A stretch of 59,767 bases of DNA, filler included, from Bipalium vagum (Eukaryota): assembly GCA_037834085.1 (NCBI GenBank). It is 3 parts of 3 records of this genome, joined end to end, with 100 filler letters (N's around TTAATTAATTAA, not from the genome) between each part and the next. Parts side by side here need not be neighbours in the genome. Positions count along the whole stretch, not along the records: positions 16,571 to 42,375 come from JBBMKC010175472.1; 2 more parts are not named here. The stretch is one strand, 5' to 3'. This document shows positions 1 through 59,767 of the stretch, piece after piece; position 1 is the stretch's first letter; every line of letters begins with the position of its first letter. The notes beneath the pieces are model-generated. The model was not told where the DNA came from, did no database searches, and saw nothing but the letters and a program-made list of their open reading frames with translations. The position numbers and the translations under genes were made by a program.

Positions 1-82
1 TAGAATAAAATCCTTCGTTTTTACTAAAAAGTTTTACGTCTTTTTATTTTGTCCAGATTTATAGGCGTCAGATGTTAGCTGT

Positions 83-111
83 AAAACGACATTATTTTTG
101 CAGCAACCTAA
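83..111 (-). mobile_element. mariner-type terminal inverted repeat of an element extending left of the window
   Basis: Reverse complement TTAGGTTGCTGCAAAAATAATGTCGTTTT, flanked by a TA run, fits the mariner TTAGGTTG... TIR pattern. Confidence 0.6.
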
Positions 112-279
112 TATATATATATATATATTATGGTAAGTATTTATAAATGATTTTTTTTATTTTAAAATGATATTTTTATATACTAATTGTCTTTATCATC
201 GAATTACTGTTTTGAATATCATTTATGTAAAAATCTGATTTTACTAGTATTGGTAAAGTGGAAGATAACTATTTAATAC

Positions 280-1070
280 TCTCTAATTTGGCCAGAAAAT
301 TATGGAAATGCCTAACGAATTGGCTATTCATTGATGTCAAGTTTGCAACATCTTTTTGAATCTACAAAATTTCTATCCTTAGTTCAGTTAGCTTATGTAA
401 GTCTTTGCATACATGTATGCCATGCTTTGTCATTCAGCCTGAGTATTTCTTTCTTGTAGACCAATGAGAGCTGCTTAACACTTTTCGATACATTAATTTT
501 ATATCAGACCAGTACTTGTTTGCGTTGATAGTCTCACCACGATCTAGCAGTGAAAAATGTATGACACCAGCTTTCGACCATCAGACATTGAAAATAAAGT
601 TTCATGATTGACATTTACCAATTTTGCTGAACTTCAATACAGTAAATATCAGTTAAAGTAAACAACCAATTTTTCATCACTTTTATGAAACAATATAAAG
701 GTGGATCCCTTCAAGTCGCTTATTTTTGTGATTGGTTCAATAAGTAGGATACTGCAGCTGAACCTTTTTAACCTTAACAACCGCTTTCAAATTTCTTGCA
801 GTTGTCCTGTTTAACAAGATCTTGAACGGTTTGATTTGAATTTTATTATAACTTGATTAACAAATAGACATTTTCTATGACACTTCTTGGTCTATTAAGT
901 CTGTACCTGATCGGCTCTCGTCACCTTAATCAAATTTACCATACTACCGCCTCATTGTTCGTCCATTAACTGAACCTTTGCCAAATCTAATGTTTAGATG
1001 CAGCTTCGGAAGCTGCATGTCATGATTTCCATTCGTTTAAGTGACACGCTCTTTCTTTGTCAGTCTGTGT
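280..1070 (-). mobile_element. degenerate mariner transposase remnant
   Basis: Minus-strand pieces HAASEAAS..RFGKGSVNGRTMRR*YGKFD*GD (N-terminal HTH region) and NV*WSKAGVIHFSLLDRGETINANKYW (mariner VWW..G.I...L..G.TIN..Y); many stops and frameshifts. Confidence 0.7.
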
Positions 1071-1858
1071 GTTATTTCGGTTATATTCTAAGAATTTATT
1101 GAACTTTATTTATCTTTTATTTATTTTGTTTTATTTATTTATTATTTATTTATATGTTTAAACAAATATGAAAATATTTTTATATAAAGATAACGAAAGC
1201 AAAATAAATTATTTCTTTAGCTTTACTATAAAATATTGCAAAAAATTTACAATTATTTTTCAGATTGAACATTTAATATGGCAACCTTGTAACTTTTTTA
1301 AAAAACATATTTAATAATAATACAAAAAGAAAAAAGATCTCAATATTGTAGACTATAAGCAGCTAATAGCGAGAACTGGAGAAAATAATTTTTAATTTTG
1401 TCATCTAAATGTATAAATATGCTATTTAATAAGAAAGGTGTTGTTTCTTTTGAAATATAGAAATTAAATTACAAAATTTCACACGCACTTTTAATAAATA
1501 AGCGTAATTATTTTATTTTATTTGTGTGAGTTTTATGAATGAAAGTTACATTTAAATTGTGAAAATTATTAGAATAAAGTAATAATTAATTATTTTGTTA
1601 CAATTCAAGTTAATAATTTAAGTAAAATGGTAAAAAACGTAGTCACCTAAAATACTTAATGAATGAATAATTAAAAAATGTTTTAAAATAATTAATATTC
1701 TCCAAATTGTATTATGATTACTTGAAAATTTATTTAAATAATAAAACATTTCATCATTTAATAATATTATTTTCTTAAAATAATTTATTTTTAACTAAAA
1801 TAAAAATAATTTAGTTAATCTCAATATTGCAGACTTATAGTAAATTCTCACCTTTTAG

Positions 1859-2049
1859 GCTGAATTGCGAGAGCTGGAGAAACGCTGTACACAACAAGCA
1901 TTAAATTATGAAGAAGCTTTATTAGAACTTGAGGCATTGAAGAAAAATAATCAACGTTATGCATCAGATTTTTATCAAAGAAATGGTTCTAAAGATGGTT
2001 TGCTTTCTGTTTCAAAATATTATAATGACAAAATGATTTTTTCTCAAAA
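1859..2049 (+). CDS. probable internal exon of an unidentified coiled-coil protein
   Basis: Acceptor ttctcaccttttAG, open frame AELRELEKRCTQQALNYEEALLELEALKKNNQ...FSQ(K), donor GTtaaa; heptad-like composition; partner exons not resolved. Confidence 0.5.
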
Positions 2050-2419
2050 GTTAAAATATTATATATATTATATATATAAATTAATTAATATATAATAAAA
2101 ATTGTTATAGTTTATATTATACGTGTATATTTACAGTTTATATATTATTATGGGTTACAATCACTAAATTAAATCTGTTAAGATACCTATTCAGTTTGCA
2201 ACTAAAGAATTACGAATTATTGTAAATGAAACAATTGAAAATATTAATTTTTGTTAATTAAAATATTGTCAATTCTTATCGGTCACCTTCTTCCATCTTT
2301 CAGTAAGCATCATAATTCCTATTTTAAAAATCTCGAATCTTGAGCGTTTAAAAACTAGTTAATGTGTATTTTTAACTTTTCATCATTTATAAATTGTTTT
2401 CCATTAAAAGAATTCTGCA

Positions 2420-3181
2420 ACGACCGAAATAAATACTGTATTTTCTAAAATTAAAGCCCTTCCTATATTAGAAGCCATGGTGGTTTCTATTGGCTAACCT
2501 TTTATTGCATAATGATTGACCCTATAATAACGATAGCGATAATTAGAAAATGGATTGAACGGACTTTTCCAAGTTTACTTATGGGAAATAAAAGTCACAT
2601 AATATGGAATAATTCTCGTACCCATAGAGCTTTAGAAATAGTAAAGTACATTGCATTACGAAAATAGATCAAATCATCATTCCTGCTGGCAAAATACCTT
2701 ATCTTCAATCTCTTGACACGACAATTAATAAGCCATTGATAGACTATTTGAGAGATGAAATTAATAATTGTATTGAATTTAGACAAGAAAGAAATGCAAA
2801 AGGAAATCTTGTTAAAATAAGAGTGGAAGACGTAATGAGTTGGATAAGACGTTCATGGAATCGAGTCACTCCAGGTATAATCAATAATGCTTTAATTTCT
2901 GGGTATCTGTTTCTTGGTCAGAATTTTAGGGGGACCACAATATACAAACATGAACCATTTGGGTAATTAATAAGTCAAGCTCTTATAGTGCACATTGATC
3001 AAGAAGATAATGTTATTGATTATGAAAATTATACTGAAAATGATGAATGGATTATTATTACTGAAGATGAATAATAAATAAATCTTTATTTCATAAATAA
3101 ATTTGTATTATTTTTATGTAATTTCCAATTTTTTTATTGGTCTAAGTCTACAAGCCCGGACTATAATTATAGAAAAGACCG
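2420..3181 (+). mobile_element. pogo/Tigger-like DDE transposon, 3' remnant
   Basis: IIWNNSRTH, IIPAGKIPYLQSLDTTINKPLIDYLR (IPxG..LQPLD..INKP motif), WIRRSWNRVT, acidic C-tail, and a terminus ggactataattatagaaaagaccg followed by TA. Confidence 0.8.
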
Positions 3182-3299
3182 TATTAACCTGTTAGTACTA
3201 TATTGGGACTGTATTTTAGATATGACAATATATCCCAGTCTAACTCCAATATTTTTTAAGGTATGGCAAATTTGTGTGTTAAATGTAGGCAGCCAAATT

Positions 3300-4450
3300 A
3301 ATCGTTTCATCTCATTGTAAGAATGTAAGGTAAATTATCCCTTTGAAATTCCACCAAGCTGACAGCAAAACATTTTCTTGATGGATTCACTTGTCTAATT
3401 CATATTTTTTGGATTAAATTATTATAAGTAATTCATTTTTCAACTTCTGTAATCAATCTTTTTAGGAAAGAATCAGTTTTGTTGCGCTTTAGAAGCAAAT
3501 TACATAAACTACGTACATACACTACCTTAAGTTCATAAAAAATTCATATATAAAGGTTTCTTATATATTCCAGTTTGTTTCGCCAGACCAAGTAAGACAA
3601 TCATGCTTATTAACAAAAAACATTTTTGAAGGCATTCTTTGATGTAAATTTCTTGATTTATTGTTCCAGTTTTGATGAAACTTACTTTTTTTCAACATGT
3701 AAAGATGGCTTGTCACACGAGGTATTTCTTTGGGAATTTTGAGAGCTTTTTCATCCTAAATCTTTCAGCAACTGCGTCTTTACCCTCTGCAACATAGTAT
3801 TTCTGACATGGCATTTGTTTGAAGTCACCTTTAATGTAAGTTTCACCGTTCATAATAACAATGAACTTTGGTAAAGAAATTTTCATAAATCTTTCTGGAA
3901 GGAGTTTTATCAATTTTATTCTTTTTTTCATCACGATCAGGAGCAACAATGACTTTTGAGGAATTGAATCCTCTATTCTGCTTCACTTTGTGGATGTAAG
4001 ATTTAGATTTTTAACATATTTTCAAACATCACGTACTGAAAGCGACTGATTTTTCTTAAACGCACTGATAACCTTGTTTGCTAAGTTAGTATCAGTGGGA
4101 CCTGCTTTCTTACTTTTACCTACCTTCCCTTTTTTTTACCTTTACTAATTCTTCTTGTGTTTTGAAATAACTTTTTGAACGGTTGATTTTGCAACTTCAT
4201 CATTTTTAGCGATCGTTGAATATGAAGTAACTGTAATTTGATTATATTTGGACCAAAAAAATTTCTCAGTGACTTCGGCAAATTATATCTGAGGAACCAA
4301 ATAGATTTATTTCAATTTTTATTTTTACATGCTATATGATCAACCAAATGATATTGACTATTAAAAAACAGTTGTACATTATAAAAGTTGGAGTTTATTT
4401 TAAAATTACGTTTTTTGATTATAGTCCGAATTAATTTGAAAGTAGACAGT
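3300..4450 (-). mobile_element. degenerate ITm DD37E-like transposon
   Basis: ORF 3713-3949 IVIMNGETYIKGDFKQMPCQKYY...KFPKKYLV resembles the DD37E MDDETYVKxDF..LPGQ..Y...KF.KK..VW motif; TIR-like end actgtctactttcaaattaattcggact ending at 4450. Confidence 0.65.
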
Positions 4451-5577
4451 TCAAAGACTGAAAACAGAAACTGGAAAGCCCGATCTAACAACGAAATTTA
4501 GTTACAGGAAGTAAATATTTAAAACGAAGTGACAATAATTAGAGTACTTTGACGCAATAAACTTTTTCTTTTTATTTCCTTTTATAATAAACAAAAATTA
4601 TTATTATTATCATTATCATTATTAGTTATTTAAGTATGGTAGTTATTTAAAAATATAGAATTTGAGATTTCGTTATTATGGATTTCAATTTTTATGAATA
4701 AAAAATAAACATTTTTATTGTCAAATAATGTTACTATATAAATACAAGTAAATATGAATCAATAATTATTCTTTTGAATACCTTAATAGACGTAATATTC
4801 ATTCATAATTGGGATTTTTTGGAAAAAAATAAGAAGCTTTCTGTAATATTCTAATTTCGTAATTAATTATTAGCTTCTTTTTTATTTTGATATTTAATTT
4901 TTATTTACGATTTTTTTTAAAAATAACTTCATAAATTTTCTGATCAAAAACTTTTTTGATCCTTTAAATATGTAATCTTTAAATTAAAATTTATAGAAAT
5001 ATTCCAATATCTTGGACCTCAGTGCATGAAATTTAGTTTTTAACAATGAATTTTAAATACTTTATATTTTTCTATAATAACAACTTTGAATTAATAAATG
5101 ATCAATAAAAAAAATAAAACAAATTTTTATAATAATAATCTATATCATATTTGTAAATTCGTTATTTATCTGGATTAATAATGAAATCACCTTTTAATCA
5201 AGATCAACAGTTTTATTGATTAAATATTTTTTTTAAAAATCATAAATTAAAAATAAAAATATTTAAATAATGTTATACAATGTTCAATATATTCTTGCAA
5301 ACATCACTGATAGATTTTTACTACATACATCATTAAAGTAAAATTCAAGGCTTAGTGCTTTAAGAAATGAAGTAATATTGGATTTAATTGTGTTCAAAAA
5401 GTTATCATCCCCTGCATTTTTAGACCAAAGCTTCTTTCATAAACTTTATAGTAAATAAGTACATTTCTAAATAAGGTATGTTTTAGGTATATATTGTTTA
5501 ATATTTATTGGTACCATGCATCTTTAATATTTTATATATTTCGTTTAACAAATTCCATCTATAAGGATTACATTATA

Positions 5578-6851
5578 TCAGGTAACGAACTAAGTTTTTT
5601 CGTTTTATCAGTTGTTTAAATTTGTTAGCCCCTGGAATTCTCATTTATCGACCGATTTAAATTTTCATTGTTATCGTTTGGTGCTTAAACATGTGAGTTT
5701 CAAATTTACTGTATAATTAATGTTATTAACCATTATCCTCTGGAATAGGTGGAAAATCCAAAATTTCGCTAGACAAATCACAAATTCGAGCAATTATTTA
5801 TTACGGATAGAAAAAACCCAGAAGCACAAATTAAACTGTCTCAAAACGTAACCAGGTGCTTGGTGAAGGAACAATGTAACTGTGAACAGTGCAAAATTGG
5901 TTTAAAAATTCAATAGTGGCGATTTTTCAAAGAGAGGTCTGGAAGACACAGAGAGTTGGAGGATTATAAAATTATGGAACTTCTTGAACAAACCAGAACA
6001 TGCTAAACAAATCGTCTTGGAGTTAAATATAAGCGATAGCCATAAGAAACCGACTGAAAGCGTTAGGATTCACTTGTAAACTCGACAAATGAACTCCCCA
6101 TCAACCAGCTGAAAAAACAAGTTGGATCGCATTGAAATTTGTTCAAGACTTCTCGAAAGAAACCCACATGATCCTTTTCTCGACCGGATAGTCACTTGCG
6201 ATGAAAAGTGGATCTATCATGACAACATAACCAGACGAAGATCGTGGTCGTTGAAAGGAGAGCCTCCGCAAAAAAATTCACGAAACAGGGTTCTTTTATG
6301 CATTTGATGGGTTTATAGTGGAATTATTTATCAGAAGCTTCTTAAATAGAGGGAATTCATTAATTCTTATGTTTATTGTGACATGCTAATAAGAGTTCAT
6401 GTCATTATGAAGGAAAACCGGGGAAGTTTGATAAACCGAAAACAAGTGATTTTCCACCAAGATAATGCCAAGCCTCACAAATCAATGAGGACATTGAAAG
6501 TTATTCAGGAATTAAACTGGACTTTAATGGAACATCCACCATATAGTCCGATATCGTCCCATCTGATTTTTATTTGTTCCGGCTAATACAGAATCACTTG
6601 TGGGTAAAGGTTTTAAGAGTTCCGAATGTATAAAGAATGAAGAATATTTCTTTCTTTCATTCAAAAGATCGAGATTCCTTTAATACTGGGACCAATAAAC
6701 TTCTAAATAGATGGGAGGTAGTAATAGAAAAAGATGGGGAATATCTGGATGATTAATTGTTTAATAATGTTTTATGATTAATAAATTAAATTTATCTTCA
6801 GTCTTAGTTTAGTTTTTAATTAAAAACGACAAAACTTAGTTTGTTACCTGA
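5578..6851 (+). mobile_element. full-length but inactivated mariner (DD34D), 1274 bp
   Basis: TIRs tcaggtaacgaactaagttttttcgtttt / aaaacgacaaaacttagtttgttacctga with TA on both sides; IVTCDEKWIYHDN, FHQDNAKPH and HPPYSP motifs; frameshifts and stops. Confidence 0.93.
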
Positions 6852-9667
6852 TATTTATCATTTCTCAACGAACTTTTCAATCTTATGAAATTAATATCAC
6901 AATACATTATTAATATATAATGCATAAATATTAATGTTTTGATTAATTAATAATAATGATATTATTATTAGTGGTAGTATTTAATTACTAATACTCTTAT
7001 TGTGAATTTGTTTTAACAAATGTTTGTTTAACATTTACCTAATATAGAAATATATGAATATAAACAAAAATATTTACTAGATTTAGGATGGCTTTTACAA
7101 TTAATGTCAAATTATTCAAAAGAAAAAAGTAATTGATGCAAAAATGATTTTCAATTTGTTGTTGTTTAGCTTGAATATTTGTTTCTTTTGTACATTATTT
7201 AAAAATGAATGTTTTCACTTTTTAATGGAAACACTGTCATTAATTTCAATGTTTACGTAGTTTCATTGTTTTGCTCCAGTAGATTTCTATGAAGCATTGA
7301 TTAATGTTAAGTTCGAGCTACAAAGCTTGACAGTGTAGATATATATATATACGTAGATTTTCACTATAGTTTATCATTGTCTTATTTTATTGTCCATTTA
7401 CATTTCGTAAAACTCAAATAATTTTCATTGGAACGCAACATTTTTCAGTGCCATGTTTCTTGTGGAATCTTTTCGAACTTTAATAAATTTTTTTAATAAA
7501 GAAAACTTCATATTAACATTATTTCTTGTGAAAATTAATTTTTTAATTGGAATCTGATGTAATTAAATGGTGAGTTTTGTGAAAAATCTTTATTTGTAAA
7601 TTTTTATTTATATTTTTATTCTTTATTTATTATTCGTTGCTTCATAAAATTGTTTTAGTTAGAAAAACTTTATAAAATAATTTTATTGTCTTGTTAAATT
7701 TAGAAATCTTCTTAATTGTATTATTTATGAAATACAGTGAGACAGTTCCAAAAATATTATGAGAAGAGAAAGAAATATATGACAGTATATTTTATAATAT
7801 GAATTTTATTCATAAAACCAACCATTTATAATCCTTCTGTAATCAAATATTCTACATTAATCTTTTTCCTGATGACTGAAATTTATAATGTTGAGTTTAA
7901 TTATATATAAATATCAAGTATATATATACATATATACGTATATCAAATATATATATATACTTGATATTTGAACTCTAAAATTCACATCCGTTGTCCAGCT
8001 TGTTTTCCCGGCTGCGAACTGAAACAAATTAAATTTTACATTTATAAAAGTATAAGCCTTTCAGTTCGCACAAGAATAAATTAGAGAAATAATGAATGTC
8101 ATCAATTGTTATTTATTTATGTATTTTACCTTTTCATTAATAGAATGTGATAAAATTTTATTAGATTATCAATTCCTTTTTATTACAATAAATTGAGAAC
8201 AATGGCTACCTATCTTCTATAGAGTTGTGGATCTGTTTATTAGTTTAATTGATTCAGTATGTCTTGTAAAAATGAGAATGTGGATTATAATTTTTATTAC
8301 CTGGCTCTCAGAAAGTAATTCAGTGCACAGAATGACGATAATCAAAGATTACTTTCTGTAAAACCCTTTAGGTCTTTTTTTCTGTTTTGCTTTTCCATTC
8401 ATTGTTCCCTTTCTTGTTTAATGTTATCTATTTTTCTTATCCAAATCCATCACAGGCTGTCTTTCATCTACAATCAGAATTCTTTTATCATGTTTTATCA
8501 ACATATTACTTCGGAATTCTGTCATTTTCATTAAAATTTCTCTGACGAATTCTTTTAAAAATGAGTAAAAATATTATTTTAAATATCTTTATTCCTTAAA
8601 TGAACTTCGAAATTGCGGGCTTCGTATTATTAACAATGTTATTTATAAAATTTCATTTTATTGAATATTTTTATTAATTATGTATTTATTTAATATATTA
8701 TTAACTTTATTATTATTTTAATTTCAGATTTCCATAATTCTTCTGGTTCTACAGTAATGGTTAGTTGTATTATACTAAGTTTAATTGTTGATATTAAATT
8801 CATATAATATTATTGCTACATCCTCGATTTTTTTTCTTTCACCTTATTTAATTCAATAATTTATTTAATAAATCAATTACTATTTTTATAGAAATAAAGA
8901 TTTTTTTATTTTTGATATTAATCATAACGTCATTCCAAGGGATATTAGGATAAATTTTTAATTAAAACCGGATAATAATTACAAAATATATTATTCAAAA
9001 TTTCAGAATCAGTAATTTAATATTTGATTTATTGATTTGTATCTTGGTGAGTAGAAATTTTGTTTTATTACGAATTACTTCCCGAAATACCTTTGGGAAT
9101 GTATACAAAAGACTTGTCATCAAATTAGAAATGAAGTAGATGAAATTTATACAATTAATATCCAATGAATATATATATATATATATATCAATAATAAAAA
9201 TATATGAAAAAAACAAGAAATTCGATTTTAAAAATTATTTCATTATAAAACTTTCAAATAAGAATTTTATTTTGACTTACCTTTTTTTCTTTTGGCAACA
9301 GTTATTAATTTATTTTTACACCACTTTTCTGTAACAGAAATATTTTCCAGCTCTGCCATTATTCGCCAAAACAAAAGAATTTAAGGGAGAAATAATTAAA
9401 TCCTATAAAAAACAAATATAGGCACTTTCACAATCTACTATCTAAACAAGGAGTTTACAAATTTACAAAAATTCTCAATATACGTTGTGTACATTAAATG
9501 TTCTTATAATCGTTCAGAAATGAAAAAAGAGGTCTATGAAATTTTCTACATAAAGCAATTAATTTATATAGATAAATATTTTTAATCCTGTGAACATCAT
9601 AAATTTATTTTTTAAATAGACGCATTTCAATAATTTTGAAAAATTTTTCTTTCAAACATTTATTATT

Positions 9668-9709
9668 ATGAAACATGTTTCGAACTATTATCAGTTCATC
9701 ATCAGTCAT
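9668..9709 (-). ncRNA. minimal type I hammerhead ribozyme at the PLE terminus
   Basis: Minus strand ATGA-CTGATGA-T-GAACT-gataat-AGTTC-GAAA-C-AT-G-TT-TCAT: CUGAUGA and GAAA cores, 5-bp stem II, 4-bp stem I, palindromic stem III region GAAACATGTTTC. Confidence 0.85.
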
Positions 9710-11090
9710 TCATATTTAAAACAAAACACCTTAATTACCTAAACGACAGACTAATTTTTAAATTAAATATTTTGGTGGTAATTATTATTTTTTTATTTTA
9801 ATAATTTTTTTAAAAATTAATTAATTTGAGAAAACCAATTGACTATCCATTGGTTTTTTTGTTTCTTTCTCCAGTTTGAATATTAATCTCCGGTTACCGC
9901 TCTTTTATTAATAACGATTTGCATATCTTCCGTTCATCGTTATCAAAATTATTCATGAGTATTCGAAATTCTTCAGCTTTAACTTGGTCTTTCAAACACA
10001 ATTCAAAGAATGATCTAACATTTTACTCTTTCTGATTAATTGCGAATGTTCACTAATACGTTTTCTGAGGTAACGCTTTGTCTCCCCTATGTATAGGCTA
10101 TTACACCCATGACATTTAATTTCATATACGATATTAGCTTGCAATATTGCAGGTGTTGCGTTTTGATTTTTAAATAACTTGTTTTTGTTATCCTTGAAAT
10201 TACTTTTAAATCGTCAAGCTCAACAGTTTTTCCTATAATTTTCTTGAATGTTCTAAATCCTTTTGAAAAAGGGTATTTTTAGTACGTTCTTGAACTATTC
10301 TTTTCTATTTTCACTTTTCTTTTTATCTTTTTCTTTTTCAGTTTTTAATCTGCTAATTGTTCCTTTGATTATCTTTTCTATTTTTCTATCTGGAAATGCA
10401 TTCTTTTTCAACCTTTCTTTTATAATATCCATTTCATTATCTATCTCTTTATAGTATGATGTTAAAGACCATATTCCATGAATTAACCCTTTGATTAATC
10501 CACTTTTATATCTTTCTTCACAGAAACTATTTTTTGACTTATATAGTACTGTATCCGTTTTTTTTCTAAATATATTTGATCTATAATTTATTATTCGATT
10601 TCTCCTTTTTAATAATAATATCTAGAAATGGTAGTTTTTCTTTTTTTTCTCCGTCGTGAAATTAATATTTTCATGTAGGCTGTTCATGTACATGTATGTT
10701 AAAAATGGATTAATGTGATTTTCACTTTCGAATATTAAAAATATATCATCAACATATCTTTTATAAGCCAGTGGTTTACTTCCTTGGTACTTGTCGATTT
10801 TCGTTTCTAAGTAGTCCATGAATATTGATGATAATGTTGGTCCTAATGGCAACCCCATAGCTACTCCATCTGTTTACTTTTACCATTCGTTCTTGAACAT
10901 AAACGATACATTTCTAGTGCTAAATTCTAAAAACTTTTGCAGAGCTATGTCATCCATGATTTCTTTATTTCCTTTATCATTCCACAAATCAATGCACAGA
11001 TCATTTGTTTCTAAAATAGGGACATTGGTGCAAAGACTAGATACATCGAATGATACCAGAAATTCATTATTTGATTTTTTCTCATAAGTA
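9668..11090 (-). mobile_element. Penelope-like retroelement, 5'-truncated (RT + GIY-YIG)
   Basis: LVSFDVSSLCTNVP, MGLPLGPTLSSIFM, RYVDDIF and LHENINFTTE (PLE-type RT), then NIVYEIKCHGCNSLYIGETKRYLRKRISEH (GIY-YIG) and a terminal hammerhead. Confidence 0.92.
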
Positions 11091-13091
11091 TTATTTCAAA
11101 AAAGGTAAAGCTGAATAAATTGGTAAGTTAAATGGATATTTAATAATAAATATATAATAGTTAATTAATTAAAATATTGCCTGCTTTAAAAAACACGTTA
11201 GTTTTCTAATTTACAGTAGCATTATAAAATTCGAACAGTTAATAATATAATTTCTATGGAGAAAGAAATAAAGGAAATATAAATAATGAAAATTGAAATG
11301 TTTAGTTTCATTATTAATCAGAGATTCAATAAATTATGATTGAAATAATTAACTTTTGATAGAATTAACTAGTTTAGATATAAATCAATTAAGTTATAAT
11401 AAATAAATTACATTGATCAATATGAAACCATTAACAAAATCTTTATAAAATTATTAATGGAAACTGAACTTATCTGAAAATAATCTGAAATGATGAAAAT
11501 ATAATCATCATCCATGCTTAATTTCACATTTTTATTACAATACTTACACTATATTTACTAGGTCTGAAAAAGAAAACAATGTAGTGTTAATATTATCATA
11601 ATAATATTATTATTAATCATAATATTATTATAATAATTCTTTACTTCTTTTTATAATAATTATTTTTTTATTAATAATTAAAAATTGTCAAAACCGTGTT
11701 GATTGTTTAATGACCTCTCTAAATATAAAAAAATTTTTAATACATTATAAAAAATCAATAATGTTAGACGTTTAAATATTCATTTAATTTCAAAGAAATT
11801 TTCTTATTAATCTCTTTCAAAATTAAAACCTAAAAATTTTCTAGAAGTTTTAGTTATAAATTAGTGAATAGAAATAATAAAAATGGTGAAGCTATTATTT
11901 AATTATAGTTTCAATTGATTTGGTAACTGTATTATCTTAATGAGTGAATTTATTATGTAAATAGTATTTTCTGTCATATATTAGACACAAGTTTTATTTA
12001 TTTATTTTTAGATAATAGTTTTTCTTTTGTAGAACTAATAAGATATGTTCAATATTGTTTTTCCTTTTTATCTTAATTAATTGTTTTAAAATATATTTCC
12101 TATTATTATATTGATTTTATTTATTAATTTTTAAAAACTTATCTGTTCCTAAACATTTCATTTTTTTAATCTTCACATTATTGTGGTATCTCTAGGTATG
12201 TTTTGTCAAAGAGATAAATAGATTTCCCTAAAAGGATAATGAGAAAAATAATAATAATATAAATTAAGCAATCAATATAAAGAAATGAAAGGATTAATGA
12301 TTTCGCTCAATTTTTCTTATTTTTCTCTGAACTCAAATATTTTTAATGATTTACCATATTTATTTTTTATTATTTATTTTTATATTATTATTAATTATTT
12401 TAAATGTTTCATAATTAAATTAAATTAATAGATGAAAATCAATAATGGAATAATTTTTTGTTTAATAATTGAATAATCAAAAATTAAAATTAAAATCATT
12501 TTTGAATTTCTTTTTCACTTTAATTTAATTTTTTTTAAAAGAAATTATTTAATATTTTTAATTACTTATAAAAGCAAAATATAAACAAATACTATAAATC
12601 ATAAACATCTTTAATTATTCTAAAATCTAAAAATTGTTCAGAAAATTTAATTAATTTAGAGAATAATCTTTTTAAAGAATTACAAGGCAATGATTAAATA
12701 TATTTATGAAATTTAAACTAAAAATAAAAAATATTTATTTAAAATAAAACTATTTAAAACGAATATAATTTAGTTATTTAAAATTTATTAAATAATAATA
12801 ATTATTATTTTTTATTATAAAAGCATATTAAATTATAAGATGGATTAATTGATTAATTAAAAATTATTATAAATCTATATTAAATGTAAAGACCAAAGAT
12901 CTGAGTAAAAATTTTTAAATATATTTAATTATTAATTTTTAAATATCAAAGTTTAATTGGATAATCAATGATTATTAATCATATATAAAACTTCTTTCAA
13001 ACTCACTTTTTGTAAATAATATTTTTTTTAAAATTTCTTATTTTAAATTTCAGTTTGTAGAAATAATCTTTAGTGAAATTTTCTGTCCTAG

Positions 13092-13630
13092 AAACTTTTA
13101 TCTGAAAAAAATGGTGAATGGAATCATGTCGAAATAACAATTTAAGATTATTTATTTGATGATGTAATATACGTAGTTGAAGCCATTTTCGACTGTCTAA
13201 ATAGTTATAGGTTTATTCAGACCTTTAAATAGGTCTATTCAGACTCCTGAAAAAGGTCTACATATTCTATAGAAAAATATGTTCAAATATTACAGTTTGA
13301 AAGTGATGATTTGTTGAAAGTTTCTTGAAAAGGTAAATCATTTCGCAATTGTTTTTTCTTTTACAAAATTTTCAAAATTTTATTTTCAAGGAAATATTAT
13401 AAAAGAATAGTAATGTTTCACTTTCTTATTGTTCTTCATTATTTACCATTTTAATCTAGCGGATTACGTTTAAGATATGCTTGTAAGAAATCTCCTGTAC
13501 TACTTGAAAATTATATCAAACATCTTTGGTGCATCTCTTATCGATGTAGTAAGAATATTTTCATAAATATAAAAAATGTCTTCCTAAATTATCTAATAAT
13601 GATCGGATCAATTGCAACTATCACAGTGTG
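13092..13630 (+). CDS. micro-exon gene fragment or pseudogene with an in-frame TGA, unidentified
   Basis: Short GT-AG introns (including 40, 58 and 50 nt) join phase-compatible pieces KLLSEKN/VEAIFDCLNS/..LLKK/FESDDLLKVS*K/GNIIKE/YGLRLRYACKKSPVLL. Confidence 0.3.
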
Positions 13631-13767
13631 AATTTTTTTGATAAATTTCCTCTTTTAGCAAATTCGGAATTTTTTAATGATTCCCATTAATTAAATTTTT
13701 ATTATTTTCCATTTATTAGATTTTTTGTTAATCGCATAAGTTGATTTTGATTCATAATCACTAACTA

Positions 13768-13988
13768 TTAGGTCGTCTCATAAGTCTTTACGGAAAAGAT
13801 ATGGAACAGACAGATCCTTATCATTTCCTGAGTAAATTTCATCTCAAAGAATAAGAAATCTTAATAAATAATATATTAATTTTATTTAAAAGCACCTTTA
13901 AGTAATATTATTTTAAATTATAAACTTATAATAAACAATACTAAATAATACTATATGAAAAACCGTAAAGACTTATAAGACGACCTAA
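13768..13988. mobile_element. mariner-derived MITE (221 bp)
   Basis: 26-bp TIRs ttaggtcgtctcataagtctttacgg / ccgtaaagacttataagacgacctaa (1 mismatch); TA on both sides; no coding capacity. Confidence 0.9.
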
Positions 13989-14045
13989 TATATTATATTA
14001 TAATTTAAAACTGTATGACCCATTGCTTAAATAGGATTCTACTTC

Positions 14046-14448
14046 CCGTAAATTCCCATATATAATCCGCGACCTATCTTACTAAAAAACCTAAATTTTT
14101 AAAATAACATTTGATTGCGGCCTATCTAGAGTTTTAATAAAATTTTTAAACAAAACAAAACATTTAACTTATCATAAAAATCTAACTATTACACATTACT
14201 CAAATAAAATATGTAAAACAATAGATATAAACAAACAAAGTTTATTCCAAGATTAAATAAATTGATTTAAAATTAAATTAATTAAAGATATTTAAACAAA
14301 GCATTTAATATTGATCTTAAGATTTATAGCTTTGCAAAAAATTTATAAATCATGAATTTCAATTTAAATCATTTAAAAATTTTAGTTTTTTTGTGAAAAA
14401 ACTAGTTGCGGCTAATCTAAGTTGGGGCTTATATACGAGATTTTACGG
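14046..14448. mobile_element. pogo-type MITE (about 400 bp)
   Basis: Imperfect TIRs ccgtaaattcccatatataatcc / ggcttatatacgagattttacgg followed by TA; internal tgcggc.atcta repeats. Confidence 0.6.
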
Positions 14449-15357
14449 TAAATATTAAATAATTTAAAAATTTTTAAATTTTAATGAAATGGAAAATAAA
14501 TAATTATCTTTTACTTCAGGGTTATTCTCTTTTCCCCATATTCCATCCTTATCATTTACGTTTAATTATAAATGTTTTAAAAGATGATTAAGAATTATTG
14601 ATTGAAGTCAATATTACCTAAAAAATTAAAAATAGATTCAACTAATAATTATAACTGTACTGCGAATAATGTTTAAAAAGGAAATCTATTGTATTAACTT
14701 TATATTTTATTGAATGATGGAGAATGAAAGTTTAATGTCAATAGTTTCGTGTATGTAAAGAATACGGGTTCATTTGGGTTTTCATGAAGATATTTTTAAA
14801 TAAATATATTAAAAATTGTAAAAGATGACAGCTTGTATTTTGTAGTTTCAAATTAGTTGTTGTTAAATAACTGATAAATAAAATATATTAAATTTTAAAT
14901 TCTTTTATTATAAATTAAAGTTTCATTTATAATAGTAATTGATTATTTTTAATTTATTAATTAATGCGCACATTATTTATTATTTAAATTTATTTATTGC
15001 TTTTTTATTTTTCATTTTTTTAAAAGAATGTATCTAAACTATTTCAACATGTGATCATTTTTAAATATAGTTATAGTAAGAGCGTTCTTTCTTGATAAAC
15101 ATCAATCTCGATCTATCTTCAAATAGATAGCTCATGTCAGTTAGCTTTGGTTTTACCATATCTGAACTAATATATACCTTTCTTCTTTGCTCTACTTGGA
15201 TTTGGTATAAAGTCAAATTTATTATTTCTTTTTAATATTATTATCAATTTCTTTACTCAAATCAATAATTCTCAGGAAAGAAGTTCCTATAGAATTAAAG
15301 AGCTTAATTAATGTTTACTATGATGATCTTTCTTTCAAACTTGTTAATAGATTAATA

Positions 15358-16356
15358 AACTCATTTTCTATAAAAACGCACCACTAAAAAAATAACATTG
15401 AACAAATAAAATTATCAATATATTAGATCAATGTCCATGAAATAAATTTATATTGAAACCTGTAAAGAGTCATGTCACCGCTTCTTTCTTGGAATATTCT
15501 TGGTATACCAATAATTAGAAGATTTATTTCCCCTTGACGTTTTTTGTTTCATTTTTGTCGATATCCAATCTAAGTCATTCAATGTTTGCAGCTGTATCAA
15601 AAGTTGACAGGGGTTGATACCCCTGATATTTTATACATGTGTAATAGAAGATAAATCTGGAGAGTAAAGTAGCCAACTCATTGTTTCCACTTCTGATTAT
15701 TGCGAAAACTCTTGCTGTTATAATGGCGGTATGCAGTCTCACATTACCTTTCTGAAAACTACTGAATGGAAATATTTCCATTAATGAAAGTAATATAGGT
15801 CTCTGAATTTCATTGTGTATCGATGAGCATTCAAGTTATATTTGATAAATAAAAACAGTGAGCGAAATCCAAACTATATGGCACCCCAAATCATAATCTC
15901 ATGTAAAACTCCGTTGTGCCTTTATAGCAACAAGCTAACATTTTTTCGTCTACCAGTTGAACGTCTCAACCTCAAGTGTCCCTCATTTTGCCATAAGCCG
16001 AATCGTGATTTATTACTAAATATTTATCACCAAATATTCTATACTGGTAAAATAGTGGAGTGATTGCTTCCCAAACATCTGGCGATTTATCTCAAACTTA
16101 TTACACTTTCATAAGTCTTACTATTCGACCTCTTTCAAAGTTCGATAGCTGTTTGAAATGTGTTTGTCTTATAACAGTTATATTTCTAAATGTAATATGA
16201 GTAATTTTTATCATTTACCAATTTTTTACTTAGTTATTTAAATGATGTGTATACAAAACTGTAGATATTTTTAAATTATTAATTAAACAGCCGCTACGAT
16301 AATTTCGATACAAATAATTAAAATAATAGGTGGTGCGTTTTTATTGAAAATCAGTA
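15358..16356 (-). mobile_element. degenerate Tc1-like (DD34E) element
   Basis: TIRs ttttctataaaaacgcaccac / gtggtgcgtttttattgaaaa; motifs SKSRFGL, IMIWGAI, FQKGNVRLH (QQDNARPH) and WLLYSPDLSSITHV (WP..SPDLSPIEHVW). Confidence 0.8.
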
Positions 16357-16364
16357 TATTAATA

Positions 16365-16470
16365 CAGTAGGCGAATTAAGTAAGTTCACCCCTCTAATTT
16401 TTTATGAATTTTACTTATATTTCAAAATTGAAGGCACATACTACAAAATACTTTATTAACTCATACACAA
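16365..16470. mobile_element. Tc1-type terminus running into the assembly gap
   Basis: TA followed by CAGTAGGCGAATTAAGTAAGTTCACCCC, the pattern of a Tc1 TIR, directly before the N run. Confidence 0.5.
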
Positions 16471-16570
16471 NNNNNNNNNNNNNNNNNNNNNNNNNNNNNN
16501 NNNNNNNNNNNNNNTTAATTAATTAANNNNNNNNNNNNNNNNNNNNNNNNNNNNNNNNNNNNNNNNNNNN
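16471..16570. other. artificial contig spacer (44N + TTAATTAATTAA + 44N)
   Basis: Six-frame stop linker centred in an exact 100-nt N block; identical block at 42376-42475. Confidence 0.97.
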
Positions 16571-16929
16571 AATATCAAATCTGGATAAAATATGCTTTTA
16601 ATGGTAATAAAATTAATTTATAATATTTTGTAAATCGCTAAAAGTTTAAACTTAAAGTAAAGTATTTAAACAACCGCAATTACTCTTTTGGAAACCTAAT
16701 ATCTAAGTTATGTGTTAAATTCAATAAAAATATTTAAAACAGGTAAAATCAATAATTTTATTAGGAAAAGTATATTGAACATTAGTTATATTTTTGTCTG
16801 ATATACAAAAAATAAGTAATCGAATTAATTAATTGTAGTTAATCGTATGTTAATCGCTTTGTTAGTTAATCAGAGAACACAATGCATTGGTTTTCAGTTT
16901 GCAGGTTTTTGCAAGTTAACCTCTAATTA

Positions 16930-17660
16930 TTATTTTTTTATTAATAATAATTCGCAAATCTTTCGTTCATAAATACTCTAAATTCAGTTGCATTAACTAA
17001 ACTTTTTAGGACAACGGTTTCCGTTAAAAAATCTAAAATTTGTCTGGTTCTACTTATTGAAAATGTTCACTAATATATGTTCTATAATTGCCTGTCATAA
17101 GTTAGACTTTCTCGTCGATGAAATTTGAATAGATACACGATATTAGCTTGCGATATTGTAAGCGTTAGCGTTTTAATTTTTAGATAATTTTTTGCTTTTG
17201 ACTTTATTGAAAGTAATTTTAGATTTACCTGTTTTAGGCTTTTTTAATCACCTTGAATGTTCTAAATCCTTTTAAAATGGTATTTTAGTCCTATTTATAT
17301 TTATTTTCATTTTAAATATTTTTTTTGAAATATGAATCGTTTTATCAAGCTTTAGTTATTATATTATATATTATTATGATATTTGCTGATAATTTTTTCT
17401 ATTTAGATATGTATTCTTTGTTAATATTTCTTTAATAATATCCAGATCCAAATCTATCTGTTCATGGTCTGATGTTAATTAACTTTTTAACAGAAACTAT
17501 TCTTTGAAGTATACAGTCTTGCATCCGTCTCTATTCTGTATATATAATTTATGTATTAATCTCTTTGTTTTATAAAAATATAAAGAATTGACAGTTTCGT
17601 GTTTTCCTTTCTCCATATCAGAAAATGATAATAGATCATTTTCATTTTTGAATTTTAAAA
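16930..17660 (-). mobile_element. second, more decayed Penelope-like remnant related to 9668-11090
   Basis: Shares blocks gatattagcttgc(g/a)atattg, ttgaatgttctaaatccttt and cagaaactatt with the first copy, in the same order and orientation. Confidence 0.7.
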
Positions 17661-17693
17661 ATAGAAGATTATTATTTAAATAAAATATATTAC

Positions 17694-20600
17694 TCCTTCA
17701 AAAATATCTATGCAATCTGGAAAGAGAACGTTGCAACCTGACCTTTTGTTGAAAAAAAGAACGCGATCAGAGTAGAATGAACAGAACACTAGAATCAAAT
17801 TAAAATTTATCTTGATGATAAATAGAAATTCACTTTGTTCAATTGGTGTTTCTTGAAAATAATAATCCGAGTAAATAATATCAACCATTTCTGAACCTAG
17901 TGGCTCCAACTGATAAATGTCATTCATGATGAAATTCAATTTTGAAAAATTCTTTATATTATTAATAATGTAGATAAATAAAAATGTAAGCAAAAAGAAA
18001 TAATAATACATTATTGGTCCAATAGTTGAATAACGGAACTTTTTTACCTAGGCGTAACACGGCATTGATATTATCTTCTACAATGTGGACAAAAAATTAC
18101 AGAAATACAAGAAATAAAGGCAAATAATCAAAATAGTAATAAGAAATTACCTTTGCTTAATGGAACTGAGGTTATTACAAATGTCTCTGCAAAGACTACT
18201 GAACCTAAATTTTTGTCTCGGCTTTCATTACGAATATCAAATACAGCTCCTTCAATAATTACAATGAACCCATGCGAATCTTCTTTTTTACCAATTGTTT
18301 TTATTCTTAATAAAATTAAATAATATTATTTTGTGAAAACAATTGAAAGATGACCAATTATTTATAAAATGCACAATAACATAGATTAAATTTTTTTATA
18401 TTATACTAAAAATTATTAGGGAAATGAATGAGTATTCTATATTGTTTAAAATGAATCTTAATTTTTAAAAATTAATTTTAATAGGATGATTATAATAAAT
18501 ACATCATAAAATTATATTTTAATAAATACATCTAGACATTATATATGTAGGATAGAAGTTAATATTAATATTACCATTAATATTATCATTATATATATTT
18601 CTGTTTCTATATATCTAGATCAAATTGTATGTGTCGTTTTTCAATATATTGTTGAAATAGATAAAAAAATTATTTTTTTACCAAATGAGCTCTTTTAATC
18701 AGTTACAGTTACCAAACTGTGTTATAAAAATGAATGAAACCCCATTCTGTATTGATGATTATTACATTTTGCACAGATTTTTGTAAGGGTCGAGAGTATT
18801 AACTTGAAAAAAGGTGTTAAACGGCATAGAAATGTAATTAAAAACCTGAATGTATAATTTGAGTAGTAGAGTTTTACCAATAAATCTTTCATTTGGTCTT
18901 CTGCATTCTTTTCAACCTAAAAATTAAAGATAAAATAAAATTTAAAATGAATATCTTGATTTTAAAACTTATTCAAAGAAATCAGGAATTGATATATTTT
19001 AAATGAAATTTCCAAAATTAATAATAAATCATTTTGTGAGAACAGATATTTTAATTTACGCTTTTCTTGCTGATATACCGATATGAAAGTGGATTTATGA
19101 AAATTGAAAAATAATTATAAATCAAATTTAATTTAAGAGAAAAAAATTCTCAAATACAGAGAAAAAAAGGTTTCTCATAATTGTATTATGTTTCAATAAA
19201 AGAAAAGTTTTTCACGAAAATTATTAGTGATGTATAATTAATTGATGTATCATAAGTCGATAAAATATAAAAACCTTATATTATTTTAAAATTTTAAATA
19301 TTGACAGTTTAGTAAAGAATATCCTTTCTCTGTCCTCGCTTTTTCCTTTAATTTTTTCTTCGTAACTTTCAAAAAATTTTCATGTTAAACTTTTATATTG
19401 AAGATAATTAAAAATAGTTCATATTGTTACAGCATATCTTCTACAGAAAAGATTTTTTTTTAAAAATTATTTTGAAAAAGTTAACATCTTATTTGAAAGG
19501 TAAGATCGTCAATATATAAGGTACACATTCAAACAATTTGAAAATAATTATTATAAATAAAAGAATATCTAACCAAATCAGAATTATGCTTGTTAATCCG
19601 TTAAAATTGATTGATTTAACAATATGTTATAGTTATTAAATATATTATACATCCCCCGATTAATTTCAATTTATCTCACAGTTTCAGTTAAGAAGAGCAT
19701 AATTAAAATTATTGGCAGAAACATTATATAAAAAAAAATATAACTGAATCTGTCTTATTGTTAATGACATTTTTAATATAATTGATACATTTAATAATAT
19801 ATTTAATTCAAAATATCGGTTCAATTATAATTTTAACAGTATTATAATCTTGACAAGAATAAATGACTTACTAAAGTGATATTCGTTGAATTTTTTATAT
19901 TGGTTATGACAGAGTCTGTAGTTGTGATAATTGCATTATAAGCAATCAGCAGTTTCCTTAATGTAAATATGAATAATAAAATAAAAAAATTAAAAGAAAA
20001 TAAATTTATAGAATTAAAATATCAGTTTTCTAATCCCTTTCATGATAATCAATTTAATGTGCAGCAACATGTTTTTATATTGTAGTTGATAAACTCTAAA
20101 TTTTTTAAACAAAATCACATTAAAAAATTAAAATTTAATCGATTTCAAAGCTTAAAAAATGATAAAAAAGAATGATTCCAAGTATATGAAGATTGAAATG
20201 TGATTTTTAGTAAATTTAAAAACCATTAGATGTACAATTGTTACTTGGCCGTTTTTTTAGAATTTAAAATTTCAATGGCATTGAGGAAAGTCAAACCAAG
20301 ATTTTTATTTAAAAAAAGCTTTCATTACTAATAATATTTTGAGAATATTAAAGTTCCAGTAGGAAATTTCTCAGTAAGTGTTATAAAGTCTTGAATCGCC
20401 TTCTTATTTTCTGCTATCCATAGCTTTATGGCTCCATTATTTCTGAATACTTTAAACTTGTTTCATCAGAGAAAATTATGTTAGACAATTGGTCAGTCTA
20501 CCATGTGTGATATCTTTCATAAAATTCATTCCTCTTTAAGATATGAGAAGCAGGAAATTTTGGCTTTGTTTGTGATTGGAACTTTTTAATTCCTTTTCAT

Positions 20601-23600
20601 AATATGGCACGGACCGTAATTCGGCCAACATTAACTCTTAATTATTCATTGTCAACTGTCGAACTCCAAGCTTTCCATTTGTCTTTGCAATTATTTTTAA
20701 AAATTGTCAGTCTAATGCGGTCAACTTTTTTTCTACCGTTACCAGGCCGACGATTCATGATCCGGTAATTAAAACATTCTTAAAGGATCTAGATACAGCT
20801 GCATGGTGTATTCATAGCTTTCTTTTAATATCTCTATCACTGTAACCTTCTTCTTTAAGTGCATTAATCTTTCCATGCGTAACATCAGTAATATTTGTCT
20901 TTTTCCCATGACAGCTAAAATATGTATACAATCTTTTTGAAACTGCGCAATTATATTTGTTTTACAAACTTAAACAAAATACATAAATTAAAAATATAGT
21001 CAATAAAATTTTTAAAATATCTCCACATGACATAAAAACTCATAACTGTGTATCAGTGGTGTTAATTTTTTGAAGAACTGAAAAAAATTGACGATTTCTA
21101 TTCAAATTTAACATCATTTTGTATTCTACATTTATGTAAAATAATTTTTTTTTCATTGTTAACAACGAAGCCCAGTGAAGAGGAGAAGCGACGTAATATC
21201 ACGAAGAAAATAAATGAAGATATATAATAAAAAATTTAGAAAGAAAATGATTTTCAATGTACCTAATGTGAATTAAGTACTGACTGGTATTGCTATTTTT
21301 AATCTTACTTCTATCGTGACAATAAGATCATTTATTTTTATTTTTAATGTTAAATTATAATAAAAAATTAAAATAAATGATATTTAATTTAAGATAATTA
21401 TTATTTTTCACAAGTTTGTTACTCTAATAAAAACAAAATATTATTAAGTTAGACTTTTTACAAATTTTTAGTATCGAATCCCTTCGAGGTTTACTTGTGC
21501 TTGATATATTTCACAATTTTCAATGTTTGCAATATCCACTCTAATTTTTTCAAAATAAATAAAACTATCAAAATAATTAAAAGCGACTGCATTGAATATA
21601 ATTATAAAGAAGCAAATGAAGTAGTCAATTATTTATAACATCTCAATAAAGTAATTTATGCATAATCAAAAAATTCTGATAAAATTATCATCACTTACTT
21701 AACATCTGCATTAATATTTTCTGTTTCAGAATCTTTAAAATAAAATTAAGATTAAATAAATAGAAATCTAAAAAATATTTTTAAAAATCTATTAACAAAT
21801 AAATACCACAATCAGAAATTAAAATTATTTGTATATATAAATAGGAAAATCTAAAAGAAGAAAAAAGATATTACATTTAGTATATTTAGATATCACTCCA
21901 AAGAGGATAATCAGAGCACAGGAATTTTTAATGTAAAAATCATATTTATACAATTTAGTGACTATTAATATTACAATATTTTAAATAATAATTATTCAAA
22001 ATTTAATTATAAGTTATATTTAACATTTTTGATTATAATATGTAATATAACATTTAATAATTTAAAAATATTTTAATAATTTTGTTTATAAATAATAGAA
22101 TTTAATCATTTAATAAATTTAAATATATGTAGAATTTTAATTTATTATTTTTATTTATGGTAATAGAGAATTTATGTGATTTGACAGAAGTTGTTTGAAT
22201 ATCTCGGATTGGTGTTGATATGTAATAAATTATTAAATTCTTAGACTTCTCTATTATAAACCGATAGATGTTATTATCCAACTCTTAACATGATATTAAA
22301 TTGTTACAATTGATTGTGAATTATGACTTTTATAATTATAATTATAATGTAAATTTAAATATTATCCGTCACAATTAAAATATTTTATTTTTCAGAATTT
22401 TTATTTCATAATACTTTTAGTGAAAAAAGTTGAGTTAATAATTAACCATATTTGAAAATCATTTACAATTTTTTTAATTTATTCATATGATCAATGTTCT
22501 GGTTTAACAAAAAGGAAATATTTAAAAATGTTTTGTTTTAATCAGTGATTCAGATCAAAAAGAGAATTAATGAAAAAAATTCACAAATGAGTTTTTTGAC
22601 GATCTGAAAATGATTTGTTTATCAAAATATCATCAATAAAATTACCAACAAAAGATCTGACTTCAAAGAAGTGCCAATCTATATTTAATCTGCATCTATA
22701 TTACCGTGAAATGAATGTCAAATGAAAAATCACATTTTAAATAATTGGACACAATTCCCAAATTGAAAAAATCATAATTTTCATTTTTATTCTATTTATA
22801 ATGATGATAACAATTGTTTCATATGGGTCGCTTCAATAGAAGTCCATATTCATATAATTAGATATTATTGAATGCCAAAATCCAAAATATTTTTCAATTG
22901 ATTCTCCCAAATTATAAATTTTAATGTAAACATATATGACAAGGTCAACGGAGCTTATTGAAACCATTTTGAAGAATAATTAAATAAAGAGTCGAATCTA
23001 ATTTATTATGGTAATGATTATCACACATTTTGACATTATGAAGTCCATACATTTTATTATTGATCTTATTTAATTATTTTAAAAAAGTATATTATAACAT
23101 TATAAGACTTTTAAGTATTATTTTTAATTTTTGATTTAATTTAATTATAAAGGGTAATTATTTATTTGTTTACAGATTTATTCAAATTTTATATTATCAT
23201 ATTTTATATTATATAACATTTAAAAAGAAAGATTTATTCATTTAACTTAATGATAAATATTTATTATTAACACTGTAATTATTATATAAATTATATTATT
23301 AAACATATGTATTAATTATTAGTTATTTAAATTATAAATTTAAAATAAAAAAGACCCATGATTTGAATAAATTTATTACAATTATGAGTACTATAATATA
23401 GAATTGATAAGAATACCCGTCTTAGAAATTCTTTATATACTACAATATGTTAGTAATTTAAAGAATATAATAAGAATAAAAAGAAAGAAATTTTTAATTA
23501 AACATAAATATAATTTGATTATTGCTTGGTGAAACTTTTTTTCATTTTTGTATTTTTAATTTGACCTTTTTCGACTATATAAAAATCATAATTAGTGTTT

Positions 23601-26425
23601 ATATATGAAATCTGATTTTATATATTAATCACCATTAAAAATTGATCTGATTGTTTTGTTCATTGGTTCATAACAGAAACAAGTTTATCATACATTAATA
23701 ATAGGTAATAAAACATGTTCAATATTAAGTCAATATCTTACTTGGCTTAAAGAGATTAGAGCAGCCTTGAAGAAAGAGCGTTCTTGCTATAACCAAACCA
23801 GTCGTTAAACTCACGACTTTCACAATCTATTTTAAATTATAAATTTTTATTAAATTCATTTAATAGAAAATGATAAATTTATAAACTATGACTAAAAAAT
23901 ATTTTTCATTACCAAATGCTTTGGTTGCTTGACAACTTTTTCTCTATTCACGTTCCATGATTCTGAAAACGTTTTCATCTTTTCCGATAATAATGACTGC
24001 CTTGTGTTTTGCCCACACAAAACAAATGGATACATTTCAAAACTGAAACAGATTATTGTCATTGTTAATAGAAAATATTGATAAAAAAGAAAGACTTTTC
24101 ATCGGATTTATGAAAACGATTATTTTTCACATGCTTATAATAACTGATCACAGGCTGAAAACCAAAGGAAATGATAGAGATACCATTTACGATCAATAAC
24201 TTACCTCTTCAATAAGCTGTTCATCAATTTCAAAATTTTCAGTCCCACAACATCTTGAGTCTAACATTTGGAAGATATTTTCAAGAACACCTTCCATTTG
24301 TGGCAAGATCTACGTTAATATTTGCACTTTACTTTTGAGTTTTTACATATGACTAACCTTTTGATAAATATCTTCCAATTGAACAGGATCTACCTGTTGA
24401 CAGATTTTGTGAGCTTCACTTGACACATCGACTACCTGAGAACATTTTAATAAATTTGTTAGTATTATTTCATGTTTGAATATTAATTCACTTGATATAT
24501 TAATTCAGTAAAAAAAATGCAGGAAAACATTTTTTCAGAAAGATGCGCTTCATTTTGCAAAACATACAACAAATTTCTTTATAAAATTTTTTTTAATTTT
24601 ACCTTTAAATATTATATTTTGGCCCTTTTAGAATTAAAACAAACTTGGATTATATCAATACGAGTAAAAAAACCTTGTACGTATTAAAATATAATTAATC
24701 TTTTGGATTCCTATTGATTTCAAGCATTTTTTAATCGAAACCTGTAACTGATCCAAATTTCGCAATAAAATAATCAAAATTGTCCCACGGATCATTAAAT
24801 TTGATTGAAATGAAATGTCATTTATACTCATTCATACACACATGAATGACGATAAACAAAAATATCCTCAAAAATTTCATTATGAATGTAACAAATAAAG
24901 CATTTTCACTTCAATAATTCTTTTAAAAAGCTAAAAAATCATTTTAATTATTTAATTAAATAATGTTGCATAATGGATTTTATGACAATTTTGTACATAA
25001 TATTATTTTTAATCTATAAAAACGAAGTAAAAAAAAAGAATTTAAAGTATTTTTTGATTTTCTTTTAAAAATAAATTATATATATTGTTTAAACATTACA
25101 TTTTTATCTCTTCTGTCAATATGGTTTATTTTGTCATTGAAAAAGACTATTCAATTTGACAAAAAATATTATTACTTTAAATATAAGAGTATTGATTATC
25201 TTTCAAAACTGAATGTATTCTATAAAGTAGTACCGAAAAAACCTGAGTTTATATTTATCGAAATTTCGTCACGGATTTTTGTGATTTATCATAGGCAATT
25301 GAATATAATAGAAAGATTCATTAATAATCACTTTTAGATTATAAAACCATATGTATTTTCATATTTTTAGCTATTTTCTTATTTATAAATAAAATATCAA
25401 CGTCTTCTTGTATTGAAAAGAGCGAATTTTTATTTTAAACATTTTCTCTAAAATCTTTATATTTCGTTGAACATATTGTAATATTTTATAACACTGATAG
25501 ATTTTTAAAAAAAATATTGCTATTATTGATTGCATTGAAGGATGTAAAGAATAATAAAGAAATTCTTAATCAAACCGCTGCTTCAAACAGAAACAATGAT
25601 TATCATCACATAACAAAAGTTCGGTAGCGATGAAAGCAGATTATCGAAAAGAAAATATAAGACTGTCATTGAAGATAAGAACTAACTTTATGAACAAGAG
25701 TAAAAAATCCTCTATCGGTCTTGCCTTGAGAATTTCTGTAAAACAAGAAAATATTATTAATAAATAGATTTAACGTTAAACCTTTACCTGCCAAAATCAT
25801 CATATGCAAAACTTTGGATAATAGGCCAATTTTCAACATACATAGGATCAAAAGGTTCAGAGTCATGTGCTATTTAATAAAAAAAATATAATATTTATTT
25901 TTAATAAAAAATAAATAACAATCATAACTGCTTTTTGTCACCACAGCTATTTTATCACAGCCTGTGGTCATTTCTACAAAAGCATTCATTTTAAATTTCT
26001 CCAATTTTTCAGGATCTTCCATCTAAAGAAAAAAGATTCATATTTCCTCCCACTCAGGAAATTCATAACACGAAAAACAAATAAAATTGTTAAAATTGTA
26101 TCAAAAGGGATATTAAAAAGATCTTTGAAATTCTTTAAGTAAATTTTCTGGTTTAAAATGCATTCTTTTCATTAGTCAATTTTCGATAATTCATTAAAAA
26201 TAAAAACATATTTTGAAATTATTAATATATTAATTATTTATTTTGCTAACATTATTTTACGATAGAATAATTTTCTATTTTTGCATCATGTAATATAAAA
26301 TCATATATGCTTAATGGATTTCAAAACTTAAAAATTAGCCTTTTCACACTAATATTATAAAACAAAAAATATATAAATGAAATAAGTATTTATTTATTTT
26401 TAAATAAAATATTAATAATGATAAA

Positions 26426-26459
<34 letters not shown>

Positions 26460-29400
26460 TAATTGTTTTAATTTCATATATTTGTTTCAGTTAAATTAAA
26501 TCAATTCTAGTATTGAAAAATAATTAAAATACCTTCAGAACAAATAATATGTATTAACATTAAGAGATTTTAAGTCCATAATTTATATTTAAATCACAAA
26601 TCATTATTTTCAAGTAAATATATTTAGTACACCATAAGATTTTAAATTCTTTAACTTTAAATTTTTTAATTTAATTAAATTATTTATTTATTGATTTAAT
26701 TAAAATTCCAAATTGAATGGCTTAATATTATAAAGACACTTAACGAAAGACTTATTAATTTTAGTTAAGAGATAAATATTTGTATAACTATTTGGATCAT
26801 TATAAATTATTGTAAATTTTGTTATTATAATATTTAATAGTATATTTAGTAGTATATTATTATAATTTAGATTATGAATTTTGTAATTATACTTATAAAT
26901 ATTGATTATATAAAAAATATTTGAATATATTCAAAAAAAAGTTTTCAATGTCAATAATCACATTATAGAATGTTATTATTATCAGAAATATGCGATATTA
27001 AATATATTAATAAAATAAAACAATTATATAAATCTACAATTTGAAAAATTGGAAATTAAATTGCAATTGAATTTTCGTTATAATATCGAAAGATTTTGAA
27101 CACAGAAATTTGTCTGCTATTTGAGTTTTGAGTCTCAATGCAAGACTTCAACTATTAAATATCACATTACTGGTGACAATTATTAAACAGGGTCTTCCAA
27201 AAGAAGCTTTACAACTTTAAATCGCTATTTCTCCGTACATAAAAATTAAAAAACCAAGTAATTTTATTTATACCTTTATTTATACACAGATATTAAAAAA
27301 ATTATATTTTAAATATGATGTCATTAAAATTACCGCCTCTGGCAGCCTTACAAGTTTGGGCTATTTTTATGGAATTTTGCATAACATTTTGGCATAAGTC
27401 AATTGAGATTATAGCGATTTTTTCCGAAACGTTGTCTTTGAGTTGTGTAATAGTTTTTTGTTGATTAATATAAACTTTATCTTTTAGATATCCCCATAAA
27501 AAATAGTCTGGAGCCGTCAAATCGGGAGATCTGGGAAGCCAATCGACATCACCGATACGTGAGATCACGCCAGATGAAAAAGTTTCGTGAAATAATGCAA
27601 TTTTTTTCCTATTTGTATGGGATGTGGCATCATCTTGCTGAAAGTAAATATTCTCCACATTAAAATCATTCAGATAAGGCTTAAGGAATGTTTCTATCAT
27701 GTGTTGATATCTCTCTCCCGTTACTGTAACTGTTTTACCTGCAGAATTTTAAAAAAGTATGGACCAATTACACCTCTTGCCCATATTCCACACCATAAAG
27801 TAACTTTTGGCAAATGTAATGCTTCTTCCTTCAAAACATAGGGTTGCCTTGTTGCCCAAATTCGACAATTTTGTTTTTTAAAAACACCTTAACTCAAGTG
27901 AAAATGACTTTCATCAGTCATAATTTTTGTTACCAAAAATGAGTATAAGGAATTATAAAGATTTTACGTAATATTAATAATTCAGTAAAATCAATAATTG
28001 AAATTGTTTTAATTATTGATTTTTATGAAAGTGCAGATATTTTGAAATAAATAAATTTTAGTAGTTATTCAGCTTCTTATGGACTTCGAACAAGTTAACA
28101 ATGAGGATACAAAATTGATCTTTCTAAGAACCAATGACAATAATTCAGGAGACTTTGATGGTCTGATTCTTTAAGCTTGTGAACTACGGTAAGCTTATAG
28201 GCTTTCATATGCTAATCTTCATGCATTATCCGCAACAAACTGGATTTTGAGAGTCTTTATTCCTGTGCTCTATGACTGATTGAGGTGCATTTATTGTCTT
28301 CAATGCTTTCTAGTGTACTTGCAATATTATCAGGTATACGCGCAGATCGAGGTGGTCCAGATTTTGGTCTATCTGCTATCGAGCCAAATGCCTCAAAAGC
28401 ATTAAGGAGACTGTAAATTGTTGGTTTTGATAGACATTTATTTTTCCTAAATTTTGCATTTAATTTTTTAACGGTTACTGAAATTGAACTACCACTTTGA
28501 AAAAATATTTTGACAATTTTGGTCGTTGTTGCATATTATAACGATTCATATTTAATTTTCAATTTTTTAGCTAGAATAAAGTTAAATATTAACTTATTTA
28601 AACTAAAACTACTTAGTATTTAATATGTTAAAATAGTAAAGCTTCTTTTGGAAGACCCTGTATTTAATATTATCAAGAAATATTGTCAAGGCATCGTCAA
28701 AGAATGTTCAAGATTATTTTGTACAATTACAAATTTTTTACTGTAACCGCTATCACATCTAACATTTTCATGATTTAGTTCCGTTTGATTTTATCCTGTT
28801 TTAGGATATGAAAAAATGAGTTGCAGGTAGAAAATTTCACTCAAATTCTAACTTCTTTTTTTGAAGGAAGTGCCTATTTTGATGATTTTGAATAAATTCT
28901 ACTATAAAGAATGAATAAAGAAACTTGAAAACCGTTATAATAAATTTGCTTTGTGTAGAGATTATTTTGAAAAACAATAAGATTTTTTAATATAGAAATA
29001 TCTTAATCTGAGTTTTATTTTTCACGAACTTTTTGAACCGCCATCTTAGTAAAATTACTAAAGTCTGCAAAATGTTGATACAAAGTAACTGTTTTATATT
29101 ATTAAGCTATTAAACAAAACTAAACTGGAAAAATATACATATAGAGAAAACATACCTCAATTTCCGAAATACAATGTAATCTTAATCCTTGCCAAAATGC
29201 CATATAAGGCAGTAAAAGCCAATAGTTAGCTCCATTACAATAAACGTGTACCTCTTCAATTTTGACACAGATCATTACATCTAATAGTTTGTCTTCTGAG
29301 AATTTAATGTTATAATTAAGAAATTACCATCAATCACATCATCATCTAATTTAGAACGAACTATATCATCTTTTCGAGTGATAAAAATATCGAAAAATAA

Positions 29401-29694
29401 ATAATTGAACAATTCAAGGGATCCAGAATTAAATTTGCTATCTATACCTGAAAGAGATTTTCTAAATAGGATTATAGTAATAAAGTACGATTATACCTAA
29501 TATTATTAGAAGAGCATCTAGATTTTTAGCTTTTATAATTTTTTGGATTTTATTTAAACGTTGACAACTAAGAAAATGTAACAATATATAAAATAAAGAA
29601 TAAATGAAATACTCTACCTTAAGAAGTTGGAAAACAAATTTTGCTTTATATCTTGCCTTTCAAATTTTGGTCGTCTTAGTTTAGTTAATGGCAT
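17694..29694 (-). CDS. DNAAF9: DNAAF9 / C20orf194 / Shulin orthologue (outer-dynein-arm packaging factor), 5' half only
   Basis: Phase-consistent exons 29694-29618, 29567-29497, 29447-29328, 29280-29156, 26022-25929, 25869-25788, 25735-25687, 24435-24358, 24309-24205, 24154-24096, 24042-23913, 23826-23742, 21732-21699, 19956-19872, 18916 to about 18770 (internal structure unresolved), 18305-18151, 18077-18010, 17951-17834, 17788-17694. Motifs SCQRLNKIQ..LDALLIILGIDSKFNSG, VHVYCNGANYWLLLPYMAFW, EKFKMNAFVEM, VENWPIIQSFA..GFFT, EPVISYYKH, PFVLCG, KHLIVKVVS..ARTLF and LGSVVFAETF are colinear with recalled human C20orf194 (GIDSRYNEG, HLYCNPVN..LLPYVAHW, VEKWPIVQAFA, LGSVVFSESF). Confidence 0.9.
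20150..21060 (-). mobile_element. degenerate Tc1-like element inside a DNAAF9 intron
   Basis: MGK..TDVTHGKINALKEEGYSDRDI (Tc1 HTH) from the ATG at 20909, GRKK linker and IIFSDET; frameshifted and internally deleted; ends approximate. Confidence 0.7.
22800..23050 (+). pseudogene. decayed OTU-like cysteine protease fragment (possibly TE- or virus-derived)
   Basis: NDDNNCFIW, then FSQIINFNVNIYD..NLIYYGND...*HYEV with stops; resembles the OTU D.NC / I.IY / L.Y...HY pattern. Confidence 0.3.
27188..28660 (-). mobile_element. rosa/Visitor (DD41D) Tc1-mariner element in DNAAF9 intron 4
   Basis: TIRs cagggtcttccaaaagaagctttac / gtaaagcttcttttggaagaccctg; FQQDDATSH...WLPRSPDLTAPDYFLWG with 41 residues counted between the 2nd and 3rd D; AT-rich insertion at about 27935-28105. 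Confidence 0.92.
28690..29048 (+). mobile_element. mariner 3' remnant
   Basis: HDLVPFDFILF*DMKK*VAGRKFHSN matches the (SP)DLAPSDF.LF..LKK.LAG..F.SN C-terminal motif. Confidence 0.6.
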
Positions 29695-32039
29695 ATTTAT
29701 ATAATGATATAAAATTGATTAAATAAAACTATTGGTAATAGCTTTCTTTTGGCGCCCTTGACAACAGTATAATTATTAAAACACAAAATCTCATTTTTTT
29801 AAAATTAAGTTTTAATTTATTTATGATCTAAACTTATATGTTTTAATATTTAATATTAAAGGAAAAGTTAAATGAAAATTATTTTATAGACTTAATGAAA
29901 ACATTTAAATAATTTTAATTTTAATTCTTTTATAATATACTACTTTAATTTAATTTTAAAATAAATTATTGAGTCAAAATAGTGTAGTTAAATTTTGTTC
30001 ATAAATTGACAAAAGTTTATGCAAAAATGATTTCAAATTATTCAACTGTGCATAAGCCAGAAATTAATTTTTTTTATAAATCTTAGTGCTAAATTTATAA
30101 TTACAACATCATACAAGTAGCAAGAAAACTTGACCTCAATCTTACAGATTTTATAGTAAAAAAACTATTTTTCTTAAGGTTTAGTTTATGATTCATGCCG
30201 ATGAAAATAAGATTCAATATAATTTTACTTTAATATCGTTTCCTAACAAATTATCTATGTTCGTTGACAAAGGTAACTATCAATATACTTAATCTCAAAT
30301 TTCAGACCTTCAATATTTTGATGAGATGTAAATATATGTTATACAGTAATGATTCTCATTAAAACAAATTTAGAATTAATCTTTTAAAAAATTTTCTCTG
30401 ACGAATTGTTTTTATCGGGGTGCGAATAATTCTATCAAATTATCATAAATATCATATATTAACAAAAAATGTAAAAATTATGGGATTAAGTGATTTGCAG
30501 ACTAGGGTTGTTCTACTGATTTGTGACCAACTCAACACAATGATTTCAAACTTTAAAAGGTTAAAAAAACAAGGTTGCGGTTTTTAATGATGTGTTTGTA
30601 AGTAAAGTTTACAACTTGTAAAAATGATAAAAATAGTATTTCCCAAACTCTTAGTTTAATTATGATTCTAATTTAAAGACAGGGGATCTTAAAGTTAGTC
30701 TAGGTAAGCCCTTAGAAAAGGAGATCTGAAGGATAATCTCAATTTTCAACAAGATAGAAAGATTTATTTGATCCACTATTACACAAAGAAAGTACACCTT
30801 GAGTATTTATTTGTTGGATTTTGAAGTTTATAAACAGCTCATGCTTAATTGTAAAATTTAAGGAGATCGGTACCGATAAAATTTTAATTTAAAAATTAAC
30901 TTTATTATAAGACCGTGAACTTTTATAGATCTTGTTATTTAATTAATACAATTTAAAATGTACCTTTTTCTAAATCATAAGGATTTCGGAAGAAGTTTGA
31001 AAAATAAAATAATGGAACTTACGAAATTTACCTGAATTGTTAAAAAAATTAAATTAAAATTTCATTGACGAATGTCTAATTTATATCTGTCCAAGCTTTA
31101 AAGGTGTTCGATTGAAATTCTTGAAATTTCTTCGCAATTCAAATTCTTTGTAGTTTTTTCGCTTTGTTTATTCGCGATGAATTGTTTATTTGCTTCTGTG
31201 TTTTTTGTTCATTTTATTTGTAAAAGTAAGTTTTCTTCGACTTGATTGGTTTCTGATATTCTAAACTGTTTTTTTCCTTTTTCTGTTTTTGATTTTGTAA
31301 TTGTTCTCTCTTTTTATTCATCGGGTGCAGGCTAACATGGGGATACCTTCAGTGAGACAACTGATCGTGTGCGTCTCAACTGGAATTCAACCCACTTTCC
31401 TGGTCAAATCTAGGGCGCTACACTGTTTCTGATTAGATTCAACCACATGACATCTTTTCAGGTAGTTAAAAGACCATATTAGAATTGGACTCAGATTTCT
31501 GGTCAGAAGGCATTGATTCACGATTATTCATTATCTCAAATCCAGCTAATAGTCCAGGATCCTTTCCCAAATTCCCTACTTTTTTTGAGGCCTGGTTCCA
31601 GAAGTGGCAAAAATCCCTCACCTCCATTCTTTTGTAAATATGAGAATCATGGATAGAAAGTTCACAAACCATCTTTCACTTTCCAACTGCAAAATTTTCC
31701 TTTCTTCAACTTACTTGACTTATCATTAAATAATAAAATAAAAGGGCAAACACCGTATAGAAAACCATGATAAAAGGTCTGTCAAAAGAACACTATACCT
31801 ATGTATTTTACTACTTATTTACATAATAGAGAATCAGTTATGTGTCCCCATACATAATAGACAACATAACTGGTGCATAAAAACACCTACTCATTCAGTA
31901 TTCGAACACGAAACACTGAATAAAAAAAAATTAATATCAGTTACACACCCCATATATATGTAAGTGTATTACCGATGCAAATAAACACCTAGGTAGAAAA
32001 TACTTTATGAAAATATTGATAATGATATAGAGTTAAATA

Positions 32040-32540
32040 TAGATAAGAATATCAAGAAAGAGAAGAAAGTATAAGAGAATAAGTTAATCCGAATGGGTTC
32101 TTTATTTGCTGGGGATCGTAGAAGTTATGGGTTCAGAAGAAGAACTATTGTTATGAATCTGTAGAATTGAGGTGGTATTCCATTCGACATTCACAATATT
32201 TGTTTTGTAAACTTGTTGGAGACCAGTCAAGCACTTATTTTGAGAATTCTGCAACACTTCTCCACTATTAAATGTTCTGGTTGATTCCAACGTTTCTTAA
32301 CCAGAGTTTTAAATTTGTTAATCTTCCTTTTTTTGTTTGCAATATTTCAATAAGATCTTTTTTGCATTTTTCTGCTTGGTGCCACAAACTACTTTATGAC
32401 GATTCTCAGGTTTGGTAACTGTGTTAAGATCCTAAGAGGGTGGTTAAACAGATGTTATAGGTTAGAGCTTAAATTTAACTTAGGTCTCAACGGTTGAAGG
32501 TTGCTTTAGGTTGTGTTCGATTAATTGAATAAATTGAGAA
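32040..32540 (-). mobile_element. internally deleted Jockey-type LINE remnant
   Basis: SSLWHQAEKCKKDLIEILQTKKGRLTNLKLWLRNVGIN resembles the Jockey-clade RT C-terminus (W..A.K....I...Q...R.ITN.PW..RN); preceded directly by a leader also found at 42476. Confidence 0.5.
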
Positions 32541-33989
32541 AACGATTTCGATTTAATACTTTTATTAGAAAATTAGAAATTATTATCTTTACAAATGAGT
32601 GATAACAATTCTGACCAGATGTGATTTTATTAATTAAGATTATTATTCATAAAAATCCTCTCGTTCTTAGGCTCAGAGGTCCTCGGTAAAGAAAAACAAA
32701 TATATTTCACCGCCCTACTTAGCGTGTGAAATACAAATAAAAAAACGCACGAACTTATGAATCAACTCAATAATTAATAATACACAATGAGAAATCTGAT
32801 CTCTGGATCAGATAAGTGCTTCCTCTTTTACCACCTTTTCTTTACTCAAAATATTTTTTGACCTCGCAAGTTTAATAATAGAGTGGCAAACCAATATTTT
32901 AAATACTCAGGACCACTAAGCGAGTGGAATCTTTTCCTTCTTTACTCTTTATTTTATTAATGGTTCAACGATAATTTTGTAAAGTCTGTTGACACCAAAA
33001 TATATTTACAACTTTCCTCTGTGTAAACAATGTTGTATAATTTGAGATTAAAATTATTCTGAAAATGAATTTTACTTAATTGATTTCTATTGATCGTCGA
33101 GCACCACTAGTAAAGTCTTCATAAGTTAATTCATTTAACTCTGATTCCCATGTCACAGCTACACAAAGTTTCAAAGTTAACAAAATTATTAAAATTACCT
33201 TATCAAAAATAAAAGATTAAAAAAATGGATATTGTTAAAATTATAAGTTATTATATTATATTATTTATTATATCTATGTCGGTCATTGATCACATTTACT
33301 ATGGTTGATTTATTTTGATCTTGTTATTTAAACAAATTATTTTTAGGAAAAAAGAAAATTCCTCATATTTGTTTTTCCATAGAAGAACAATTAATTTTTT
33401 TAATTTTTATGGATATTTGTAGAAACATCTCTGGTAAATTGAAGTAATATTATTTTAATTAGCTCAATGTTTTCCTGTTATAGCTCACTGATTTTCCAAA
33501 ATTGAAAACAATTCATATTGATACTTATCAATTACAGATCAATAATATTATGTTATTTTTTCTAATTAAAAAAATTAAATTAAAAAATTTTATGAATTAA
33601 TTTAAATACTTAAGTTTTTATGACATAAAAATATTTTTTTAATAAAAATATTAAATAAAGTAGTTACTATATAAACTTTAAAATATATATAAAAACAATT
33701 TTCTACTTAAATTGATAAATAATTATTTTGAAAATATTTCCATAAAAGTTCTTAGTTTCTAGCTATATTTTTAATTATTTAAAAAATATTTTTCCAGAAA
33801 ATTTTTATTAAAAACGTTATAATTGTATAAATTAGAAAATTTTTTTTGAGCTTAGGCAAAAATCTGTAATGATAGGAATGGATCTCAGTTAGATATTTCA
33901 ATTCTAAATCTCAAATAACTTTATTTTTCGATCTAATTAAAAACGTAATGATTAAATTTTCATTGTCAATTAGGATCAAAATGTTATTT

Positions 33990-36289
33990 TCATCCGAAAC
34001 GTAATTCCGAAACAAATGGCCCATTAAATCGATTATGGTGGGGCTTGTTGAAATTCTGCTGCAGAAACTCTCCCAAACTCATCGATGCCCTTTTGTAAAA
34101 TTTTCTCTGTTGTAAACCTAAAAATAAAAGGTTTTTCGTCATTTCATTTATTTTAAAAAGTTATTCTTTATATATCACTTAATAATTATATAAACAAAAA
34201 TGGCATTATAATTTTTCTGCATTGTAATTATATAAGTCATATAAATTATTTTCTTTCGATCACCAGATATCCTCATAGTTTCTTCCATAAATTATTATCG
34301 AATTATGTAATTCAATATATATGTCTCACCAGTTCTAATTTTTTACACAAAATTTCACGAAATTTAATTTCGATTCTTAGACAGGCACTGAAATAAATTA
34401 TAAATTACAAATTAATTTTTTTTCTTCTATTAAATATAATTTCATCAGAAACATTAAATAGTTAAAATAAAATTAAAACGTTTTAATAACCAAAAATGGT
34501 ATTTATTTCTAATTATAAATTTACAAAAGAAATAAAATAATTAAAATTTAATAATTTATATATTTAAATTTTTATTATTGAATGAATAACAACAACAACG
34601 TAATTAAATTTCAAAAGCATTTAGCTAACTATTTATAAAATGTAATAAAATATAAAATAATTATGAAGAAATATCTCATTGGTCTTATGGGAATTGATAT
34701 ATTTTATAAAAGGTATATATATATATATATATTTTCATATAATGTATTAATGAAATTAGCGTTCTTTCTAGACATGTTGTTGTAAATATTTTATTATTTA
34801 AAATATAAAGATCGGGATGGATTAGTGTTTACTGTGATCGTCCGATTATAATATATTGACAATTATTTTTCAGTGGTAATTGCAATAGAATTTGTCGTTT
34901 TAAATCTCTCAGCACTTAATAAAATGGGAAATAAAAATTGAAAATATAATTTATTACATAATTATTCCCTTTATATACATTTGTAATAGTTATTTTATTT
35001 ATTTATTTCAAAACAATCCTGAAATTACGAAATATATTAATTTATATTTATAAAATAAATTATTTACAATTATTTAATAAATCATCTTTTGATGATATTA
35101 TTTATTCAATTTAAATAAATAAAATTTTAAAATATATAAATTTTTTGAGGTTTATTAAAAATTCTCTAAAAAGGAATAATACCGAATTCATAAAAAAAGT
35201 CAAAAAACAAATTGAAATATAATAAATATTGGAATAAATATTTGAAATTTTGATCTACATTATTCTACATGTCCCCCCTTTGGTTTGAAATAAGAATGAC
35301 TGATTTATATTATTTATTATCGTTTTTTTATCTTTTGTTCTTATTTAAAACTAATTTTTTATAATAGTAAATTTAATTAATAATTTCAAAAATATTAATT
35401 TTTAATTTTTTAATTTATTTCATAAATAATTCAATTGATCTTCATTTTATTCCGCGATTTCGAAATAAATTAATTTGTTGTGTATTCCTGAAGACCGAGT
35501 TTGATGATGAATATCTTTCCTTTAACAATCACACTTAAAATTATTGATTTTCTATTTATCATTAATATTGATTTTTACCTGTAATTAACATTTTTACAAT
35601 TTCATACATTAAAATATTACATATTAAAATAGGTTTTTTGCATTTAATTTTCTTAGATGTCTAATTATCTCTAATTTATAGACAAGAAAATTAAAATATT
35701 AGTTTTAAATATCAAATAAAATAAAATTTATCATATTTAACTTTTATTAGTAATTTTTTAAAAATTATAACAATGATACTATATATTAAATAATATAAAT
35801 GATATGATATATAAATAATAAAAATGATGTAATATATAATATTATTTTATTTTGTCACAAAATATCTAATTTATTAATAATTCAATCTAGAAATAAATGA
35901 AACTTTTAATTTAAAGAGTAAAATTATTTCCGAGCACAAATTTAATACTTTCCTTGATCGACTTTTAATTTACGTTGACTATTTGAAATTTCAAAAATGT
36001 GTATATCACTTTTTATTTCTCTTTGTAACAATGTATATAATTTTAAAAATATGAAAAATCTAATTTTTAAACCTTCGTTTAATATCGAATTTGAATTAGT
36101 TTCGGAATCTTGAAGAGGTTCATATACTGATGAGTAGATTATCATTAATAAATTGAAAAATATCAAAGTCTTCAGACTATCTCCAGTATGTGTATATCTA
36201 CAATAAAATTAAAATAGAAACAGTAAGAAAAAAGAATAAAAATATTTTTTTGTTTTAAAGATTCATTACGAGCTACTCAGTTTTTTCAT
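33990..36289 (-). CDS. candidate RFamide-type neuropeptide precursor
   Basis: Terminal exon 34117-33990 after the acceptor cttttatttttAG reads (G/R)LQQRKFYKR-ASMSLGEFLQQNFNKPHHNRFNGPFVSELRF-G-stop. Phase-compatible upstream exons 36289-36270 and 36197-36073 would give a hydrophobic segment and an acidic spacer; this linkage is tentative. Confidence 0.45.
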
Positions 36290-37199
36290 GTTACTTAAAA
36301 ATTATCATTCAACCATATTCTGGGAAATAATTATCACTTTTAAAAATTTTAAATATAAATTTTAAATAGGATTATTATAATAGTTATTAAATATCTAAAC
36401 TATAGTTTATTTTTGGATATAAAACATTTATTTAATAAGAAAATTTTTGAAATATTATTTTTTTCCGGAAAAATTAAATAATTACTTAGGAAAAAATAAC
36501 ATCGTCCAGGAAAATAAATTTCAAGAAAATATAAAACATTTGTCATTATTATCTCTTTTATAAAGTTTTCATTTTAAGATTTAAACCAATCAAATTTAAG
36601 ATAAAATATAATTTCTTTACATTACGGAAGTTCATTAAATTATTTACAATGTTACGTTTTAATCTAGTCTGAACCTAAATTATTTCTGGTAAATTTCATT
36701 ATGTAAATAAACTTAAGGATAAGCCAAACCTTAAAAATATTGAAAATATTCCTATAACATACAATTTAATGAAGTGTGTATCTATATAATTAATTATTTT
36801 TTAATTTAATTTCCTCGTTTATAATCATTTTATTATTGTAATCATTCAGATATCTATTCATAACCTCATTATAAATGGTAATAGAAATTACTCTTGAGTT
36901 TGTTTCAGTTACTTTTAAATTATTAATTATTTGTTTAAATTAATAAAAATTTAGAAAACTTATAATAATATAATATATGTTTATATTGTCAGATTTGTCA
37001 ATGAAATCATGCTAAGTAAACAACTTTAGATGATAAAGTAAACATTTTAGTATAATTTAAATGTATCATAATCTATTAGTAAAATATAAATATTTGAGTA
37101 AAATTATGAAAGAGATAAATTAAATTTTACTTTAATTTTAACCATTTTTTGAAATTAAAAGATATATTAAAAGATAAGATTAAAAATAACAGAATCCAA

Positions 37200-37830
37200 A
37201 GCATATGGTATCCCACACCATAATCCTCTCAACCTGGTATCGTAAAGACAATATTTTATCGTCGCCACATTGACGTTCATACTTTAATTATCTGGCCATA
37301 TACTTAATCTTGATTCATAAAGATGATGCGATTCTATTTATCACTTTAATCTTGTCTTTCCTGACACCATATACGTCTTGTAGTTTTATGATGTAATGTC
37401 AATATTTCTCATTATATTGGAATCTTTTCCTTTACATCATTGGCTTTTGTTTCAAATTATCAATGCAATAATTTCTTATAAATATCCACACTTTCAGGTA
37501 AATGATATATTTCGTTGAAGGACATAGTACCCTATTTTGTCCATCGTATTACTGTTAGCATAATAATATTACTCAGGGTATGCAACGACAATGTCCGATC
37601 TCTGTTTTAGGAATTAGGATAGTGTCAGTCTTGATCAAAGGTAGTGTGTTTAGGTCATAGTATCCTCGAATCCAACTGCTGTGTATGTTAATGGTCTCCA
37701 ATGTCTCCATTTTATCACATCCTACTCTCACCTTCCTTCTGGTTTTCGAGACTGTAAGCACACTCAGAGTCTGATTGTAACACTTATTTATGATAATCTT
37801 GAAAACTATCATTTCACCAAGACCATTCAA
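37200..37830 (-). mobile_element. RTE-like non-LTR retrotransposon remnant
   Basis: Decayed RT C-terminal motifs (GEMIVF.I, VYGVRKDKIK for W..GV...D.I.N, RL..YGQI for RL.WYGHV); many disablements. Confidence 0.4.
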
Positions 37831-37964
37831 TTAAAATAAATCCTTCTAAATTTTATATTCATAACTAATATATGTATTATATATTAATTATTATTATATA
37901 TAATAGGAAGAAAGGAAAGAAAAGAAGAAGTAGGAATATAGGGATTTTTTACGTGCTGCATATA

Positions 37965-39205
37965 CAGGCTGCGTCAGCTATTTGAGAACAAAAATTGTTA
38001 AAATACATCGTGATAATTGTTTTAGTGGCGCTAAAATTGATTTGCAATATTTATTGATACAACATTAAATAATTATTTTTTAATTTAGAAATGGAAGAGA
38101 TAACTTTTGAATTAACATAAGAAATGAAAAGGCATGCAGTTATTGTTCCATTAGCCACCGGACACAATGACTTAAAAATTTCCAAATTTCTTAATGTGGC
38201 CAGATCGTTTGTCAATAAAATTAGAAAGGAATGTTGGCATTTGATCGAAATTTTTCCTCTATATCTAAAAGAAAAACACATTCAGACATTGTCAGAAATG
38301 TTAATTTTGTTCAAAAAGTCCAGGATGTTGTTTATGAAATTTCCGGAACATCAATGAGAGAAATTGCCCATCGACTATCGGTTTCTGAGTCAACAGTAAG
38401 ACGAACGGTACACAATTATTTAATATGCAAGTCCTACGTCATGAGAAGAAGACATTTTGTATCAGCGAAGAGCAAAAAAATCATTTAATGAAGTGTCTTT
38501 TAAATAAAATCAAGCATCCTGATCATCCAAACATGCTTTGGTACTTTTCTGATGAAAAACGTTTTACTCAAGATCAACAGGTTAATAGGAGGAACGATCG
38601 ATGGTTGTGCTCCAGTGTTTCTGAAGTTCCTAATGCTATGCACACCAAGTTTCCATCATATTAAATGATATTGGGTATTGTGAGCAACGAAGGTCATGTT
38701 ATCCCTCCGTATTTCTTTCCACAGGCACTTAGAATTAATGTATCTCTTTGTGTCGAGTGTCTGAATACCTATGTGAAGCCCTGGGTTGAAAAAGTTGCCG
38801 ATGGAAGGCCTTATGTTAAGGCTTTAAGCTCCCAGACATACAGCATTAAAAACATGAAAATGGTTATTGCTAAATTTTAACGACAATGTCACTCCAAACC
38901 TATGGCCACCTAGCTCACCCGATTTAAATCTTTTGGACTATTTCGTATGGGGCGTCGTAGAGACGGAGACGAACAAACATCCTCATAATACCAAAGATTC
39001 ATTACTGGCTTCTATAAGTTCTGCTATGATAAATATGAACAAAAACCATTTGATCGCGGCTTGTAAGCTTTTCAGAAGCCGTCTTGAAGCTGTAATTGAC
39101 ACTGAAGGCGATTTTATTGAATAAATAAAACTTGTGTACTTAAAACAAATAAAGTTTCTAATATTGCTTATAAATATACATTCTTTTCATTAAAAATATT
39201 ACTTA
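37965..39205 (+). mobile_element. maT (DD37D) transposon, right end lost
   Basis: TA then CAGGCTGCGTCAGCTATTTGAGAAC; WYFSDEKRFTQDQQVNRRNDRWL, TKFP, GIVSNEGHVIPPYFF, VKPWVEKVADGRPYV and WPPSSPDLNLLDYFVW are Bmmar1/maT signatures; frameshifted. Confidence 0.88.
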
Positions 39206-50900: not shown

Positions 50901-53900
50901 TAAGCCTAAATCGAGCAGGCATCGGTCAATGAGTCTTGAACTGATAAAAGATGCAGTTGCATCTAATCAACAAAAAGTACAATACAATTATCACAGGAAC
51001 TAAATATTACTGCTACAAGTGTGTTTCTTGATCTAAAAATGGTTGGAGCACGCTATCAGAATCGTCTACAAATACCTCACGATTTAAAACCTGAACAATA
51101 ATAAACAATGGAGTCTGTGTAGTGAACCACTGGTCCCTGTCGTTAAGCAGTCAAGGTTAAAAAAAGTTCTGATTTCTGTATTCTGGAATTATTCAAGACG
51201 GTCATCAGATAACCTCTGAAGTTTATTGTCAACAGTTAGATCGTATTCACGAATTGATGCAACAACGTTATCAACAATTAATCGACAGAAAATGTTTCCT
51301 CTTGCGACAGAATAATTTAAGGCCACACATAGCTAAAAAAATGGTAAAAATAGATGAACTTGTTGAATTTGAACTAATTTTTCATCAAGCATACAGACCA
51401 GATCTAGCACCAACTGATTACCATTTCTTTCGCTCTATGGGACATTATCTGGTAGGAAGGTATTTTATAAATGAAAACTTTAAACGAGGGTGCCAACAGT
51501 TCTTTGATTTAAAAAACCAAGAGTGGTATACAGCGGGCATAAAATTACTTGTCGAAAAAGTGGGTTGAGCATAATGGAGCATATTTTCGTGACTAAAATT
51601 TGCGTTTTCAGCTTTATTATTGAACTTTTAATATTGTTTCTCATACTAGGTTGTCCGGATAGTCTTTGTGCATAATTATTTACTAATTTTACAATAATAT
51701 TTTAAAGTTAATTACATTTTGTTTTGTTAGTTATATTATTTTAAAGTGCGATTTCCATATAACGTAATATTATTTAAAAATTTAGAGACATAAATTTTTT
51801 AAAAAGATAGATCTAGCCTGAAATGAATGAAGATAAAAGAGTAATTCGTGTACTATTGCACCATTATTGGAAAAAAAGGGGCAAGTGCTAGGCTTTTACT
51901 TAATCATCATGATAACGCTCCTACATACCGCTAAACAGAAATTGAAGGAATTATGGGAAATAGAAGTTTTACCGAATCTTAATTACAGTTCGGATATCGT
52001 ACCACCAGATTACGGCTTATGGCTGCTTTCTTACGTGGTCGGTAATTCAATAAATTTAACGAGATACAATCTGCATGCCAGGAATTCTTTACTTCTAAAT
52101 CGAAGTAATGGTATCGGCGACAAATTGAATTGCTTGCAGAAAGGTGAAAGGCTGTCATAGAAAATGATGGTTTGTATTTTGAAGAATGATGCCATTTTGT
52201 TTTTGTTAAATAAATGTTGACTTTATGTAGACAACCTGGTAAAATTAAAATGATAGATTATCTTTGGAGCAGCCTAATATTTGTGAATTGTAATAATACT
52301 GATAATATGACTGTAACTAATAATTATTATTTATTATTATTACAATTATTATTATCCTTATTTTTATTATAATTATAATTACTATTATTACAAAGTGCAG
52401 TTTTTTATTTAAAATTGTCTTTTCTTAAAAGGTTTTATTCAACTATATTCAGTTTCCTATTGATTTAGGCAGCTTATTGCGTTTTGTTTCATTCGGATAC
52501 TTATCAGGCCCAACAAACCCAGCCAATGACGTTGCAGTGGACTGTCTTTCTTCAGAATGTGTATTTCTGATACTAAAACTGTGCCTACACACAAAAACTA
52601 AAGATTCCTACAAAAAATCTTTCATTGCTCTCTTTGATTCTACGCTGTGCAAAGGTTTTCCTATAATTGTAACGCTATAGAATAAGTTAATTTTTCCAAT
52701 CAGAGAAACAGTCGTCAGAAAAATGTGACCAATCTTCCGACTCCACATTAGAAATGTCATTTGGGAATTTGTTGCAAGCCTTGTGTTCCAATTTTGTTGA
52801 AGAACATTTTGTTTTGCTGTTTTACTTATTGATTCACATTAACATCAATTTCCGACAGCACGTTCTGTCAAGAGAACATTTCAAAGACATTGTAACGTTT
52901 TTTGCTAGTTTTCATTTTCCAATGATTTTGACTTTTTGTATTTTTTCCCTTTTGCAACATTTCAGATTTTGCCCTTAATCAAACTGGTCTACAATTATCA
53001 ATCTGATGATTCCAATTCCGTTTACATGGCGCTGATAATTTTATTGATTATGACGGAAAACAGTTATTTCAATTCTTCTATTCACCGGGAAACTGTTGAT
53101 TATGTCAGTTGGATCCGAGAAAAAACCATAACCAATATCAGTTTGGGTAGCATCATTGTTTGGATTTTGTGTCGAGTGATCCAGTTCAATTTTGGATACG
53201 TTGGAGTAATTTTGTCCTCACTGAGTTTTCTTACAGATATATAACAATTTCGATTTTAGGATCGATATATCCACATAAATTGTCTGGCTGCATTGGCGAA
53301 CATGTCTTCGAAATTTATCAATCTTCACCCGGTTGCCAGTGAACAGTTGATGGTGTAAGTGACTTGTTATTGTCTTTTTATTATTTACATATTGTACATT
53401 ATGATATCTTGAGTGAATAAGTATGTGACAGGTTTGTACATCTTATACTTGTACATTTCGGAAATTCGACCAAAAATCAAATATGATCTCTCTTCGAGAA
53501 CATGATTAAAAATCAAATTTGACAAAAACAGTTTTTCTCGATTTTAAAGTTGGTCGCTGATTGGATTATACTTTCGATAAATGAAACTCCATCGTGATAA
53601 TAATAGTAGTAATAAATAACAATGAAGTGTAGTTTTTATATCGATATTGATAATCAAAGGTCCGTAATGACGAATTAAAGGTCCCAGTTGAGGTTAACCA
53701 TTTTCAGAGTGCCTATGAATTGTCGGTAAACTTTGGTGTCAGCAAACAATGTTAAGTAATTTAGTTCAAATTGGAAAGGTGAAAAAGTCTGATAAATGGA
53801 TTCAAGATGAACTCCATTAAAAACAGAAAAAAGGGTTTACAAGCTTTCTCGACAAAAATCTGATCAATTTTTTAATCCAATTATCATTTGTGACGAAGAA

Positions 53901-55136
53901 TGGATAATACATGACAACCTTCAGCACAATGGTTTGACAAAGATGAACCAGCGAAGCACGACCAAAATCGTAATATTCATCAAAAGAAGCTATTAGTCAG
54001 TGTTTGTGTGACTCTTAGTGTATGTGTGACTCTATGAATTCATGAAACCGGGCTTCACGATCACGTCATTAATATACTCTAACCAACCTGACAAAATGAT
54101 GTAAAAAAGAAAACAGAAATTATTAAAGAGTTATGAAAAGTATAAAAGGAGCGCAAAAAGAGTACATAGACAGACATTAAAATCAATTCGACGCTAATTT
54201 TTAAAAATTTTTCTCAGAATATTGTCTGATCTGAAATTAGTGGCCATATGGTTTTTAATCGGTTGGAATATATCAAAATCTATTTCTCAATTGACATATT
54301 GTTATTGATTTTTTACTGTTAAATTGTCTGTTCTTTTTATTTACCATTCTCTCATTATATGTATATATCTCGAGAATAATTTTTTATTATTGATTTATTC
54401 GTGCCTAGTCTCCTGAGTCTTTTGGTCAAACGAAAGGAACTATTATCAAAAAAGTTGAAAACTGTCGATGAGAATGAAGACAGTGAAAATTTATCCAATC
54501 TTGTAAGCTTTTTTTATTATCGACTGTTTCTTAATATTGTTCACTAATTTGTCAAAGGCCAACAATTTTTCCATTATCGAGGAGATTCTGCAAATGTTTG
54601 TGGAAATAATAAATACGGCTTTGATATTTAGTCTGAACAACAACCCCCACATGATACACACGTTTTTATATCACCGAAAGATCTTTTCAACTCTCAAGGA
54701 CAGTCCTGTTACCCAAGTAATCTCTTTGTCTCAGTAATTTTCTTGCTGTATTTTACTTGTTCTTTTTCCCCATCCCGAACCGAACAGAATCACGCTGGCA
54801 ATATCGATGCGATTCTGACTTATTTTTCTTCTAAAATCGACAGCGAGCTGGGAAAATCGGCCTCTTCTCAAAGCGAGGTTCTAAAAGTCATCAAGAAATA
54901 TTCTCCTGCCATAAACAAGTTGAACAATTTCAAAGTGATGAGGATTTTCAATATTTATTTTTAATCAATCATCAATTTTGTTGTTGTAGAGATTTCCAGA
55001 ATTGAAATTTAAATACATTGAACAGGAGTCGGCAGACGAATTCTTCATTCCATACATTTGGAAATTGTTGTGCAAGAAATCTCTCATATATTTCAAGAAC
55101 GGAAATGCCGGTTTTCCTACCAGTTCTCAGTGCTAA
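44909..55136 (+). CDS. DYM: dymeclin (Golgi-associated, DYM/HID1 family), 14 exons, about 654 aa
   Basis: Exons 44909-45048, 45091-45249 (donor slightly uncertain), 45340-45443, 45491-45557, 47544-47660, 48714-48835, 52469-52654, 52704-52891, 52966-53205, 53260-53354, 54409-54502, 54558-54716, 54788-54934, 54990-55136 are GT-AG and phase-consistent, summing to 1965 nt. Motifs: MG..(myristoylation-type Gly2)..[78 protein letters not shown]. Confidence 0.96.
50668..52277 (+). mobile_element. mariner (DD34D), internally deleted, in DYM intron 6
   Basis: TIRs ttgggttgttccataagtaatctaccatttt / aaaatgatagattatctttggagcagcctaa, TA on both sides; [24 protein letters not shown] and [17 protein letters not shown]. 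Confidence 0.88.
51646..52239 (+). mobile_element. deleted mariner of a second family, nested in the 50668-52277 element
   Basis: Ends ctaggttgtc / gacaacctgg, each flanked by TA; HHDNAPT and [12 protein letters not shown] motifs. Confidence 0.78.
53428..54110 (+). mobile_element. mariner 5'/central remnant in DYM intron 10
   Basis: [14 protein letters not shown] (WVPHEL), [21 protein letters not shown] and [10 protein letters not shown]. Confidence 0.8.
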
Positions 55137-58100
55137 CAATTTCCACTTCTCGTGTTGTACAGACGTCCATGAAAAAAAATGTTTTCCAAATCGTCAAAAA
55201 GGTTTCGGCTTTGTTTTCAATGTCTTTGATTTATAAATATAAATAATATTTTTTAAATTATTTTAGAATTGAAAATCTTGATATTTTTCCTATTTTGATT
55301 ATCGAAACCAATTTTTTTGTTGAAAGAGTTTAAGATATATGCGAGTCTTTACTATTTATAGGAAATTTCTTTTCATTGAATTATACTATAAGATATATAA
55401 ATTATACTTACAAGGTGAGTAATCAGACTGGGAAATTTTTAATTTTAAGATCATATTTGTTAAAAGAATGTTGACAATATTAAGTAAGCTCAAATCTAAC
55501 TATTACTTTTAATTAGTGTAACAAATCAGTCTGACCATCAATAATCTATTGAAATAGACACAATAAGTCAATTTTGATTTTACACTTTAATCCAATGAAT
55601 ATCATTAAATCAGATAAGTTAAGATATAATTAAATGATTCAGAGAGAAAAGAACTTAAGTAAAATTATGTTAATGAAATATTCAATTATTAAAACATCCA
55701 AATTTGACCAATTGCAATTTGTTCAACTATATTTAAAGTTTTGTATAAAAAAATGTATAGATGTGTGACATAATATAATGCACGTACATTAAATGTATAA
55801 CAAATATTTTTTAAAAAATTTCCCTAACTCACAGTTGGCTATAATAATATAGTAAGTATAATCACAACAGAATTCATGTTGAGTTATTGATTAATTTGGG
55901 ATATCTGCTATTGATGTTAATAAGATGAACAAACTTTGATAAAGTTAAGACAAGATTGATGCCAACGGTAATAAAAATGTGGATTTTGCTTGATGATCTC
56001 AACACAATAAAGGAATTCGAAATATCGATAAAATTAATAAATTTTGTCAGTGGATGCTATTCATTTTAAATAAAAACATGTATGCAATGTTGAACACCAA
56101 AATAATTTTTTTTAGCATAACATTTTAATTAATTAATATAAAATTCCTTAAATCTGCGAAATTTTTATAAAATAAAAAATAAATAATACTCAAAAATAAT
56201 AATAAGTAATATAGTGGTAATAGTAGGTTTTATTCATTATAGGTGTTGACATGCGTACTTGTTTAAGTTTATTATCTTAACTTTTTAAACTGAAAAAAGA
56301 TTTTAAAGTTCAAAGTATCAATTTCGAAATAATAAGAATAATATTTTTATCCTAATTTTATATCAAATTAATTTAGAATATTTCATCAATGAACGAATTA
56401 AAAACGTGTCTTAATGAACACAAATATTATCCAAAAATATATTAAGAAAGTATGATAAAAATGCAATGGTTGTCATAAAAATTTGCACTTAAATAAAGGA
56501 AAAGGTTTATAGTATTTTTGTTCTCGCCAAAAATTGAAAGACAAATATTCAAGACACAAAAATGAAATGTTCCAAAATAGTAATGCTAGGTTAATAAAAG
56601 AATATATCACATTTATAATGAAAATCAATGACATTCACAAATGTTCATGCAAAATTTAAAAATAGGAAATTGTTTTTAGAAAGTGGTTGGTAAAACATTG
56701 AGTGACATATTTTGTAGCTATATTGCTGTAAATAATTATTTCAACCTCCAGAAAAGGTCGTGTTAAATATTTATTAATAATAAGGTTTCAGACATATATT
56801 TTCAGATATTATAAAAAATAATGATCAATTCGGCTTCATTACAATATAAAAATAGATCTACCGAGATTACGAAATGCTCACAAAAAATATAAAATCAACA
56901 AAGTAATATATTTAAAAGTTCGTGATTGTCACTATTTGCTGCAGTCTGGTTTACTTTGTGTAATCCCCATCCTGAATTGTACGGATTGGAAATGAGGATA
57001 ATGACAAAACAATATTCATTCCACTTCAATTTTCACAAAACCAAGGTATTTTTCACTTGCAGTCAACATTATTCCTCCGGATTTTTCCTCTTCGATTATG
57101 AAAACGACCAAGCAATGATTGCCAGATTTTTACTTTCAATAAAAGGTGAAAATAAGAAAGCTTACCATACAAATCGTAGGAAGTTGATATTATTTCATTC
57201 AGGGAGGGGTTGCAAAAATACGATAAATAACTTGATTAACCTGAATAAGTCTGTTGTAATTAGATTGTTAGCGTACAACCAACCTACTTTTCCAAAAATA
57301 TATTACTATACAAAACATTAATGAACACATTCATCTAATATTGGTTAATCTTTCATTTTTTATTATTGCAACACAAAATACCATTGATCTAAATAAAAAA
57401 ATAATAAACGCTTTAAACATTATCTTAAAATAAATAATTACAAAAATATAAAATTATAAAAACCTTAAACATTATTTTTATTTTAAAAGGAATAATTTTC
57501 AATGATAATTATAAAATTAAGAAGATTCATTTTGAGGTATTCCTATTATTCAATGAATTATTTTATTAATGAGTTGTCAAAACCAAAATTAACCGATGAT
57601 CAATAATAACAATAACGATAATAATAAATTAAAATTAAAATTTCTGTCTATTAAGAAGTTATAACCATAATCAGAACGTTAGAAATATTTTACCTTAACA
57701 ATAATCATATAAATTACAATATTAAAGAAAAAAGCTACTTACAATGAAAACATTATTACTAAAAAATTCATGATGACTGACAAATCAATAAAGAAAAAAT
57801 CCCTTCCAAAAAAGGAAGTCAGCTAACCAACCAACTGGATTCGAGACATCACAAATTTTTTCTTCAAATAAAAATAAATTTCAATAAAAAAATACACAAA
57901 ACTTAATACTTTTACACAATACTTCGTAAGGAAATCCTCTTAGGGAGGATCAAATCAAAAATTGAAAATAAAAATGCTATTCAGTACTTTTTTGTTGAAC
58001 TAAAATTATTTAAAAAAAATACTAAAAAGTAGCTTTGCAAAAGAAGTGTGAAGACTTTCATGAATTCAACCAAAAACAATTCCAAAAAAGGATGTCCCAC

Positions 58101-58589
58101 CAAAATCAATCCAGCTGAAAGATTAGTGGTTCCAAACATTTAGACATTATACTATGTGATCCTTTTTTGATATTAAATAGAATTTTTGTTTTTATTTCAT
58201 TATCTTATGTAAGTCGTCTTCGATGGAATAGATTAAATTAAGAAATTGTATGTATATAAATTAAATAATTATAAACTGAAATAATTATAGGGTAAATAAG
58301 AATTCTAACTTCTAAAACATTATCTTTTTATTCAAAATACACTTTATAAACTTAAATCGTTATTTTGGTAATTTTTAAATAAAAGCAAAATTCGCAGTTA
58401 AGCCCTAAGCACACAGCTCCACATAGTTTTACACATTTTAAGGAACTTAACAAAAAAGTGATTGCAGAAATAATATTATTTTATTAAAGGAATTAAAGGT
58501 CGTCATGCCAAACCGTTTCGATGACTGATAAATTAAAACCAAATACATGAAATATCCATTTTATTCATTAATATTTTACATTATATAAC

Positions 58590-59330
58590 ATATTTAGTTT
58601 TCAACTATTTTTTTCCTAACCCAATTATGGTTTTCATGTTTGTTTTCTAACCCATCACAACTAATCCAACCAATGTTTTCTTCCCAGTCCAAAAAATATT
58701 TTAAAAATAAACCAACTCAATATAAAGAACAATTACTTTTTTTGAATATGGAACAGAAAGATCTCCTCTTAATTAATAGTAGTGTGTACAAAAATGACAC
58801 TTAAATTGTGCCTCCAAGTTCATTCGGCCAGGTAAGACTCCAGTATCGTTCCACATATTCTCCTCAAACATTTTGTCTTGCTTTTTAAAGTTCTCCAGTT
58901 ATTTAATTCGCTGGGTATTTTCACCGGTCTCTTTGTTCACAAAATTATGTTTGTGATTGACTGTGCGATGAGTAAAATATTTATCCTTAGCCAATTGCCA
59001 ATAAGCTTTCCACTCATCACTCATTATACATGATCCTTTTTAAACCACAGTTCTTATTTTTTGAATATGGTACAAAAATATTTCCTCCTAATTGAATAGT
59101 TGAGCATGTAATAATGTAATATAACATTTACACAACGCCAGGAAATTCCATTACTTCATGTCTTTTCCACATGAATCACAATCATCTTTTTTTCCAGACC
59201 GATTGATGACAAGATTTTTTAACCCTTTAGATTTGATCAAGTATTTTATGTAACCAAAGTGGGTTGTAAACTGTTTCATCTGTTTGTAAATATTTTTTGA
59301 AAAATCATAAATGTTTATATTTGTCGTATT
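58590..59330 (-). mobile_element. Merlin (IS1595/ISXO2-like) transposon remnants, rearranged
   Basis: GSCIMSDEWKAYWQL...HRTVNHKHNFVNKETGENTQRI and YLAE*TWR (Merlin DDE motifs); N-terminal CDSCG..WRC and SIRR; a frameshifted IIGLG/KIVE piece lies downstream. Confidence 0.85.
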
Positions 59331-59447
59331 AAATTCTATTTTAAAACTATATTGATATATTTTATGTTGAGAACAAAGTTTCTCAGATTTTTCCAGAATT
59401 AGAAAAAGATTTTTAAATATATTTGTTTATCTCAAAATATTATATCA

Positions 59448-59580
59448 GTGTGGAGACTACGACAACCGACAACAAGTGCAGTCCCACAACCAACAACAAC
59501 AGAACCAGCAGGACCAACAACAAATGCATTCCCGATCAATTCAGACACCCAGCAGATTTAATTCATCAAAAAACTTTATA
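59448..59580 (+). repeat. imperfect CAA/ACA-rich tandem repeat, possibly a low-complexity exon
   Basis: Units of about 21-24 nt (caaccgacaacaagtgcagtc / caaccaacaacaacagaac / ggaccaacaacaaatgcattc); reads Q-rich, PTT-rich or TN-rich depending on frame; preceded by tatcAG. Confidence 0.4.
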
Positions 59581-59623
59581 ACATCGTATTATATTATTAT
59601 ATTATTATTATTATATTATCGTA

Positions 59624-59767
59624 TTAGGTTGTCTAATAAATTCGTGCCGTTTTTAAATGCAAAATTTTTCTTTTTATAACATATGTACACTACATAAAAA
59701 TCAATCAGTTATGTATTCGCCTTTATTGTTAATGACTGTTTCCCATCGTTTAGGTAACTTTTCAATT
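59624..59767 (+). mobile_element. mariner terminus extending beyond the window
   Basis: TA followed by TTAGGTTGTCTAATAAATTCGTGCCGTTTTT, a mariner TIR pattern. Confidence 0.65.

What the first reader, a model, noticed from the sequence alone, without database searches (positions are those of the whole stretch)
33990..36289. Hidden candidate RFamide neuropeptide gene (…KR-ASMSLG…GPFVSELRF-G-stop)
Seen: a GC-richer island of about 130 nt follows a strong acceptor. One frame contains a dibasic KR site and ends RF-G-stop, where the composition drops back to AT-rich. The ORF track misses it. Upstream phase-1 exons could supply a hydrophobic segment (TLIFFNLLMIIYSSV) and an acidic spacer. Known: KR cleavage plus a C-terminal Gly is the convertase/PAM amidation signature, and single C-terminal RFamides occur in myosuppressin and QRFP/26RFa precursors. 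Inferred: a 31-aa amidated peptide (or FNGPFVSELRF-amide after monobasic cleavage). Its AS..LG start and G.F.S..RF end loosely recall 26RFa. Caveats: a second frame (FTTEKILQKGIDEFGRVSAAEFQQAPP*) is also open; the hydrophobic stretch could be intronic if an internal acceptor is used; RFG-stop alone can occur by chance in 60 kb.
Basis: partly seen in the sequence, partly recalled or inferred. Interest (0 to 1): 0.7.

Follow-up and report, generated by a model that had tools for sequence, protein, structure and literature searches.

The report
Unannotated land-planarian RFamide neuropeptide gene
A small single-copy gene, predicted to have three exons, in a land flatworm likely encodes a secreted hormone precursor that would release one long nerve-signalling peptide ending in RF-amide and unlike the planarian peptides I could compare it with, but no RNA or related genome was available to confirm it.

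Summary
The assembly is a geoplanid land planarian (COX1 94% identical to Bipalium adventitium; Schmidtea-like NPY genes). A codon model trained on this genome picks only two exons in the 4.3 kb around the finding, 36197-36073 and 34117-33990. Their phases fit, and with a 20-nt ATG exon they give a 90-aa precursor: hydrophobic core, acidic spacer, KR, 31 residues, Gly-stop. The last exon scores like the genome's own NPY exons. RFG-stop alone is chance-level (0.52 per window). The full pattern arose in 0 of 150 shuffled windows and not once in 304 kb of other loci. The RF frame beats the second open frame by 6-14 bits, which does not exclude it. No RNA holder, paralog or homolog was found, and the databases are thin for triclads. 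The peptide fails the defining features of QRFP, kisspeptin and NPY, and matches none of 51 Schmidtea prohormones. Verdict: probably (about 0.72) a real, unclassified flatworm RFamide precursor. The 26RFa likeness is not supported by sequence, though Schmidtea has two GPCRs BLAST-labelled as QRFP receptors.

The parts
36270..36289 (-). Predicted first coding exon (ATG plus 17 nt, ends in phase 2). Least certain part: an alternative short ATG exon just upstream also ends in phase 2
   Evidence: Sequence; too short for the codon model (+3.2 bits); inferred
36198..36269 (-). Predicted intron 1, 72 nt, GT...AG, T-rich
   Evidence: Sequence; inferred, no RNA
36073..36197 (-). Predicted exon 2: rest of the signal peptide (hydrophobic core about 36166-36137) and Ser/Asn/acidic spacer; enters in phase 2, exits in phase 1
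   Evidence: True frame +6 to +15 bits, other frames -5 to -41; found by an unguided exon scan; 10-residue hydropathy 2.89 against 2.56-3.8 for the first-Met NPY precursors of 9 loci
34118..36072 (-). Predicted intron 2, 1955 nt. An alternative phase-1 donor at 35973 keeps the same frame and would give a 123-aa precursor
   Evidence: Coding score peaks at the 36072 donor; the read-through stretch scores -11 to -22 bits against intron; inferred
33990..34117 (-). Predicted last coding exon (GC-richer island) with KR, mature peptide, Gly and TGA
   Evidence: RF frame +17 to +23 bits in four models; single copy
34089..34094 (-). Dibasic KR, predicted prohormone-convertase site
   Evidence: Sequence; cleavage inferred from known PC2 processing in planarians (PMC2953531)
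33996..34088 (-). Predicted 31-residue mature peptide ending SELRF-amide (3646.8 Da monoisotopic). A possible 11-residue form (34028-33996, 1310.7 Da) would need cleavage at a single Arg
   Evidence: Computed; processing is predicted, not observed
33990..33995 (-). Gly codon (predicted amide donor) followed directly by TGA
   Evidence: Sequence; Gly-stop endings also close Schmidtea npp-3, npp-4, npy-7 and spp-4
33920..33925 (-). Possible AATAAA polyadenylation signal 65 nt after the stop
   Evidence: Sequence; weak, since the hexamer is common in AT-rich DNA
34033..34116 (-). Rival open frame (27 codons, then TAA), reached only through a phase-2 splice

Best explanation
This is likely a three-exon gene for a roughly 90-residue secreted neuropeptide precursor of a geoplanid land planarian, predicted to be cut at KR and amidated at its terminal Gly to give one 31-residue RFamide. 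Shown by the sequence: the acceptor, open frame, KR, RF-Gly-stop, an upstream open hydrophobic stretch in a compatible phase, and single-copy status. Inferred steps: (1) splicing of 36289-36270, 36197-36073 and 34117-33990; (2) entry into the secretory pathway through residues 1 to about 30; (3) PC2-type cleavage after KR; (4) PHM/PAL conversion of the terminal Gly to an amide, with no carboxypeptidase trimming needed because the stop follows Gly; (5) possible further cleavage at the single Arg to an 11-mer; (6) release from neurons onto a rhodopsin-beta GPCR, most likely of the RFa/RYa group (NPY/sNPF/NKY-receptor-like), as a modulator of muscle, feeding or reproduction like other flatworm RFamides. 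It belongs to no named family by the tests run.
For: Taxon: COX1 reads with table 9 and is 94% identical to Bipalium adventitium; NPY precursors at 9 loci closely resemble Schmidtea's. Codon model: 10,034 kinase codons, 222 of 224 held-out pieces given the right frame. It scores the last exon +20.6 bits in the RF frame against +8.0 and +6.2. An independent GPCR-trained model gives +17.1, +6.5 and -1.2. An unguided exon scan returns only these two exons between 37300 and 33000, in matching phase, and recovers DNAAF9 exons as a control. The last exon's GC by codon position (0.44/0.32/0.44) and score lie within the range of the genome's NPY exons (GC3 0.31-0.51; 11.7-37.8 bits per 125 nt). In 400 shuffles of the 3 kb upstream, 7 gave a phase-1-exit exon and 0 gave one with a hydrophobic core. 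The full terminal pattern: 0 of 150 shuffled windows and 0 in 304 kb of real loci. The downstream DNAAF9 gene has its own ATG at 29694, so the island is not its missing exon. No repeat, RNA family or fold explains the island. Copper monooxygenase domains of the PHM/DBH type are present on two contigs (not shown to be PHM). In the ESM Atlas, 6 of the 10 rows shown were peptide-hormone families (0.77-0.84), a lead only.
Against: No homolog in any search, although planarian NPY peptides are strongly conserved. The control exon of neighbouring DNAAF9 found only 1 protein, so this blank is weak. It matches none of 51 Schmidtea prohormones. Much of the last exon's coding score comes from GC content: 1,755 of 20,000 shuffles of the same 125 nt reached 20.6 bits, and against a frame-free coding background it scores only -1 to +2. 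Over the shared 82 nt the kinase-only model ties the two frames (14.2 against 14.3). Hydrophobic cores are common by chance (20 of 67 intronic open frames). The core starts at residue 18, against 2-14 in the NPY precursors, and exon 2 GC3 (0.24) is below their range. The exon-2 donor (AAG|GTTT) is non-optimal; a similar donor is inferred in dymeclin, but my donor matrix was small and held at least one false call. Test criteria were set after seeing the candidate.
Confidence: 0.72

Rival explanations
1. A real gene, but the last exon is read in the second frame through a phase-2 donor (35948 or 36029), giving a small secreted or membrane protein ending QQAPP; RFG-stop is then 3'-UTR coincidence.
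For: The frame is open for 27 codons and ties with the RF frame over 82 nt in the kinase model; phase-2 GT sites exist in the open read-through of exon 2.
Against: Whole-exon parses favour RF by 13.8, 10.2 and 12.4 bits and by about 6. It needs 43-124 nt more of exon 2 that scores as intron. It leaves the GC-rich last 43 nt, ending exactly at the RF frame's TGA, unexplained. No Pfam hit.
Confidence: 0.09
2. No protein-coding gene: a GC-richer non-coding island (regulatory element, decayed transposon scrap or pseudo-exon) and an unrelated AT-rich open stretch line up by chance.
For: RFG-stop is chance-level; the SELR[F/Y]G-type pattern occurs 152 times genome-wide against 154 for the control; GC content explains much of the coding score; no homolog; a 440-Mb genome offers thousands of windows for a rare coincidence.
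Against: Two separate events each absent from their nulls (0 of 150, 0 of 400) agree in strand, order and phase. The island begins at an acceptor and ends at the stop. It is single-copy, unlike the window's transposon pieces.
Confidence: 0.12
3. The precursor is real and amidated but made in gland or gut cells rather than neurons, for example as a fast-evolving, lineage-restricted secretion that acts on prey or other worms.
For: No homolog found; land planarians are predators (general knowledge); neuropeptide-mimicking venom peptides exist (PMC13311285, search listing and abstract start only); some Schmidtea prohormones are expressed in adhesive glands and intestine.
Against: Single copy with no paralog expansion; about 85% (44 of 51) of Schmidtea prohormones are expressed in the CNS; nothing in the sequence points to glands.
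Confidence: 0.07

Closest known systems
Flatworm amidated prohormones (Schmidtea npp-3, npp-4, spp-11 RFamides; Collins et al. 2010, PMC2953531)
   Same: Short precursor, signal peptide, acidic spacer, KR sites often preceded by Tyr, Gly amide donor; npp-3 also ends RF-Gly-stop.
   Different: Those carry several short peptides (4-8 aa); this has one 31-residue peptide with no sequence match to any of the 51.
Planarian NPY/NPF (Smed npy-1 to -11, and this genome's own copies)
   Same: One long amidated peptide per precursor, about 30-40 aa, ending RF/RY; npy-3, npy-4 and npy-10 also have a spacer and KR before it; npy-7 ends Gly-stop; same codon profile.
   Different: No RXR (GRPRF) ending, no intron in the terminal Arg codon, no aromatic residues at the NPY positions, Pro and Gly in the would-be helix; not among the 14 PF00159 hits.
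QRFP/26RFa
   Same: Single long C-terminal RFamide; lophotrochozoan QRFP-type receptors have no known ligand (PMC4062910, PMC8557429), and two Schmidtea GPCRs carry that BLAST label.
   Different: 31 rather than 25 residues; 0 of 4 conserved positions; no PF11109 hit.
Spiralian NKY, and sNPF/PrRP-type peptides
   Same: NKY is one long peptide (up to 43 aa) ending LRY-amide; PrRP is a 31-mer RFamide with a shorter form; sNPFs end in a hydrophobic-RF/RY amide.
   Different: Lacks the Trp/Pro/Gly-Tyr N-terminus of the one NKY sequence I saw printed (10.1101/712687); protostome sNPFs are short and mostly multi-copy; PrRP follows the signal peptide directly with a phase-1 intron inside the peptide, whereas here that intron lies 10 codons before it.

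Membership tests
Amidated neuropeptide precursor (general) | N-terminal signal peptide | tested here: inconclusive
   Hydropathy core 2.89, within the NPY range, but late (residue 18) and dependent on the inferred first exon; SignalP not available
Amidated neuropeptide precursor (general) | Dibasic convertase site before the peptide | tested here: met
   KR at 34094-34089
Amidated neuropeptide precursor (general) | Gly amide donor after the last residue | tested here: met
   RF-Gly-TGA at 34001-33990
Amidated neuropeptide precursor (general) | Spliced mRNA, neuronal expression and detectable mature peptide | not testable with these tools
   No RNA run was available to lay
QRFP/26RFa | 25-residue peptide with Leu4, Ala8, Lys18, Gly20 | tested here: not met
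   Features from PMC4062910; aligned from the C-terminus the candidate has Gln, Asn, Pro, Val at those places, and 31 residues
QRFP/26RFa | Match to Pfam PF11109 | tested here: not met
   No Pfam hit at E up to 10; the genome search gave one other locus at E 9.95
QRFP/26RFa | Activates a QRFP-type receptor | not testable with these tools
   Receptor not identified in this genome; Schmidtea GCR403 and GCR446 are BLAST-labelled only
NPY/NPF | C-terminal RXRF/Y-amide | tested here: not met
   Ends ELRF; not a PF00159 hit
NPY/NPF | Phase-2 intron in the terminal Arg codon | tested here: not met
   Arg-Phe-Gly-stop are contiguous; the genome's NPY genes at 9 loci all have a GT donor there (feature)
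Kisspeptin | Two Asn at 7/8 and 5/6, and Phe/Trp at 3/4, residues from the C-terminus | tested here: not met
   Features from PMC4062910; the candidate has Pro/Gly, Val/Phe and Glu/Ser there. Planarians are reported to lack gamma-group rhodopsins
sNPF / Smed npp-4 type | Short peptides, usually several copies per precursor | tested here: not met
   One long peptide; no match to npp-4
NKY | Single long peptide ending LRY-amide with a conserved aromatic/Pro N-terminus | tested here: inconclusive
   Length and LR-aromatic end fit, N-terminus does not; compared by eye with one printed oyster sequence only; flatworm NKY sequences not seen
Myosuppressin/myomodulin | Spiralian form: multi-copy peptides ending RL/RM-amide | tested here: not met
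   PMC8557429 passage; Smed mpl-1 and mpl-2

The most novel reading that the evidence does not exclude
It is the missing spiralian ligand of the orphan QRFP-type receptor: a single long C-terminal RFamide, as in chordate QRFP precursors, diverged beyond sequence recognition, with Schmidtea GCR403/GCR446-like receptors as partners.
Probability: 0.07. Interest if true: 0.8.

Novelty: new member of a known kind. Interest (0 to 1): 0.42.

Why it matters
If real, it adds an unclassified single long RFamide to the flatworm peptide set, a form otherwise seen there mainly in NPY/NPF. Planarians have many orphan peptide receptors: 16 NPY-receptor-like genes of which only some are true NPY or sNPF receptors, and two QRFP-receptor-labelled GPCRs. 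A new ligand makes deorphanisation directly testable, including the open question of what activates lophotrochozoan QRFP-type receptors. The more ordinary outcome is one more lineage-specific planarian peptide, or an ortholog of a flatworm npp gene in lists I could not see.

Tried and rejected
RNA: no RNA holder listed, only one other run, X1. Homologs: 2 candidates, none at E up to 10 among proteins of 73-2000 aa. The only hit among 1.84 billion representatives was a tandem-repeat protein, rejected. No PDB match. One metagenome locus was the antisense of a 46%-GC bacterial-type gene, rejected. Paralogs: none; exon 2's second hit L088 is chance; the degenerate pattern search ran at control level, 152 against 154, and none of the 30 of 152 loci inspected resembled the gene. 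The ESM Atlas gave no usable hit for exon 2. My early idea of a frameshift between the two frames was dropped, because NPY exons here also have high GC3 and the RF frame fits end to end. Splicing of the island into DNAAF9 was rejected. Structured RNA: Rfam 0 hits, folding z 0.05 and 0.34. The bacterial promoter scan was irrelevant. The automatic donor matrix (12 auto-called plus 8 NPY donors) is noisy, and the script stopped early. The 30 GPCR loci fetched were used only as training and null data; no QRFP-type receptor was identified in this genome, so no complex or structure was predicted. Earlier scan notes gave no look-alikes.

Full report
Setting. The finding lies in the second stretch of the pack (16571-42375), which is the whole of contig C175472 of a 441-Mb, 272,664-contig assembly. 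COX1 matches read best with table 9 (AAA as Asn). The type that a degraded copy (L005) resembles is 94% identical to Bipalium adventitium, then 87% to Obama nungara and 82% to Arthurdendyus triangulatus. NPY precursors at 9 loci closely resemble the Schmidtea ones. The animal is therefore a geoplanid land planarian. A second table-9 COX1 and a third, different one are also in the assembly. DNAAF9 is single copy, which suggests one main nuclear genome.

Observation. The described features are all on the minus strand. The island is 42% GC against 17-21% in its flanks and is the only such island in 4.3 kb. It starts right after a T-rich AG and its phase-1 frame runs through KR and 31 residues to RF-Gly-TGA at 33990. 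A second frame is open for 27 codons. The DNA and the peptide are single copy. In one search the upstream kilobase matched elsewhere only through an AT-rich intronic part.

Is it coding, and in which frame? I trained a three-periodic Markov model on 26 kinase ORFs of this genome (10,034 codons). It picked the right frame in 222 of 224 held-out 126-nt pieces and scored DNAAF9 exons +9 to +27 bits. The last exon scored +20.6 in the RF frame, +8.0 and +6.2 in the others. A model trained on 28 GPCR ORFs gave +17.1, +6.5 and -1.2, and complete parses favoured RF over the second frame by 13.8, 10.2 and 12.4 bits in three models. Against this, the kinase model ties the two frames over their shared 82 nt, and 1,755 of 20,000 shuffles of the exon reach the same score, so GC content supplies much of the signal. 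The exon's codon-position GC and score fall inside the range of the genome's NPY exons.

Gene model. An exon scan without guidance returned, between 37300 and 33000, only 36197-36073 (phase 2 in, phase 1 out) and the island (phase 1 in). A 20-nt ATG exon and a 72-nt intron complete a 273-nt frame of 90 codons plus stop. Two variants (105 and 123 aa), using the later phase-1 donor at 35973, keep the same peptide. In 400 shuffles of the upstream 3 kb, 15 gave any exon, 7 a phase-1 exit, and none of those a hydrophobic core. A hydrophobic core alone is weak evidence (20 of 67 intronic open frames), it starts later than in the NPY precursors, and exon 2 has low GC3 (0.24). The donor AAG|GTTT is non-optimal; dymeclin in this window appears to use a similar one (inferred). 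The scan also offers a weak donor inside the Arg codon at 34000, which would make the island an internal exon. But DNAAF9 downstream has its own ATG exon at 29694 and a second exon matching Pfam positions 17-49, and the GC-rich tract continues to the TGA.

Chance. RFG-stop alone: 78 in 150 shuffled windows. With a 35-codon open frame: 1. With KR: 1. With an acceptor: 0. The broader R[FYLM]G-stop gave 266, 13, 2, 1 and 0 after the coding filter. Real loci: 0 full matches in 194,046 bp (80 loci, 30 of them picked for an ELRF-like pattern; 8 own-locus and mitochondrial loci left out) and 0 in 110,380 bp (31 loci). The criteria are post hoc and the genome holds some 7,000 windows of this size, so the terminal pattern alone would not convince. 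The independent agreement of exon 2 raises my estimate to about 0.72.

Mechanism. Shown: the sequence signals. Inferred from established prohormone processing (convertase, then PHM and PAL; PMC7284817 passage; pc2 in planarians, PMC2953531 passages): secretion, cleavage after KR, amidation, and release of a 31-mer (3646.8 Da) or, after cleavage at a single Arg with no nearby upstream basic residue other than a Lys five positions back, an 11-mer (1310.7 Da). Two contigs carry Cu2_monoox_C domains, not resolved as PHM or DBH/TBH. The likeliest receptor class is the RFa/RYa group of rhodopsin-beta GPCRs (PMC8557429 passages). Schmidtea has 16 NPY-receptor-like genes (PMC4862687 passages), of which four are reported as NPY and four as sNPF orthologs (10.1101/712687 passages). 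Function (muscle, feeding or reproductive modulation) is by analogy only.

Comparison. I read Tables S4 and S5 of PMC2953531 in full: none of the 51 prohormones matches by eye, though four end in Gly-stop with RF, RY or RL. SPP-20 and other peptides in PMC4825013 (passages; 1 of 2 supplement files) do not match. The 47-peptide schistosome table was not found in the text held. Fasciola supplements (12 of 13 files) held no LRFG, GPFV or ELRF. A full-text search for five motif strings gave 231 papers; the 30 listed were unrelated. The lists of McVeigh 2009 and Koziol 2016 and bioRxiv supplements were not seen, so a described flatworm ortholog is not excluded. QRFP, kisspeptin and NPY each fail their defining features (PMC4062910 and PMC7314547 passages; Pfam). 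It works like a single-peptide RFamide precursor, but is a member of none of these on present tests. Also consulted: PMC13551398 (part 1 of 4), PMC5818035, PMC6114109 and PMC10783048 (passages).

Homology blanks. Searches of 5.8 billion proteins, 1.84 billion representatives, the PDB and JGI metagenomes found no true relative. As a control, a DNAAF9 exon from the same contig found a single protein, 88% identical, so triclads are thinly covered and the blanks say little.

Verdict. The boldest reading left open is a ligand for the orphan spiralian QRFP-type receptor. Reviews of 2014 and 2021 list that receptor as unmatched, and the GPCR table of PMC4862687 labels two Schmidtea receptors that way by BLAST. 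I put that at 7%.

Noticed in passing
window 29694 to about 17700, minus strand: DNAAF9 (C20orf194) gene with its own ATG and many short introns, single copy; a synteny anchor for finding the candidate in relatives.
   Followed up: partly
window about 44910-55200, plus strand (third stretch): Divergent multi-exon dymeclin gene (Pfam PF09742 hits).
   Followed up: partly
L002, L003, L004, L005: The assembly holds two different table-9 (flatworm-type) COX1 genes, a third COX1 of another kind (possibly prey or contaminant; untested) and degraded copies, one resembling L003.
   Followed up: partly
L007-L019: At least ten NPY/NPF precursor loci resembling Schmidtea npy-1, -3, -4, -5, -6, -8, -9 and -10, with two copies each of the npy-4-like and npy-6-like genes.
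   Followed up: partly
window 35440-35530: A faint GC-richer patch inside predicted intron 2, non-coding by the model, unique and unstructured; possibly regulatory.
   Followed up: partly
window 36290-36320, minus strand: Two very short upstream ATG frames; one could serve as an alternative first exon with a phase-2 donor.
   Followed up: no
window 27300-28600, 38090-39130, 42890-43830, 50870-52260: Decayed Tc1/mariner-like transposase pieces; the last two have Pfam DDE/HTH hits, the first two are by eye. Retroelement-like scraps also flank the candidate at about 31300-32700 and 39200-42375 (by eye).
   Followed up: no
P0122 (relative of window 29156-29293): An 88%-identical DNAAF9 fragment on a 1,246-bp contig from an ENA source shows that DNA of a related worm is in public data.
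   Followed up: no
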